A stretch of DNA of 64,000 nt from a virus, in IMG/VR virus record IMGVR_UViG_3300028844_003294, positions 8,153 to 72,152 of that record; one strand, 5' to 3'. The notes beneath the pieces are model-generated. The model saw only the letters and a list, made by a program, of their open reading frames with translations. It ran no database searches and was not told the DNA's origin. Both the position numbers and the translations under genes were made by a program. Within the stretch, counting starts at the first letter, position 1. Each line of letters begins with the position of its first letter. Below, in pieces: positions 1 to 64,000 of the stretch.

Positions 1-810
1 CGCTGATCTGTCGACTTTAGTGCAGTCCTTACCTGAGAAAGCACCACCGCCATGTGGAGCATACCCACCATAAGTATCAACAACAATTTTTCGTCCAGTA
101 AGTCCTGTATCTCCATCTGGTCCTCCTATTACAAATTTACCCGTAGGGTTGATTAAGTATTCAGTATTATCATCAATTGGTGCATTACACTCCTTTAGTG
201 CTTTTACTACTAGTTGTCTAATAGCATCACGAGTATGTTCTAAAGGATATCTATCATCATGTTGATGACTGCACACTACTCTAGCAACTCTAATTGGTGT
301 GTTTATATCTGTATATTCCATTGTTACCTGTGCTTTGCCATCTGGTCCTAACCAAGTACTTGCTTTCTTTCTTTCAGTTTCAATAAATTGTAAAATCTTA
401 TGACTATAGTAAATAGCACTTGGCATATAGTCTTCTGTTTCTTTACAAGCATATCCAAACATAAGTCCTTGGTCACCGGCTCCAAAATTGTCTGTGCCTA
501 ATGCAATGTCTGGTGATTGTCCGTGTAACTCGTTATACACTTTAACTTTTGCCCAGTGAAAACCGTCTTGTTCGTAACCAATATTTCTAATTACTGCTCT
601 AACAAGTTTTTCAATATATATTTTATCAAACTTATCGCTTTTATATTCTCCAGCAAGTGTAACCATATTTGTAGTAACCAAAGTTTCTACAGCCGCTCTG
701 TGATTATCTTTGCCGTCTATTAAGTACGTTGCGACAGCATCTGATATACTATCAGATATTTTGTCAGGGTGTCCTGCACTTACACTTTCGCTTGTGAATT
801 CATATTTCAT
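1..810 (-). CDS. metK: S-adenosylmethionine synthetase (3' end outside the window)
   Basis: Not in the ORF track. Hand translation from ATG at 810 gives MKYEFTSESVSAGHPDK...GAGDQGLMFGYA...GGPDGDTGLTGRKIVVDTYGG..PHGGGAFSGKD, the diagnostic MetK motifs. Confidence 0.97.
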   Translation of the reverse strand, partial: MKYEFTSESVSAGHPDKISDSISDAVATYLIDGKDNHRAAVETLVTTNMVTLAGEYKSDKFDKIYIEKLVRAVIRNIGYEQDGFHWAKVKVYNELHGQSPDIALGTDNFGAGDQGLMFGYACKETEDYMPSAIYYSHKILQFIETERKKASTWLGPDGKAQVTMEYTDINTPIRVARVVCSHQHDDRYPLEHTRDAIRQLVVKALKECNAPIDDNTEYLINPTGKFVIGGPDGDTGLTGRKIVVDTYGGYAPHGGGAFSGKDCTKVDRSA

Positions 811-814
811 ATTT

Positions 815-1027
815 TTACCTCTGTGTGTTTGAAGGTTTGTGCTCCTCATACAAAGCATTTGCTTCGTTGCTTAATCCTAGGCCACAACATATATCCATTT
901 GTCTTCGAATATCGTCTGCCTGATTTTGTCCTTTAGTCCATGCTCTATGATCATCGCTGTACATATATGTCCAGTCGTAACTTTGAAGCAATGTTTTTAA
1001 TTGTAAGAGATCCGGGTGGTTACTCAT
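815..1027 (-). CDS. Hypothetical protein (70 aa)
   Basis: ATG overlaps the upstream stop and the ORF fills the operon gap; YDWTYMYSDD motif. Confidence 0.75.
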   Translation of the reverse strand: MSNHPDLLQLKTLLQSYDWTYMYSDDHRAWTKGQNQADDIRRQMDICCGLGLSNEANALYEEHKPSNTQR

Positions 1028-1347
1028 TTTACAAATAATCCTTTTAGTGATTTACCTTTGGCCATATCACCATTAAAGGTCATTTGTCCGCCCATTACTA
1101 ATCCCATAGGATTAGCACCATTTACAAACATGTCAATCATGACATTTTTGTTTGCAAAGCCTACTGTAATATCTGCTGTATCCAAGTAGCCTTCTTCAAG
1201 TGCAACTGTGGAATTATGCACTCGTACATTAAATTTTCCATTACTTACACCTAATACATTTACGTTGATATCAACATCAACATCTTTTGATTTATCTTCG
1301 TTTAGATTTGTTGTAAGTGTATTTCTTATACTATCTATGTCTAACAT
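1024..1347 (-). CDS. SCP2 (sterol carrier protein 2)-like lipid-binding domain protein
   Basis: ADITV...MFVNGANPMGLVMGGQMTFNGDMAKG resembles the SCP2 C-terminal pattern; GGAG RBS precedes ATG 1347. Confidence 0.7.
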   Translation of the reverse strand: MLDIDSIRNTLTTNLNEDKSKDVDVDINVNVLGVSNGKFNVRVHNSTVALEEGYLDTADITVGFANKNVMIDMFVNGANPMGLVMGGQMTFNGDMAKGKSLKGLFVK

Positions 1348-1595
1348 TATGTCTCCTTTGGGTAGCCTTCGTACCACTCTTTGATTGTGTTTACTCTTAC
1401 ATCACGCCATGCATTTTTATCTAATGCATACATAATAATTGTGTCGCTCATACTGTCATACTTTTTAATTTCGAGTGTGAAGTCGCCAAGTGCTGGATTA
1501 AGTGTACACGGCATTGTTCGAATTTCGCCTGTGCCTATTTTTTCAAAAACTATTGTTACCACACCTGACTTTAATGCTTGTAGTAATTTATCCAT
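1347..1595 (-). CDS. Small SH3-like/WYL_2-type beta-barrel phage protein
   Basis: LKSGVVTIVFEK..GEIRTMPCTL...DKNAWRDVR matches the widespread V.F.K.dG..R.m..T...W.s.r phage family. Confidence 0.75.
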   Translation of the reverse strand: MDKLLQALKSGVVTIVFEKIGTGEIRTMPCTLNPALGDFTLEIKKYDSMSDTIIMYALDKNAWRDVRVNTIKEWYEGYPKET

Positions 1596-3225
1596 TTAAT
1601 GCATCTGCCTCCTCACAGATAAACCAGAAGTCGTGCATCTCTGGAAATGTTGCTAAAAAGTTTGTGTGTCTGCGTCTATCATGTTCTGTAAAAAATTTAT
1701 AAAAGTCTGCTCTGTTTCTAATAAGTTCTTCATGTGGTAATTCTTTTTTCATTAAATCTAAATTACGTTTTGCTTTTGCTATTTCAAAATCTTTAAATCC
1801 TCTGTAGTCTACATAGTCTTCGTTTGCCTTGTGTGATTCCATAAACTGTATTGCTTCTTCCAAATAACTTTGATATTCGCTTGGTAGCACTTGTATTGTT
1901 TGCCATGCAGGATTTCTTAATACAGGAATATCAAACCATATACGTTGTTCTGGTACTTCCCACCCCATTGCATATTGATTTTCCTTACTCCACTTTTCTC
2001 TAAGTTCTAGTATGCCTTCTAAGAATTCTTTAAAACTTGTTACACTTAAACAATTGAATGTATTGATAAAATTTATACTTGTGAATCTAGTTTCGTCTAA
2101 AAATCTATGACAGTTATTCCATACTGTATCAAACTTCATGCCATTACGCATATACTCTGCTTGTTCTCCCCAACCATCAAGACTACAGAATACACTAAAG
2201 TTATGATATGCTTTATCGTTGTATTCATATATGTATGTAAAACTATTGTTGTCTTGCTCTTCGCATTGACCTACTTGTAAAAATGTTTGCGGTATCTCAT
2301 GCCTTTCTATAACAGGTAATTCACTATCATGATAACGTTTAGCATCTTCACCTATAATATAATGTTGCCATGTTTGCCAATCAGTACCGTCTAGAGGATC
2401 TTTAACATACACTTCTGCACCATGTTGTACGTCATCTAATTTTTTAACACTTGTTAAAAATCTTTCAAACAATGCATCGTTGACTGGGCACATATTTGAT
2501 GTAATGCTTAATTCTAAATCTTTATTTGGATTATCATATACATAGTCTAATACCAAGAATGTATTTTTATCCATGAGTGGCTCGCCACCTGTCATACGAA
2601 ACACTCTTAATGTTTTGTACATTTCAGGCCACCATTTCCAAAATGCAGTAACGTATGGATTGTCATCTTGTCTTACTTTAAGTGGCATAAGACCTTTGCT
2701 GTTTAAACTTTGTATATTATTGTGTGGAGCAGTTGTAGGATATTCTCCATGCTCGTCTATCTCTTCTTGCCATGCTGTACTTAAATGTGGACTGCAATAA
2801 CTACACTTAAAGTTACATGCTTGGTTAAAGTTTACTTCTACATAACGTGGGTTGATGTTGCCACTGGCACCAGCATCCATGATATCTTCTTTGCTTTCTT
2901 GTGCCCAGTACTCTCCACTACGATATACTCTATCACTTCTTGCACCTGTATCTTCTATGTTCCAGCAGTAACTACAACCATCGGGCCTTTCGCCTTTGAG
3001 CATTTGTCTACGTTGCTCTTTTTTCTCTTCTGTGTTGTGTAATGCCGTAATATTTTTATCTAGTTCTTCTAATGGAATTTTATGTGTAGGTGGGTGATAA
3101 CAACTATGTGTCATGCCGTTTGTTAAATGCATAGACACTTGACTCCACTTTGCATAACACATCGTAGGACTTATTGTGTCTAGTTGTTGTTTGGCCTTAT
3201 CTGCGGCCTGATCGTATATACTCAT
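1588..3225 (-). CDS. Radical SAM protein with N-terminal twitch/SPASM-like Cys cluster
   Basis: CNFKCSYC (CxxxCxxC), TGGEPL, SLDGWGEQAEYMRNG; N-terminal C..KW...SCYH...CSYCW. ATG 3225 overlaps the upstream TAA. Confidence 0.92.
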   Translation of the reverse strand: MSIYDQAADKAKQQLDTISPTMCYAKWSQVSMHLTNGMTHSCYHPPTHKIPLEELDKNITALHNTEEKKEQRRQMLKGERPDGCSYCWNIEDTGARSDRVYRSGEYWAQESKEDIMDAGASGNINPRYVEVNFNQACNFKCSYCSPHLSTAWQEEIDEHGEYPTTAPHNNIQSLNSKGLMPLKVRQDDNPYVTAFWKWWPEMYKTLRVFRMTGGEPLMDKNTFLVLDYVYDNPNKDLELSITSNMCPVNDALFERFLTSVKKLDDVQHGAEVYVKDPLDGTDWQTWQHYIIGEDAKRYHDSELPVIERHEIPQTFLQVGQCEEQDNNSFTYIYEYNDKAYHNFSVFCSLDGWGEQAEYMRNGMKFDTVWNNCHRFLDETRFTSINFINTFNCLSVTSFKEFLEGILELREKWSKENQYAMGWEVPEQRIWFDIPVLRNPAWQTIQVLPSEYQSYLEEAIQFMESHKANEDYVDYRGFKDFEIAKAKRNLDLMKKELPHEELIRNRADFYKFFTEHDRRRHTNFLATFPEMHDFWFICEEADALNG

Positions 3226-3386
3226 TACCAATTATGAATTATGTTTGCCATAATAAAAAATGCACACACTACATTCACTGTAACAACAAAAGTTCTTATA
3301 ATTGCTACATGATTATCGTAGTCAGCAGTTTTGTCATCTGAAAAACTACCTATTGCATATTTCCATATGGTCCAAACTTTTTTCAT
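3225..3386 (-). CDS. Small membrane protein (53 aa)
   Basis: ATGA overlap with the upstream stop; MKKVWTIWKYAIGSFSDDKT followed by a hydrophobic C-terminal helix. Confidence 0.7.
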   Translation of the reverse strand: MKKVWTIWKYAIGSFSDDKTADYDNHVAIIRTFVVTVNVVCAFFIMANIIHNW

Positions 3387-4387
3387 TGAATTAAACCGTT
3401 TTCTAATAGTTCTTGTATTTGTTTTTCTCTTACCATGGCACCCCAACGTCTTGGATTTACAAATGTCTTTTTAAAGAATTTACTCATTTGTACATCTGGG
3501 TCAAACAACATCATTTCATTTATGTCATCATTAAGTCTGCGTCCTAGAACACATACTTCTTTAAATAGCATATTACTATCCCAATCTAATTTTGTATAGC
3601 GACATGTTTTATCGTTCATACCATCGAACTTTGGTGCTACTTCATTATAGAAGAAATCTTTAAACCATTCAAAGTCAGATATTTGATTAGTGTCCCAATC
3701 ACTTAGTACTGCCATCTCACAACCAAGTCTTGCTCCGTAGATAGCCCACAAGCCATTCTCTACATCACTGCCAATGTTACACCATGTCTGCAGTCTGTTA
3801 TAATTACCATACCAAATTTTTTGTATAAACTCATCTGGTTTTACTCTTACACCTTGATCCAAACTCATTTTAACTCCTTCCCTAAAACCTGCTCTAAAGG
3901 CCTGGAAAGGTGAAGCAGTTTGATGTACTTCACTAAAGGTATCGTTAAGTTGTATGTAATTTAACTTCCAACAAAACTCCATGCCCTCGCCGTCTGTTGC
4001 GGCTTCATGTGTATTGATTGTTTTAGTATATTCTGTAGGCCAGCATTTAAGTCCGCCATTGCCGTATACTAAACCATTTAAAATATTTTTAGCATTCCAA
4101 CTGAAGATACTTTCTGATATGTTATTGCCATCGTGATCGGTATCTGGTACATCTAATACTTGCTCGAAAAAGTCATCCATAACAATATTGTCACCATCAA
4201 CTGTGATAAAACGATCTGTTTCAGATTGATTTGCGGCGGCCTTATGTGCGGCATCGAAACCTTTGACTCCGTGTACACGTTTAGCCCACGGTACTTTGTT
4301 AAGTAAGTCTGCCCAATGTTCTTCTGCATTAGGTTCATCATATGAGATATAAAAAATGTCTAATTCTGTTACGTCTATTTTTGCCAT
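3383..4387 (-). CDS. Putative glycosyltransferase (GT-A fold)
   Basis: ISYDEPNAEE...RVHGVKGFDAAHKAAA...FITVDGDN (DxD motif); AGGA RBS. Confidence 0.7.
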   Translation of the reverse strand: MAKIDVTELDIFYISYDEPNAEEHWADLLNKVPWAKRVHGVKGFDAAHKAAANQSETDRFITVDGDNIVMDDFFEQVLDVPDTDHDGNNISESIFSWNAKNILNGLVYGNGGLKCWPTEYTKTINTHEAATDGEGMEFCWKLNYIQLNDTFSEVHQTASPFQAFRAGFREGVKMSLDQGVRVKPDEFIQKIWYGNYNRLQTWCNIGSDVENGLWAIYGARLGCEMAVLSDWDTNQISDFEWFKDFFYNEVAPKFDGMNDKTCRYTKLDWDSNMLFKEVCVLGRRLNDDINEMMLFDPDVQMSKFFKKTFVNPRRWGAMVREKQIQELLENGLIQ

Positions 4388-4397
4388 TTGTGTGTCC

Positions 4398-5009
4398 TTA
4401 TGTTCTCACATATTTATCATATATTTTTGTGGTATATATACTAACGTCGATATTATCAATATTGTGGAACTTTTCTATTTGTTTTTCTTTATACAATTCT
4501 GCTAAGTTTATTGTAAACGTCTCTATAACAAAATGAGGGTCACCTTTTTCTGTTATATAAAATGATACCAAGCCATTCTTGGGTTTCTTGCTTATCACAT
4601 TGCTATGTAATTTTACAATAAACGATTTATTGTTTAAGGAAACTTTAACATCATATGAGTTAGCATTTCCTTTTAAAATCTCTGTGAGGAATTCTTTTTC
4701 TGTTTTTACTGTAGAGGTTTCAAATGTTTTTAGTTTTATATGACAAACATCATGTTCATCTTCTTCAATAGAAAACTGGGCAACACTTTTACCTTTATCT
4801 TCAAGTATTTTTACATCTCTTGTATTAAATTTATAGACCTTTAGTTTAGCATATTTAGGATCATGTGTCAAGTCTTCATATGACTTTGCATGTATATCAC
4901 CTGCATTATCGTATGCAATGTATGTAAATTCTGTTTGTGATTTTACCACCTCTGCTAACGAACCTTGTTCTGCTTTTAGTTGTGCTAGTCTTTCTCCTGG
5001 TGTTGTCAT
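4398..5009 (-). CDS. Hypothetical protein (203 aa)
   Basis: Long ORF in operon context with GGAG RBS. Confidence 0.8.
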   Translation of the reverse strand: MTTPGERLAQLKAEQGSLAEVVKSQTEFTYIAYDNAGDIHAKSYEDLTHDPKYAKLKVYKFNTRDVKILEDKGKSVAQFSIEEDEHDVCHIKLKTFETSTVKTEKEFLTEILKGNANSYDVKVSLNNKSFIVKLHSNVISKKPKNGLVSFYITEKGDPHFVIETFTINLAELYKEKQIEKFHNIDNIDVSIYTTKIYDKYVRT

Positions 5010-5010
5010 A

Positions 5011-6309
5011 TTATGCTCCTAACCATTTTTGTATGTTCTTAGAATTTAGTTGAGATGTTTCTATAATGTTACTTGGTTGTAGTATTAAATCTTTGTCCAT
5101 AAGTTCAATAAACTTTGTGAGTCTCATATAATTTCTATATAGTCTTTCATGCAATGTTGCTTCATGCTTTTTCCAATGATTCAATACTTCGTCAAAGTTT
5201 TTTATAACTGAATTATATATTACATGTGTTTGCTTAATTGCTCTTTCTACAGGATCGTCTATTTGATCGTATAAGTCGTAATCAATAATATCTTTAAACA
5301 TATCGAATCCTAATGACTCCATATATGCATTTATGCCTTTCTGCCCCATAATATTTACTGGTTGTAAGTTTAGAATAGGTAATATAGTTTTTTCTGTAAT
5401 AAACATAGAGTCACCATGGATTTCAGATTCAGCACTCATTATAAAAAATGATGATTGATATGTCTTAGTTGCAAATGGCATCCTCATGCCCAACTCTGGA
5501 GGATAGTTCTTTTCAATATCCATGTGCATCTCTGCTGGTGCTAATTCTTGTTTTCTGTTCTTAAAACTTTTTATTATATCTATTGCAAATTCATCGTTTT
5601 GATATGCTTTGGGTATTATAATTTCTCTAGCAACTTCATCAGATTGCCCAAAATCATTTATTGTACAGTTAGGATTATTGTCCCAAAAGCCTATCCTTTT
5701 TGCTTCAATGTAAAATGCTAATCTATTATCTTTTGCTCTAGACATTAAATTACAAATAGGATATTCCACATATCTTAAATCTGTTAGTACATGTTTTCTG
5801 TCGTGCAATTCTCCAAAGCGATCATATCTTACCCATTCGTCTATGTCCAAAGGGTGTTTTTTACATGATACTAACCATGTATTAGCAACAAACTTTTCAA
5901 ACTTTGTTTTATAAGTTTTATCGAGATTAAAATTAAATCCGGCATCAATTAAATAAAATTTTTCTATCCCTACGTCTATACATATTTCATCTAACAGTTC
6001 TAAAATATTATATATTATCATATGATTTTCATGTGCTGTATATTTAATAGTTTCATGGTTTACATATAATATTGGTTTAAGATTATTTTGCTTTGCACAT
6101 ACTAATGCTTCTTTAAGCCATGAAATATCTGCTAATTTTATATCGTATGAGTCCTCTAAATTCTTATTAAATACTACCCAAGTACCATCTTTAAGCAGTC
6201 CTATTTCTAATTGCCCAATGGTTGTTTTCCAGTCACCTTCAAATTCTTCTAGTAGAGCTTTAGCACTACTCTTAAACATACATATTGTAAGTGATTTACC
6301 TTCTAGCAT
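5011..6309 (-). CDS. Hypothetical protein with a C-terminal GT10 (fucosyltransferase)-like motif
   Basis: ESE....FITEKT..PI...QP..IMG......LGFDMF...D..YD resembles the ITEK motif of GT-B/GT10-like phage proteins; the function is tentative. Confidence 0.5.
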   Translation of the reverse strand: MLEGKSLTICMFKSSAKALLEEFEGDWKTTIGQLEIGLLKDGTWVVFNKNLEDSYDIKLADISWLKEALVCAKQNNLKPILYVNHETIKYTAHENHMIIYNILELLDEICIDVGIEKFYLIDAGFNFNLDKTYKTKFEKFVANTWLVSCKKHPLDIDEWVRYDRFGELHDRKHVLTDLRYVEYPICNLMSRAKDNRLAFYIEAKRIGFWDNNPNCTINDFGQSDEVAREIIIPKAYQNDEFAIDIIKSFKNRKQELAPAEMHMDIEKNYPPELGMRMPFATKTYQSSFFIMSAESEIHGDSMFITEKTILPILNLQPVNIMGQKGINAYMESLGFDMFKDIIDYDLYDQIDDPVERAIKQTHVIYNSVIKNFDEVLNHWKKHEATLHERLYRNYMRLTKFIELMDKDLILQPSNIIETSQLNSKNIQKWLGA

Positions 6310-7162
6310 AATTCTCTTCTAATTGTTTTATCATATCTTTTGTAAGCCATGTTTTTTCTACATAGTGAAATGGATATGTAATTTGAAAGTTACCAATTTT
6401 AAAATTTTTATAATCTTTGTAATATGTAGGTAATGTTTTTGTCCAGTCGTCTTCTATTATACTAGTAGGTATGTTTTGTACTTTGCTTTTCATATGTATA
6501 AATGTTGGTAACTCTGTCATGTGATCTGCGGTACATTCGTCTTCAATTCCTAATATCTTCATTGCTAAACTAAATGCCACATCGCCACTTAATTTATCTG
6601 GTTTACCTTTTGGCATATATTTAAAATAAAATCTTTCCCAATTTTCAAATATAATTTGTACCATTTTAAAAAATTCTGTAGCCATATCGCTTTTTTTAAA
6701 ATAGAAAAATGCTGTATATACATTAGCCATTTTATTTGCTTTTAAATCTTTTCTATGGAACGTATCGTATATAAGTTCGTTTCTATAAGTGTGTACATTA
6801 GTACATGCCCATATATCTTTATCACTTAGTGTGTCCCACCAATGGCTAACATCAGTTGGAAACAGCATATCAGTATCTAGTATTACTGTTTCATCATAAG
6901 GTGTCATGTAGTAATATTTCCACTTGTTGTTTATCTTCCATTGTGAATCTTGTGCTTCATCTGTCCATGGTATATCTACTATGTGATCAAACACCTTCTT
7001 GTGTTTTGCAGTTACTAGTTTCTTAGTCTTGTTGTCAACACATACTGTTAGATTGCACACAGTCGTCTGTGTTAGTTTTAAATTAAGTGCGAGTGCATAC
7101 GCCTGCTCTAAGTAATCAACTGTGTCGTTGTTTTGTGCTATTACTATATAACCTTTAGACAT
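6296..7162 (-). CDS. Nucleotide-diphospho-sugar transferase (GT8-like)
   Basis: GYIVIAQN...AYALAL...TPYDETVILDTDMLF (DxD); paralogous to 8311-9204. Confidence 0.8.
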   Translation of the reverse strand: MSKGYIVIAQNNDTVDYLEQAYALALNLKLTQTTVCNLTVCVDNKTKKLVTAKHKKVFDHIVDIPWTDEAQDSQWKINNKWKYYYMTPYDETVILDTDMLFPTDVSHWWDTLSDKDIWACTNVHTYRNELIYDTFHRKDLKANKMANVYTAFFYFKKSDMATEFFKMVQIIFENWERFYFKYMPKGKPDKLSGDVAFSLAMKILGIEDECTADHMTELPTFIHMKSKVQNIPTSIIEDDWTKTLPTYYKDYKNFKIGNFQITYPFHYVEKTWLTKDMIKQLEENYARR

Positions 7163-7331
7163 CTATCTTTTTCCATGTTTCTTTAAACAAACAAAAACGG
7201 TCTTGTCCATCATCTGTTTTGTATATAAACTGCATTCCTAACATTTGTATTACAATACCTTCAAACTTACCGTTTAAACTGCATGTATGCTCTATGCGGT
7301 CTCCTAATTCTGGTCTCTTTTGTTTACCCAA
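7155..7331 (-). CDS. Small hypothetical protein (58 aa), missed by the ORF track
   Basis: TTG start with AGAGG upstream; MGKQKRPELGDRIEHTCSLNGKFEGIVIQMLGMQFIYKTDDGQDRFCLFKETWKKIDV; overlaps both neighbouring genes. Confidence 0.7.
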   Translation of the reverse strand: MGKQKRPELGDRIEHTCSLNGKFEGIVIQMLGMQFIYKTDDGQDRFCLFKETWKKIDV

Positions 7332-7551
7332 TTGTAACCTCTGCTTCTGTTTCTATTACAACTCTAGCACCACATGGTAGCAATGGCTTGTCGTTACCAC
7401 CATAAACAATTTTACTAGGCCCGTGTATTTCTACACTATGTCCGTATGTATTACTACGTCCTTCCTTGACTGTAATCACAGGCTCGTTAGTTCCGTGTTT
7501 TTTATTTGCACGAATCTTGTGCATGTTTACATGTATATATTTCTTTGCCAT
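7324..7551 (-). CDS. Conserved-type phage hypothetical protein (75 aa)
   Basis: IHVNMHKIRANKKHGTNEPVITVKEGRSNTY...PLLPCGARVVIET; translationally coupled to the upstream gene. Confidence 0.8.
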   Translation of the reverse strand: MAKKYIHVNMHKIRANKKHGTNEPVITVKEGRSNTYGHSVEIHGPSKIVYGGNDKPLLPCGARVVIETEAEVTIG

Positions 7552-8321
7552 TATATAATGCTCCTTGCATTTAAATGCGGTTCTATAAATTGTTCTGTAT
7601 ATTTTTTATGTCCTTCTTCCGACGGATGTTTATCGTCGTGTTCTTGCAATAAATTTTCCTCTTTACACCACTCATACATTCCTGTGCTTATAAATTTATC
7701 CCAATTGATTAGTTCGTATAACCATTTTATATTTTCATTATTGATGTTAAAGGTTAGACTATCGTCAGTGAACCCACTCATAAAATAATCTATATTATGT
7801 AATTCTAAAAAGTTTTGTGTCCATAATATATTTTCTAATGTTGTTATTTCGCTAAATGTTCTGTTATTAAAATTTTTATACCAGGCAGTATTTAAATGTT
7901 GATATGGAAAATTTTCAATAGTGCTTGTTCCAGGCGATAAATTTATCCAACCACCCATATCTGTATATTGTGTATTAGGATGCAAAACATCTATTGGAGT
8001 TCTAATAAAATTTCTAGGTCCTATAGGTATATTAAATTTTGCAGGACGCCTAGCATCCTCACTATAAAAAGCATGCCTGTCTTGACCACTCCACATAACA
8101 CCAACAATTAAATCTTTGCTTTCTTTTAAAAACTCTGATACACCATATATCAAAGTTCTTACTATCATAGAGTTGCCGGTTGCAAAAAACCCATAGTTGA
8201 TTAAGTTTAAATTATACTTTGTTGCTAGTTGCTGTGGCCAAGCATTAAATTTTTTATCTATACAAGGCAACTCGGTTTGTGTAAAAGAGCAACCAGATGT
8301 AATAAGAGTTTTATGTGACAT
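7551..8321 (-). CDS. SGNH/GDSL-like hydrolase or acyl-esterase
   Basis: N-terminal SGCSFT (block I), N.G..ATGN (block II), C-terminal DKHPSEEGH (DxHP). Confidence 0.75.
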   Translation of the reverse strand: MSHKTLITSGCSFTQTELPCIDKKFNAWPQQLATKYNLNLINYGFFATGNSMIVRTLIYGVSEFLKESKDLIVGVMWSGQDRHAFYSEDARRPAKFNIPIGPRNFIRTPIDVLHPNTQYTDMGGWINLSPGTSTIENFPYQHLNTAWYKNFNNRTFSEITTLENILWTQNFLELHNIDYFMSGFTDDSLTFNINNENIKWLYELINWDKFISTGMYEWCKEENLLQEHDDKHPSEEGHKKYTEQFIEPHLNARSII

Positions 8322-9204
8322 GATTTATCAACTCCTCACTTACTCTGTTTATTGCCCATTTATTCATAACATGAATATCCATCTCCCTCCACTTACATAA
8401 GACGAAGTCGCCTAAACTCTTTGGCTTTTCTAAATAGAAAAGGATTTCATTCTTTCGTGGTGACGAATGAATGTCATCGGTATCAAAGGTCTTATATAAG
8501 GAAGGGATAGGAAGTTGTGGTATAGCCTTATCTACAAACCCACCTAACATGTGAGCGGCTACACTAAAACTGTAATCATTTCTATACAGGCTCCCTGGCC
8601 ATCTGTATAGATCTTGATAGTAATTGTTATTATCTCTAACGTGTTTTACTGTGTTAAAAAATTGTTCTGCGTAATTAGATTTCTTAAAGTATACTACTGT
8701 TGCCCAATACATTTTGATGCCAAAAGGTGATAGCCTTTTTAATGATGGGTCATTTCTATCAGACATGATGTCTTCATAATGCCAATTCATCATTAGTTCA
8801 TTTTCGTGACCCCAACAGTTATTTAATGTATTACTTAGTATTAAGTAATCAGCATCAATTAGTATGGTTTCATCATACGGACTTAAATCGTATGCATCAC
8901 ATCTGTCTACATTGTAAAATGGCAATGTTTTATTTGTGTGGCTAGTATCTTTGTATAATCTTCTGTTTGCATTCTTAAATGCTTTATCTTTTTCTGTAAA
9001 TACAATATTAGATACTGCATTATCAATAAATTCTTTACCTACATTTTTTACATTGTAATCATAACTAAATTTATTAGTTACCACAGTTATATCATGTATA
9101 CCTAAATTCTCTTTGATATAGTATGCGTTGATTACTGCTAACTTGAAATAATCTATTTCTTCGTTATTGTGTGCAAATATTAAAATGCCTTTAGTTGTTG
9201 TCAT
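8311..9204 (-). CDS. Nucleotide-diphospho-sugar transferase (GT8-like)
   Basis: GILIFAHN...LSPYDETILIDADY (DxD)...YRNDYSFSVA. Confidence 0.8.
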   Translation of the reverse strand: MTTTKGILIFAHNNEEIDYFKLAVINAYYIKENLGIHDITVVTNKFSYDYNVKNVGKEFIDNAVSNIVFTEKDKAFKNANRRLYKDTSHTNKTLPFYNVDRCDAYDLSPYDETILIDADYLILSNTLNNCWGHENELMMNWHYEDIMSDRNDPSLKRLSPFGIKMYWATVVYFKKSNYAEQFFNTVKHVRDNNNYYQDLYRWPGSLYRNDYSFSVAAHMLGGFVDKAIPQLPIPSLYKTFDTDDIHSSPRKNEILFYLEKPKSLGDFVLCKWREMDIHVMNKWAINRVSEELINHVT

Positions 9205-9556
9205 CAAGTTCTAAATCTATCAACTTATGAACTTTTCTACTTTTCTTTAATTTTGAATATTCTGCATGATATTCATTAGTTGCTTCAAAGTAACGTGATA
9301 GAATTTCCTCTAAAAAATCTTCTAGATCAGTGATCTCTATAGGGTTATTATACACGTCTAATAGTACGACACTATCTTCCTTTCTTTTGATTAGCATTTC
9401 AATGAATGTTATTAAGGAATGATCAACAATGAAACTTCCACCATTGATACTGTAGGTCAATAAGGTTTGAACTTTTGACTTTAAATTGTTGTGTTGTATG
9501 TTTAGAGTTTGTCTGTAATTAGCAAACTCTAATGCTTTTGTGAGTTTAGACGTCAT
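9191..9556 (-). CDS. Hypothetical protein, first gene of the late accessory operon
   Basis: 121-aa ORF starting 5 nt after a GATAAATA motif. Confidence 0.8.
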   Translation of the reverse strand: MTSKLTKALEFANYRQTLNIQHNNLKSKVQTLLTYSINGGSFIVDHSLITFIEMLIKRKEDSVVLLDVYNNPIEITDLEDFLEEILSRYFEATNEYHAEYSKLKKSRKVHKLIDLELDDNN

Positions 9557-9561
9557 ATCAA

Positions 9562-9569
9562 TATTTATC
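9562..9569 (-). promoter_or_regulatory. Late promoter motif GATAAATA
   Basis: Variant of the T4 late TATAAATA; recurs upstream of most structural operons in this window. Confidence 0.7.
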
Positions 9570-9574
9570 CGGTC

Positions 9575-9604
9575 AAAAAAAAGCCAGTTACTAGAACTGG
9601 CTTT
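9575..9604 (-). terminator. Rho-independent terminator
   Basis: On the minus strand: AAAGCCAGTT-CTAGT-AACTGGCTTT followed by a U run, just downstream of 9623-10669. Confidence 0.85.
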
Positions 9605-9622
9605 AAGATTTGTTTATTATTT

Positions 9623-10669
9623 TTATAGTTCGTTTGTTGTTGCTGTAGTTGGTGCAGATATAACAACACCGTTATTTGCACGTTTAGTTTGGATAGTACT
9701 TGATATTGTACCGTCTACACTATCAACGTATCCAACACTATCGTCACTGTTACCGTCAACCCCGTCAGGACCAAGACCATCACCTAATGCGTGGTCATCT
9801 CTCATTGTAACTGTGAAAGTTAGCACTGTTGGGTTAGTTGTGCTGTTCACTTTCCCTTCTATTCTATAATAGTTACTTGCATACGCACCTGAACCATACT
9901 TAATATATAGTTGCTGATTACTTGTGGACAATTCATAAAAACCTTTACCTGCACTTGTTCCTGTTGAACCTGAGCTTGTTAAGTTGTTTAAGTTAAATGT
10001 CAATGTTCCCATTGCACTTAATAGTGATGTCCAGTTTGCATTCTGGGAACCAATTGTTCCTGCGGTACTACCTGATGTACCACCACTTCTTGCACCTGTG
10101 AATAATACTTCTCCACCTGCATTAAAGAATGCTCTACAGTGTGCTTCACTACTGAATGTCATTGTAAATATATGATCTATTGCAGGAGTACCTGAACTAC
10201 CCCAAGCACTTGTTCTTGTACTTGTATCTGCGGCATCTGTTGTTAAACTTCCTGAAGGAACACTAAGTCTTGCATCATATACATCTTTGACATCATCCAT
10301 TAAGTTACTCCAGTCAGTTGCTGTGATACTACCACCTGCAACTTCGTCTGAACTACTTGAACTATTTAATGAATGGCCTAAGAATGTCGCTAAAGCCTGT
10401 ACTTCGTCCTGTAAGTTTTTGTAACCGTTATCAGTGCTACTTGCTCTTACAAGTTCTCCTGTTGCGGCATCTAAACTACCGATTGATTGGTTGTAGCCAT
10501 ATATGCTACCTGCACTATATGTTCCTATTGTGTGGTCTGCTGGTGTGCCTAATTGACGATAGACATTGTTTTTCATGTTATCGTAATCTGCGTTACCTAT
10601 AACATCTCCGGCAACAACCTGTGTCATTGTATATCCGCCTGTTACTGATAATGTACTTCCGCTAGCCAT
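9623..10669 (-). CDS. Virion structural protein (tail/fibre associated)
   Basis: Ser/Thr/Gly-rich; F.S...RAFFNAGGEV motif; own GATAAATA at 10692-10699, GGAG RBS and a terminator. Confidence 0.7.
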   Translation of the reverse strand: MASGSTLSVTGGYTMTQVVAGDVIGNADYDNMKNNVYRQLGTPADHTIGTYSAGSIYGYNQSIGSLDAATGELVRASSTDNGYKNLQDEVQALATFLGHSLNSSSSSDEVAGGSITATDWSNLMDDVKDVYDARLSVPSGSLTTDAADTSTRTSAWGSSGTPAIDHIFTMTFSSEAHCRAFFNAGGEVLFTGARSGGTSGSTAGTIGSQNANWTSLLSAMGTLTFNLNNLTSSGSTGTSAGKGFYELSTSNQQLYIKYGSGAYASNYYRIEGKVNSTTNPTVLTFTVTMRDDHALGDGLGPDGVDGNSDDSVGYVDSVDGTISSTIQTKRANNGVVISAPTTATTNEL

Positions 10670-10698
10670 ATTGTCTCCTACGTATTACTTATATTTAT

Positions 10699-13083
10699 CT
10701 ATTTAATTCCTATTACGGCTTCAACGGTACCCATACCGCCGTCTTCTTTATCTTCGAGACTTCTACCAATAATAGATCTTGCATCGTAATTGTCTGAACC
10801 TAAAGCCCAAGCATATCCAGGCTCATCACTTGAAATAAGTCTTTCACCTTTCTTAACTTTGCCAATTACTTTAACAGGACATCTTCCTGCTAGTGCTACT
10901 GGTACACCTTCTGCTTCGCTGTTCATTAAATAAGCAGGAGCAGTAGATACTACACCAAACACATCTCTATCTGCATGTGTTGTGGTTTGGGTTACCTCTG
11001 CATCTCCACCAATCTTAACGATTGTGCCTGCTTCATATTCTGAGTCTGAGGAATATATCTCAGCCAAGTCAGCATATTGAGCCTGTGTTGCTGTACCATT
11101 AAAAGTTGTTGCGTAAACGGTATTCCATTTGCTACCACTTGCGCCTAAATTTAAATTATTGTTTGTTGCTGGTAATATTTCACCAAATGAACCACCTGAT
11201 ATTTTGCCACTTGCTGTTACGTTAGTTGCACCTGTAATAGCACCACTACTTGCAGTTAAAGTACCGTCAGTTAAACTTCCACCAGTTACTGCTCCTGAGA
11301 ACGTACCAGTAGTTGCTCCACTTAATGCACCTGAACTTAAAGTTGCTGTACCATCTGTAAATGAACCACCTGATATTTGGCCACTTGCTGTAACACTACC
11401 TGTATCAACTGTTGATGCGTAAACAGTATTCCATCTGTTACCACCTGCACCAATGTTATAATTGTTGTTTGAAACTGAACTTATATTACCTGCTGTTACT
11501 GTACCACTAGTTGTTGTAAATGTTCCGTCTGATACTGTACCACCTGATACTGTACCACTGAATGATCCAGTTGTACCACTAATAGTACCACTAAATGATG
11601 CACCAACACCGGCTGTAATACTACCACCGGTAATAGTCAATGTGCCATCAGTTAAACCACTGCTATGTGTTGTTTCAGCACTAAACGTTTTAGAACCTGC
11701 AATACTTTGTGTACCACTTGTTCTAACTACTGTACTGTCAACTGCAACTGTTTTAGGTGCTGACCCATCGTAAGTAAATGTATCTATACCATCACCATCT
11801 GTGATAGCATTTGCAAGTGCAATGTTTTGCAAAGTACCTGTACTTGCATCAAATATTACTACACCACTGGTGTCTTTAATATCAAGTCCACGCATACCAG
11901 TTGAATCAATTCTCTGGTTAGCACCATTATCAATAATTACATTTGAACTGAATACTTGTTCTAGTGGATTAGTGTTACTACCGAGGCTTTCTACACTACC
12001 TAGACTAAAACCTGCAAGGTTGCCACCTAAAACAATATCTTCAACATATAATGTTGTTACTGGTAAAGCATTTGAACCTAGTGTTAGGTGTGCATTACCA
12101 TCAACTGGTAAAACACTGTGAACAATGTTAGATGTTGATGTTGGATCACCAAATACAATGTCACTACCTAGATATAAGTTATTAAATCTGTTTGAAGTAT
12201 TACCTAAGTCAACATCATCTGTTGAACTTGGTATAATATCTGTACTTCCTGTGTGGTATACGTTTGCGGCTGTTACATTAGAACCACCAATTAAAAGTGA
12301 GTTGGCTGTATCTGCCCAGTATGCCACGTTTGCTAATGGTACTGCTGTTTCTGAATATGCTTGTCTTAAGTTAAGACCTTTTCTAATTGTTAAACCAATA
12401 CCATCGCTATCGTTAAATTCTGCTGTTAAATCTCTTGTGCTAACGCCATCAATGTCTGTGTTCTGTAATGATGTATTACTCAATGTAAATGAGTAATCAC
12501 TGAATACAGCCATTATAGTTTCATTTTCTGTATAACCTGTATCAGTACCATCGTTTACATAAACGAATGCCAATACAGCACGTTTAACACCTAAGTTATC
12601 TTCTAAATAAACTGTTCTTGTTCTAGTACCATAATTCGAACCACCCTTAGATGCTGAATACTTACTAGATACTGTTCCTGGATAAGATGTTTCTTTCCAG
12701 TTTGATCCATCAAAAATTCTTAACTTGTTGTCAGTTGTGTTAAAGTATTGAGTTGCAGATGCAACATCGGTTGATGGTTGAGAAGAACTAATTAGAGGAG
12801 TTAGTCTTGCCCATACCAAAGTACCGTCTTCATCTTTGTACACTCTCATGGTATTGTCACCTGTACTATACCAAAGTTGTCCTTCTAAACCGGTTTTACC
12901 TCTTGCTACTGGAGATGTAGAACTTGCAAAGTTCTCCAACATCCATAATGTATTTTCTACGAAAAACTGTCCATACCCTGAAACGTTTCTACCAACAAGT
13001 GCTACACCATACTTAGTGTTTACTTCACCGGTAGCAACTGTAATAGTTGTATTTAGGTCAGTTGTTTTAACTGAATAAGTCAT
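10699..13083 (-). CDS. Tail fibre protein with C-terminal intramolecular chaperone/peptidase G2-like domain
   Basis: N-terminal LVGRNVSGYG...EN...MLENFAS...GQLWY head; Gly/Thr/Ser repeats; C-terminal YADLAEIY...GVVSTAPAYLMN...PVALAGRCPVKVIG. Confidence 0.85.
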   Translation of the reverse strand: MTYSVKTTDLNTTITVATGEVNTKYGVALVGRNVSGYGQFFVENTLWMLENFASSTSPVARGKTGLEGQLWYSTGDNTMRVYKDEDGTLVWARLTPLISSSQPSTDVASATQYFNTTDNKLRIFDGSNWKETSYPGTVSSKYSASKGGSNYGTRTRTVYLEDNLGVKRAVLAFVYVNDGTDTGYTENETIMAVFSDYSFTLSNTSLQNTDIDGVSTRDLTAEFNDSDGIGLTIRKGLNLRQAYSETAVPLANVAYWADTANSLLIGGSNVTAANVYHTGSTDIIPSSTDDVDLGNTSNRFNNLYLGSDIVFGDPTSTSNIVHSVLPVDGNAHLTLGSNALPVTTLYVEDIVLGGNLAGFSLGSVESLGSNTNPLEQVFSSNVIIDNGANQRIDSTGMRGLDIKDTSGVVIFDASTGTLQNIALANAITDGDGIDTFTYDGSAPKTVAVDSTVVRTSGTQSIAGSKTFSAETTHSSGLTDGTLTITGGSITAGVGASFSGTISGTTGSFSGTVSGGTVSDGTFTTTSGTVTAGNISSVSNNNYNIGAGGNRWNTVYASTVDTGSVTASGQISGGSFTDGTATLSSGALSGATTGTFSGAVTGGSLTDGTLTASSGAITGATNVTASGKISGGSFGEILPATNNNLNLGASGSKWNTVYATTFNGTATQAQYADLAEIYSSDSEYEAGTIVKIGGDAEVTQTTTHADRDVFGVVSTAPAYLMNSEAEGVPVALAGRCPVKVIGKVKKGERLISSDEPGYAWALGSDNYDARSIIGRSLEDKEDGGMGTVEAVIGIK

Positions 13084-13095
13084 TTACCATTTCCT

Positions 13096-13713
13096 CTAAT
13101 TTAATTGTATCCTGACAGTATAAACAATTTCTATTTCTCTATTTTTACTTTTTTGAACTGGGTGAAACACCACATGCGTAAGCATAATACTGTCATTTAT
13201 GTCATTCGCAAAGGATAATAATCCCAATTCATCGAAAACGTACAAACCATCGTTTGTGGTACTTGTATCAAATGCATCAGCATCACTAGGTTCGTTGTAA
13301 CCTAATGTACAAGTAATCTTTAAGTCTGTGTAACTGGCACCAGGAATAACTTCAATTTTATCTGTTTCAGTACTGTTACTAATAACTTTTTGATATGTTC
13401 TACTATATAAAGAACCACTCGATTCGTAACTTTCGCTAACTCTTGGCGACTTGTAAATTACTTTACCTGCTGAATCAACACTAGTTGCACCATTACCAAA
13501 TGCCATAAAGTGAATGTAACTATCACCTAGTTTGTCATTTAATGCTTTAGCAATAAAGTTTGCCATATTACCGTAGTGAATAGCATTCCTTTTGTTTACT
13601 AATTCTTCCCCTGATTCTTTATCACGTATTAAAATATGCCCTGATACTTTTATACCCATTTGATCATCTGCAGGTTTTTGAGTTTCTTTTTTATTTTTAC
13701 TTAAATCGCTCAT
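13096..13713 (-). CDS. Baseplate/tail structural protein
   Basis: GHILIRD...KRNAIHYGN...YVFDELGL...THVVFHPVQKS.NR.IEIVYTVRI; start inferred at ATG 13713, downstream of the promoter motif. Confidence 0.7.
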   Translation of the reverse strand: MSDLSKNKKETQKPADDQMGIKVSGHILIRDKESGEELVNKRNAIHYGNMANFIAKALNDKLGDSYIHFMAFGNGATSVDSAGKVIYKSPRVSESYESSGSLYSRTYQKVISNSTETDKIEVIPGASYTDLKITCTLGYNEPSDADAFDTSTTNDGLYVFDELGLLSFANDINDSIMLTHVVFHPVQKSKNREIEIVYTVRIQLN

Positions 13714-13718
13714 GCTGT

Positions 13719-13750
13719 TATTTATCACTTTTTGTTAAAAATAGTTTTAA
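13719..13750 (-). promoter_or_regulatory. Late promoter GATAAATA plus upstream palindrome TTAAAAATAGTTTTAA
   Basis: Motif at 13719-13726 and near-palindrome at 13735-13750. Confidence 0.6.
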
Positions 13751-16700
13751 TTATACGTTTTGTATAAATCCTATAATTGTGTCCGTTGTTGGACTGTTTG
13801 TGGTATCCGTTATACTTACACCATCTTGCCCCAACCAGTTTGCTATTTGTGGATCACGTGCGCCTTGCAATGCAATATTTTGTGACTCTTCGCCGTTAAA
13901 TATTTGTGCGCCACTTTCTATCAATGGTTGTGCTGTTGTTCCTCTTGTTCCTCTTACAACACCTAATAACTTATTATTTGCAGTATCAACACCTGTATAT
14001 TCTATTCTTTCTGCACCAATCCAAATAATACCTTTATTAGACTCGTTTCCATCTGGTAGTACTGAAACATCTGCTACACTTATCTCATTTTCCCAAATGT
14101 TTACATTTGCACTAACTGTTGTAAGTCCTGTTAAAGTTTGTCTATAAAAATCTGTTTTACCAAATAAATCCATAAACATTCTATATCTTATTGATTTAGA
14201 AGTTGATACACCTGGTAAAGTTTCAATATCTGCATTTGATGTATGTACATTTATTACCAATGTTTCTAGTGGTTGTACTACTGCAAGTTCTTCTGGTCTA
14301 TCAGGACCATGTCTTGATTTTAAGAATGTTACAGCATCAAAACCGTATACAGTTTCGTTATCAACTCTGTAATTTACATTACCTTGTGTTTCTTCATTTA
14401 ATATTCCAATAAAGTTTTCAACGTCTACTTCTCTGTCCCAAACTTCGCTATCCCATGAATAAAAATCAAATCCTCTTGTATTTGTGTAATAAGTGGTTGG
14501 ATGTGTTCCAGGAACTATATCAGTAAACACACTTGCATCTAATTGTCTACCTTGGAAGTCACCGCCTATCTTAGTTTTTACAAGAGAGAATGTGTTATCT
14601 AAATTACCAGAATCAACCATGCTAGTAATTGTGTTTACATTTGTCATTACAGTTGCATTTGTAAGTACACCTTCTCCAAATGTTGATTCCATATCATGTG
14701 TAAACTGTGAAATAATTTCTGGATCAAACTTAAACAGTCTATCACTTGCTGTCCAACTTAATTGTGTATTACTAATATTTGCATTGCTGTTTTGCATAAT
14801 GCTTACAATATTTTTTGCAATACTGACATTTATTGTTTCTTTAGTTGGGTCAAAACCATCTATTACACTAACTTCTATAACATCACCTGCACTTACTGTT
14901 TGGAATTCTGAATTACCTGTCTTGTTTAATACTATAACATTGTTTGCACTATCAAACGTGTAGTTAGTTGTTGAAATATTACCACCGGGTGATGTTATTA
15001 TATTACCATCCGGTGCAATTCCAATACTTGAATTTAAGTTAGTTGAGATAGTAGGAACAACTTCATCATTTCTTTTAACTACAATTCTATCTGCTTCAGA
15101 AGGTACGAAGTTAAGTGACAACGCATCAATATCTGTTGACGCCACAAATGTTTGTGTTTGCATACCGCTTGAGTTTTCAAATAGGTCTGCTTTTACTCTA
15201 TCAAATACAATCTTAGTATCTACACTTCTAATTGGTGCATTACTGCTTACAAATCCTGCATAAGTTGAATCTGTTGCTAAAATATTTGCATCAGCACTTA
15301 CACTATCATCAAGTACTCGAACATCTATTGTTTCGCTATCAAAATAAGGAGGTCTATCAAAGTCTGTGCTTGTTCCACTTACTATTTCTGTTGCAGGTTT
15401 TTTAATATCACTGTAGTTTTGTATCTTACTGCTGTACGGTTTTACTTCGTTAAAGTAATCAATTGCTTTATCAAAGTTATCAACTTTAAATCCTTTTAGT
15501 GGAACTAGGTCTGTTTCTTCTTTAACAATATTTAGATAAGTTGTTTTGAATGCCCAGTTTAATTCTGTTTGTTCTGAATATGCATACTTGACCATATCAA
15601 AAAAGAATCTATTCCAATATACTCTACTACTACCAACAAACACGTTGTTATATAATGCTAATAGTACGCTTCTAATTTCTTCTGCAATAGGATTAGACTG
15701 TTGCTCTTTGTAAACTTTTTCGTTCCATTCAACTGTCTCATCTTCTATAGCGATCAACTTAAATGTATCTGTTGACTTACTGTATTCGTAAAGTGAATAC
15801 TTGCTGTTTGAGTTACTTTGTACTTGTATAACTGATCTATCTAGAACATTTTTTAATAATTCTAGTTGTTTTGTAGTGGCTACTTTTCTTAAAGGTTTGT
15901 AATCACTATTATAATAAATTTTAGAGTTAGTAACTTTGTCTGTTCTTAGTTCTTCAAACCAGTTTACTGTGTCTAAATAATTTAATGTTGTAGGTAAACT
16001 ATTTCTCCAGTCATCAAAAGTTGAATCCATTTTTAATTCTTTAAATATAGAATTCAAAGAATTAAACATTTGCTTTCTTGCTTCTTTGATATATTTAAAC
16101 ATGGTTTGTCTAGGTCTATAAGATGAACCATAACGTTCGGCTTCACTTAAACCTTTAGCCGGAACATCTTCGCCCAACCCATTTATACCTGCTAAACTAT
16201 CAATAAGTTTTACACTTAATTCACTAGGTATGCTACTGTTCTTATCACCTTCACTTGCTAATTGCCATGAAGTATGTTGTTGTGAATGCTTTTCAGGGCG
16301 TCTAGTATAATTTAAACTCAAAATACTATTTTCAGTTTTAATTAAATCGCCTAGCATGTTTATACCCATTGCTTCTGGAGATACCATAGCAAAGTATGGT
16401 AATCGTTGTCCTTCAGGATTACTTAATAGGTTTACAAGTTCAACTGTGCTTCTTTCTCTACCATAATGTGCAAATGCCTTAGCATCAACCGTGGTCTTAC
16501 CTTCAACCCAGAAGTAATAGTAGTCTGTTAGTTTACCTTTATCATTTGCTCTAGTTTCTAATATAAAGTTAGGTGCTGAACCATCACTGGGTGTAAGTGC
16601 TTGAACACCATTACTGATGTTTTGTAAATTAAATTCTTCTGGTGTTAGTAAACTTTCTATCCATTCAACAATCTCAATCTTACTATTGGGGAACATGCTA

Positions 16701-19700
16701 CCCCAATTTCTTATTCTTTCTTCGTTATTATATCCGTATATATCATATGTACCAGCACCTTGCTCGTACCATTCGTATTTAACTTTGCTGGTATTCCACC
16801 ATGTGGCACCAACTTGTTCTTTACCAAATTTGGTATATGCAGGATTATATACCACAGGGTCGTTTTCAGACTTGAATATTATTTCTTTATCAATAAACCC
16901 AGGTATAATTCCTTTAAATGGATCATATAAATTTAACTCAAATTCTTTTTGTGCGGTATCTTCGTCATATGTGAATACATCTTTAACAAATTTAATATCT
17001 GCTAATTTTTCCTGTTGTCTAATAACTGTATTGCTTTCCAAGTATGCCCAGCCACCTGTTGTTCCGTAACTGTCAATCCATGCATTACTAATATTTGCTA
17101 AATCTAATCCTGACTCAGTATCATGTCTCATGCTTTCTAATACTAATGGTTTAACATATTGTCTATCAACATCATCACGTGTAAATTGTATAGCATCGCC
17201 AGTGATTGTAGTAATATCGTATTTAAACATATCTTGAGACTGTGTTATGTTACCCAAGTTCATATTAAAGTTCCAACCATTTTGCCATGGTTTGTTTCTT
17301 ACGCCTCTTCCGGCTGCTCCATTAAATGGAAAACCATCAGCCATTTGTTGTACTGAAATTGCTGGGTTTACACCGGAACCATCGTTGTTTGTAACTTCAA
17401 TTCCTGGTCCACAATAATATGTTCCTGGTAAAACACCTAGGATGTCTAGCAAACCTGGATTTAAATTATCATCAATTTCGATGCCCATTAGTGTTGGAGA
17501 ACTTAATACTAACTCACCAATCATTGCACCATTAGGTACACCACCTCTACCTAAACCACTATTACCGAGACCATCATCACCTAAGTTAGCATCACTTGGA
17601 ATAATATTACCATCAGCATCTCTGTATACAACATCAGCCGCAAATAGAGGATTACCATTCTCATCTAATTCAGAGAATAAAGAAATATCATCTGCTAATT
17701 GTTGTTCAGGAGTTGTTGCATAAATTACTCCATTTGGTAAACCTAAGTCTGTTAAAGCATTACCTTTCTCTGAGCAACTTGGAATTTCTCTTGCTGTTAA
17801 GAATATTCTAGCACCAAATCCTGCGCCTTTGTTAGCGGCGTCTCCGTATGCATTATCTATATGACCACTGCTACCAAGTATCTCACTATCTGGAGTTCCT
17901 GATTGTGGTCGTTTAATATCATACTCTAATGGTACACCACTATCCAAATCACTTGGGAATATTTTATATATACCTCTAGTGATAATTTGTATATCTGTAA
18001 TTTCACCATCTGGCCCAACGCCGTTTACAACAAATCTTGCAGGTTTTTCTACTGCTGGGTGTTCTACTTTAGTTTTTGCTGATACACTTGCATTTCTACC
18101 GGTACCAATTATTGTAATTGTTGGAGGATTATCCATGCTATAACCATCTCCTCCGGAGGCCAATGGAATTTTTGTAATTGCACCAGAACCATCAACTTCG
18201 ATGCCACTATAATCAACTAGTGCGCCTGTTCCAGGTTCACCGGTTTGTCCAATTACAACTCGTATGCTGTCTTTAACATACCCAAATCCGCCATTGTTTA
18301 CTGTTATTGATTGTAATTCACTAGACGGTAATCCAACTACAGGTGTACCGCCCATAACTCTCAGTACATCACCTACAGCATATCCACTGCCTTTAGTTAA
18401 GCAAATACTTTGCTTATCATTGTTAGCCAATCTTTCTTCTGGTGTAATTGTGTCAGTAGTAAATGATGCCACACTAGTACCAACAATAGTAGCATTGCCA
18501 CTACCACTTGCTGTATTTGTAAGTGTTGTTGGTCCTTGCACAACTTCTTTGTTGAAACACATTTGTTGATCTTTTTGTAATGTGTAATCTAATACTTCTT
18601 TGTACACACCACCAGCACAACCATTTCTAACTACCATTGGGTCTGCGGTTTTGTTTCTAATGGTCAAACATTTATCGCCTAATCCATCTGGTGTTACATG
18701 TACTGTTACTGATGTTACTTGACTTCTAATTTCGTTTGCTATTGCATCTATACTGGTAGCACCGCTTAGTGTTACTGATGTGCCATTTATATAAAATGTA
18801 TCACCTTGCCCTACTGATTTAGTTTGTCCACAAACTTTAATTCTAGGTTTAGGTGTACAAACCGGTATCTGACTTGTATTTGTAGTACCACCTGTAGGAG
18901 TATGTCCTGTTAGTCCAATATGATTTGTATTACCTTGTCCTTGGTTTCCTGGGTTGGTATTAGTAAGTTGTGCTTGTGGACCACTAATCAGTGTACCACT
19001 CCAAGCATTACCATTTATATCTACCCAACCCAATGTTGGGCTCCATCCAGCCGTGTTTGCATTATATGAAGGATAACCATTAGTTAGTCCTGCTTGATAC
19101 TGAGTATTATAACTGAAAGTACCGGCACCTATACCTGCGATGTTTACGCCACTAAAGTTAAAGGTAGTGTTGACTCCGTTAAAACCTGAACCATAACCAC
19201 CACCAATTTGTAAACCACCTGGTGGGATAAAGCCATTGCCCCAAGGACCGGCTCCGTTTGCTATTACACCTGGATTTGCATTGTTACTAGGATTACCTAC
19301 ACTAGCCACACTACCTTGTAAAGGTACCCCATCGTCTGATGGATATTCTATTGCAAAATTGTATGCAGTACTTGTACTGCCATCTTTTTCTAATTTGATT
19401 GTTATGTATTGTCCGTTAGCAGGATAATATGTAAAACTTAACTTACCATTTTCTTTCACAAAGCCGTTGCCGTGTGTGGTATAATCTTGTATACCACCAC
19501 TAAATTGAGTGTTATTTGAACCAGTTCGTATTCTATTATACTCTGTTTTATCTGTATCAGTTAGTTGGCTTAATGTACCTGCTACACCTGTGCCTGCAAG
19601 AGTTCTACCTGTACTACCTGCTGTTGTGCCTTGATAAACAGTCATTTTGTCTTTAGCACTATACATGTCGAATAATATTTTAATAGGCCATCCTGCACCG

Positions 19701-22700
19701 TTGTTATCATCAGTAGCAAATTTAAATCTAGTTGTCTCTGTTACACCCCTACCTTTTGTGTTACTAATAAATTGTGTGACCATTTTTACAGGTGGTACCG
19801 GTGGCGTAGGTGGTACCGGTGGCGGAGGTGGACAAGGTGTATCATTTTGAGTAATATCTATGATAGGACTAAAATCAGCAAATGATGTACCATTAGTACC
19901 TGCTGACGCATAGTTACCACTACTACCTGGTGCCTGTATTGTATTGACTACAGTAGTAGGCGGCGGAGGCGGATTATAAGTTGGTGACTGGGTCGGTGGT
20001 GTAGATGATCCTCCTCCGAATGTTAGTCCACCACCACTTAGCGGAACCGGAACCGGTGCGGATGGTCCTGAAGTAGTAACATTACCCGAGTTACCAGGAT
20101 TTGGATCTACGAAACTATGCTGACCACCATTTAGTACTCTTTGAGCTAATCCGGCATAGTTATAACTATTTCTTAATGTATGTTGTTTACCTTGCAGTTT
20201 TGGATTTATTGTTCCTGCAGGTACTTGACCTAATCCAGCAAAATTTTGTAATCCGGTTCGATTGGCGGCATTCAATGCCGCGGCTCTTGCCGCCGCCTTT
20301 AGTGCTGGTGTTATAAAAGGAATACTAATTTGTATAGAGCCACAAAATGCTACTGCACCTTGTTTAATTTGTAATTGATAATTTATATCATCAACATACT
20401 GTTGTGAAGAATACATTGGGAAAGCAGTTGCAACTGGCATTCCATTTATGAAAATCTTACCTTTATGTGTTGAGGACAGGTACGCATTTCCTTCTGGGTT
20501 GCCTACTGTGAGTTGTGCAGAATTACCATATTCTAAATATTGTTTTTCTGAGACTGCATTAGCACTAAATGTTATACTGTTATTTGCACTACTGTCAGCA
20601 TTGCCGTCTAATATTACAGTTGTGCCATCTACAGAAACTACTTTAGTTCCTGAAGCAACATCTCCACCAGACACCGAAACAAATTTTTGTACAAAATCGT
20701 TTTCACTAGCAATCACAATAGAGTTGCCTGTTCCAGTAAAGGTTGTTGTATATGTTACAGGTACTGGATGATCGTATCCGTATCCTTGTACTAATAATGT
20801 ATTTGCAGTAGGAACACCTTTTGCTCTCCAGGCCCAGTTATAGTATCCAGGCTCTGCATAACCAATGTTTACTACATGCTCGAGTATTGTATCTTGTCCT
20901 GCAGAATCTATTGTTAAATCATGATCTTCTGTAAATGTTACTGTTACATAATTGTCTACAAGTGTTGCATTACCAAATCTATCTTCTGTGAATGTAATTG
21001 AAGAATTTGCACTACTATCAGCATTAGAAGATAATATAATATTTCCTCCTGCATCTATGTATAGTACTTTACAATTTGCCGCAACATTACCACCAGTTAC
21101 CAACATACCATCTGTAATTGAACTGTTTGCTGTTGCTAATTGAATGTTAGCAGTATCTACACCTGTAAAAGTGCTTGTAATACTTAGAGGTGCAACATAA
21201 TCGCCTGGTATAGAAATAGTGTTAGCAACACCATTTACTGTGATATCTTTGATTCTATGTACACCTTCGAACAGTCCAGCATTTTGTATTTTAACATCAT
21301 CACCACGTGTTAGTGTTGTTGTATCAAAATCAGTTGTAACTATTAAACCGTCTGTTTTACCTATTGTTAAATTTGCAGTTGATACATTACTACTTACTGT
21401 GGCATCTTCAATTGTAAATGTTGTTGTTGAAGATTCTGTTGTTGTGTATATTACACTTTGGCTTACAAATGTAATATTAGCACCACTTGATATGTTTGCA
21501 TTTTGTGAAAGTGTAATTGTTGTACCAGATATTTGATTGACCTTGGTATTATTTTCTACACCAGTTCCAAGTACTGACATTCCATTTCTAATGTCTGTGT
21601 TAGCCTCAAGTAATGTTACTGTTTTACTATTAGTTACAGTACCCGATACTTCAGAAATAACTGGTACACTAGTATTTGCTGTACTTGACTGTGTTCCGTT
21701 AGTTGTAAATGCAGTAACATTTAGGTTGCTTATCTCGTAATTATTTCCGTTTAAGTTGCCACCTGAAGTATCAACAAAGTTTACATATGAACCATTTGTT
21801 AGTCCAGAAAATTGATTACTAAATGAAACTGTGCCATCTACAGTTTCCTGTGTTGTTACTATCGAAATTTCAACAATGTTATTACCTACTATGTTTGCGT
21901 TTGCAACAATACCTTCATTGAATAAAGCATGTGGCTGAATATTTAAAACATTACCACTAACATTAGGTTCTATTTTTTCTATACCAAGCACCATAGGTCT
22001 TGTGTAAGTGATATCTGTAACATCAAAAGAGTTTTTAACAACTTGCTCTTCGTTAAAGAATAATCCAACCGGTGTAGTCAGATCCATTATTGTATCGTCA
22101 AAGATTTTTTCACCGTCAGCATAACTCATTTTATCGTAGTATGCATTATAAATATTTTTATCACGTTTAAATGCAACAACATTATCATAGTATTTGTTTA
22201 TGTTGTTTGCAGTATTTTCTCTGTTTCCATCTGTAAATTGCATTAAACTTTTGTTTGTAAAAAGTGATATAGATTGACTGTTTAAGTCGCCTTCCACGTA
22301 TGCAACATTACAATTAGTATCAACTAGTTGATAAGCATTAAAATCGCTATGCTCATCGATAGCGAAATGTATTAAATCATTTGCTTGTGGAATTTTACTT
22401 GCTTTTCTAGTTGCTCTATCGAATAATTGTTCAAAGTTTTGCAAGTCCATTGCCTGATAATTTACATTGTATTTTGAAATATATCCTGCATTAGGTAATG
22501 GTGTATACTTACTGTCTACTATACCTAAGTGGCTTACACTAGACGTTGTTGGCCATAAGTCGTTAGTTGCCATATCAGTTGGTCTATGTATCATTCTAGT
22601 ACCATCGTCAACGTCTATTAAAATTGTTGAATCTGTTTTAACATCTGGTGTAATTTCAAATGTTCTTATTTGCTTTAGTTTGGCCGCTAAGGCGTCATTT

Positions 22701-25700
22701 GCTGTGACTTTAATATTTAGAACACTACCGGGTAAATCACCTTGATATGTATCCTCAAAATCTAGAGTACCATACTCGACAACTTCAATTACTGAATTCT
22801 CATTTAATTCACCACCTGGTAATTTTGACACATCATAGAATGTAATAATATTATTACTACCTGACTCGCTTACAATATAACCTGCAACACTACTAGTTTC
22901 TAGTGCATCGTCTAATTTCTGTCCGTCAATGAAAACATCTAAATGCGGATATATTCCGTTTATAACTGTTCTGTTATCAATATCAATTAAATTAGTATTT
23001 GATACTCCGTCACTGACTGATGTTGGTACAAAATTAAATGATATATTACCTCCTGTTGTTCTACTGGTAGGTCTTATAGTTGTTCTACTACCTTCATCGA
23101 ACACCCAATCATTGCCTGCTGAAGTTATGTTGCCGTCAACTGTTGCTATAATATCACTTTGTGCAGTACTGTTAGCAGTTTCAAAACTATATCGTTGCCT
23201 TGGTTGATATCTTCTTTCTTCTAATAAGAACTTGTTTGTGATATCATCAACAATAGCACTATTGCCCTGTCCAGAAAGTTGAAAATCATTACCTTGTATT
23301 TCTAGCAAATAATTGGTTGATGTAGATGTTGTAATTTCAACTGCTCTTGCTACAATATTAGCATTAGTGTTTGCAGTACTGTTGATTGCATTTGCAACAC
23401 CAGTAAGTGTTGTAACACCCGATAAATCAATAAATGTATTTGCATTACCGCTAGGTGCAAAATGGTCTGTGATATGGATACCTGTTAAGGCATTTGCAAA
23501 TGTACCTGAACCAGATACATAATCACTTGATATTGCATAAGGCTTACTAAAATATGTTGTAAGGTTTGCTGTAAGCAACTGTGCCGCAACTACTGTTACA
23601 GATGGGTTTATAGTATAGCCATAACCTTTTTCTGTAACTGTGACGTTGCTAATTGTTCCATCAGTGGATAAATTCACTATGGCTTCAGCAGTAGTACCTC
23701 CACCGTATGAGAAACTTCCTGGAATCTCTGCAGGTGGTGGTTCTATTTCAAGTATTGGTTTTGTATAGAATTTTGTATTTCTACTTAATACTTCTACATC
23801 ATCAACAATACTAACTATATTTTCTGGGTATACAATTTGTACTAATGTTTTTTCACTTTTAATCTCGTCTTCATCAATTTTAACATCCAGTCTCTGTTTA
23901 TTACCAGTGTCACCAAAATCACCAATTTTTAATGCCCATTGATCAAATATACTTACGTTACCAGGAATAAACACTTTGTCACTGTTTAACAAGATTTCTA
24001 AACTGTCTTTTGTACCTTTGTTTCTGATCATACCTTGATAGAAATCAAACTGGTTATCATCTACTAATTCAAATTCTCTAAGATATTTTCTTTCTTGATA
24101 ACCATATTGTCTTCTACTTGCATCATAAACTTGTTTTTCTACTGGCATATAACCTATTTCGTTATATCTGCCAATGTCACTTGCAAGTGTATCAAAGTTT
24201 GGTTTTAATCCATTGTCAGTGATTATGAAACCTTCACTTGATAATGTTCCGTTCCAATTAGCAGTTCTCTTGCCTTTAATTTTTAAACGTTTTTGTCTTT
24301 GATTAAATACTGGATCATAAATTGTATCGCCAAATTGCGATTTGTTGTTTACAAGCATACTATGTTCTAATTCATTAGTATGTAATGTAATACCATAAAT
24401 TTGTACTTCTCTATCAATTGTTGCGATCGTAATAGAATTACTTTCTCTAACAATTTCACAATCCCGAGGAGAAACCATTTTTCCTTCTTGATCTAATATA
24501 CTAAATTGTCCTTTATAAGATTCTTGAATTCGATTTATTCTACCTGTAGTAGTAGCAAACGATACTTTGTTTGCCATAGGACTAAGATTTAATGTATTAC
24601 CTGTTGACCATTTACCAATGCTCCAGAATAAGAACTGCTTACCTGAATATAACCAATCGTTTATATCATTTATTTCTGTGCTAAATTCACCAAAATCAAA
24701 TCCTATTGATTTTTGATATCTGCCTAAACTGGTTAAGAAATCAAATAAGTCATTTACATTATAATAAACAGTACCGTATTCTACTCTTTCAACATTACCA
24801 GTTCCATCTAGATAAAATGTTGCTTCTGCTCCGCCTACGTTTGGCAATGCACTCATTCTTTGCCATACTGTTGTATCGGTCACTGCCGTACCTGCAGAAG
24901 CAAATGCTACTGCTCGATAATAATTGTAACCTGATTTAACTATGTTACCTTCGTTGTATTGTTTAGTTGTATCGTAATTACTAAAGTTTGCAGGTTCGCC
25001 GCCTACTGATACTTCTGTTTTTCTGCCTTGTTTATCACTAGGAATAATATCAAAGTATCTTTTTAAACTGCTGTATCCAGAAACTTTATATCCATTATTT
25101 GAAACTTTTTCTATAAGCACACCTGTATAATTGTTTGTTGTTGATACAGGACCTTCATGGATATCAATTTGTAAATCTTCTTGAGGTAATATTAAACTTG
25201 AACTATTACCTGTTGTACTATATGTATCACTGAATACAGTCATTGTATCTTTATCAATAAATCCAGCAAACTTATGTCCTAGTTTACCGTTGACAGATCT
25301 AAATGGTTTTGCAAATATAGATGTATTATTAAGGCCCTGGAATCTCAAATAAGAGTCTATGAATTGTGTATAACCAGTGTTAGTACATAATGTTTTACCG
25401 TCTGCCTTTATGTCGCCGTGTACAATAGCATTTTTGACTTTATATCTTTTGTTTGTATTTTTATCAACTAATTGGTTGGTGTTTGCAGAAACTCGAATAA
25501 GTTTTTCCGGTTCTGCAAACACACTGGCAAACTTACCTGGCTTGGTAAGAAATAGTGATTCTATAATTGCAAATGGATAATATTCAGAAATTTTCCATGC
25601 ATTCTCTACTGGAGCACCGTCACTAAATTTCCAATTGCTACTTGCTAATGTTGAGTTAGCACTATATACTGTTGACTCTGAGTTGTCTAACGAATATGAT

Positions 25701-28700
25701 AGGGTACCGTTTGTATTTAGAGTTTGTGTACCAATTAAATTGTTTGCTAAGTCTGGTGTATCTATAAACTTGCCACCAACTGTATAAGGATATGCTGGTT
25801 TGCTGTTTGCATCTATTGTTGCAACATAATAGTATGTTCCTGCAGGATATTCTGGTGTAACACCAAAACGTCCATTAAACTGATCAAGATCACCACTGCC
25901 TGGGTTATACGCATAATCTTCAATAAATTCACCTGTTGGTAAACCTGTTGCACCACTGGCTATATCAGATCTTACATCACTTCTTAGTTCGTAACTGCTT
26001 TCTATTCTTTTAATAGCACTACTGGCATTTGCACCATCAGTGTAGCCGTATGGACCATAAATTGGTAATCCGTCAAATGCCCATCCAACAATTGGTGAAT
26101 GACTGTCAGTTGCCCAACTAGTCAATCCAACTGTTTGAGGACTAGGTTGTACATATCCGTAAATATTATTACTGTCTGGTGAACCACCAGCAGTATCTCT
26201 GTCAACATCATTTCTAAACATTGCATTGTAGTGCCAGTTACTACTATCTTCAAAGATAATACCTGTATTACTGTTTGTAATCATTGCACCGTTTACTGCT
26301 ATACCTATTGCAGTATTGCTTGTTGATGTTGCATTTGCATAATCATTATAATATGCTAAATTTCCTGTTGCTATACCTGTAGCAAATTGGAAACTGTAAT
26401 TGAATTCTGAGTCTACAATTTCATTTGTATTATTTGTAGACGGGAATGTTCCAGTGTCGTGTCCTGGAATATTATTTGTTGTAACATTTATAAATGTGTT
26501 ACCTGAATTATTGTATTCACTTATTGATAAACCGTCAGTAGCAATAAATGTATTTGCATTTGCACTAGGTGTTCCTGTAACACTCTGTGACCAAGAAATA
26601 CTTTTTGTTGTTGATGTAGTACTAATAATATTAGCAGGTGGTATTAGGTTGCCTTGTGCATCTACAGGTATTTCATATTTTAATCCAATTCTTCTAAAAG
26701 GATTTTTTCTAGTTTTATATCTATCATTTTCAATATTGGCTCTAGTGCCTTGTCTAATAATACCTTCCTCTAAATCTTTCCATAAGTCAGTGTTAGTTGA
26801 ACCATAGTCTGTACCATACTGTTCTTCCCACCATGTTGGTTTTTTAGTGAAGCCTAGCATTTCCCATGGGTGTGTATGAGGTTTTTCTGTATCGTAACAA
26901 CTTTCAAAAATACCTCTCCAATAAGCAGGTTTTACAGTATTGCTATTGTAATTCCATGTCCAAAAATCATCTTCTTTATAATATTCATTTGTAACAAAGT
27001 CTACTTCGTTTCTTGTAACAAATTTATTAAAACTTTCTCTTAAAATATTATAAAAGTCGTTTCTTGAAAATCCTGTTGTTCTGAATCTACCTGGTCTAAT
27101 GTCAAATACATTTAAGTCAGGATGTGATTCCTTATCTTTATAAACTTGTAATATTGTATTGTAAACTCTTCTTTCAAACTCTAATAATATTTCATCTTCT
27201 TTGTCGTTTACTGCTACATGCTTACTACCATCATGTCCAAGTACTACATTTATTGGCTCATTGAAAGTAGTATCCTTAAATATTTCTGGTTTTGTTACAG
27301 GATACAGACCCATTGCACTTGGTGTGGGCGGACATTGAGCACTTTCTCTGTTTGTATTAAAGAATCTTGCTTTTATTGTACTACCTAACGATAAAGTATA
27401 ATTATCAGTAAATGTTAAAGTAACAATGCTGTTATCACTGTTTATGCTATAGTCAGTATCAATCAAAAGCATTTGATCTTTACCTTCGCTATCTGTTTCG
27501 TAAATGTAAACTACATTTTCTACTTTAGTCAAATCGCTATATCTAGATAAGGCATATTCTTTTTGATTTACGTTATTGATTACAATAGTTTCTTCGTCGT
27601 ATCTATCACCAATTGCTAACATGTAACTATAGTCAAATACTAGTTTGCCTGGATTGTATGCTATAACATTTTGTATTACAAGTTCTAATATATCGCTGTT
27701 TGTTAAACCAATTATATCGTTGCCATCAATGTAACGTTTAATCTCTTTTCTTAATCTGTTTTTATACTTAATATACTCTTCTGCATTATATCTTATTGCA
27801 TCGATAATATTAAAGTTATCATTGCTAACTAGGAAAGCCGCAGTTTGCAAGTCATCGTCTGACTGTACAATTTTGTCTGCATATTTTATTTCTTTTGTTA
27901 GATTACTAAAGTTATTACTTCCAAGAGGCTCACCTTCAATGTGCTCTTGGTTGTTTATTAAATTTTTAAAATGTTCGATGTATTGTGGTTCACTGATTTC
28001 AGATATATCTACTTTATCAGTGTTCGAATCCCAACTTAGAGGTATTTCATATCTACCAGTTCTGTTTTCACCTAATATATGCCCAGTACTTGTTTTTGTT
28101 TTAATATCAATTACATCATTTAATTTTAACTCAAAACTTGCAAACTGAATAGCAGTCAATACACTATTATATGTGAACGCCTTAGTACGTTTACCATTGA
28201 TATAAACTCTTATGTCATTGCTATCTGTGGGTGTTGCTGATATATTATAAATTACAGTTTTTGCATCTACAAGATCTTGAGATATTTGATATCTATCTTC
28301 GACTACTTGTTCGAAAGGAGTGTTTTGTCCTCTCCACATAGTTCTATATTCTATGTTACCGTTGCTTAATCTTTGCTTGTAATACAAGTATCCATTTATG
28401 TAAGAGTTTGTTGTGCCACCAAAGGGCACATAACTAATTACGTCAGAACTTAAATTGTTGTTAAAAACAATTTCGCTGAAGTTATTAAAGTTTTTATACT
28501 CTAGAGGAAATCCTAAAACACTATCATTCTGTGTATTTGACGTTGCATCTTTATAAGAAAATAATTTTGTTCCTTTAAAAGATGATTTTGGGTATACCAA
28601 ATCATCATCGACAATATTTCTATTACCGTCATATGCTTTAAACAATATAGGACTGTTTACCCTAGTTTTCTTTTGACCTAATATCCATTTTTTTCCATTC

Positions 28701-30385
28701 CAAAAATATTCTGTACCTTGATTTTGAGAACCAAACAGAATAGAAATACTATTACCAACTTCAGGAACAAACGGTATAAAATTACTATCGCCGTCTACTG
28801 CACCTACAGGGTTATTGTCTGCTGGTTTTCTTTTAAGTATAACTCTATCACCAAATGTAATGCTTTGCTGATCTGTAAGTGTTACATTTGCACTAGTTGT
28901 AATTATTTTAGAGCTAGTATCAATATCTTCAACTTGCACAGTAGTACTAATGCCATTGCCTGTAATAGTTGAATATAGATAAATGTCTGATATGTCGTCA
29001 ACAATAAAGGTTGAACTATTTGATACACCACCTACAACTGTTTTAGTTGTTGATGCTTTTACAACATAAACATATTTTGCATTATCTTCTGTATCATCTG
29101 GTATTAAAACTAAATTTTCTTCTTTGATGCCCTGACTGTCAATTGGTGCTGATATTGGCCGGCCTTCTATTTCAGCCTTAGTATAACCTGCGGCAGATAA
29201 ATCAGCATTAAAGTTTAGACCTAGATTACCAAAATTGTATACTTCTATATCTCTATCAAATTCTAAAATAGGTCTTTTTGCTCTGAATTCTTTACCTGGT
29301 AATTCAGAGCCCGAATCTATGAAATTGTTTTTATGATGCCAAAAGTTTATTCTACTCCAAATATTTTTATCTTGTGCACCACGTTGCATAAGAATGTAAT
29401 CTGGTGTTTCCTGAGTGTTACCACCATCCCATGGTTCATTGTCGAATCCATATAATCCATCGTTTATATAAACCAAGAAGCCGTCTGCTTCTGAAACGTA
29501 GCCTTCCCAAAAAGGATTACCGTTTAAGTCTATATCTTGTAATGAATTGACTTGTACTGTGGACTGCTCACCTTCTGCATCAAAGTAGTAATATAAACCT
29601 GTACTAGTATCAAGATAACCATGTGTTGTAATAATACTTTCTGATACTGCACCTTGAGGTATGTCGGTTAAAATTAAGTTAGATTCACCTGTTATTATTT
29701 CTTGATCCCATGGAGAAAAAGAAGGAGTTGAAAAACTTGCTGAAAAATTTTGTTCCTTATTATGTAAAATAATACTGTCGCCAACACCTTCAACAATGTA
29801 TCTATCGTCTTTGTATGTTTGAGGAATCACATAGTCACCTGCAAATTCCACCACTGCACCATTTTTAAATGTATAACCTGATGGATCAGTAAATGTTTTT
29901 TTACCAATAATATCTTTTAAAATGTTTATAGGTTGACTTGCTGTACCACTAACTACTATTGCTTGTGGTCCTTCTGGACTCCAAAAATATTCTTGGAAAT
30001 TTACAAATTTATCTTCATCAATGGGAGGTAACAAACTGTAAAAGTTTGAACTGAATAAATTGTTTTGGTTTTGTGTATCGACACCATAACTTTTTAAAAC
30101 ATTTAAAAAGTCATCGTAGAACATTAAATTAGTACTTAATCCTGTTAGTTGATCTACACTATTGACTACTGGTTCTAAACTATATTTTTCTCTGTTAGGT
30201 GTGCTCTGAGGAACATATACATCTGTATCTGGGTTATAGTCGTCGAACTCTTTTCTTCCAATATATGCAGACAAGTTTTCAACATTTGCTTTGCTGAATA
30301 ACTGTTCTACTGTACTTTCGAAAAAGTTTTTAACAGTAGTTGTCTGAATATTCGTTGGTAAGTCTTTATACTTTTTATCAGCCAT
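13751..30385 (-). CDS. Giant baseplate/tail structural protein (5544 aa) with a YHYH-like domain
   Basis: Uninterrupted 16.6 kb ORF downstream of gp6; HSPIVGWAFDGLPIYGPYG and DLDQFNGRFGVTPEYP.GTYYY motifs, a Pro-rich hinge, G.GY repeats and a C-terminal ERIEY...RGTRGT. Confidence 0.85.
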   Translation of the reverse strand: MADKKYKDLPTNIQTTTVKNFFESTVEQLFSKANVENLSAYIGRKEFDDYNPDTDVYVPQSTPNREKYSLEPVVNSVDQLTGLSTNLMFYDDFLNVLKSYGVDTQNQNNLFSSNFYSLLPPIDEDKFVNFQEYFWSPEGPQAIVVSGTASQPINILKDIIGKKTFTDPSGYTFKNGAVVEFAGDYVIPQTYKDDRYIVEGVGDSIILHNKEQNFSASFSTPSFSPWDQEIITGESNLILTDIPQGAVSESIITTHGYLDTSTGLYYYFDAEGEQSTVQVNSLQDIDLNGNPFWEGYVSEADGFLVYINDGLYGFDNEPWDGGNTQETPDYILMQRGAQDKNIWSRINFWHHKNNFIDSGSELPGKEFRAKRPILEFDRDIEVYNFGNLGLNFNADLSAAGYTKAEIEGRPISAPIDSQGIKEENLVLIPDDTEDNAKYVYVVKASTTKTVVGGVSNSSTFIVDDISDIYLYSTITGNGISTTVQVEDIDTSSKIITTSANVTLTDQQSITFGDRVILKRKPADNNPVGAVDGDSNFIPFVPEVGNSISILFGSQNQGTEYFWNGKKWILGQKKTRVNSPILFKAYDGNRNIVDDDLVYPKSSFKGTKLFSYKDATSNTQNDSVLGFPLEYKNFNNFSEIVFNNNLSSDVISYVPFGGTTNSYINGYLYYKQRLSNGNIEYRTMWRGQNTPFEQVVEDRYQISQDLVDAKTVIYNISATPTDSNDIRVYINGKRTKAFTYNSVLTAIQFASFELKLNDVIDIKTKTSTGHILGENRTGRYEIPLSWDSNTDKVDISEISEPQYIEHFKNLINNQEHIEGEPLGSNNFSNLTKEIKYADKIVQSDDDLQTAAFLVSNDNFNIIDAIRYNAEEYIKYKNRLRKEIKRYIDGNDIIGLTNSDILELVIQNVIAYNPGKLVFDYSYMLAIGDRYDEETIVINNVNQKEYALSRYSDLTKVENVVYIYETDSEGKDQMLLIDTDYSINSDNSIVTLTFTDNYTLSLGSTIKARFFNTNRESAQCPPTPSAMGLYPVTKPEIFKDTTFNEPINVVLGHDGSKHVAVNDKEDEILLEFERRVYNTILQVYKDKESHPDLNVFDIRPGRFRTTGFSRNDFYNILRESFNKFVTRNEVDFVTNEYYKEDDFWTWNYNSNTVKPAYWRGIFESCYDTEKPHTHPWEMLGFTKKPTWWEEQYGTDYGSTNTDLWKDLEEGIIRQGTRANIENDRYKTRKNPFRRIGLKYEIPVDAQGNLIPPANIISTTSTTKSISWSQSVTGTPSANANTFIATDGLSISEYNNSGNTFINVTTNNIPGHDTGTFPSTNNTNEIVDSEFNYSFQFATGIATGNLAYYNDYANATSTSNTAIGIAVNGAMITNSNTGIIFEDSSNWHYNAMFRNDVDRDTAGGSPDSNNIYGYVQPSPQTVGLTSWATDSHSPIVGWAFDGLPIYGPYGYTDGANASSAIKRIESSYELRSDVRSDIASGATGLPTGEFIEDYAYNPGSGDLDQFNGRFGVTPEYPAGTYYYVATIDANSKPAYPYTVGGKFIDTPDLANNLIGTQTLNTNGTLSYSLDNSESTVYSANSTLASSNWKFSDGAPVENAWKISEYYPFAIIESLFLTKPGKFASVFAEPEKLIRVSANTNQLVDKNTNKRYKVKNAIVHGDIKADGKTLCTNTGYTQFIDSYLRFQGLNNTSIFAKPFRSVNGKLGHKFAGFIDKDTMTVFSDTYSTTGNSSSLILPQEDLQIDIHEGPVSTTNNYTGVLIEKVSNNGYKVSGYSSLKRYFDIIPSDKQGRKTEVSVGGEPANFSNYDTTKQYNEGNIVKSGYNYYRAVAFASAGTAVTDTTVWQRMSALPNVGGAEATFYLDGTGNVERVEYGTVYYNVNDLFDFLTSLGRYQKSIGFDFGEFSTEINDINDWLYSGKQFLFWSIGKWSTGNTLNLSPMANKVSFATTTGRINRIQESYKGQFSILDQEGKMVSPRDCEIVRESNSITIATIDREVQIYGITLHTNELEHSMLVNNKSQFGDTIYDPVFNQRQKRLKIKGKRTANWNGTLSSEGFIITDNGLKPNFDTLASDIGRYNEIGYMPVEKQVYDASRRQYGYQERKYLREFELVDDNQFDFYQGMIRNKGTKDSLEILLNSDKVFIPGNVSIFDQWALKIGDFGDTGNKQRLDVKIDEDEIKSEKTLVQIVYPENIVSIVDDVEVLSRNTKFYTKPILEIEPPPAEIPGSFSYGGGTTAEAIVNLSTDGTISNVTVTEKGYGYTINPSVTVVAAQLLTANLTTYFSKPYAISSDYVSGSGTFANALTGIHITDHFAPSGNANTFIDLSGVTTLTGVANAINSTANTNANIVARAVEITTSTSTNYLLEIQGNDFQLSGQGNSAIVDDITNKFLLEERRYQPRQRYSFETANSTAQSDIIATVDGNITSAGNDWVFDEGSRTTIRPTSRTTGGNISFNFVPTSVSDGVSNTNLIDIDNRTVINGIYPHLDVFIDGQKLDDALETSSVAGYIVSESGSNNIITFYDVSKLPGGELNENSVIEVVEYGTLDFEDTYQGDLPGSVLNIKVTANDALAAKLKQIRTFEITPDVKTDSTILIDVDDGTRMIHRPTDMATNDLWPTTSSVSHLGIVDSKYTPLPNAGYISKYNVNYQAMDLQNFEQLFDRATRKASKIPQANDLIHFAIDEHSDFNAYQLVDTNCNVAYVEGDLNSQSISLFTNKSLMQFTDGNRENTANNINKYYDNVVAFKRDKNIYNAYYDKMSYADGEKIFDDTIMDLTTPVGLFFNEEQVVKNSFDVTDITYTRPMVLGIEKIEPNVSGNVLNIQPHALFNEGIVANANIVGNNIVEISIVTTQETVDGTVSFSNQFSGLTNGSYVNFVDTSGGNLNGNNYEISNLNVTAFTTNGTQSSTANTSVPVISEVSGTVTNSKTVTLLEANTDIRNGMSVLGTGVENNTKVNQISGTTITLSQNANISSGANITFVSQSVIYTTTESSTTTFTIEDATVSSNVSTANLTIGKTDGLIVTTDFDTTTLTRGDDVKIQNAGLFEGVHRIKDITVNGVANTISIPGDYVAPLSITSTFTGVDTANIQLATANSSITDGMLVTGGNVAANCKVLYIDAGGNIILSSNADSSANSSITFTEDRFGNATLVDNYVTVTFTEDHDLTIDSAGQDTILEHVVNIGYAEPGYYNWAWRAKGVPTANTLLVQGYGYDHPVPVTYTTTFTGTGNSIVIASENDFVQKFVSVSGGDVASGTKVVSVDGTTVILDGNADSSANNSITFSANAVSEKQYLEYGNSAQLTVGNPEGNAYLSSTHKGKIFINGMPVATAFPMYSSQQYVDDINYQLQIKQGAVAFCGSIQISIPFITPALKAAARAAALNAANRTGLQNFAGLGQVPAGTINPKLQGKQHTLRNSYNYAGLAQRVLNGGQHSFVDPNPGNSGNVTTSGPSAPVPVPLSGGGLTFGGGSSTPPTQSPTYNPPPPPTTVVNTIQAPGSSGNYASAGTNGTSFADFSPIIDITQNDTPCPPPPPVPPTPPVPPVKMVTQFISNTKGRGVTETTRFKFATDDNNGAGWPIKILFDMYSAKDKMTVYQGTTAGSTGRTLAGTGVAGTLSQLTDTDKTEYNRIRTGSNNTQFSGGIQDYTTHGNGFVKENGKLSFTYYPANGQYITIKLEKDGSTSTAYNFAIEYPSDDGVPLQGSVASVGNPSNNANPGVIANGAGPWGNGFIPPGGLQIGGGYGSGFNGVNTTFNFSGVNIAGIGAGTFSYNTQYQAGLTNGYPSYNANTAGWSPTLGWVDINGNAWSGTLISGPQAQLTNTNPGNQGQGNTNHIGLTGHTPTGGTTNTSQIPVCTPKPRIKVCGQTKSVGQGDTFYINGTSVTLSGATSIDAIANEIRSQVTSVTVHVTPDGLGDKCLTIRNKTADPMVVRNGCAGGVYKEVLDYTLQKDQQMCFNKEVVQGPTTLTNTASGSGNATIVGTSVASFTTDTITPEERLANNDKQSICLTKGSGYAVGDVLRVMGGTPVVGLPSSELQSITVNNGGFGYVKDSIRVVIGQTGEPGTGALVDYSGIEVDGSGAITKIPLASGGDGYSMDNPPTITIIGTGRNASVSAKTKVEHPAVEKPARFVVNGVGPDGEITDIQIITRGIYKIFPSDLDSGVPLEYDIKRPQSGTPDSEILGSSGHIDNAYGDAANKGAGFGARIFLTAREIPSCSEKGNALTDLGLPNGVIYATTPEQQLADDISLFSELDENGNPLFAADVVYRDADGNIIPSDANLGDDGLGNSGLGRGGVPNGAMIGELVLSSPTLMGIEIDDNLNPGLLDILGVLPGTYYCGPGIEVTNNDGSGVNPAISVQQMADGFPFNGAAGRGVRNKPWQNGWNFNMNLGNITQSQDMFKYDITTITGDAIQFTRDDVDRQYVKPLVLESMRHDTESGLDLANISNAWIDSYGTTGGWAYLESNTVIRQQEKLADIKFVKDVFTYDEDTAQKEFELNLYDPFKGIIPGFIDKEIIFKSENDPVVYNPAYTKFGKEQVGATWWNTSKVKYEWYEQGAGTYDIYGYNNEERIRNWGSMFPNSKIEIVEWIESLLTPEEFNLQNISNGVQALTPSDGSAPNFILETRANDKGKLTDYYYFWVEGKTTVDAKAFAHYGRERSTVELVNLLSNPEGQRLPYFAMVSPEAMGINMLGDLIKTENSILSLNYTRRPEKHSQQHTSWQLASEGDKNSSIPSELSVKLIDSLAGINGLGEDVPAKGLSEAERYGSSYRPRQTMFKYIKEARKQMFNSLNSIFKELKMDSTFDDWRNSLPTTLNYLDTVNWFEELRTDKVTNSKIYYNSDYKPLRKVATTKQLELLKNVLDRSVIQVQSNSNSKYSLYEYSKSTDTFKLIAIEDETVEWNEKVYKEQQSNPIAEEIRSVLLALYNNVFVGSSRVYWNRFFFDMVKYAYSEQTELNWAFKTTYLNIVKEETDLVPLKGFKVDNFDKAIDYFNEVKPYSSKIQNYSDIKKPATEIVSGTSTDFDRPPYFDSETIDVRVLDDSVSADANILATDSTYAGFVSSNAPIRSVDTKIVFDRVKADLFENSSGMQTQTFVASTDIDALSLNFVPSEADRIVVKRNDEVVPTISTNLNSSIGIAPDGNIITSPGGNISTTNYTFDSANNVIVLNKTGNSEFQTVSAGDVIEVSVIDGFDPTKETINVSIAKNIVSIMQNSNANISNTQLSWTASDRLFKFDPEIISQFTHDMESTFGEGVLTNATVMTNVNTITSMVDSGNLDNTFSLVKTKIGGDFQGRQLDASVFTDIVPGTHPTTYYTNTRGFDFYSWDSEVWDREVDVENFIGILNEETQGNVNYRVDNETVYGFDAVTFLKSRHGPDRPEELAVVQPLETLVINVHTSNADIETLPGVSTSKSIRYRMFMDLFGKTDFYRQTLTGLTTVSANVNIWENEISVADVSVLPDGNESNKGIIWIGAERIEYTGVDTANNKLLGVVRGTRGTTAQPLIESGAQIFNGEESQNIALQGARDPQIANWLGQDGVSITDTTNSPTTDTIIGFIQNV

Positions 30386-30390
30386 TTATT

Positions 30391-33300
30391 TTAATATCCA
30401 TTGCCTGATGAACCACCTGTGTTATCTGCTGAATTAGTAGACAACGTGTTGTTCAATGTAATTGTATTTCCTGTAGCATTTGTGGCTACACTTTGATCTA
30501 ATACATAAGTTCCATGATAATGCATTATGCCATTTGGCATGTAAAATACTTTACCAAAGAATTCATGTGTATGACTAGTTCCATCTCCTGCAAAATCAGC
30601 CGCTTCTTTTGTTGCATATAATGGATAATATCCATTGATAGCATATGGTCCTACTTGACTTGTAGCACCGTCATATGTTGTTAAAAGTCCTGTTGACGAT
30701 TTGTCTGGTCTAATATTAGATTGTGTAAGTTTGTCTACAACATCGATATCTAATATATTTGCAGTACTTATAAATAGTTCATCAGCATCTGATTTAACCT
30801 GGAATAAATCTCCAAATACACCACTAGCAGTTTTTGGTACTATAACAATACTTCCTATTGCATTACCTACTTGCTGATGTATGTAACTACTTAATTCTGT
30901 AAAGTAGAATGTATCACCAAAGTCCCAATTTTCAATATTAAAATATCTATTGACTGCGGCAATAACTTGTGTTCTTATTTCGTTGTCACTTAGACTTGTT
31001 CCTGGAAGCCTAACAACTTTAAATCTTGCTTGTAATTCTGGTTCTGCATCGTCACCAAATAATAATTTAAATTTGCCACTTCTAAAAACTAGTTGATCAC
31101 TTGCTGATTTTAAATCATTTAAATGCATAAACTCTGTTTCTAATTCTGACGGAGTTGGTGGTGTAGGATAATCTGTACCTGGCACATTTAAATATGATTG
31201 CATTTTGTTGTAATATGTTGTTGTTAAAATAAACATTTCGTGTATATTACTAATACTAGGATCTATTCTTACACTATTGTCTGCAATGTGAGTCCATTTA
31301 AATACAACTGGTTGTTGTCTTTTTGCATTTGTGTTTTGTGTAAAACTTCTTCCTTTTTTAGCAAAATGAGATGATGATTCATAATGAGACACTCTCTGTA
31401 AATTTGTACTACTTTTTGACATTTGATAAACTTTACCATCTGCTTTTGCATAAACTTTTTTGTTATGCAATTTACCAATAGTGTTATCAAATGATGTATT
31501 AGGGTTTCCAGAACCTTCTATGACTGATTTACTTTTAACCAAGTAGTAATCATAATCGTTAGTAGAATGTACAGTACCTGTATTATTTTCTGCATCACCA
31601 ATACTGTTTCCGGCAATTCTTGAATAGTCTGAACTAAAGTTTACGCCGCTTTCTTTTCTTAAATCTAGTATGCCTGCTTTAACAGGTCTTGTATATGAAT
31701 AACCATCAAATTCTTCGTATTCTTCAAATAGTACTATATCATCGCGACCTACAAAATCCGCAAATTGAATAGGATTGTTAGGTGCATCTCCACCTTCAGT
31801 GTTTGTAGGTGTTACTTTTACTTTTTTAGGATCAGTGAACCCATCTGGATATGTAAAGTTTCCAATAGCACTATAAATGATTGGATTTTCTAACCTTGTT
31901 GTATCGGTTACATATCTAACTTCTATAGTATCACTTCTATTTTGTCTTGCAGTACTATCAACGCCATAGTGTTGTCTTTCATCTAATCTAATTTGTAGGT
32001 TACCTGATTGTGTTGTTACATTACTATCGAGTAAATATAATCCAAAACCGTCGCCGGCGGCACCTGGTCCTAATGTTCTATTATTGTTAAAAGACGTACC
32101 TTCTTTATTATATGAATAAGCAATATTACCGTTATTGTCTAGGATGTTTACTCCAAATGTAGCATTTGTAAACGCCACATTCACAATTGGTAAACTATCA
32201 ATTAAACCTGAGTTTTTTACTACAACAACATTTGCATCGTCTGTTGTGTTTGGACTTGTGCCTAATTGCAATGTGATTTCGTCTACAAATTCTCCACTTG
32301 ATGCTGAACCTTCTTTCCATAGTCCAAAGTTAGATGTAATACTGATTTCTAAATCACTGTATTCTATGTTTCTAGAAATAAGAGGTATGTTATCAAACGT
32401 ATCACCTGTACTTACAAGATACCACTTATCACCAATGTTATTATCGTTTGTATCTCTCCATTCAAACACTTCGCTAAAACTTGGTCTTACATTTAATGTT
32501 GTAAGTTCTACCGTATCATATAGTGCTAAACCTGTTGCACTATCTTGTATTCTATTTGTGTTTACATTATAAAATCTAACTTCTTCTAGGCTTTCAAAAA
32601 TAAATTGTGTTCCTCTGATTTCTATATTGTATCTATATGCTGTAGAATCAATTGGTACATAAGTGAATTTTAAGATCCAACTTGCATCTGCTTGTCCGCC
32701 TGTTTCGTCTCCAGCATTTGCAATGTTAAACTCGACTTGATCAGATAAGTTATTATTTTCTATAATGTAATATCTATTGTCAGCAGGATCAAATCTCAAT
32801 CCAAATGTTCTTTTACTTGCTAAAGCAGTTTGTAATTCAGTTTTTTCTAATGCAAACAATGTTTTTCTTAAAACAGTAATAATTTGATCTGATTTCCAAC
32901 CATTTGGTATTTCTCTATCTAATGTGATAGGACCATCTACATTAGTTCCACTAGCAGTTCTAATTGCATTGTTTGTAATGCTTACTATCTTGGCCCATTT
33001 GTAATCACCTACGTTAGCAGGGTCATAAAATTTCATTACTGAGCCAGCCTGTATAATTTTAAATAAATTATTTGCTGTGTTTAAATCTATAGCATTATTA
33101 GTTGTATATGTTTCTGTTAGGAAACCTTTACTACCTGTATCTTTTTTAGGTAATGTATTCCATGCAATATTGAAAAGTTCTAAATTAAATGTATCTTTGT
33201 AAGATGCAGTATTTAAAAAAGAATCTCTAAAATCACTGTATATAAAATCATTTAATTTTTGATTTTTAAGTATAGTTGGTATTTTTGTATTCACAAAATC

Positions 33301-34818
33301 CAACGGTGTATTTACATTGTCAAAATTAAAGTAATCAGATGAGTTTGATTTCTCTGAATACAATGCACCATCTTCTGCGATCGAAGTTGTAGTTTGAAAG
33401 GTGCTTGTTGGATCTGTGATATCAATATATCTACTATGTCCAGCATGTGTTTTATTTGTTACTTTAAGTTTTGAAATATTAGTACTCTTTGCTAAAGGGA
33501 GTACTTGGTAATCTTGGGCACTTATCATTCTATCTTGTGAGTAGTATGATTGTGGTGCTCTTTCTTTAATACCTGCTATAGTTTCTGCAGGCAAACTGTT
33601 GTTTACAGCATTTTCTAATCTTGTTGTAATTGTAAGTTCGTAGTTTTTACCATCACCATTTACATAAGGTATAGATGTTGTTACAACACCAAAGTCATCT
33701 GGCTGTACACTAAATCTTTCGTTATCACTTGTTCTGTAATACACTCTATAGTTTCCAACAGGAACATTAGCAAAGTTGCCATCTGCAAATTGCATGTTGA
33801 TACCACCGGTTCCTAAGTTTTGTACAGCATAAAGTAATGGTGTTTGTTTTGCCTTCACATTGTACATTAGTGTTTGTCCAATTGTGTTAGGCACTTTTTC
33901 CCATTTTGCTAATACACTTCTATCTGAATCTATTTGTTGCAAGTAAACATCAGTTTCGTTGATGTTGTCAACGCCAATTGTTTGTTGTCTATTTTCTACT
34001 GGTTGTGCAAAATTAAATTCTTGGTTTGCTAATGTTCCTTGTTTGAACATCATAAAGAAACCAGTATTGTTACTGGATAATCCTAATCCATCGTTTCTGT
34101 GTACTATAGAAAAATCGTTTTTTGGGTCTGGGTGCTTTTCATAAAAGAACCCTGCATCATCAAAATCTACGTTTACAAAGTCAAATGCTCTACTAACACC
34201 GTTTATGTCTCTTTTAAAGTTAAAAGTCAAAGGAGCATTTGTAGGAGTTTTTACATCGTACTTGTCGGTAGCAATGCCTCCAACTGTGCCTGATTTAACA
34301 GGCTTACTAAATCTATTCACGTTACCGAACGCACTATTTAATATAGTAATAAATTGTTCATAACTGTCTGGGTTGTTTGCATCATCCCAACTTACTGTTC
34401 TATTGTTAAGAGGTGTACTAGAACTATCTGTTAGAGGTTCTGATGTTGCGACACTTACAATTTTTGCTAATCCACTAGCCGCAATGTTTCTTTTAGGATT
34501 ATATCCTAACTGTCTTGCAAGTTTAAATACTGAATCTCGTCTTTCTGCTGTTTCTAAAAAGTTCTCTCTAGTATTGACATCCATTCTAAATGCAATACTT
34601 TGAGCAAGGTATGCCAGCAATTCTATAATTGCTATGAATTCTGAACTTTCTATGTAGTCGTTAAAGTTTTCAGGAAAATTAGTTTTGATGTATTCGACCA
34701 TTGCTGTACGAATAGTATCAAAGTCATATGCTTGAAAGTCTACCTGACTGTATGCTTGGTAGGCTACTTCCCAGTCTTCAGCCGCGAATAGATTATTTTG
34801 TCTGCTGTTTATTGCCAT
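30391..34818 (-). CDS. gp6: Baseplate wedge subunit (T4 gp6-like)
   Basis: YDFDTIR..MVEYI...F.DYIESSE...IELLAY...ENFLETAERRDSVFKLARQLGYNPKR, and APQSYYSQDRMISAQDY. Confidence 0.85.
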   Translation of the reverse strand: MAINSRQNNLFAAEDWEVAYQAYSQVDFQAYDFDTIRTAMVEYIKTNFPENFNDYIESSEFIAIIELLAYLAQSIAFRMDVNTRENFLETAERRDSVFKLARQLGYNPKRNIAASGLAKIVSVATSEPLTDSSSTPLNNRTVSWDDANNPDSYEQFITILNSAFGNVNRFSKPVKSGTVGGIATDKYDVKTPTNAPLTFNFKRDINGVSRAFDFVNVDFDDAGFFYEKHPDPKNDFSIVHRNDGLGLSSNNTGFFMMFKQGTLANQEFNFAQPVENRQQTIGVDNINETDVYLQQIDSDRSVLAKWEKVPNTIGQTLMYNVKAKQTPLLYAVQNLGTGGINMQFADGNFANVPVGNYRVYYRTSDNERFSVQPDDFGVVTTSIPYVNGDGKNYELTITTRLENAVNNSLPAETIAGIKERAPQSYYSQDRMISAQDYQVLPLAKSTNISKLKVTNKTHAGHSRYIDITDPTSTFQTTTSIAEDGALYSEKSNSSDYFNFDNVNTPLDFVNTKIPTILKNQKLNDFIYSDFRDSFLNTASYKDTFNLELFNIAWNTLPKKDTGSKGFLTETYTTNNAIDLNTANNLFKIIQAGSVMKFYDPANVGDYKWAKIVSITNNAIRTASGTNVDGPITLDREIPNGWKSDQIITVLRKTLFALEKTELQTALASKRTFGLRFDPADNRYYIIENNNLSDQVEFNIANAGDETGGQADASWILKFTYVPIDSTAYRYNIEIRGTQFIFESLEEVRFYNVNTNRIQDSATGLALYDTVELTTLNVRPSFSEVFEWRDTNDNNIGDKWYLVSTGDTFDNIPLISRNIEYSDLEISITSNFGLWKEGSASSGEFVDEITLQLGTSPNTTDDANVVVVKNSGLIDSLPIVNVAFTNATFGVNILDNNGNIAYSYNKEGTSFNNNRTLGPGAAGDGFGLYLLDSNVTTQSGNLQIRLDERQHYGVDSTARQNRSDTIEVRYVTDTTRLENPIIYSAIGNFTYPDGFTDPKKVKVTPTNTEGGDAPNNPIQFADFVGRDDIVLFEEYEEFDGYSYTRPVKAGILDLRKESGVNFSSDYSRIAGNSIGDAENNTGTVHSTNDYDYYLVKSKSVIEGSGNPNTSFDNTIGKLHNKKVYAKADGKVYQMSKSSTNLQRVSHYESSSHFAKKGRSFTQNTNAKRQQPVVFKWTHIADNSVRIDPSISNIHEMFILTTTYYNKMQSYLNVPGTDYPTPPTPSELETEFMHLNDLKSASDQLVFRSGKFKLLFGDDAEPELQARFKVVRLPGTSLSDNEIRTQVIAAVNRYFNIENWDFGDTFYFTELSSYIHQQVGNAIGSIVIVPKTASGVFGDLFQVKSDADELFISTANILDIDVVDKLTQSNIRPDKSSTGLLTTYDGATSQVGPYAINGYYPLYATKEAADFAGDGTSHTHEFFGKVFYMPNGIMHYHGTYVLDQSVATNATGNTITLNNTLSTNSADNTGGSSGNGY

Positions 34819-34819
34819 C

Positions 34820-35191
34820 TTAAGTCTCTGTATTATTTCTTGCAAAATCTAAATATAATACCTCTTCGTTAAGGAAAGGTAATATTTTAAGATTCACTAC
34901 AATTTTAACAGTATGATCAAGTGCTTCAGTGAATATGTCCTGTAGTTCTACTCTAGGATCTTTCAATACTACTCTACGAACCTCATCTTCTACTTCCTGG
35001 ATAAGGAACTTGTCCAGTGGGTTCATAAGTATGTCTTCAATTCTAGTGCCAAAGGAAGGTCTCATTACTCTCTCGCCTTTTTTAGCCTTGAGTTCATTGA
35101 GTAAGTCAGTTTTAATTAGTTCGCCATCCGTTAGTGTATACGGGGGTCTAATTCTTTCTTGCGTACTAAAGCCTCGATATATGTTTGCCAT
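34820..35191 (-). CDS. gp25: Baseplate wedge/sheath initiator (gp25/GPW-like)
   Basis: LIKTDLLNEL..KKGERVMRPSFGT.I...L..P.....DPRVEL. Confidence 0.9.
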   Translation of the reverse strand: MANIYRGFSTQERIRPPYTLTDGELIKTDLLNELKAKKGERVMRPSFGTRIEDILMNPLDKFLIQEVEDEVRRVVLKDPRVELQDIFTEALDHTVKIVVNLKILPFLNEEVLYLDFARNNTET

Positions 35192-35196
35192 ATCAA

Positions 35197-35228
35197 TATT
35201 TATCAAGAACCTTTAAAACATGTTTTAA
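35197..35228 (-). promoter_or_regulatory. Late promoter GATAAATA plus perfect palindrome TTAAAACATGTTTTAA
   Basis: Motif at 35197-35204 and palindrome at 35213-35228. Confidence 0.65.
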
Positions 35229-35245
35229 ATCAACCAAAAAAACGG

Positions 35246-35274
35246 TTGACTTTATTTGTGTTATACTATATATT
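35246..35274 (+). promoter_or_regulatory. Sigma70-type early promoter
   Basis: TTGACT-17 nt-TATATT with an A-rich upstream element. Confidence 0.7.
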
Positions 35275-35331
35275 ATATGGCGTGTGATGGAAATCACATT
35301 TAATTCATATTTTACACATTATAGGAAAAAA

Positions 35332-35607
35332 ATGCGTAACGTTATAGAATATTTTGACAATATTTGCAAAAATGCCGAGAAGGCCAACAGAAAGTTAGCC
35401 GGCTCGGGTCAATCCACAGGTTATGGTAACCGTTTTCACAAAATGGTATCTAAAAAGAAGAACCGTTTTGAGTCTGTAGGAATCTACGATTCCTTTACTA
35501 AAAAGTATGTTCTTTTTGAAATGGTCAACTTAGTTGGTCAAAAAGACAAGATACCACAAGAGTTTAAAGACATGGAGATGCTTATCAAGAATGCCTTCAG
35601 AAACTAA
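35332..35607 (+). CDS. Hypothetical protein (91 aa)
   Basis: AGGA RBS before ATG 35332, downstream of the sigma70 promoter. Confidence 0.7.
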   Translation: MRNVIEYFDNICKNAEKANRKLAGSGQSTGYGNRFHKMVSKKKNRFESVGIYDSFTKKYVLFEMVNLVGQKDKIPQEFKDMEMLIKNAFRN

Positions 35608-36220
35608 GAATATAATTTTTTTACATGGCACTGGGCAATCTGCTCTGAGTTATGAATATTTTAATTTGTTTCTACCTGAGCATAGTTCTCATTGTTTAGA
35701 GTATGATGTTCATGAAGACTTTGATGATATTGTAAATAGATTATACAAGTACTATGTAGACAACTTAGCAGGTGAACAAGTACACCTTGTATGCCATAGT
35801 TATGGTTGTCTACTAGGTATGTATCTTGCTAGTCGCATCGATGCAAATGTAGAAAATTTTATTTCTTTAAGTGCTCCTTGGAAAGGTAGCAGAACTGCTA
35901 AGTGGTTAAACTTAGTATTTAGGCAAAGTAAACTGTTTCAAAACACAAGACCAGATAGTGACATAATTCAATCATTATCTAACTTAAACAATAATTTTAA
36001 GATAACTAATATTATTACCACAGGTTCATCTGGCGGTGGTAATGTATTAGCAGGATTTGGTCAAGAAAAAAATGATGGTTTACTAACGGTTCTAACACAA
36101 GAATCTTATCCTGATAATTTTAAAAATGTAACTGATATAAAATTTGCATTAAGTCATAACGAAGTTTTACTAAGTTACGATGTAGTAAACATTTTAAAAG
36201 AAAAAATATTTAATGAGTAA
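35591..36220 (+). CDS. Alpha/beta hydrolase (lipase/esterase-like)
   Basis: IFLHG oxyanion motif, HLVCHSYG nucleophile elbow, SAPWKGS, NDGLL, SHNEVL. Confidence 0.85.
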   Translation: MPSETKNIIFLHGTGQSALSYEYFNLFLPEHSSHCLEYDVHEDFDDIVNRLYKYYVDNLAGEQVHLVCHSYGCLLGMYLASRIDANVENFISLSAPWKGSRTAKWLNLVFRQSKLFQNTRPDSDIIQSLSNLNNNFKITNIITTGSSGGGNVLAGFGQEKNDGLLTVLTQESYPDNFKNVTDIKFALSHNEVLLSYDVVNILKEKIFNE

Positions 36221-36407
36221 GCAAAACGTAACTTTAAATAATACCCTAGAGGAAGAACTCAGAATAATTGTATGTGAGCAAAAGAAACAAATTGTTGAGC
36301 TTGAAACACTTGTTAAACTATTGCAACGTAATATCAAAGATCTCGAAGAGCAAAAATATAATGCTTATAAGAGATTAGCAGAAAAAACCACTACACTAAT
36401 TGCTTAG
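36213..36407 (+). CDS. Small coiled-coil protein
   Basis: Heptad pattern; overlaps the hydrolase stop. Confidence 0.7.
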   Translation: MSKQNVTLNNTLEEELRIIVCEQKKQIVELETLVKLLQRNIKDLEEQKYNAYKRLAEKTTTLIA

Positions 36408-37942
36408 TTGTCGTCTTTGGGACGATATTCCCAAGGTTCTCTAGTAGTAATCAGACGCAATAAACTTTTTATTGTGTCTCTAACACCATCCCTTTTACCT
36501 TGTGTAGGCATTGGATCGGTATTCTCATCTACCTCGTCTGGATTTTCTGGATATTCCCAAATAGGTTTTTCGATTGGTTGATCCAGGAATTGATTTACAA
36601 CATGTGGTGTTGCAACTTTGCCTTTTTGTGCCTGTTCCGCAGTACCACCATCATTTAAATGTACACTAGAACCAAGTACATTATTTCTACCACTTGCTTG
36701 TGAGTTTATAGTTGATCCAGATTTAATATCAACTCCACTAGAACCATAAACTTTAAGTTTACCATCTGATGTTGTTTCAATGTCACCGATTGCAGTTTGA
36801 TGTATTTTTGTTTGAGATGTAAGATGAATTGCACCAGTACTATCTGTTTGTAATACAAAGTCTTTTTTGTTTAACCAGTTTGTTTGATTGCTTATGTTGA
36901 GACTAAAGTTTCCTTTTGGATTACCGTCAACGTCTAAAATTTGGTCTGCACTTTCATATTCTCCGGCTTGTACATATATTGAAGAATTTGCTTCTAAATT
37001 TAAATTTTTATCAGATCTAATATTCACATTGCCTTTTGCTCTCATATTAAAATCTCTTTCAGCATAGACATTTATATCTCCTGCATCTGACATCTCTATC
37101 CAAGCAGTTCCTTTTTTGTTTATAATATAAATGTCACCAGATGTATCATCAAGTAATATTTGATGTCCTCCTCCAGTTCTAATTCTAACATTCTTGCTTT
37201 CACCTTCTATATCACCATCATCTAGAACAATGCTATGTCCTGGTTCTCTGTGAGTATTATCTTTTTTACTAGTTCTTTTATTTGCTACTTCTGGACCGGG
37301 AGTGAGTATTCCAAATACTTGACTTGGTGATTCGCGCCTTGCAGAAGATACACTGATTCCTCTAACTGAATCATGTATTAAACCTTGTTCTAAAATTGCT
37401 TTTGTTACATAAGGGTTTATAGGTCTTTTTGCATTTATGCTATGACTAACAGATTCTTCATTTCTGTTTTTTTCTGCAACCGGAACTTTTATGTCAGTAC
37501 CGTATGCAGGACCGGCCGCATTACCCGGAACCATATGTTGTAGTTGATCAGGATATAGACAACTTATTACAACTGGAAATTTTCTTTTACCATCGGCAAA
37601 ACATACTAACACAAAGTTACCTGGATCAGGTGGTACCATCCACATACCATATGTTTTTTGTGTATCATGAAAACCGTATACTTGTTCATCTTGTCCTATT
37701 TTTGCTGAGTGTGTGCTACCAGCAAACGGACTACTCCAATATGCATTGTAGTATCCGTTAGGATCATCTCTGTCTTTACTTAGCATTGGAATATAAACTG
37801 TAAGCCTACCACTATGTGTAGCATCTTTTGGCCTTACAATAATTTCACCAATATACACACCAAAGTCCAAGTCAGCATGTCCACGCAACTTGTCTCTAAG
37901 TCCTTTATTGGTTACTCTAAATCTATCTGCCTTATAAGCCAT
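36404..37942 (-). CDS. Baseplate central spike (gp5/VgrG-like OB fold plus beta-helix)
   Basis: D.THSGRLTVYIP...YGMWMVPPDPG..VLVCF; GHSIVLDDG...RIRTGGGHQILLDD; beta-helix repeats; no lysozyme domain evident. Confidence 0.8.
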   Translation of the reverse strand: MAYKADRFRVTNKGLRDKLRGHADLDFGVYIGEIIVRPKDATHSGRLTVYIPMLSKDRDDPNGYYNAYWSSPFAGSTHSAKIGQDEQVYGFHDTQKTYGMWMVPPDPGNFVLVCFADGKRKFPVVISCLYPDQLQHMVPGNAAGPAYGTDIKVPVAEKNRNEESVSHSINAKRPINPYVTKAILEQGLIHDSVRGISVSSARRESPSQVFGILTPGPEVANKRTSKKDNTHREPGHSIVLDDGDIEGESKNVRIRTGGGHQILLDDTSGDIYIINKKGTAWIEMSDAGDINVYAERDFNMRAKGNVNIRSDKNLNLEANSSIYVQAGEYESADQILDVDGNPKGNFSLNISNQTNWLNKKDFVLQTDSTGAIHLTSQTKIHQTAIGDIETTSDGKLKVYGSSGVDIKSGSTINSQASGRNNVLGSSVHLNDGGTAEQAQKGKVATPHVVNQFLDQPIEKPIWEYPENPDEVDENTDPMPTQGKRDGVRDTIKSLLRLITTREPWEYRPKDDN

Positions 37943-40329
37943 TAGTCATCTACTCCGTCATATGAATTCTGTGTCATATCAAGTTTTGCTAAACTTAATG
38001 CTGTTTGTTTTTTAGCATTAGTTTCTATTTCAAACATACCACCACTAAAGTTTGCAGTTATACCGAATATTTGGTACACACCACTTAAAAAGAATGCTGT
38101 ACCTTGTTGACTCATGTACCCGCTATTTTCGTCTTCATCATCAATATTAGGATCTCTAACACGTGGTGTTTGCATTGTGAATAAAAAGTAATTATCACTT
38201 CTATTGTATACTATGTACTGATCTGTGGAATTTTCTTCTTCCTCATTTGCTTTTTTGACTAACTTTGGTGACTTTGGTTCTACTTCTGGCGGCCCTAAAT
38301 ACCAAGGATCTCCTCTAACTTTTAATCCAAGGTCTACTAGTATACTTGCATCGTTTACGTTTTGATACATGTATCCAAACAATGTGCCTTTAGCACCTCC
38401 ATCACTAGTATTTGAATTATTTACAATAACATTGTGGTCATATACCATACCTGGCAAAGGACCCACATCTGCTTCGTCGCCTTTGAGAGCATTTGCTAAT
38501 GAGTTAGTGACTTGTTGATCTGTTAGTTCGCCAATGACAGTTGGGCTACCACCTGCATCATGCATTAGTTCAGCACTATAAATGAACCCACTTGGTTCTG
38601 GTTTATATGTACCATCAAAATCATTTGTAGGTGTGGTATCTGCATTGTTATCAGAAGCCGCTGTTTGATAATAATCTGTAGGATTCTGTCCACCACTTTG
38701 TAAATAGTTTATAGTTTGTGCTAACCTATTTCTTTGTTCTTTGTCTTTTCTTAAATTATTTCTCTCTTCTTCTGTTAGATTCAATCTATCAGCAATTTTA
38801 TCAAAGTACTGATCATCGTTTTTTAATTTTTTAGCAATTTGTGTAGGATCTTCTACAGCCGCATCTGTTTTTGCTTGTCTTTCTTTTCCTTCATTATCTC
38901 CATCTGTTGAAGGACTACCAGGTGCATTTGGACTTGATGAAGCATCACCTAGATAACCTCCACCTGGTGCGGCCAATAATACTTGACCTGCTTTATATGA
39001 TATATCTGCACTAAGTATTTGATCATTAAGACCAGTATACAAATAATGATATGCTTTTTTAATTAGTAATTCATTTACACGTTTTGTAACGTTTTCTTTA
39101 GACAGTTTAAATTCACTCTGCGATAAATTGTTGTCTTGATCAGCGGTCTTATATATTATAGGCTTGTATGTAACTCTTCGAGCATAAGCATTACGTCTTG
39201 CATCATAACCATTTTCTATATATTCCATATCAGCAGTCATTTTATACCAATATGTAAATGTTTGATTTAAATCTAAGCCATGCTCGTCAATAACAGGATT
39301 GTCTAATCCTCCTTTTTTCCTAGATGATTTATCTAAGAATGCTTCGTTCATTACTAGCATAGTTGATAATATTCTGTGAAAGTTTGTTCCTTCGGGTACT
39401 TGTATTCTATCTCTTCTCCAAAAGCCTCCGGTGGCTTCTATGCCACCATCCAAACTTTCTGGTGAGTCTTCTAACATTTTTTCAAATTCTTCACGTGATT
39501 TTATGCCATACGATTCTGCATTCATCAACCTGTTTAATTGTTCAGCATCTTTGTAGTTACTATATTTGATGCTGTCATCACCTAGCACTTCTTTAAGTTG
39601 ACTTAAATCAAAAACAACTTCATCACTGACAAGTTCTTCTTTTTTATTATTTTTTGTATAGTTTTCGATTGCTTCTGTTAAACTGTCAAAACATTCTGTT
39701 ATGGTATCACCTGTAAATGATGTATCTGCTGGTAATGTATAATATTTGTCAGTCCATGCTTCGTCATCACCAATAGTTACAAAAAAGTCATATGTACTGC
39801 CGGCATCTGTAATAGAAACATCAACAGTGGCAATATGACATTCGTAAATGTATGGACCTGCTATTTGTGTTTCTATTTCACCACCACCTTCTAAATCATC
39901 TAAATCTTCTGTATAACCTTTAAAATTTATTTCTAAAAATAAAGGTACTGGTGCAAAAACACCTGCTTGAATTCCTAAATGTTTTTTAGCGGCCTGTATT
40001 TGGTCTAATAAATCTGCGGCACCAGGTTGTATTAGTGTAAACTGTGCCGATGTGGCAAAAGCACCACTGGCTCCTTTTTTAATATCAATTGATAAGTCAT
40101 CAATTTGTACACCTGTTACACTAGTCTGTGCAATGATAACTGTATTTTGAGGTTCGGCTGATTTTGCTTTTCTGAGATATCCTCCCCCGTCTGATGTGAG
40201 GTCGGGAATCATATAAAGTTTTAATGTGTAAGTAGAATTTTGATAAGCATCAAGAATATTACCTTGTACTTTGCCAATATATCTATCTTCTTTTTCTACT
40301 TTAGATTGATTAGGATTTTTATCTGTCAT
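37942..40329 (-). CDS. Baseplate hub protein (gp27-like, by position and motif)
   Basis: Lies between the gp53-like and gp5-like genes; C-terminal LKVRGDPWYL...SGVYQI..I...FSGGMF. Confidence 0.6.
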   Translation of the reverse strand: MTDKNPNQSKVEKEDRYIGKVQGNILDAYQNSTYTLKLYMIPDLTSDGGGYLRKAKSAEPQNTVIIAQTSVTGVQIDDLSIDIKKGASGAFATSAQFTLIQPGAADLLDQIQAAKKHLGIQAGVFAPVPLFLEINFKGYTEDLDDLEGGGEIETQIAGPYIYECHIATVDVSITDAGSTYDFFVTIGDDEAWTDKYYTLPADTSFTGDTITECFDSLTEAIENYTKNNKKEELVSDEVVFDLSQLKEVLGDDSIKYSNYKDAEQLNRLMNAESYGIKSREEFEKMLEDSPESLDGGIEATGGFWRRDRIQVPEGTNFHRILSTMLVMNEAFLDKSSRKKGGLDNPVIDEHGLDLNQTFTYWYKMTADMEYIENGYDARRNAYARRVTYKPIIYKTADQDNNLSQSEFKLSKENVTKRVNELLIKKAYHYLYTGLNDQILSADISYKAGQVLLAAPGGGYLGDASSSPNAPGSPSTDGDNEGKERQAKTDAAVEDPTQIAKKLKNDDQYFDKIADRLNLTEEERNNLRKDKEQRNRLAQTINYLQSGGQNPTDYYQTAASDNNADTTPTNDFDGTYKPEPSGFIYSAELMHDAGGSPTVIGELTDQQVTNSLANALKGDEADVGPLPGMVYDHNVIVNNSNTSDGGAKGTLFGYMYQNVNDASILVDLGLKVRGDPWYLGPPEVEPKSPKLVKKANEEEENSTDQYIVYNRSDNYFLFTMQTPRVRDPNIDDEDENSGYMSQQGTAFFLSGVYQIFGITANFSGGMFEIETNAKKQTALSLAKLDMTQNSYDGVDD

Positions 40330-40625
40330 TACAATACTCTATCAATAGTTTCTCTTGGAGGAATATAAATGTTTGTACCGGATGTAAAATCTGTCAAAGG
40401 GTCGATGATTACATCTGGGTTTCTTAGTGCAAAAACCCACCACAACTTTACAGTTCCATATAATTCATGTGCTAATAAATCCGGTCTATTTTCATATCGA
40501 GATTCTATTGCATAGAGTCGATCAGCAGTACTTTTTGGAATCTTAGGTAGATTATTCATCCCTAGATAGAACTTGTTTACGTCTGCTTTTTTCAAAAAAC
40601 TGTGATTGTCATGAAAACTTGCCAT
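40329..40625 (-). CDS. Baseplate wedge protein (gp53/LysM-like)
   Basis: YENRPDLLAHELYGTVKLWWVFALRNP. Confidence 0.85.
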   Translation of the reverse strand: MASFHDNHSFLKKADVNKFYLGMNNLPKIPKSTADRLYAIESRYENRPDLLAHELYGTVKLWWVFALRNPDVIIDPLTDFTSGTNIYIPPRETIDRVL

Positions 40626-41356
40626 TAAATAAATCCTTGATTGTACTGCTTGCCGCTTGTAAATGCATTAAGATCAAACCTTTTTCTTGTTTTTCTGTAT
40701 GTGTACTGTGGTGCTAATTCAATCATAACACTTGTTTCGGTTGGCATCATAGTAGTTGTGCCTTTAAATTTTACTGGAACATAATCAACATCTGCTGGTA
40801 ATTGGAAGTTGTAGTTTCTAATAATTACTGGCAATTTGTTAAATCCAAATTCTCCTAGGTATTCAAATAATAATACTGGAGGTGGTGTTCCGTAGTATCC
40901 ACCTGTTACAGCCGCATCACCGTAATATGCTTTAGTTACACTTCTTAAGAAATGAAATACTGCTAACATATATTGTCCTTCTTCTATTGTGTTTGCTGTA
41001 AACGTACCTGTGATAGGTAGTGTAGTTGGTCTAGAACTTATAAATGTATAAAACGGATAGTTTGAACCGTGTTGTTGTGCTTCGTTATAATCTACTGAGG
41101 CTTGCAAAAATATATCTGGTGTAAACGGATAGACTATACCACCTCTATCTTGTAAAGGTTTAAGTATGCTGTCTTTTTGTTCTTCGCCTTTTGAATCTAC
41201 TAATCCATAGGCAAACTTCTCACCGCCACGTTTTGGCCGTATTCTTGCCCTCCAATCTACGTCTTTAAACGTAGTAGAGTCTGTTCTGCTTATCAACGAG
41301 TCAAACGGATTGTCCGGTGTTTGCGTCTCTTGATTAAATTCTGTTTCGCCTGCCAT
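40625..41356 (-). CDS. Baseplate-tube junction/tube initiator (gp48/gp54-like)
   Basis: GIVYPFTPDI...HGSNYPFY...HFLRSVTKAYYG...GTPPPVL...PVII..Y...LP.DVDY. Confidence 0.6.
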   Translation of the reverse strand: MAGETEFNQETQTPDNPFDSLISRTDSTTFKDVDWRARIRPKRGGEKFAYGLVDSKGEEQKDSILKPLQDRGGIVYPFTPDIFLQASVDYNEAQQHGSNYPFYTFISSRPTTLPITGTFTANTIEEGQYMLAVFHFLRSVTKAYYGDAAVTGGYYGTPPPVLLFEYLGEFGFNKLPVIIRNYNFQLPADVDYVPVKFKGTTTMMPTETSVMIELAPQYTYRKTRKRFDLNAFTSGKQYNQGFI

Positions 41357-41372
41357 AATTGCTCCTGTGTTA

Positions 41373-41404
41373 TATTTATCACGATAAATAATAACGAGTT
41401 TTAA
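41373..41404. promoter_or_regulatory. Back-to-back GATAAATA motifs plus a degenerate palindrome
   Basis: TATTTATC-AC-GATAAATA at 41373-41390; TAATAACGAGTTTTAA at 41389-41404. Confidence 0.6.
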
Positions 41405-41419
41405 TTTTTAAAAAAAACG

Positions 41420-41448
41420 TTGACTTTTGCAAAATAATGTATTATAAT
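41420..41448 (+). promoter_or_regulatory. Sigma70-type promoter
   Basis: TTGACT-17 nt-TATAAT preceded by an A-tract; AAGGAG RBS follows. Confidence 0.85.
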
Positions 41449-41471
41449 GCGTTATCAGTAAAGGAGATTAC

Positions 41472-42338
41472 ATGGTACAGGCTAAGAAACAGAATTATTT
41501 AAACAATAAAGATCTACTAAAAGAAATACATAAAAGTAAGATGACTTATTGCTACATTCAAGATGACAGATACTTAAATGTAGACATCATTGTTGATGAT
41601 GTTAAAAAAATCAACAAAGCAACAATTAAACAGGCACAATTAAACCGTGTTTCTAAAATGCAATCAACTGCTTATCAAGAAGCAGTAGCAAAAGGAGACT
41701 GGGAGAAAAAGCCAAAACAAAAGGACTTTGCAGTTGATCCTGACACTATTCCTGTAGACGAATTAGTGTTTAGGGTAATGACATATGAGCATATTCCTGA
41801 TGAACCTGGAAGAAAGAAAACTACTAAAACTCTTGCTGACACAAAAGCAAAAGTAAACTTCCCACCATTCAAGCACTATATACTTGATAGTAATGGTATC
41901 AATCCTAGGGAAGTTGCTAGAAGTCATTGGGAAGGTAGTTTAAGTAACGGTCAGTTTAATTGTGAACATGGACAGATTACAAATGAACTTGGCAGAATGT
42001 TTATGAAACTTGTTGAACGTTACAGTCAAAGAGGTAACTGGAGAGGTTACACTTATGTTGATGAAATGCGTGGACAAGCATTAGTACAACTTGCTCAGGT
42101 TGGATTGCAGTTCAATGAAGCAAAATCAGATAACCCATTTGCTTATTATACTGCAACAGTGAATAACAGTTTTACAAGAGTTCTAAATTTAGAAAAAAGA
42201 AATCAATCAATACGTGATGACATTCTTATTGAAAGCGGACACTTACCAAGTTATGGTAGACAGATTCAGTACGAAAACGAAATAAAGGCCGCTAGAGAAG
42301 AAGCACAGACCGAACTAGAAACTTCACCACAAGAGTAA
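41472..42338 (+). CDS. gp55: Late transcription sigma factor (T4 gp55-like)
   Basis: NYLNNKDLL.EI; NWRGYTYVDEM; F..AKSDNPFAYYT; located next to gp47/gp46 as in T4. Confidence 0.85.
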   Translation: MVQAKKQNYLNNKDLLKEIHKSKMTYCYIQDDRYLNVDIIVDDVKKINKATIKQAQLNRVSKMQSTAYQEAVAKGDWEKKPKQKDFAVDPDTIPVDELVFRVMTYEHIPDEPGRKKTTKTLADTKAKVNFPPFKHYILDSNGINPREVARSHWEGSLSNGQFNCEHGQITNELGRMFMKLVERYSQRGNWRGYTYVDEMRGQALVQLAQVGLQFNEAKSDNPFAYYTATVNNSFTRVLNLEKRNQSIRDDILIESGHLPSYGRQIQYENEIKAAREEAQTELETSPQE

Positions 42339-42344
42339 TCTTAT

Positions 42345-43361
42345 ATGGCAAACCTTTTTGAAAGGGCCGCATGTTTTACAGATATACATTACGGCTTAAA
42401 ACAAAATAGTAGACAACATTTAAAAGATTGTCATGACTTTGTTGATTGGTTTATTGCAGAAGCAAAAGCCAGAGACGCAGAGACATGTATCTTTTTGGGC
42501 GACTGGCACCACCATAGAGCAAGTATAAACATTGCTACAATGAATGCCACAATTAAAGACCTTAAAAAATTAAATGACAATTTTGAAAAAGTCTATTTTA
42601 TTACTGGCAACCATGATTTATATTACAGAGAAAAACGTGACTTAAACAGTATTGAGTTTGCTAGAGATTTACCAAACTTTATAATGATCGACGAGCATTT
42701 CTGTGAGGACGGTGTTGCAATTATACCATGGTTAGTTGGCGATGAGCACAAACAACTAAACAAACTAGATTGCAAATACATGTTTGGACATTTCGAGTTA
42801 CCGTACTTTAAAATGAATGCAATGGTAGAAATGCCAGATCATGGTGGTATTACTGCAAACGATTTAAGTAACCCCGAATATGTGTTTAGTGGTCACTTTC
42901 ATAAACGTCAATACAAAAACAATATACATTATATAGGCAATGCTTTCCCACATAACTATGCAGATGCTGGTGACAATGAACGTGGTGCTATGTTTTTAGA
43001 TTGGGGTGGCGAACCTGTATATGTAAATTGGCAAGAATGTCCAAAGTATGTCATGACAGGTCTTAAAGAGTTACTTGATAAAGCAGATGATATACTTGAT
43101 GCTCAAACACATGCTAGAGTAAAACTTGATATTGGTATTAGTTACGAAGAAGCAAACTTTATTAGAGAAACATTTGCAGAAAAATACGGAGTAAGAGAAC
43201 TACAACTTTTACCTGTTAAGGAAGAAGAAGAAATTTTTGACGGTGTTGATATACAGTTTGAAAGTGTAGATCAAATTGTTATACAACAATTAGAAACAAT
43301 CGAAAGCAACTTAGTTGATACCCAAAAACTTATTACTATTTACAGAGAGTTAGAAGTATAA
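42345..43361 (+). CDS. gp47: Recombination endonuclease subunit (gp47/Mre11/SbcD-like)
   Basis: Metallophosphoesterase motifs DIHYG, GDWHH, GNHD, GHFE, SGHFH. Confidence 0.93.
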   Translation: MANLFERAACFTDIHYGLKQNSRQHLKDCHDFVDWFIAEAKARDAETCIFLGDWHHHRASINIATMNATIKDLKKLNDNFEKVYFITGNHDLYYREKRDLNSIEFARDLPNFIMIDEHFCEDGVAIIPWLVGDEHKQLNKLDCKYMFGHFELPYFKMNAMVEMPDHGGITANDLSNPEYVFSGHFHKRQYKNNIHYIGNAFPHNYADAGDNERGAMFLDWGGEPVYVNWQECPKYVMTGLKELLDKADDILDAQTHARVKLDIGISYEEANFIRETFAEKYGVRELQLLPVKEEEEIFDGVDIQFESVDQIVIQQLETIESNLVDTQKLITIYRELEV

Positions 43362-45133
43362 TGCTTACTATAAAAAATGTGAGTGCAAAGAACTTTATGA
43401 GTATTGGTAACAATACTCAAGCAGTAAACTTTGACACAGAATCACTAACATTGGTTTTAGGTCACAATCTAGATCTAGGTGGAGACGGTAGCAGAAATGG
43501 TACTGGTAAAACCACTATTATCAATGCACTCAGTTATGCATTATATGGTGATGCACTAACAAACATTCGTAAAGATAATCTCATAAACAAAACAAACGGC
43601 AAAGGCATGATTGTTACTGTTGATTTTGAAATCAACGGCACCGAGTACAGAATTGAAAGAGGTCGTAGGCCAAATGTATTAAAGTTTTTTGTGAATGGGT
43701 CTGAGGCGGCCGATGATGAACAACAGGGTGATAGCAGAGAAACACAAAAAGACATTGAAAAAATAATTGGTTTCCCTCATAATATGTTTAAGCATTTAAT
43801 TGCACTAAACACATATACCGAACCTTTCCTCAGCATGAAAACAAATGATCAACGTGATATGATTGAGCAGTTGCTAGGAATTACTGAAATTAGTTCAAAA
43901 GCAGAAATACTAAAAGAAAAATTAAAGGAAACTCGAGATAGAATTAAAGAAGAAGAGTTGCGAATACAAGCAGTAAACAATGCCAACGAACGTATTGAAA
44001 AAAATATAAAGGACATTGAATTACGTGGTAGAGCATGGGCTAAGAACAAAGAAGACAAGGTTCAACAATTACAAACTAGTCTAGATGCATTACAACAAAC
44101 TGATATCGATGCAGAATTAGAAAACCATAGACAAGCAACAGAAATAAATCAAAAATATACACAAATACAGAGTGTACAAAATGAGGTTAAACAACTTACA
44201 ACTAGTTTAAAACGCAATGAAGGTAACCTTGCAACACTTGTTAAAAATATTAAACTTGCTAAAGAAGGTATATGTCCTGCGTGTGAACAAAGTACAGCAC
44301 ATTTAGATACGCACGAAGAATACACAACGGATTTAGAAACTAAACTAGCAGAAGAAAACTCTTACAGCAAAGAGCTACAAACTAAATTATCAACATGTGA
44401 AAAGCAATTGATTGACTTAGGCGAGTTACCAGAAACACCAATTACATTTTATAACAACATGGAAGATGCATTACAACACATGCATAACGTTGAGACAATA
44501 AAATCTCAAATAGATGAAAAAATTAAAGAACAAAACCCATACACTGAACAAGTTGAACAACTAAAAGAAAATGGTATGGAAGAAATTAGTTACGACTTAA
44601 TAAACGAACAAACTTATTTAAAAGAACACCAAGAATTTTTACACAAATTGTTGACCAGTAAAGATAGTTTTATTCGTAAGAAAATTATTGATCAGAACTT
44701 GCAGTATCTAAACTATAGGCTAGGACACTATTTAGACAAACTAGGCTTACCACATGATGTTAAGTTTAGCAGTGATCTGAGTGTAGAAATTACAGAGTAT
44801 GGCAGAGATTTAGACTTTGATAATTTAAGCAGAGGTGAACGTAACAGACTTATATTAGGTATGAGTTGGGCGTTCAGAGATATCTACGAAAGCCTAAATA
44901 GACCAATGAATTTGATGTGTATAGATGAACTGGTAGACAGTGGCATGGATACCACTGGTGTTGAAAATGCATTGGCAGTTCTTAAGAAGATGGGTCGAGA
45001 AGCAAATAAGAACGTCTTCCTTATATCACATAAGGAAGAACTGCAAGGTCGTGTAAATAACGTCTTGTATGTAATCAAAGAAGGAGGATTCACTAGTTAT
45101 AGCAATGACATTGAAATCCTCGAAGAGACTTAA
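43361..45133 (+). CDS. gp46: Recombination ATPase subunit (gp46/Rad50/SbcC-like)
   Basis: Walker A NGTGKTT, CPAC zinc hook within the coiled coil, LSRGE signature, Walker B MCIDE, ISH. Confidence 0.95.
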   Translation: MLTIKNVSAKNFMSIGNNTQAVNFDTESLTLVLGHNLDLGGDGSRNGTGKTTIINALSYALYGDALTNIRKDNLINKTNGKGMIVTVDFEINGTEYRIERGRRPNVLKFFVNGSEAADDEQQGDSRETQKDIEKIIGFPHNMFKHLIALNTYTEPFLSMKTNDQRDMIEQLLGITEISSKAEILKEKLKETRDRIKEEELRIQAVNNANERIEKNIKDIELRGRAWAKNKEDKVQQLQTSLDALQQTDIDAELENHRQATEINQKYTQIQSVQNEVKQLTTSLKRNEGNLATLVKNIKLAKEGICPACEQSTAHLDTHEEYTTDLETKLAEENSYSKELQTKLSTCEKQLIDLGELPETPITFYNNMEDALQHMHNVETIKSQIDEKIKEQNPYTEQVEQLKENGMEEISYDLINEQTYLKEHQEFLHKLLTSKDSFIRKKIIDQNLQYLNYRLGHYLDKLGLPHDVKFSSDLSVEITEYGRDLDFDNLSRGERNRLILGMSWAFRDIYESLNRPMNLMCIDELVDSGMDTTGVENALAVLKKMGREANKNVFLISHKEELQGRVNNVLYVIKEGGFTSYSNDIEILEET

Positions 45134-45558
45134 TGAGTGCATGGTACTATAAAGGACAAGTAGTAGACGAATTACCCGAAGGTTGTGAAGCCATTGTTTA
45201 TCTTATAACCAATAATACAAATGGTAAGAAATATGTTGGTAAAAAATTAGCAAAGTTCAAAACAACTAAACCTCCCTTAAAAGGAAAAAAGAATAAACGT
45301 AGAGGCACTAAAGAAAGTGACTGGCGTACTTATTGGGGTAGTTCTGATAATTTAAAAGAAGACGTAGAAAAATTAGGTGAAGATAAATTTACCCGTGAAA
45401 TACTTTACTATTGTCCTAGTAGAGGAGTTGCTAGTTACATAGAGGCAAGAGAACAGTTCGAAAGAAAGGTTTTAGAATCAGACGATTATTACAATGGAAT
45501 TATCAATGTTCGAATAGGCGGTTCAAAAATTTTGCGAGAATCTCTTAAAGAGTTATAA
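45133..45558 (+). CDS. Stand-alone GIY-YIG endonuclease (141 aa)
   Basis: AIVYLITN..NGKKYVGKK...YWGS...E..E....YYN; no C-terminal DNA-binding extension. Confidence 0.85.
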   Translation: MSAWYYKGQVVDELPEGCEAIVYLITNNTNGKKYVGKKLAKFKTTKPPLKGKKNKRRGTKESDWRTYWGSSDNLKEDVEKLGEDKFTREILYYCPSRGVASYIEAREQFERKVLESDDYYNGIINVRIGGSKILRESLKEL

Positions 45559-45564
45559 GTATCA

Positions 45565-45950
45565 GTCAAGGCACATTACAGACACCCAGTCAGACTAACA
45601 TAGGCACACACATAGGTCCATACACCACCCCATCGAGGCACATAATATCGATTTCCTTGACAATCCGTTAAACACGGTGCGAGATTCTGGAATGTATGGC
45701 GTAAATGAGATACATACACACGACAACAGTATTAGATGATGCAGGCAATGAAAAACAGCAACCTGCAAATTTGTATAACTGAACTCTACAAGGTTATACA
45801 GGTTTCCGTAAGTGCGAAAGCAGTGACGGTAGTGTAGGGGAGATAAGGCTTACCACTTCCCGTTTAAACACCCGAGTTAGAGATGGCGATGCTCATCATG
45901 ATGACATCATTTTATTCACCCGGCAACGGGTGAATTATGGCTTAACTTTC
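45565..45950 (+). ncRNA. Putative structured non-coding RNA, family not recognised
   Basis: No ORF; GC-richer than the flanks; serial stems with G-U pairs on the plus strand and two GNRA tetraloops (GAAA 45816-45819, GCAA 45923-45926). Confidence 0.6.
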
Positions 45951-46025
45951 ATGATAACCTTTAATAATAAAAATTCTTCTAACAAAAACTGATATGAACG
46001 AAGTGAATGAAGTTTGCAGTTGGAA

Positions 46026-46040
46026 AGATACGAAGTATCT
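46026..46040. repeat. Mini-hairpin AGATAC-GAA-GTATCT
   Basis: Perfect 6-bp inverted repeat with a cGAAg loop between convergent transcription units. Confidence 0.6.
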
Positions 46041-46041
46041 A

Positions 46042-46560
46042 TTAGAAAGACTGTAAATAAGTTATAGTGTCAGAATAACTTTTTCTTAAGTTTAAACTGA
46101 ATAATTTAGTTAGTTCATTTATATTACTATGATCACAACCATGTTTTTTAGTAACATCTAAAATCATTATTTGTTGAGGGTTTATATATTTGTTATGTGA
46201 GGGATCTTCATGAGTTATGTATACAGGAAAATCATTTAGATTAAACAACACATTACATTTTCTAGTAAATGGGTTTCTCCAACCTGTTAAAAAATCTTCA
46301 TGAAGTTGTACTATTTGATTAGGATTTACATTTTCAAATCCTGCACTATGTTCGGGTAATACTTCTATAGGACTTACTGCAAGTTTTATTTTATCTGCAC
46401 AATTTAAATCTTTAACCATTAAAATATCTTGCGTCATGTCAGGCGTGTCTGCTCTATGCATAAAATACTTTTTATCATCTGGTATAGTAGTAGATATTTC
46501 TTCTTCTAAAGACAATAACAAATCTACATCATAATCAAAATTTAATACAGTACTAAACAT
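46042..46560 (-). CDS. Cupin/2OG-Fe(II) oxygenase-like protein
   Basis: VQLHED...RKCNVLFNL...ILDVTKKHG (HxD...H triad on a beta-rich fold). Confidence 0.55.
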   Translation of the reverse strand: MFSTVLNFDYDVDLLLSLEEEISTTIPDDKKYFMHRADTPDMTQDILMVKDLNCADKIKLAVSPIEVLPEHSAGFENVNPNQIVQLHEDFLTGWRNPFTRKCNVLFNLNDFPVYITHEDPSHNKYINPQQIMILDVTKKHGCDHSNINELTKLFSLNLRKSYSDTITYLQSF

Positions 46561-46999
46561 TAAACAACTCCTTTGTTTTATCGTAATTAAGTTTTGTATT
46601 AAGTGTTAAAAATTTGTAATCATAATCATGTCCATTTGTAGAGCCATGCATTTTTTGTGTGTTTATTAAAAACATCTCGCCAGGTGCAAATGTGTGTTTT
46701 TTAGATTCACCGTTATTGCTGTGAAAAATTACAGCATCGGATTCTGACACATTTATTAGTAAATTAGATTTTCTTATGTGATCAGTGTGTGGATCAAGTG
46801 TGCTGTTTGCTGGTATAGTTTCTGCACCAATAAGATAATCGTCGTCTAGATTAAATTCTTCGACAAATTCTTGTGGTAATATATCCTTTAATCTACCAAC
46901 AGGAAAAACACACTGAACTATGTTATTATATTCAAATTCCCAACGTCCGTGACCTTGTAATTGCTGTAGGTTAGTAAAAATATCCTTGTACATTTGCAT
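46553..46999 (-). CDS. Cupin/2OG-Fe(II) oxygenase-like protein
   Basis: LDPHTD.IRKSNLLINV...FLINTQKMHGSTN; CATAAATA at 47001-47008 upstream. Confidence 0.6.
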   Translation of the reverse strand: MQMYKDIFTNLQQLQGHGRWEFEYNNIVQCVFPVGRLKDILPQEFVEEFNLDDDYLIGAETIPANSTLDPHTDHIRKSNLLINVSESDAVIFHSNNGESKKHTFAPGEMFLINTQKMHGSTNGHDYDYKFLTLNTKLNYDKTKELFNV

Positions 47000-47039
47000 A
47001 TATTTATGGTAAAAATTGCCACTTTTCTTGGTAAAATGG

Positions 47040-47067
47040 TTGACTTTTCACACTATTTTAGTATAAT
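47040..47067 (+). promoter_or_regulatory. Sigma70-type promoter
   Basis: TTGACT-16 nt-TATAAT; AGGAG RBS follows. Confidence 0.75.
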
Positions 47068-47095
47068 AGTATGTATTGTTAGGAGTAACAGAAAC

Positions 47096-47404
47096 ATGAA
47101 AATAACGGTATTACAAGAAGTAACAGATTGGCCTTATAAGGGTGTGTATCACGTGAATGGCTCTAACGAGTTAGTGGCATATCAAGCCAGTTTAAAGGCA
47201 CCAGAAAAGGTGTTTAAGAACCCAATTAAGCAATTTTCTAAATCTCATAGAAAGTTTGAAACTATTAGACAGTATGAGATAGAAAACAATGACCCTAATG
47301 TAATTGAGGTTATTGGATCAAATGGCAATGTTTACACTATCAGAGATGGTAAGTGTAGTTGCCCAGGTTACACATACAGAGGAAACTGTAAACATGTTAA
47401 ATAA
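47096..47404 (+). CDS. SWIM zinc-finger protein
   Basis: VIGSNGNVYTI...CSCPGYTYRGNCKH; AGGAG RBS. Confidence 0.85.
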   Translation: MKITVLQEVTDWPYKGVYHVNGSNELVAYQASLKAPEKVFKNPIKQFSKSHRKFETIRQYEIENNDPNVIEVIGSNGNVYTIRDGKCSCPGYTYRGNCKHVK

Positions 47405-49763
47405 AATTGTAAAAAATGTTTTGGATTTTGGCGTAATTATTGCAATAGGTATTGTACTTACATCTTGTGCTAGTGGAGGAGGTAGTGCCGGTGTTGCCAT
47501 TGAACCTTCTTACACACCACCCCCAACAACAACCACTACCCCAGATGATAAAAGACATCAGTTTGAATCATTTTCTGATACATTTACACAATCAGCAAGT
47601 TCACTAGGTTACAACAAAGTAACTTATCAAGTAGGTGAGTTTAACGATACACAATGGGTAAATGGAAAATATACTGTAGAAGATTTTTCATTTTTACAAG
47701 TTGTTATAGATGGTAATCATCCTGGTAAAGATTTAAACAATCCTGACAGTGATGAGTATTCTGCAGGTGGTAATTGGATGACCAATGCCAGTTTAGTCAT
47801 TGAAAATGATGTCAATCTAGATGGTAATAGTGACTTTATTATTTACATGCAAACATTTGGTGACAGGAACACATTACCAGGTATGAGAATGTTGCAATTT
47901 GTAAATGATGGCAATGGACATTTTCAATTAGATTGTAGTGTTTTTGAAAACAATGTTTGTCCTATTGTGTTTGGCCAAGGTTCTACTATGAACAATATGG
48001 GTTGGTACCACAATGAAGATGCTCCTGTACAAGATTATAACTCAGGTGTTGCTCATCAATATGATTTGAATGGTGATGGTAACAAAGACATTTTTAATGT
48101 CAGTCAGTTATGGCTAACAGACAATGGTAAATTTGTTGATGCACACGATAACCTACCTGACTTTATGTTTGAAAACCTAAATGCCGACGGTGTTGATGTT
48201 GGTATTTTTGTTCATGACCATGCAGTAGGTGATTTAAATGGTGACGGTTACAATGATATATTCATGCCTAACACTACACCTATAAGCACACACAACAACG
48301 GCTACAAGTTTTTTATGCTAAACGATGGCACAGGTAACTTTAAAGATGTTAGTTTTAAAGTAGGGCATTCAGCCTACTTTGCTACATCTACAACTATTGC
48401 AGATTTTGACAACGATGGATTTGGTGATATTGCATTAGGTTGGAGTGCTTCTGCTTATAGAGACTTAGGCGGTAATAGTGTTGGTGGGATATATTGGGGC
48501 AATACTGATATGGATTACACCAGAGACTATACAGCATTACCTCCGGGTTATTATGAGAATAATATTGCATATGATATGCAAGTGATAGACTCAAATAATG
48601 ACGGACTGTTAGACATTGTTATTGCTAACACAAATGCTGACCCTTATTATCAAGGTCATGTTTTACAATTGATAATCAATAATGGAAACAGAGATTTTAG
48701 TCAATTTTCATTTTTGGACGACGGTGCTACTACAAGTGATTTAGGTGCAGGACATATTTATGTTTTAGATTTCGACCATGATGGAGATATGGATATTTTT
48801 GTAGGTCCTGGACAAGACTCTTATGTACTTTACAATAACGATGGCGACTGGAGTTGTAAAAATTGTGAATTTGCCAGACCTGATAATGGTGCAGTAATGA
48901 GTTTGTTATTTCCTGTAGAAGTTGATGGCATGTATGAGTACGACTTTATTGGCATTGATATTATGAACATGAGTGATACACAGACTGTGAGTAACTTTTA
49001 CATTAGTTTAGATCCTCCAGCACAATTACAAGAAATGCGTAATGAACTGTTTGACAAATCCATCGATTATGCCAAGGCAGTTTTTAATAACAAAACTATG
49101 TTTCATAATATTAAAAATACTTCATTGTCAAATAGTGTATTTTATGTAGACAATACACATAATAGTATTGCAGGTTATTCACATAACTTTGACAACTTTG
49201 GTATTACACTTGGTCAAACCAATGAAGGCGGATTGTTTTATGTAGATAGACAGCACGGTACATACCATTATGGTATTGGTTACTTTACTAACAGCATTGA
49301 TGCACTCAGTTTTGGTAATTGGTATGGCACTGGTTCTGCTGTATTAGATTTTGACACATTTAATGCGTATGCAGAAAAGTTTTTACCTTTGTCAACAAAT
49401 ATATTTGTAACTTCAGGTGTAGCATTATATCAGACAGACGTAGCAGGTTTTGTAGAAGAAAATAGTCAATACAATATTACTGTACAAGATTTTACCATGA
49501 ATGATTTAGAGATGTACACAGACATTACTGCTGTTTTACCTTCTCAATACGGTACTACTTTGCTTAGTGCAGGAGTAAGTTCTCATTACAGTTTAGGTAC
49601 AACTGACATTACTTGGGATGGTGGCTTGGTATCTAAATTCAAGCAAGACGATCAAGTTGCTAGAGCAACAATCAGTCATACTTATAAAATGTTTTATGCT
49701 AAAGCAACGTTTAGCTCTGTGGATAGCGATACATTTGAAGTAGGATTTAACTTACAGTTTTAA
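47394..49763 (+). CDS. Lipoprotein with FG-GAP/VCBS repeats and an autotransporter-like beta-barrel C-terminus
   Basis: Signal peptide with lipobox LTSC; Pro/Thr linker; repeated DLNGDG..DI motifs; amphipathic C-terminus ending FEVGFNLQF. Confidence 0.75.
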   Translation: MLNKIVKNVLDFGVIIAIGIVLTSCASGGGSAGVAIEPSYTPPPTTTTTPDDKRHQFESFSDTFTQSASSLGYNKVTYQVGEFNDTQWVNGKYTVEDFSFLQVVIDGNHPGKDLNNPDSDEYSAGGNWMTNASLVIENDVNLDGNSDFIIYMQTFGDRNTLPGMRMLQFVNDGNGHFQLDCSVFENNVCPIVFGQGSTMNNMGWYHNEDAPVQDYNSGVAHQYDLNGDGNKDIFNVSQLWLTDNGKFVDAHDNLPDFMFENLNADGVDVGIFVHDHAVGDLNGDGYNDIFMPNTTPISTHNNGYKFFMLNDGTGNFKDVSFKVGHSAYFATSTTIADFDNDGFGDIALGWSASAYRDLGGNSVGGIYWGNTDMDYTRDYTALPPGYYENNIAYDMQVIDSNNDGLLDIVIANTNADPYYQGHVLQLIINNGNRDFSQFSFLDDGATTSDLGAGHIYVLDFDHDGDMDIFVGPGQDSYVLYNNDGDWSCKNCEFARPDNGAVMSLLFPVEVDGMYEYDFIGIDIMNMSDTQTVSNFYISLDPPAQLQEMRNELFDKSIDYAKAVFNNKTMFHNIKNTSLSNSVFYVDNTHNSIAGYSHNFDNFGITLGQTNEGGLFYVDRQHGTYHYGIGYFTNSIDALSFGNWYGTGSAVLDFDTFNAYAEKFLPLSTNIFVTSGVALYQTDVAGFVEENSQYNITVQDFTMNDLEMYTDITAVLPSQYGTTLLSAGVSSHYSLGTTDITWDGGLVSKFKQDDQVARATISHTYKMFYAKATFSSVDSDTFEVGFNLQF

Positions 49764-49998
49764 CCCATCCAATCACCGCTTTTATCACCACTCTTGGCTT
49801 TGTTATATTTGTTAAGGGTGGTTATAAGAGTATCTCGTTCAACAGGACTGAGGTGCCATGCTTCTGAATAAGACACGGCGCCTTCACTGTATATAGCCAG
49901 CTCTGCTACTGTTTTGATAATCTTCTTCTGTTCTGCGTCGAGTTGACCTAAGTAGCCTGTAATTGCCTCAGGCTCTGCTGTGCCTAGGAACCCGTGAA
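49760..49998 (-). CDS. gp51-like ORF lacking a start codon; probable -1 frameshift extension of the upstream gene
   Basis: Open frame HGFLGTAEPEAITGYLGQLDAEQKKIIKTVAELAIYSEGAVSYSEAWHLSPVERDTLITTLNKYNKAKSGDKSGDWMG*, entered from A AAT TTT TTC. Confidence 0.7.
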
Positions 49999-50850
49999 AA
50001 AATTTACAGGATCAAAGTTGATGGGTGCCATAAACTCTTCTCCACATTCTTCGTTGCTACATGTAACGGCAATATCTTGTTTAACACCTTTGGTGTTTAT
50101 GCCATTTACTAGTTCTTCGATTTCTTTACCAGTACGATTATCTGTGTTTTCTAAAAACTCTCTGATAGTTGCTTTGTCTTTAACACTAACATTTTCACCA
50201 TCTTCGTTTGCATACGTTATTGATGATATGCTTTCAATTAAAAGTTCAAAATTAAGATCTGCAAGTGTTACAAAACTTTCGTTAAATGCTTTTAATCTTT
50301 CCATATCGTCTTTCATTTCTGAAATACTTTGCATACTTCTTGTACTTTGGAAACTGGCAACACCAGCCTTAATAGTACTACTATAGTCAAACGGTAATGC
50401 TTTTATTTGCAATCCATTTGATAATGTAATAGAATATTCTTCGTTGAGTTCTTCCATTGTGAGTAAAGATTGTTCAACACTAACTGTAAGATCAGTTGTG
50501 GTCTCACATTTAGGGCATTTAGCCGCAACATCTACGTCATCTCCGGAACTTGCTCCTCTGATAGCAATTAGTAATGCGTCTACGTCAGCACTATAAAGTT
50601 TTTTAGGTTTCTTTATTTGCGGTACGCAACTTTTTATTAAACTAGATACTGCTTCACCATTTAAAAGTGCATCAGGGTTTTTCAGCAATAATTCATCCTT
50701 TGTTGTCATAGGGTAAATTGCCAATTCCTCGTTTACAGCATCTGCATCGATTATTCCTTCATCATAAAACTGACCACCACTTGGTAATTTTGTGTATAAT
50801 TTAGGTGCCCTAAAATAGGCACTTAAAGGATTCTGTGTATTTTTGCTCAT
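49984..50850 (-). CDS. Baseplate hub assembly chaperone (T4 gp26-like)
   Basis: KLPSGG.FY...YPMTTKDELLLKNPDALLNG; CPKC and CSNEEC zinc sites; ends in NFF; AGGAG RBS. Confidence 0.8.
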   Translation of the reverse strand: MSKNTQNPLSAYFRAPKLYTKLPSGGQFYDEGIIDADAVNEELAIYPMTTKDELLLKNPDALLNGEAVSSLIKSCVPQIKKPKKLYSADVDALLIAIRGASSGDDVDVAAKCPKCETTTDLTVSVEQSLLTMEELNEEYSITLSNGLQIKALPFDYSSTIKAGVASFQSTRSMQSISEMKDDMERLKAFNESFVTLADLNFELLIESISSITYANEDGENVSVKDKATIREFLENTDNRTGKEIEELVNGINTKGVKQDIAVTCSNEECGEEFMAPINFDPVNFFTGS

Positions 50851-50873
50851 TAAAACTCCTGTTTATATTTTAT

Positions 50874-50950
50874 GATAAATACAATTAAATTAGTTATATC
50901 ATTTATGATTTAACAGTTTACTTATTTATCTGAGTTAAAACTAGTTATAA
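50874..50950. promoter_or_regulatory. Face-to-face late promoters for the gp26-like and tape measure genes, plus palindrome
   Basis: GATAAATA on plus at 50874-50881 and on minus at 50923-50930; TTAAAACTAGTTATAA at 50935-50950. Confidence 0.6.
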
Positions 50951-50968
50951 AGGATTTTTCGAACTGAA

Positions 50969-53900
50969 ATGATTGAATTTCAAATAGACGGACAAAATTA
51001 TCGCTTTCCAGATTGGGTAACAGAGACCACTGGCTTGCAAATGAGAGATTTGCTTAAAGAATTAGCAAAGAGAGCCGGCGCCTCCGATTCACACTTAACT
51101 AGATTGATAAAAGCACATGAAGAAGCAGTTGAAGAATTAAAAGATCAAAGTAAAGACGGTAAGAAAACTGATGATGACCAAAAGAAACGTGACGAAAAAT
51201 TAGTAAGAAAAATTGACGACATGGTTGACGGACTCGACGATGTTAGAGCCGCAACAGAAAAAATAGAACTAGAAGTACCTAAATCTTTCAGAGATAAATT
51301 AGCAGACAGTTTAGAAGCAGACGGAGAAGTAATTCTCGGCTCTCTTGGCGGCGTAGCAGAAAAACTTGTTAAAGTAGGCGGAGTAATGGGCGGTGCCTTA
51401 TTGGGTGGCGCAGGTTATGTCGGTAGCAAACTAATGGAAGCCGGTGATACTGTAAACGGTTTAGTTAAAAACGGTATAGGTTTTAATCAAACGTTTGCCA
51501 GTGTAGGTGGAACAGCCACAACTGCTACAGCACAACTGGGTGCATTAGGCTTAGGTTTTTCCGAAGCCGCTGAGTTGATGAAAAGAAATTCTAATGTAAT
51601 TGCTACTCAAGGATTTAAACGTTTCGATGCAACAATGAAATTTGCCGCTGATACTTCAGAAGAACTAGGTATGAGTTTTTCAGACAGCATAGAAACATTT
51701 GCTGAAGCATTATCAACACGTCAACGTTTCTTAGATCTAGGTGGGGTAAATCAAACTAGATTAAACTCTCAAATTGCAAAAACAACCAAAATACAAACGG
51801 TATATGCTACAGCACTTGGTGAAAGTGTAGATAAGATACAGCAGTTTGTTGATGATTTATTATATAATAACGGCACACTAACAGCATCTATACTGAGATT
51901 TAGTAACACAGTAAGAAGTGATTTAGTTGCTGGCCTAGAAGTATTTGCTGGTGGCCTTAGAGCAATGGGCGGTAAGTCCGGTGAAAATATTGCAGATGCA
52001 TTCGTCGAAGCAGGTGCCAAGGGTGCTATAGGTTTAAGTGATGCGGCTATAGGACTAGTAACAGCATTACCTAATCTTGCTGGTCCAATGAACGAATTTA
52101 TTAGTGGTGTCCAAAATGGTACATTAAGCCAAGATCAAGCCAACGATATGGTACAAGGCCTGACAAGTAATTTAGGTAATTTAAGTAGTACAGAAAAAGA
52201 AAGAATTAGATTACTTGCTAGGGCAGGTGATGAGTCTGCACAAATGTTATCACAATCGATTGCACAGTTTGAACAATCTGAAAAGAAATTAGAAGAAATA
52301 AACAAACAATTAGGTGTTCCATTAAACATGGACCTTGTGCAAAAGGGCAGAAACGAATTTGCAAAAGTTTTAGCACAGGCAGGTGGAATGGTAGAAAGCA
52401 CATTCTTTACTTTGTTTGCTGAGCCGGAAGTAACAAAAGCACTAATGGATGGCGTTAAAGAAATAATGGGTGTGTTTGGAATTGCCACAGATGATATGTC
52501 TGGGTTAAGAGACAATGCAAAAGCATTTGCAGAGAACTTAGCCAAAAAAGCAATACCAATTATAAAATCAGTTGCCGCAAGTTTAAAAGAATTTGCAGAA
52601 TATTTAAGAGATACATTTCAAGAAGGTGGTATCAGCGGTGTAATTGGCGACTTAATGAGTAAAGCCGCAGGTGCAGTAGTTAAAGCATTATTCAAAGGTT
52701 TACTAATCTTTGGTACTATGTTGTTTGCGGCAAGTGCCGCCAAAGTTGCATTTATGACATACGTTATGCCATCAGTAAAAGACTTTGCAGTTAAAATGTT
52801 CCAAGGGTCTGCCGGTGCAGGCAAGTTTCTTTTTGATAAAGCAAAAGGCTGGATGGGCGGTTTGTTTGATCCAAAAAGTTCAGGCAGGTTGGCCAAATTT
52901 GCACAAAGCTCAGCAGGCTTTATCAAAGAAAAAGCATCTGGTTTTGCAGGCAGTGACACTGGAAAAAACATAGCAGGTAAATTAAGTAAGTTCCAAAAAG
53001 ACGGTGCTAAGATGACAGAAAATTTAAGTAAATCTGTTACAGGCGGCGGCAAGAGTGGCGGCTTCTTAAAGAGTATAGCAGATGGTGTATCTAAATTTGG
53101 TGGCACTAAAGTAATTAAAGGTGCGGCAAGTTTAGCATTGTTAGGTGCGGCAATAACACTAGCGGCAATAGGATTAAAAACATTTAATGAAGTAGATTTT
53201 ACTTCTATTATAAAAGGCACAATAGCAGTAGGTGGCTTAGCCATGTTGGCACAAACACTAGGCAAAGGCTCAACTGCAATGATAAAAGGTGCGGCGGCAG
53301 TTGCAATTTTAGGTGCATCAGTTATTCCATTAGCAGTTGGTCTTAACATAATGAAAGATGTTGGCATTGGCACTATTGGTGTATTAGCGGCAGGCTTAAT
53401 CACATTAGGTGTAGCGGCCGCGGCAATGGGTAGTTTCTTACCACTTATACTAATGGGTGCAGTAGCCATAGGTGCTTTGGGTGTAGCAATTATACCATTT
53501 GCATTAGCGGCAAACTTGTTAGGTGGTGCAATGGAATCTATTTCCGCAGGTTTACAAACAATCGCCGACTTACCAATTTTAGAAGTAGCAGGTTCGTTAT
53601 TAGTACTGGGTGCAACATTTACTATGATGTTACCATTTATTCCTGGCTTATTGCTTACTGGCGTAGCATTAGGACTTATGGGTATTGCTTTAGTACCATT
53701 TGCCATAGGTGCGGCATTGGCCGCAAAAGCATCTCAAGGATTACCAGAATTGTTTGAAGCATTATCTCAAGTAAATTGGTTAAATCTTTTAATGGCCGCT
53801 CCAGCATTATTAAGTTTAGCGGCAGGTATGATGGCATTAAGTGCCGGTGGTTTAGTAAGTGGGTTACTAGATGGTTTAGGTAAACTGTTTGGCAGTGAAT

Positions 53901-54625
53901 CACCATTTGACAAATTAGCAACACTTTCTCAAAATGCAAAACACATTGTTGAAATGTCCAAAGAAATGCGTAATATGAGTTCTACAATGGGACAATTTGA
54001 AAGTGCATTAGAGGCCATAGATGCAAATAAAATAAACGACAAGTTTGTGGTTATTGCAGATGGTATCTATGTAATGGTTAAAGCATTAGAATCATTAGGC
54101 ATGGGTTCAATGGCAAAACTTGTATTGTTAAAATCAATGGGAGTAATGCCACAAGCACAAGCACCAGCAAAACAGAAAAGTCCAGCACCGATTGGATTTG
54201 GTATGAATAACGAAGAAGATCCATTTGCTGATATGCAAGGTGCAAAACAAATTAGGAAAGAAGGTGGCGTAGTTACAATGCGTGACGGCAAGCCAGTTGA
54301 ACTTTCTCCAGAGCAACAACAAAGAGTACAAGCCGCAAGAAATATTAAACAAATAATGTCTGGTTCTGCAAAGATGCCAGACAGACAAAGCCAATCAGTT
54401 GATCCTAAAGCAGTTCCTGTAACAGGACAACGTGAACTTATTGGACCAGAAATACCAAGTGCAACAGGACCAACACAAACTAATGCTGATATGGTAGGTC
54501 CTAAAAAACCAGACGCACCACAAGATATGTCACAACATTACTTAGAACAAATGGTTGCGTTACAACACGAACAAATTAAACTTCTCAAGAAACAAGTTAA
54601 AGCAACTGGTGAAATAGACATCTAA
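50969..54625 (+). CDS. Tape measure protein
   Basis: 1218 aa, helical and Ala/Gly/Leu-rich, with a long hydrophobic repeat region; adjacent to the hub chaperone. Confidence 0.75.
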   Translation: MIEFQIDGQNYRFPDWVTETTGLQMRDLLKELAKRAGASDSHLTRLIKAHEEAVEELKDQSKDGKKTDDDQKKRDEKLVRKIDDMVDGLDDVRAATEKIELEVPKSFRDKLADSLEADGEVILGSLGGVAEKLVKVGGVMGGALLGGAGYVGSKLMEAGDTVNGLVKNGIGFNQTFASVGGTATTATAQLGALGLGFSEAAELMKRNSNVIATQGFKRFDATMKFAADTSEELGMSFSDSIETFAEALSTRQRFLDLGGVNQTRLNSQIAKTTKIQTVYATALGESVDKIQQFVDDLLYNNGTLTASILRFSNTVRSDLVAGLEVFAGGLRAMGGKSGENIADAFVEAGAKGAIGLSDAAIGLVTALPNLAGPMNEFISGVQNGTLSQDQANDMVQGLTSNLGNLSSTEKERIRLLARAGDESAQMLSQSIAQFEQSEKKLEEINKQLGVPLNMDLVQKGRNEFAKVLAQAGGMVESTFFTLFAEPEVTKALMDGVKEIMGVFGIATDDMSGLRDNAKAFAENLAKKAIPIIKSVAASLKEFAEYLRDTFQEGGISGVIGDLMSKAAGAVVKALFKGLLIFGTMLFAASAAKVAFMTYVMPSVKDFAVKMFQGSAGAGKFLFDKAKGWMGGLFDPKSSGRLAKFAQSSAGFIKEKASGFAGSDTGKNIAGKLSKFQKDGAKMTENLSKSVTGGGKSGGFLKSIADGVSKFGGTKVIKGAASLALLGAAITLAAIGLKTFNEVDFTSIIKGTIAVGGLAMLAQTLGKGSTAMIKGAAAVAILGASVIPLAVGLNIMKDVGIGTIGVLAAGLITLGVAAAAMGSFLPLILMGAVAIGALGVAIIPFALAANLLGGAMESISAGLQTIADLPILEVAGSLLVLGATFTMMLPFIPGLLLTGVALGLMGIALVPFAIGAALAAKASQGLPELFEALSQVNWLNLLMAAPALLSLAAGMMALSAGGLVSGLLDGLGKLFGSESPFDKLATLSQNAKHIVEMSKEMRNMSSTMGQFESALEAIDANKINDKFVVIADGIYVMVKALESLGMGSMAKLVLLKSMGVMPQAQAPAKQKSPAPIGFGMNNEEDPFADMQGAKQIRKEGGVVTMRDGKPVELSPEQQQRVQAARNIKQIMSGSAKMPDRQSQSVDPKAVPVTGQRELIGPEIPSATGPTQTNADMVGPKKPDAPQDMSQHYLEQMVALQHEQIKLLKKQVKATGEIDI

Positions 54626-54655
54626 TCAAAAAAAATTCCATATTTTCCAAAAAGT

Positions 54656-54663
54656 GATAAATA
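54656..54663 (+). promoter_or_regulatory. Late promoter motif GATAAATA
   Basis: Upstream of the portal gene; AAGGA RBS follows. Confidence 0.7.
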
Positions 54664-54684
54664 TATGCAAGACAAAGGAAACTT

Positions 54685-56379
54685 ATGGCAACTTGGCGAA
54701 AATATTTTAACAGTTCAAACAGCGGACTACCTAGCAATGTATCAGACTCTAGTTCTAGTACAGGACAATTTGGTGCCGCACGTTTTAGCAGTTGGTTACC
54801 CGAAGTATATGCAGGAAGTCCTAATAGACTTATGCGTTATATTCAGTACGATCAAATGGACAATGATCTAGAGATCAATGCGGCATTAGATATACTAGCA
54901 GAATTTTCTACACAAGACGATGAATATACTGAACAACCTTTTGTGCTAAAATTCAAAGAAGATCCTAGTGAAACTGAGATGAGTATTCTTAGTAAAACAT
55001 TAGAGCAATGGCATAAACTTAATGACTTTAGACGTAGATCATTTAAAATGTTCCGTAGTACTATTAAGTATGGTGATCAATTCTTTATCAGAGACCCAGA
55101 AACATATAAACTATTTTGGGTAGATCCTGCTAACGTAGAGAAAGTAGTTGTAAATGAGAGTGAAGGTAAGAAAATTGAAACTTACTTTATTAAAAACTTA
55201 GATGCAAACTTTGAACAGTTAGCCGCAACTAATACTGCACCAATACATGCAAGACCATATGGTAGTGGACAAGGTTTAACAGGCATGTACGCACCAGTTG
55301 GACCTAGTGTTACTAATTATGGAACACAAACAGGTGATGCAGGAGCCACATACGGTACACCAGTAGATGCACAACATGTGGTACATGTTAGTTTAACAGA
55401 AGGTATGGATCACAACTGGCCTTTTGGTATCAGCATACTAGAACCAGTATTTAAAGTTTTCAAACAAAAAGAATTATTAGAAGACTCTATACTAATATAT
55501 AGGGTCCACAGAGCACCTGAAAGACGTGTGTTCTTTATTGATGTAGGTAATATGCCACCACACAAAGCACAACAGTACTTAGAACGTGTTAAGTATGAAG
55601 TGCAACAAAAACGTGTACCTAACAAAAACAAAGATGGTGGTAACGTAGCCGATGCGGCATACAATCCAATGAGCATGTTGGAAGATTACTTCTTTGCTCA
55701 AACGGCAGATGGTAGAGGTTCAAAAGTTGACACACTACCAGGTGGTGATAACTTAGGTCAAATAGATGACTTAAGATACTTTAACAACAAACTGCTTAGA
55801 GGTTTAAGAGTACCAAGTTCATACTTACCAACTGGACCAGACGATGGATCAGCACAAGTAAATGACGGTAAAGTGGGTGTAGCATACATTCAAGAGCATC
55901 AGTTTGCAAAATATTGTGAAAGGTTACAAAAACAAATTATTAGAAACTTAGACAGAGAGTTTAAAATGTTCTTAAACTACAAAGGCATTGAGATAGATAA
56001 TTCAACATTTAATATTGAGTTTACTAAACCTCAAAACTTTAGCAGTTACAGAGAATTAGATATGGATACTCAACGAGCTCAACTGTTTACAAGTTTAGAA
56101 GCAGTACCTTACTTGTCTCAACAGTTTAAACTTAAGAAGTACTTAGGCTTAAACGAAGAAGAAATGAAAGACAATGAATACTACTGGAAAATGGAAAATC
56201 AAGTTGATACACAAGATGAACAACAAGTTGATTTACGAAACGTTGGTGTAAGACCCGGACCTAGTGCTCCACTAGATTTAGATGCACCAATTGACGATTT
56301 ACCAATGCCAGAAGATGAAGTTGAAACTCCAGACGTAGATATTGCTAATCCTGGTATTGATGCCAGCGAACAAATATAG
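54685..56379 (+). CDS. gp20: Portal protein (T4 gp20-like)
   Basis: LLEDSILIYRVHRAPERRVFFIDVGNMP..KA.QY; SMLEDYFF...GRGSKVDTLPGG.NLGQIDD..YF..KL.RGLRVP.S. Confidence 0.96.
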   Translation: MATWRKYFNSSNSGLPSNVSDSSSSTGQFGAARFSSWLPEVYAGSPNRLMRYIQYDQMDNDLEINAALDILAEFSTQDDEYTEQPFVLKFKEDPSETEMSILSKTLEQWHKLNDFRRRSFKMFRSTIKYGDQFFIRDPETYKLFWVDPANVEKVVVNESEGKKIETYFIKNLDANFEQLAATNTAPIHARPYGSGQGLTGMYAPVGPSVTNYGTQTGDAGATYGTPVDAQHVVHVSLTEGMDHNWPFGISILEPVFKVFKQKELLEDSILIYRVHRAPERRVFFIDVGNMPPHKAQQYLERVKYEVQQKRVPNKNKDGGNVADAAYNPMSMLEDYFFAQTADGRGSKVDTLPGGDNLGQIDDLRYFNNKLLRGLRVPSSYLPTGPDDGSAQVNDGKVGVAYIQEHQFAKYCERLQKQIIRNLDREFKMFLNYKGIEIDNSTFNIEFTKPQNFSSYRELDMDTQRAQLFTSLEAVPYLSQQFKLKKYLGLNEEEMKDNEYYWKMENQVDTQDEQQVDLRNVGVRPGPSAPLDLDAPIDDLPMPEDEVETPDVDIANPGIDASEQI

Positions 56380-56387
56380 GAGTAAGC

Positions 56388-56594
56388 ATGAGATTAGATG
56401 AATTTTACAATCCGGAAAAAGATAGAAGTGCTAGTAGAAAGATTGATGATGTAAGAAAAACAAAACTTACATTAGAAACACTTAATAAGTTAAGAAAATA
56501 CAGAGAAATCAAAAAGTCCGAACAGATTGAACAGAAAAAATTTGCATCACTTATGTATGCAAAACAACCTCAAGGCGACGCAGGCGGTTTCTAA
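56388..56594 (+). CDS. Small basic protein following portal
   Basis: AGGAG RBS; RKTKLTL..LNKLRK...MY. Confidence 0.8.
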   Translation: MRLDEFYNPEKDRSASRKIDDVRKTKLTLETLNKLRKYREIKKSEQIEQKKFASLMYAKQPQGDAGGF

Positions 56595-57436
56595 TGTTGC
56601 TAGTAGTTTGCGGTTGCAGTTGGAGTTGCCGCGACCCCCAACATCCTAATATAGAGTTTGGTCAAAAAGTAGCAGATCATTTTAATTACGATTATTTAAA
56701 CATAGCAAAACCAGGTTGTAGCAACTTTGGTATTGCATTGCAAGTAGAATATGCAATACAAGAGTTAAATGCAGATGTAGTTATTATAAATGCTACAACA
56801 CCTACTAGAGGTGAGTTTAAACTCAAAAATTCTAAACGTTACAATCCTACAAAACATTATCATAACGTAGATTACGACCATAAACTAATAGAAAAATTCA
56901 CAGATAAACATGCTCCTGGATATGGCGATAAGTACGACCCAACAATACTCATAGATAGTTTTGGTAGCATACTTAATGAGAACTTAGATAGTGAATTAGA
57001 CGACTTGTATTTGTTGCCTAGATACAGTAAAGCATTCGATAAAAACAGTTATGATGCATTTAAAAAATGGTTTTTATACCTTTTTGACGCCGATTTAGAA
57101 AGGCATAAACAACAAATGATACTACAAAATTCCTTATATAAACTGCATTTAAAAGGCAAAAAATACTTATTTTCACCTAATACATTTGACTGGGCAGAGA
57201 GTTTTGATTTGAAAAATCCTAACATTTATTCGGAAGAAAGTTCTAGTTGGGACATTCCAAAAATCAACCTACAACCTAAAGGAATTGCAGATTACCTAGA
57301 AGTATGTGATGAAATATGGGGTAGTTGGGAAAACAGCAAAGGTCCAGAATATGATCATCACTTGCCAGAAGAAGCACACACTAGATATGCTGATACAGTA
57401 ATTAAACAGTTAAGTGAAGTTATTTTATCAGAGTAG
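56594..57436 (+). CDS. SGNH-like hydrolase
   Basis: VVCGCSWS, NIAKPGCSN, DHHLPEEAH; TAATG coupling to the upstream gene. Confidence 0.7.
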   Translation: MLLVVCGCSWSCRDPQHPNIEFGQKVADHFNYDYLNIAKPGCSNFGIALQVEYAIQELNADVVIINATTPTRGEFKLKNSKRYNPTKHYHNVDYDHKLIEKFTDKHAPGYGDKYDPTILIDSFGSILNENLDSELDDLYLLPRYSKAFDKNSYDAFKKWFLYLFDADLERHKQQMILQNSLYKLHLKGKKYLFSPNTFDWAESFDLKNPNIYSEESSSWDIPKINLQPKGIADYLEVCDEIWGSWENSKGPEYDHHLPEEAHTRYADTVIKQLSEVILSE

Positions 57437-57627
57437 ACAATACTAAATACATTTGTAATTTTAAAATGTTACACGACAAAAAAACAGAAATTTCATACAC
57501 ATTAGGCAAAACGGGCTCTTTTTTGCCTATTTCTGCCTAAAATAACACCTTAACCATAAGTACTACTACAATAATCTGTATTTGTATGAGTACAGATGTG
57601 TTTATATATTCAATATAGGAGCTCATA

Positions 57628-58443
57628 ATGTCAGATCGCAGTAAATTAGAACAAGTTCTAGAACTACTACTTGCTGAAGATAACGAGCGTGCCGAAGAGC
57701 TACTTCACGAATACGTCGTTGAAACTGCTCGTTCAGAGTACGAGCGTATCTTAGACGAAGAAGAAGTAGTTGCTGAAAAAGAAGAAACTAACGATGACGA
57801 AACTGTAGAAGAAGCAGAAGAATCAGAAGAAGAAGCAGTTGAAGAGGCTGAAGAATCCGATGAAGAGGCTGTTGAAGAAGCAGAAGAAGTCGACGAGTTT
57901 GTAGACTATTCAGATGCTGAGCAAGATTTTGTAGCCGACGTAGAAGAAGCAGACGATGATATCGAAGGCGACGAAGTTGGTGAAGAAGAAGGTGAAGCAG
58001 AAGAAGACGAAGACTTAGAAGATAAAGTTGATTCTTTAGAAGACGAACTAGAAGATTTAAGAGCTGAATTTGAAAAACTTTTAAATGATGAAGACGACGA
58101 AGCAGGCGACGATGCTGAAGAAGTTGAAATGGACATGGAACCAGAAATGGATGACATGGAAATGGAAGAAGAATCAGTAGAGTACGACTTAGACGAAGAA
58201 GTAGTTGAAGAAGACGATGACGAAGTTGTCGAAGAAGCAACAAAACTTCAAGATAAGGTTGCTGAGCCTAAAGGCGAAGTAATTGCAGATAAGTCACCTT
58301 TATCAAGCAAGCCAAAAGGTACTAAAGTAGATGGCGCAGGTAACCCTGTTAAAATCAACGATGGTAGCGAAGGCGTTAAAGGCGATTCAGCAAAAGACCA
58401 CACACCAACAGATAATATTAAAGTAGAGCCTAAAAAGGCTTAA
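57628..58443 (+). CDS. Highly acidic prohead core/scaffold-like protein
   Basis: Extreme Glu/Asp content, repeated VEEA, position between portal and protease; AGGAG RBS. Confidence 0.7.
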   Translation: MSDRSKLEQVLELLLAEDNERAEELLHEYVVETARSEYERILDEEEVVAEKEETNDDETVEEAEESEEEAVEEAEESDEEAVEEAEEVDEFVDYSDAEQDFVADVEEADDDIEGDEVGEEEGEAEEDEDLEDKVDSLEDELEDLRAEFEKLLNDEDDEAGDDAEEVEMDMEPEMDDMEMEEESVEYDLDEEVVEEDDDEVVEEATKLQDKVAEPKGEVIADKSPLSSKPKGTKVDGAGNPVKINDGSEGVKGDSAKDHTPTDNIKVEPKKA

Positions 58444-58463
58444 TTAGTGAGGTAATTTAAACG

Positions 58464-59090
58464 GTGCGTAAGTTATACGAATATTTAGGACCAGACTCAA
58501 ATAGAATCGAGTTACTCGAATCTAATGACGGTAAGGACCTTTTCATGCAAGGACTATTCATTCAAGGCGATGTTAAAAATCAAAATGGAAGAGTTTATCC
58601 AAAAGATGAAATTCAACGTGCTGTTGAAAATGTCACTAAAAGATTATCAGTAGGTGAGACAGTAATGGGTGAGTTAGATCATCCAGAAGAACTTCAAATC
58701 AATTTAGACCGAGTGAGTCATATCATTACAGAAATGCAATGCGATGGCTCGGACGGACTAGGGAAGTTGAAAATCATAGATACGCCAATGGGAAATATTG
58801 CAAAGGCTTTATTAAAAGCAGGTGCAAAACTAGGTGTAAGCAGTAGAGGTAGCGGTAACGTAAATGAATCAGGTCGTGTGTCTGATTTTGATATTGTTAC
58901 TGTTGATATTGTTGCACAGCCTTCGGCCCCAGATGCATATCCAAAGACTATATACGAGTCATTATTTAACATGAGAGGCGGTAGCATGATACATGAAATT
59001 GCCCAAGACTATACACACGGTAACCCAAGTGCAGAAAAGCACTTAACTAAATCAATCGTTTCATTTATAAACGAGCTAAAATTGAGGTAG
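58464..59090 (+). CDS. gp21: Prohead protease (T4 gp21-like)
   Basis: GLFIQGDVKNQNGRVYP, GELDHP, LGVSSRGSG, DIVAQPSAPDAYP; GTG start with GAGG RBS. Confidence 0.95.
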   Translation: MRKLYEYLGPDSNRIELLESNDGKDLFMQGLFIQGDVKNQNGRVYPKDEIQRAVENVTKRLSVGETVMGELDHPEELQINLDRVSHIITEMQCDGSDGLGKLKIIDTPMGNIAKALLKAGAKLGVSSRGSGNVNESGRVSDFDIVTVDIVAQPSAPDAYPKTIYESLFNMRGGSMIHEIAQDYTHGNPSAEKHLTKSIVSFINELKLR

Positions 59091-59099
59091 GAGACTACT

Positions 59100-60209
59100 A
59101 TGGCAGTAAATTTTGAGGACCTAATCGAGTCTAACGATATAAACGAGGAAACTCGTCAAAGTATCGTTGAGGCCTGGGAAAGTCGTCTTGCCGAAGCCAA
59201 AGAACAACTCACAGCAGAATTAAGAGAAGAGTTTGCTCAAAGATATGAGCATGACAAAGGTCTTATTGTTGAAGCAGTTGACGGGTTTATCAAAGAAAGA
59301 GTTGAAGCAGAAATGCTTGAACTTGCCGATGATAAGCAAAAAGTCGCTGAAGAAAGAGTTGCTTACAAAAAGGCTGTTAGCGAACATGCTAAAAAACTTG
59401 AAAAGTTTGTAGCAGAAAATCTTGCAAAAGAAGTTAAAGAACTAAGAGCAGATAGAACTAACGTTCAATCACATGTTTCTAAACTTGATAATTTTGTTGT
59501 TGAGCAATTAGCAACTGAATTAAAAGAGTTCCACACTGATAAGCAAGAACTCGTAGAACAAAAAGTGAAGATGGTAAGAGAAGGCAAAAAACAACTTGCT
59601 GAATCGAAAGCAGACTTCATTAAACGAGCCGCTGACAAAGTTGAGATTGTAGTAAACAAGATTGTAAAAGAGAATGTTGCTACATTTAAAGACGATATCA
59701 CAGCCGCCCGAGAGAACGATTTTGGTCGTAGAATATTTGAATCATTTGCTAATGAGTATAGATCAAGTTACTTGAACGAAAGCTCAGAAGTAAAAGATTT
59801 GCAAAAACAAATCGCTGAAGTAAAGAAAGAACTTACAGAAAGCAAAGCAGAAGCAGAAGCAAAAGCAGAAGCAGTTGCTTTAACTGAAAGTAAGTTAAGA
59901 GTTGCAATGGACAAGATGGACCGTAAGGAAAAACTTGACGAGCTTCTCAAACCTTTATCTAAAGCAAAAAAAGAATTGATGGTCGATTTACTCGAAAGTG
60001 TAAAAACAGATAACTTAGAGAAGCAATTCAATAAGTATCTACCATCTGTATTGGATGGTGAAAAAGTCACTATCGAAGAAAGACAACCATTGACAGAATC
60101 AGTGAGAAAAGATCACACTGGTAATAAAAACGTTCAGCCTTCATCTGAAGATGAACAGGACGTGGTTGAAATAAACCAAATCCGTAAATTAGCCGGACTT
60201 TCAAATTAG
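59100..60209 (+). CDS. gp22: Prohead scaffolding protein (T4 gp22-like)
   Basis: Coiled coil between protease and capsid genes, with many L/I-x-E-S/A sites. Confidence 0.8.
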   Translation: MAVNFEDLIESNDINEETRQSIVEAWESRLAEAKEQLTAELREEFAQRYEHDKGLIVEAVDGFIKERVEAEMLELADDKQKVAEERVAYKKAVSEHAKKLEKFVAENLAKEVKELRADRTNVQSHVSKLDNFVVEQLATELKEFHTDKQELVEQKVKMVREGKKQLAESKADFIKRAADKVEIVVNKIVKENVATFKDDITAARENDFGRRIFESFANEYRSSYLNESSEVKDLQKQIAEVKKELTESKAEAEAKAEAVALTESKLRVAMDKMDRKEKLDELLKPLSKAKKELMVDLLESVKTDNLEKQFNKYLPSVLDGEKVTIEERQPLTESVRKDHTGNKNVQPSSEDEQDVVEINQIRKLAGLSN

Positions 60210-60219
60210 GAGATAAGAA

Positions 60220-61365
60220 ATGGCAGAATTATTTGAGAGCAATTGGTCAGCAACAAAGGACGCACTACTTGAAGGTTTAAGCGGTTCTAGAAAGAGCACT
60301 TTAGACGTAGTCCTTGAGAATACTAAGAGACATCTTCAGGAATCAGCATCAAGCGGTGCAACACAGGCTGGCAACGTTGCTACTTTAAACAAAGTAATGT
60401 TACCTTTAATCAGAAGGGTTATGCCTTCAGTTATTGCTAACGAACTTGTGGGTGTTCAACCTATGAGTGGTCCAGTAGGACAAATCCATACCTTAAGAAC
60501 AAGGTATGCCGAGAGTGCATCTGGTGTAAACCCAGGTGATGAAGCACTTTCACCATTTAAGATTGCTAATCAGTACTCAGGTAACCCAGATGCAACAGCA
60601 TCAGCAGAGGGACAACCTGGTAAGAAAATGAGCATCCAAATCTTAAAGCAAACTGTAGAAGCAAAAACAAGACGTCTATCAGCAAGATGGACCTTTGAAG
60701 CGGCACAAGATGCTGAAGCAATGCACGGTCTTGACGTAGAAGCAGAAATTATGCAGGCACTAGCTCAAGAAATCGTAGTTGAAATCGACCAAGAAATTAT
60801 CGGTTCACTAAGATCTTTAGCAGGTTCAGGTACATCTTTAGACTTCGGCGCAATTAGCTCTGACTATACACCAACTTTCGTAGGTGATAGACATGCGTTA
60901 TTGGCAGTTGAAATCAACAGAAGTGCTAACAGAATCGCGGCAAGAACAAGAAGAGGCGCAGGTAACTACATCGTAGTTTCTCCTGAGGCTTTAACTATTC
61001 TTCAGTCTGCTACAACTTCAACATTTGCTAGAACTACAGAAGGTTCTTTTGACGCACCTACTAACACAAAACTTGCTGGTGTACTTAACGGTACTATCAA
61101 AGTTTTTGTTGACAGTTATGCGGCAGACGGAACTAAAGTCCTAGTTGGATACAAAGGATCAAGCGAAACAGACGCACCTGCGTTCTACTGTCCTTACATT
61201 CCATTGATGAGTACAGGTCCTGTTATGGATCCTGCTACTTTTGAACCAGTAGTAAGTTTTATGACTAGATATGGTTATATCGAACTTACAAATACTGCTT
61301 CATCTTTGGGTAACGCGGCAGATTACGTTGATGCAATTACATTGTCCAACGTAGCATTCCAGTAA
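60220..61365 (+). CDS. gp23: Major capsid protein (T4 gp23-like)
   Basis: LIRRVMPSVIANELVGVQPMSGP; VEAKTRRLSARWTFEAAQD; EIDQEII; VGYKG; FYCPYIPL; FMTRYG. Confidence 0.97.
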   Translation: MAELFESNWSATKDALLEGLSGSRKSTLDVVLENTKRHLQESASSGATQAGNVATLNKVMLPLIRRVMPSVIANELVGVQPMSGPVGQIHTLRTRYAESASGVNPGDEALSPFKIANQYSGNPDATASAEGQPGKKMSIQILKQTVEAKTRRLSARWTFEAAQDAEAMHGLDVEAEIMQALAQEIVVEIDQEIIGSLRSLAGSGTSLDFGAISSDYTPTFVGDRHALLAVEINRSANRIAARTRRGAGNYIVVSPEALTILQSATTSTFARTTEGSFDAPTNTKLAGVLNGTIKVFVDSYAADGTKVLVGYKGSSETDAPAFYCPYIPLMSTGPVMDPATFEPVVSFMTRYGYIELTNTASSLGNAADYVDAITLSNVAFQ

Positions 61366-61400
61366 GATTTAATCTTAAAAGGAAACATCCAAAAATTAAA

Positions 61401-61428
61401 GCATCTACTTCGGTAGATGCTTTTTTTT
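61401..61428 (+). terminator. Rho-independent terminator after the major capsid gene
   Basis: GCATCTAC-TTCG-GTAGATGC followed by T8. Confidence 0.93.
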
Positions 61429-61445
61429 GACTTTTGTATCAAAAT

Positions 61446-61453
61446 GATAAATA
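61446..61453 (+). promoter_or_regulatory. Late promoter motif GATAAATA
   Basis: Between the terminator and the next gene; AGGA RBS follows. Confidence 0.7.
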
Positions 61454-61488
61454 CATATAAATGCAAAATGCTGATTAGGATTTTATAA

Positions 61489-64000
61489 ATGACAACACAA
61501 TCAAGATTTAACCCAGATGGTAGTTTACACCTTAACGGTGACTTGTTTATCAACGAACAAGGTAATTTAACAGTTGGGGGAACAGCAAATGTTACCGGTA
61601 ATGTAAACATTTCAGGTAGCACAGTTATTGAAGGTGATCTTCGTGTTGAAGGCACTACAGTTTATGTAAGTGATACAGTTGCACAAAATTCTTCAGATGG
61701 GTATATTATTGATTTTGACAATGATGCAGTAGCAAACGGTGGAACAGCATTTTATCAGTTTGGTCCTGCAGGTGCTAAGATGTCATGGGACGGCTCAGAC
61801 TTAGTATTTGCACTAGAAAACGGCAGTACTATAGACACATACTTTACTGGTCCAGTAGATGTAAGTCAAAATATTACAGCAAACGGTATTCTTACCGCAA
61901 ATGCTATACATTCTAATACAACTGCTAATGCAACAACATTTAACGGTACAACATTTAACGGTACAACATTTTATATAGATGCAAATACATCTATGACTTC
62001 CGGAAGATTTACAGGCACATCAAATAGAGCACATAATTTAACCACAGATATTACACTTACTTTAACAGGTGATGTTACAGGTAGTGCAACATTTGGAATG
62101 ACATCAAATGGTGGTTGGGCACCTAGTATAATAACAACTATTCAGCCAGATAGTGTAACACTAGGTACAGATACTATAGGAACTTATGTTTCAGGTATTG
62201 CTGACGCCGGCAATGGTAATTTAATAGTAACTACAAATACAGTAAATGACGCATCAGCCGTAGCAATAGACTTAGGCGACTCAACAGTAACTCCAGGGTC
62301 ATATGGAAATGCAACTCATACAGCAAGTTTTACAGTAGATTCTAAAGGTAGAATTACAAGTGCTAGTGAACAATCAGCAAATATTAGTTCAGGCCAAATA
62401 AACAATTTTGTAGCAAGTGTAAGATCTAATGTTAGTGTAACTGATACAGGCGGCGACGGAAGTTTATCATATAATAACTCAACAGGTGTATTTACTTACA
62501 CTGGTCCAAGTTTAGCAGAAGTACAAACAAGGATAGATAATTCAGCAAGTAATGTTAGAGCTCATCTAAGTGCAAGTAATGGTGTTGACTACAATAGTTC
62601 AACAGGAGCCTTCCAAGCAGTTGAAGGTGAAATACAACACGATAATTTAGACGGTTATGTTGCGGCAGAGCATGTAAATCATGATAACGTAACACTTACA
62701 GCCGGCACAGGTTTAACAGGTGGCGGTACGATTGCTTCATCAAGAACATTTAACGTTATAGGTGGCGATGGTATTACTGCTAATGCAAACGATATAGAAG
62801 TAGATAGTACAGTTTTAAGAACAAGTGGCGATCAAAGTATTGCTGGTACTAAAACATTTACAGGTAGTGTAGACTTAACTGGTGCAACAGCAACAGCAAC
62901 TACACAATCTCCAGGTTCAAACAACACGGTTCTTGCAACCACAGCCTATGTAGAAAAAGCAATAGTAGATTTAGTAGGTGACGCACCAGCGGCACTAGAT
63001 ACATTAGGTGAAATAGCAAATGCTTTAATAGACGATGCAAATTTAGGTAACGTTCTAACAGCAAAAATTGTTGGTGCTAATGCAGACATCATAGAAAGAC
63101 TACCAATCAACGGTAATACTGCAATGACTGGCGAGCTCACATTGTCAGGAAGTCCAACAGGTGGCTCAAATGCCGCAACTAAAAACTATGTTGACACAGT
63201 TGTTGCGTCATCTGTAGATGGTGCAAACACTAACATCTATGGAAACTTAGTAAACAAAAATTTCGAATTACAATCTGACTGGTATAGATTTAGCCACACA
63301 GGTAATTCAAGTAATGCATCTACTATAGCATTTGGTAACTCTGATATAATCATAGAACCAAATTTAAATGATAGTGCAAATGCATCAAACGAATATCCTG
63401 TATTGATAAAAGGTACACCATTAAGTGGACCACAAAACGTAGACAAGAAAACAGTATTCAGAGATAATGTTTTAATCTCTCCAGGTTATGGAACAGACCC
63501 AAATTGGCCTGTAGAAGCAGGTGCAGGTATTCCTAGTACAATTATTACTGGTAATATTATACATGCAAGAAACAGCAATACAGAAATAGGATCAAATCAA
63601 TTTTTTGCTTCTAACGTAGACTATGTATTAAGAAAAGGAAACATTGATAGCAACGGCGGACTAGTAATTCAAAACAGTAATATTAGTATGATCACAGATG
63701 CCAGTGATAGTGTCTCAACTTACACCGGAGCAGACACTACCGGTGACAATTCAAATGGAAATATTGCGTTAAGTACAATAGGAACATACAGTAATACCAT
63801 TGTTGGTGTTGAACGAGCACACTTTGTAAACTTTGGTAAGTCCACGATGTTTGTGGGAGACTTTGCCAACGTTGCAACCTATACAAGTGTTTACGATAAA
63901 GCATCAGAATCTGATATGGAAAATGACTCAGGTGATGGTAATACATATACTACTGGTGGTAGACCTTTAGAAAGACTCACAGTTGATGGTGCTATACAAT
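61489..64000 (+). CDS. Fibre-like virion protein (runs off the window end)
   Basis: Not in the ORF track. Hand translation MTTQSRFNPDGSLHLNGDL...; fibre motifs LTGDVTGSA, VDSKGRITSA, LATTAYV, APAALDTLGEIANAL, AATKNYVD. Confidence 0.85.
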   Translation, partial: MTTQSRFNPDGSLHLNGDLFINEQGNLTVGGTANVTGNVNISGSTVIEGDLRVEGTTVYVSDTVAQNSSDGYIIDFDNDAVANGGTAFYQFGPAGAKMSWDGSDLVFALENGSTIDTYFTGPVDVSQNITANGILTANAIHSNTTANATTFNGTTFNGTTFYIDANTSMTSGRFTGTSNRAHNLTTDITLTLTGDVTGSATFGMTSNGGWAPSIITTIQPDSVTLGTDTIGTYVSGIADAGNGNLIVTTNTVNDASAVAIDLGDSTVTPGSYGNATHTASFTVDSKGRITSASEQSANISSGQINNFVASVRSNVSVTDTGGDGSLSYNNSTGVFTYTGPSLAEVQTRIDNSASNVRAHLSASNGVDYNSSTGAFQAVEGEIQHDNLDGYVAAEHVNHDNVTLTAGTGLTGGGTIASSRTFNVIGGDGITANANDIEVDSTVLRTSGDQSIAGTKTFTGSVDLTGATATATTQSPGSNNTVLATTAYVEKAIVDLVGDAPAALDTLGEIANALIDDANLGNVLTAKIVGANADIIERLPINGNTAMTGELTLSGSPTGGSNAATKNYVDTVVASSVDGANTNIYGNLVNKNFELQSDWYRFSHTGNSSNASTIAFGNSDIIIEPNLNDSANASNEYPVLIKGTPLSGPQNVDKKTVFRDNVLISPGYGTDPNWPVEAGAGIPSTIITGNIIHARNSNTEIGSNQFFASNVDYVLRKGNIDSNGGLVIQNSNISMITDASDSVSTYTGADTTGDNSNGNIALSTIGTYSNTIVGVERAHFVNFGKSTMFVGDFANVATYTSVYDKASESDMENDSGDGNTYTTGGRPLERLTVDGAIQ

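What the first reader, a model, noticed from the sequence alone, without database searches (positions are those of the whole stretch)
45133..46040. Minimal GIY-YIG nuclease followed immediately by a ~400-nt structured non-coding element: candidate nuclease-RNA system
Seen: in an otherwise gap-free genome, about 480 nt after the GIY-YIG stop have no ORF but many stems. These are GTCAAGG/CCTTGAC (45565-71/45655-61); ATCGA/TCGAT (45632-52); CCGT/ACGG (45665-77); ATGTAT/ATACAT (45692-715); TGCAGG/CCTGCA (45740-67); a 14-bp stem 45767-80/45792-805 with three G-U pairs; CCGT..TGC-GAAA-GCA..ACGG (45806-29); GGGGAG/CTTCCC (45837-61); GAGTTAG/TTAACTT (45874-80/45942-48); and ATTCACCCG-GCAA-CGGGTGAAT (45914-35). 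G-U pairs and GNRA loops work only on the plus strand, which argues for an RNA co-transcribed with gp55-47-46-GIY-YIG. Known: GIY-YIG homing endonucleases usually carry extra DNA-binding domains, and this 141-aa protein has none (T4 endonuclease II is a stand-alone precedent); IscB/TnpB use adjacent RNAs. Inference: the RNA may be a scaffold or guide for the nuclease acting with gp46/47, or may prime replication. I do not recognise it as tRNA, tmRNA, RNase P RNA or an intron.
Basis: partly seen in the sequence, partly recalled or inferred. Interest (0 to 1): 0.85.

Follow-up and report, generated by a model that had tools for sequence, protein, structure and literature searches.

The report
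Large knotted phage RNA beside nuclease
The gene-free stretch behind a small DNA-cutting-enzyme gene of this uncultured marine giant phage encodes a real, roughly 450-base, doubly knotted RNA of an uncatalogued family that nearly always travels with that enzyme gene, but nothing shows that the RNA guides the enzyme and its job is unknown.

Summary
Window 45559-46041 has no ORF and is a conserved structured RNA on the + strand.

- **Conservation:** homologues lie in 74 of 80 gp46-anchored IMG/VR loci.
- **Structure:** on a hand-derived structure with two pseudoknots, 95.6% of cells pair, against 31-41% when partners are slid. 42 of 72 pairs change on both sides.
six of ten are confirmed, two are not conserved, and two are displaced by covarying alternatives.
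- **Databases:** Rfam 15 has no match in the window.
- **Linkage:** in an RNA-anchored sample of 75 loci, 70 have the 141-aa SegE-type GIY-YIG gene upstream on the same strand, 4 are cut, and 1 has none.

Several results argue against a guide RNA:
- Sister nucleases sit beside different RNA cores.
- One intact RNA has no nuclease gene in a 98-kb record.
- Cultured-phage homologues have tRNA genes or nothing downstream.
- No complementarity beyond chance was found.

My best reading (0.5) is an RNA gene in its own right, paired with a domesticated Seg-like nuclease as T4 segB is with tRNA genes.

Two 9-nt boxes that always stay identical to each other remain unexplained. This scan found the same family before on other genomes.

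The parts
43361..45133 (+). gp46-like recombination nuclease subunit (SbcC/Rad50-like). Its stop overlaps the GIY-YIG start by one base.
   Evidence: ORF. Pfam AAA_23 E 4.8e-10. Used as the anchor for 80 related loci.
45133..45558 (+). 141-aa protein made of a SegE-type GIY-YIG catalytic domain only, with no separate DNA-binding domain.
   Evidence: Pfam PF19835 E 3.4e-33 over residues 4-124. phrog_447 E 2.2e-36. AlphaFold2 mean pLDDT 86.1. Best fold matches are the I-TevI catalytic domain 1LN0/1MK0, and they are weak (E 0.37, prob 0.89). dN 0.13-0.23 with dS of 1.1 or more against relatives.
45559..45607 (+). Variable 5' leader of the RNA with repeated AGGCAC-type boxes. It aligns poorly between phages.
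   Evidence: Alignment A1 columns 1-104. A leader with such boxes stays next to the RNA even where other ORFs separate it from the GIY-YIG gene.
45608..45700 (+). 5' domain. Helix 45618-23/45694-99 encloses hairpin 45632-36/45648-52 and helix 45653-56/45689-92, which in turn encloses hairpin 45665-68/45674-77.
   Evidence: helices 1-4: 88-100% of cells paired, and 13 of 19 pairs change on both sides.
45709..45733 (+). Nearly invariant hairpin 45709-13/45729-33.
   Evidence: helix 5: 100% paired, and 4 of 5 pairs never vary. There is therefore no covariation evidence for or against it.
45737..45884 (+). Core domain. It holds hairpin 45741-45/45762-66, the long stem 45767-71/45801-05 with 45773-80/45792-99, helix 45827-29/45872-74 with 45832-35/45868-71, and hairpin 45837-42/45856-61. 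Pseudoknot 1 pairs 45784-87 with 45879-82. Pseudoknot 2 pairs 45808-12 with 45849-53.
   Evidence: helices 6-12: 92-100% paired. Pseudoknot 1 has 4 of 4 pairs changed on both sides and is 100% paired. Pseudoknot 2 is 100% paired with 3 of 5 pairs changed on both sides. Covariance model R1 was built on this domain.
45897..45905 (+). Twin box 1 (C-N-TGAT-R-A-S).
   Evidence: Letter N equals that of box 2 in 55 of 55 sequences, and the last letter in 54 of 55.
45915..45934 (+). Hairpin between the twin boxes (45915-22/45927-34).
   Evidence: helix 13: 93% paired, and 4 of 8 pairs change on both sides.
45950..45958 (+). Twin box 2.
   Evidence: The same box-hairpin-box module occurs in sequence clusters A, B and E and in L139.
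45977..46040 (+). 3' domain. Probable helices 45977-83/46019-25 and 45986-90/46011-15, then terminal hairpin 46026-31/46035-40 with a GAAG loop.
   Evidence: The terminal hairpin is 100% paired, and 4 of 6 pairs change on both sides. The two other helices are 70% and 53% paired in a poorly aligned region, which is inconclusive.
46042..46560 (-). Convergent 172-aa gene that bounds the RNA on its 3' side.
   Evidence: ORF. A weak DUF7209 match below the cut-off. Conserved next to the RNA in close relatives.

Best explanation
Window 45559-46041 is the gene of a large (about 430-480 nt), multi-domain, doubly pseudoknotted non-coding RNA. It is read from the + strand, probably on the same transcript as gp46 and the GIY-YIG gene.

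The RNA is a gene in its own right. Its neighbour is a domesticated Seg-type GIY-YIG nuclease that acts on DNA, not through the RNA. By cutting near its own locus in co-infecting relatives, or in sister genomes, the nuclease would drive gene conversion, exchange or amplification of the block that holds itself and the RNA gene. T4/T6 SegB does this for the adjacent tRNA genes.

The RNA would act in trans during infection. Its box-hairpin-box module would bind one partner twice.

**Shown:** the RNA, its structure, its strand and its linkage to the nuclease gene.

**Inferred:** nuclease activity, homing or amplification, co-transcription and a trans action.
For: **The RNA is real**
- 74 of 80 gp46-anchored loci hold a homologue at 69-99% identity.
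- There is no shared ORF.
- 95.6% of cells pair, against 31-41% in slid controls. 42 of 72 pairs change on both sides, against 9-20. 0 of 500 shuffles reach this.
- G-U pairs fix the strand.

**Linkage to the nuclease gene**
- 70 of 75 RNA-anchored loci have the gene upstream and co-oriented: 56 within 64 nt, 12 at 560-1136 nt, and 2 at about 1.5 kb. Four are cut and 1 has none.
- The pair is inverted as a unit in 23 loci.

**Block exchange**
- Against L005 and L006 the flanks are 90-98% identical. The nuclease gene plus the 5' two thirds of the RNA fall to 65-79%.
- For gp46, dS is 0.52. For the nuclease gene, dS is 1.35-1.42.

**The RNA is independent of the nuclease**
- L210 has an intact RNA (123.9 bits, with compensated helices). 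Its 97,926-nt record has no nuclease gene.
- Sister nucleases sit beside RNA cores of type A or type B.

**The protein is functional**
- dN is 0.13-0.23 while dS is 1.1 or more, often saturated.
- It has a GIY-YIG domain.

**Precedent**
- Homologues in phages Syn33 and Bellamy lie directly before tRNA genes.
- SegB homologues are significantly co-located with tRNA genes and amplify them (PMC13096335, abstract and section 10).

**RNA libraries**
- Contigs at 99% identity or more from three studies cover 45421-45677, 45699-45862 and 45701-46002.
Against: - The nuclease gene is nearly fixed (70 of 71 evaluable loci). Selfish homing genes are usually sporadic.
- The protein lacks the C-terminal DNA-binding domain of SegB and SegE, so how it would find a site is open.
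- No cleavage site, homing event or amplification was seen.
- The L210 record is only about 27% complete by CheckV, so its nuclease gene may lie elsewhere.
- The RNA-library contigs are shallow, and DNA carry-over is not excluded.
- All loci come from one lineage of uncultured phages, so linkage partly reflects shared descent.
- Nothing indicates what the RNA does.
Confidence: 0.5

Rival explanations
1. Ribonucleoprotein. The RNA is a cofactor of the minimal GIY-YIG nuclease (scaffold, specificity factor, guide or inhibitor) and stands in for the missing DNA-binding domain.
For: - The protein is the catalytic domain only (Pfam covers residues 4-124 of 141).
- It carries an invariant basic insert.
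- Linkage is near-obligate and co-oriented (70 of 71 evaluable loci).
- The pair is inverted as a unit.
- The nuclease gene and the RNA's 5' and core parts were exchanged together against L005 and L006.
- GIY-anchored loci of clusters A, B and E (42 of 75 clustered) carry related RNAs.
Against: - Sister nucleases sit next to different RNA cores.
- Nucleases about 80% identical (clusters D, F, H) have other or no large elements downstream.
- FelixO1 and phiM12 homologues have only 21-28 nt to the next gene.
- L210 has the RNA without the gene.
- No guide-like match was found beyond chance.
Confidence: 0.2
2. Cis-acting RNA. The element is a long structured 3' untranslated region that stabilises, processes or regulates the gp55-47-46-nuclease transcript, or shields it from the convergent gene.
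For: - It lies directly 3' of the nuclease stop codon in 56 of 75 loci.
- One RNA-library contig bridges the stop codon (45421-45677).
- The genes are convergent.
- No terminator-like site was found between the ORF and the RNA.
Against: - About 450 nt with two pseudoknots and long invariant single-stranded runs is far more than stabilisers need.
- In 14 loci other ORFs of 0.56-1.5 kb lie between the nuclease gene and the RNA.
- L210 has the RNA behind minus-strand genes.
Confidence: 0.1
3. Catalytic or mobile RNA. The element is a new ribozyme, or an RNA that helps the cassette spread.
For: - Its size, pseudoknots and invariant unpaired stretches are typical of ribozymes.
- It lies next to a homing-type nuclease gene.
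- It behaves as a block in exchange.
Against: - It has no match to any Rfam ribozyme or intron model, even at E up to 10.
- It does not interrupt any gene.
- No splice-site-like or cleavage-site features were recognised.
Confidence: 0.1
4. DNA-level element. The conserved sequence acts as DNA, as a replication origin, recombination hotspot or nuclease target. The twin boxes are protein-binding repeats kept alike by gene conversion.
For: - The twin boxes covary by identity, not by complementarity (55 of 55). Repeats bound by one protein, or homogenised as DNA, would behave this way.
- A recombination boundary lies near 45850-45950.
Against: Compensatory changes in 42 of 72 pairs, conserved G-U pairs that would be A-C on the other strand, and two pseudoknots all point to a folded single strand of defined polarity.
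Confidence: 0.05

Closest known systems
T4/T6 segB with the phage tRNA gene cluster (PMC2330249, search listing and start of abstract only; PMC13096335, abstract and section 10 read)
   Same: A Seg-type GIY-YIG nuclease gene sits beside genes for stable structured RNAs and is inherited with them. Homologues of the window's protein in cyanophages Syn33 and Bellamy lie directly before tRNA genes.
   Different: The neighbour here is a single RNA of about 450 nt and not a set of tRNAs. The protein has no C-terminal DNA-binding domain. The gene is nearly fixed rather than sporadic. Cleavage, homing and amplification were not tested.
GOLLD, ROOL and OLE: large ornate RNAs of bacteria and phages (recalled; their Rfam models are in the library searched)
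   Same: Several hundred nucleotides long, with many helices, pseudoknots and invariant loops. Phage-borne, with unknown function.
   Different: No match to any of them. It has a different architecture with a twin-box module, and it is tightly linked to one protein gene.
Polynucleobacter-1 RNA motif, Rfam RF01718 (PMC2864571; only its row in the table of motifs was seen)
   Same: In locus L139 the first 147 nt behind the same nuclease gene match RF01718 over its full length (62.2 bits against a cut-off of 37). They are followed by the same box-hairpin-box and 3' modules.
   Different: The window's own RNA has no RF01718 match, even at E up to 10. Its 5' domain has another fold. RF01718 describes 141 nt, not the whole RNA.
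OMEGA systems (IscB with omega RNA, TnpB with reRNA), as in the review PMC13565253 (search listing only)
   Same: A small nuclease gene with a large structured RNA encoded beside it.
   Different: The nuclease is GIY-YIG, not RuvC or HNH. There are no transposon ends. No guide segment was found. There is no HEARO or other Rfam match.

Membership tests
Any Rfam 15 family | Score at or above the family's gathering cut-off | tested here: not met
   There were 0 matches in the whole window. At E up to 10 on 45400-46200 there were four snoRNA-like matches, all far below cut-off; the best scored 22.3 bits against 44.
Polynucleobacter-1 RNA (RF01718) | Match to the RF01718 covariance model | tested here: not met
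   The window has no match at E up to 10. A relative, L139, does match at 62.2 bits.
tRNA / tmRNA | Cloverleaf or tRNA-like domain with tag reading frame | tested here: not met
   ARAGORN finds no gene in the window.
Group I / group II intron | Match to the intron models, and interruption of a host gene | tested here: not met
   No Rfam match. gp46 and the nuclease ORF are intact, and the element lies between genes.
Seg-type free-standing homing endonuclease | GIY-YIG catalytic domain of the Seg type | tested here: met
   PF19835 E 3.4e-33. The nearest folds are the I-TevI catalytic domain, although the matches are weak.
Seg-type free-standing homing endonuclease | C-terminal DNA-binding domain | tested here: not met
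   The protein has 141 aa, and the catalytic-domain profile covers residues 4-124. The model shows only short helices after residue 110.
Seg-type free-standing homing endonuclease | Sporadic presence among related genomes | tested here: not met
   The gene is present in 70 of 71 evaluable RNA-anchored loci and in every uncut gp46-anchored locus that holds the RNA.
Seg-type free-standing homing endonuclease | Site-specific cleavage of alleles that lack the gene, followed by gene conversion | not testable with these tools
   Only indirect evidence: a trough of identity centred on the gene against L005 and L006.
RNA-guided nuclease (OMEGA/CRISPR-like) | Variable guide segment complementary to a target | tested here: inconclusive
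   No match to the rest of the window beyond chance: 12 nt, where shuffles give 12-16. Host and rival-phage genomes could not be searched.
RNA-guided nuclease (OMEGA/CRISPR-like) | Protein and RNA co-evolve and are never separated | tested here: not met
   The nuclease tree mixes RNA core types; labels need 23 changes where 8 is the minimum. L210 has the RNA without the gene.

The most novel reading that the evidence does not exclude
The twin-box RNA is the working partner of the domain-only GIY-YIG enzyme. In this reading the RNA replaces the missing DNA-binding domain. It either aims the nuclease at DNA or holds it inactive until infection of a rival-occupied cell. That would be the first RNA-dependent GIY-YIG nuclease. 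The swappable 5' and core domains would then set specificity, and the twin-box 3' module would be the common protein-binding platform.
Probability: 0.15. Interest if true: 0.95.

Novelty: new variant of a known kind. Interest (0 to 1): 0.75.

Why it matters
Large RNAs with this degree of conserved tertiary structure are rare, and most known classes turned out to be ribozymes or the cores of major machines. This one is widespread in abundant uncultured marine giant phages and is absent from Rfam 15. I found no description of it in two full-text searches.

It carries an unusual signal: two boxes that change over evolution yet always stay identical to each other. Its tight link to a minimal GIY-YIG nuclease gives a direct experimental handle.

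If the segB-like reading holds, the known nuclease-tRNA partnership extends to other RNA genes. If the ribonucleoprotein reading holds, it would be a new kind of RNA-dependent nuclease.

The RNA also gives context to the orphan Rfam motif RF01718, which forms one variant's 5' domain.

Tried and rejected
- **Single-sequence folding** gave no signal: z is -1.51 on the + strand and +0.05 on the - strand.
- **blastn of the gap against GenBank phages** found nothing better than E = 2.
- **Coding reading rejected:** stop-free stretches of 41-124 codons fall in different frames and strands among the 55 homologues.
- **Guide or antisense reading:** the longest exact match to the rest of the window is 12 nt, and shuffles give 12-16.
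- **Sequence search of solved structures** with the protein found nothing relevant.
- **Foldseek** gave no match at E of 0.001 or better. The I-TevI catalytic domain ranks first.
- **A covariance model of the whole core** (348 positions) could not be calibrated in time. I built model R1 on 141 positions instead.
None of the 80 listed loci matched R1.
- **nhmmer** found no homologue in the fetched loci of PA5oct, Syn33, Bellamy, FelixO1, phiM12, Melnitz or L326.
- **Metatranscriptome contigs** cover parts of the RNA at low depth. They cannot show strand, ends or level, and the parts without cover mean nothing.
- **Helices 45977-83/46019-25 and 45986-90/46011-15** remain inconclusive because the alignment is poor there.
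- **Papers:** PMC9602691 (passages) names only known Rfam RNAs. PMC10690425 (passages) lists over ten thousand candidate viral RNAs from IMG/VR. The supplementary data of PMC13096335 may list this nuclease family.
Full report
**What is there.** The window comes from a 72-kb IMG/VR virus record that CheckV rates about 20% complete. The nearest cultured gp46 is that of Pseudomonas jumbo phage PA5oct, at 52% identity. PA5oct shares the gp55-gp47-gp46 order but has neither the nuclease gene nor the RNA after gp46.

In the window, gp47 (42345-43361), gp46 (43361-45133) and a 141-aa ORF (45133-45558) follow one another on the + strand. The next ORF (46042-46560) converges on the minus strand. The 483 nt between hold only ORFs of 33-57 aa. 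GC there is 0.40-0.425, against 0.26-0.39 beside it.

**The protein.**
- It matches Pfam PF19835 (SegE GIY-YIG domain, E 3.4e-33, residues 4-124) and phrog_447 (E 2.2e-36). That family is labelled 'NAD synthetase' in many records, a name that no domain match supports.
- The AlphaFold2 model is confident (pLDDT 86.1). Its best fold matches are the I-TevI catalytic domain, but they are weak (E 0.37).
- Relatives at 71-83% identity share long invariant runs, including a basic insert.
- Against relatives, dN is 0.13-0.23 while dS is 1.1 or more, often saturated. The protein is therefore under purifying selection.
- tblastn finds homologues in 775 GenBank phage records.

**The RNA is real.** Single-sequence folding is not significant, and GenBank phages hold nothing like the gap. 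Related uncultured phages do:
- blastn finds the gap in 74 of 80 loci fetched by gp46, at 69-99% identity and mostly over its full length.
- The six loci without a match end inside or just after the nuclease gene, or just after gp46.
- The 55 distinct complete homologues share no open frame.
- RNAalifold predicts 56 pairs, and 31 of them have compensatory changes.

I derived a fuller structure from covarying columns. It has thirteen helices, two of them pseudoknots. Counted on alignment A2 (41 distinct rows):

| Measure | Structure | Control |
|---|---|---|
| Cells paired | 95.6% | 31-41% with partners slid |
| Pairs changed on both sides | 42 of 72 | 9-20 with partners slid |
| Shuffles reaching the observed values | 0 of 500 on four of five measures, 1 of 500 on the fifth | n/a |

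(All.) Pseudoknot 1 (45784-87 with 45879-82) has 4 of 4 pairs changed on both sides. Pseudoknot 2 (45808-12 with 45849-53) is 100% paired, with 3 of 5 pairs changed on both sides. The terminal hairpin 46026-40 is 100% paired, with 4 of 6 pairs changed on both sides. Invariant G-U pairs put the RNA on the + strand.

Six of the ten are confirmed. GTCAAGG/CCTTGAC (51% paired) and GAGTTAG/TTAACTT (60% paired) are not conserved. ATGTAT/ATACAT and CCGT..ACGG (45806-29) are displaced by covarying alternatives.

**Known families.**
- Rfam 15 gives no match in the window at gathering scores. At E up to 10 it gives only snoRNA-like noise.
- ARAGORN finds no tRNA or tmRNA.
- In a relative, L139, the first 147 nt behind the same nuclease gene are a full-length match to the orphan motif Polynucleobacter-1 (RF01718; 62.2 bits against a cut-off of 37). 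The same box-hairpin-box and 3' modules follow. The family is therefore modular, and one variant's 5' domain is already in Rfam. The window's own 5' domain is not.

**Twin boxes.**
- Two 9-nt boxes (45897-905 and 45950-958) flank hairpin 45915-34.
- Their variable second letter is the same in both boxes in 55 of 55 sequences (A/A 39, G/G 9, T/T 7). Their last letter is the same in 54 of 55.
- No third column is complementary to them.
- This is covariation by identity, which a helix does not explain. I leave it unexplained (note 4).
- A motif search finds the module in 18 of 21 cluster A loci, 9 of 15 cluster B loci and 4 of 6 cluster E loci, and in none of the other 33. That search required equal second letters, so it does not add to the identity count.

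**Linkage with the nuclease gene.**
- *gp46-anchored sample:* every uncut locus with the RNA has the gene directly upstream on the same strand. In 23 loci the pair is inverted as a unit relative to gp46.
- *RNA-anchored sample* (pattern scan, 75 new loci): 68 have the gene upstream within 1.2 kb (56 within 64 nt, 12 at 560-1136 nt). Two have it about 1.5 kb upstream with two ORFs between. Four are cut. One, L210, has none.
- *L210:* its RNA is intact, at 123.9 bits with compensated helices. Its 97,926-nt record, about 27% complete, holds no homologue of the gene.
- *Nuclease-anchored sample* (80 loci at 71-85% identity): model R1 finds the core in 25 loci, and a sequence profile finds parts of the RNA in 33 of 81. 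The downstream regions fall into sequence clusters. A, B and E share modules; C, D, F, G, H and singletons differ or lack a large element.
- *Cultured phages:* in Syn33 and Bellamy the homologue lies after nrdB and directly before tRNA genes. In FelixO1 and phiM12 the next gene follows within 21-28 nt. In Melnitz small ORFs follow.
- *tRNA genes nearby:* a tRNA-Thr lies 1.55-2.2 kb downstream in 6 of 10 cluster D and F loci. The other 30 loci scanned have none.

**History of the block.** Against the close relatives L005 and L006 the flanks are 90-98% identical. Identity falls to 78% at the start of the nuclease gene and to 65-68% at its end and in the RNA's 5' domain. It is 77-79% in the core and recovers to 85-91% by 45850-45950, and to 94-98% from 46000. 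Over the same pairs, gp46 has dS of 0.52 and the nuclease gene has dS of 1.35-1.42. The gene and the 5' two thirds of the RNA were therefore exchanged as a block.

The nuclease tree nevertheless mixes RNA core types. Labels need 23 changes where 8 is the minimum and shuffles average 48.1. Well-supported sister pairs such as L117 (type A) and L116 (type B) carry different cores. Breakpoints therefore also fall between the gene and the RNA.

**Expression.** Twenty metatranscriptome runs from 15 studies hold part of the stretch. I laid four of them. Contigs at 99% identity or more from three studies cover 45015-45331, 45453-45603, 45421-45677 (which bridges the stop codon), 45699-45862 and 45701-46002. 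Depth is low. Contigs cannot show strand, ends or level, and DNA carry-over is possible. This is weak support for transcription and nothing more.

**Reading.** A structured RNA is shown, and so is a close genetic tie to the nuclease gene. A guide or scaffold role is not shown. Four results lower it:
- the mixed tree;
- L210;
- the cultured-phage homologues that lack the RNA;
- the absence of complementarity beyond chance.

The closest known arrangement is segB with the T-even tRNA genes. SegB is a GIY-YIG homing nuclease that favours inheritance of the tRNA region (PMC2330249, listing and start of abstract only). It also amplifies adjacent tRNA genes, and its homologues are enriched next to tRNA genes (PMC13096335, abstract and section 10).

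I therefore rank the readings as follows:

| Reading | Confidence |
|---|---|
| RNA gene with a domesticated Seg-like nuclease neighbour | 0.5 |
| Ribonucleoprotein | 0.2 |
| Cis-acting 3' region | 0.1 |
| Ribozyme or mobile RNA | 0.1 |
| DNA-level element | 0.05 |

**Novelty.** The window's RNA is absent from Rfam 15. Two full-text searches found no description of it. PMC10690425 lists thousands of candidate viral RNAs in supplements that I could not open.

Earlier agents of this scan described the same 'twin-box' RNA on other genomes. My results agree with them on the RNA, the two pseudoknots and the boxes. They differ from one note that says the RNA is never found without the nuclease gene.

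Noticed in passing
L139:2942-3088: In a related phage contig the orphan Rfam motif Polynucleobacter-1 (RF01718) forms the 5' domain of a larger twin-box RNA, directly behind the same GIY-YIG gene. This gives that motif a genomic context.
   Followed up: partly
L104, L105, L108, L109, L121, L123, L084, L086, L094, L131 (first ~300 nt after the GIY-YIG stop): Clusters D and F carry a different conserved gene-free element of about 250-300 nt behind the nuclease gene. It is followed by a sigma-70-like TTGAC..TATAAT site. In 6 of these 10 loci a tRNA-Thr lies 1.55-2.2 kb downstream.
   Followed up: partly
window 45133-45558 and GenBank homologues: This protein family (phrog_447) is labelled 'NAD synthetase' in many phage records, including FelixO1, Syn33 and Bellamy. 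Here it matches only GIY-YIG nuclease profiles, so the label looks like a legacy misannotation.
   Followed up: partly
window 45100-45950 against L005/L006: A sharp trough of identity (65-79%) lies within flanks of 90-98%. It marks a recombination block that starts at the gp46/nuclease junction and ends inside the RNA near the first twin box.
   Followed up: yes
L174:4297-5756 and L214:4122-5581; about 560-nt inserts in L175, L188, L204, L206 and others: Extra ORFs (343 aa plus 142 aa, or one of about 170 aa) are inserted between the nuclease gene and the RNA in some phages. The RNA's leader with its AGGCAC-type boxes stays attached to the RNA.
   Followed up: partly
window 47040-47067: A strong sigma-70-like promoter match (TTGACT, 16 nt, TATAAT; 11 of 12) lies upstream of the 819-aa FG-GAP repeat protein gene.
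   Followed up: no
L389 (PA5oct) 6517-8031: In PA5oct, the nearest cultured relative by gp46, about 1.5 kb downstream of the gp46 region carries only tiny annotated ORFs of 38-50 aa. The sequence profile of this RNA finds nothing there.
   Followed up: partly
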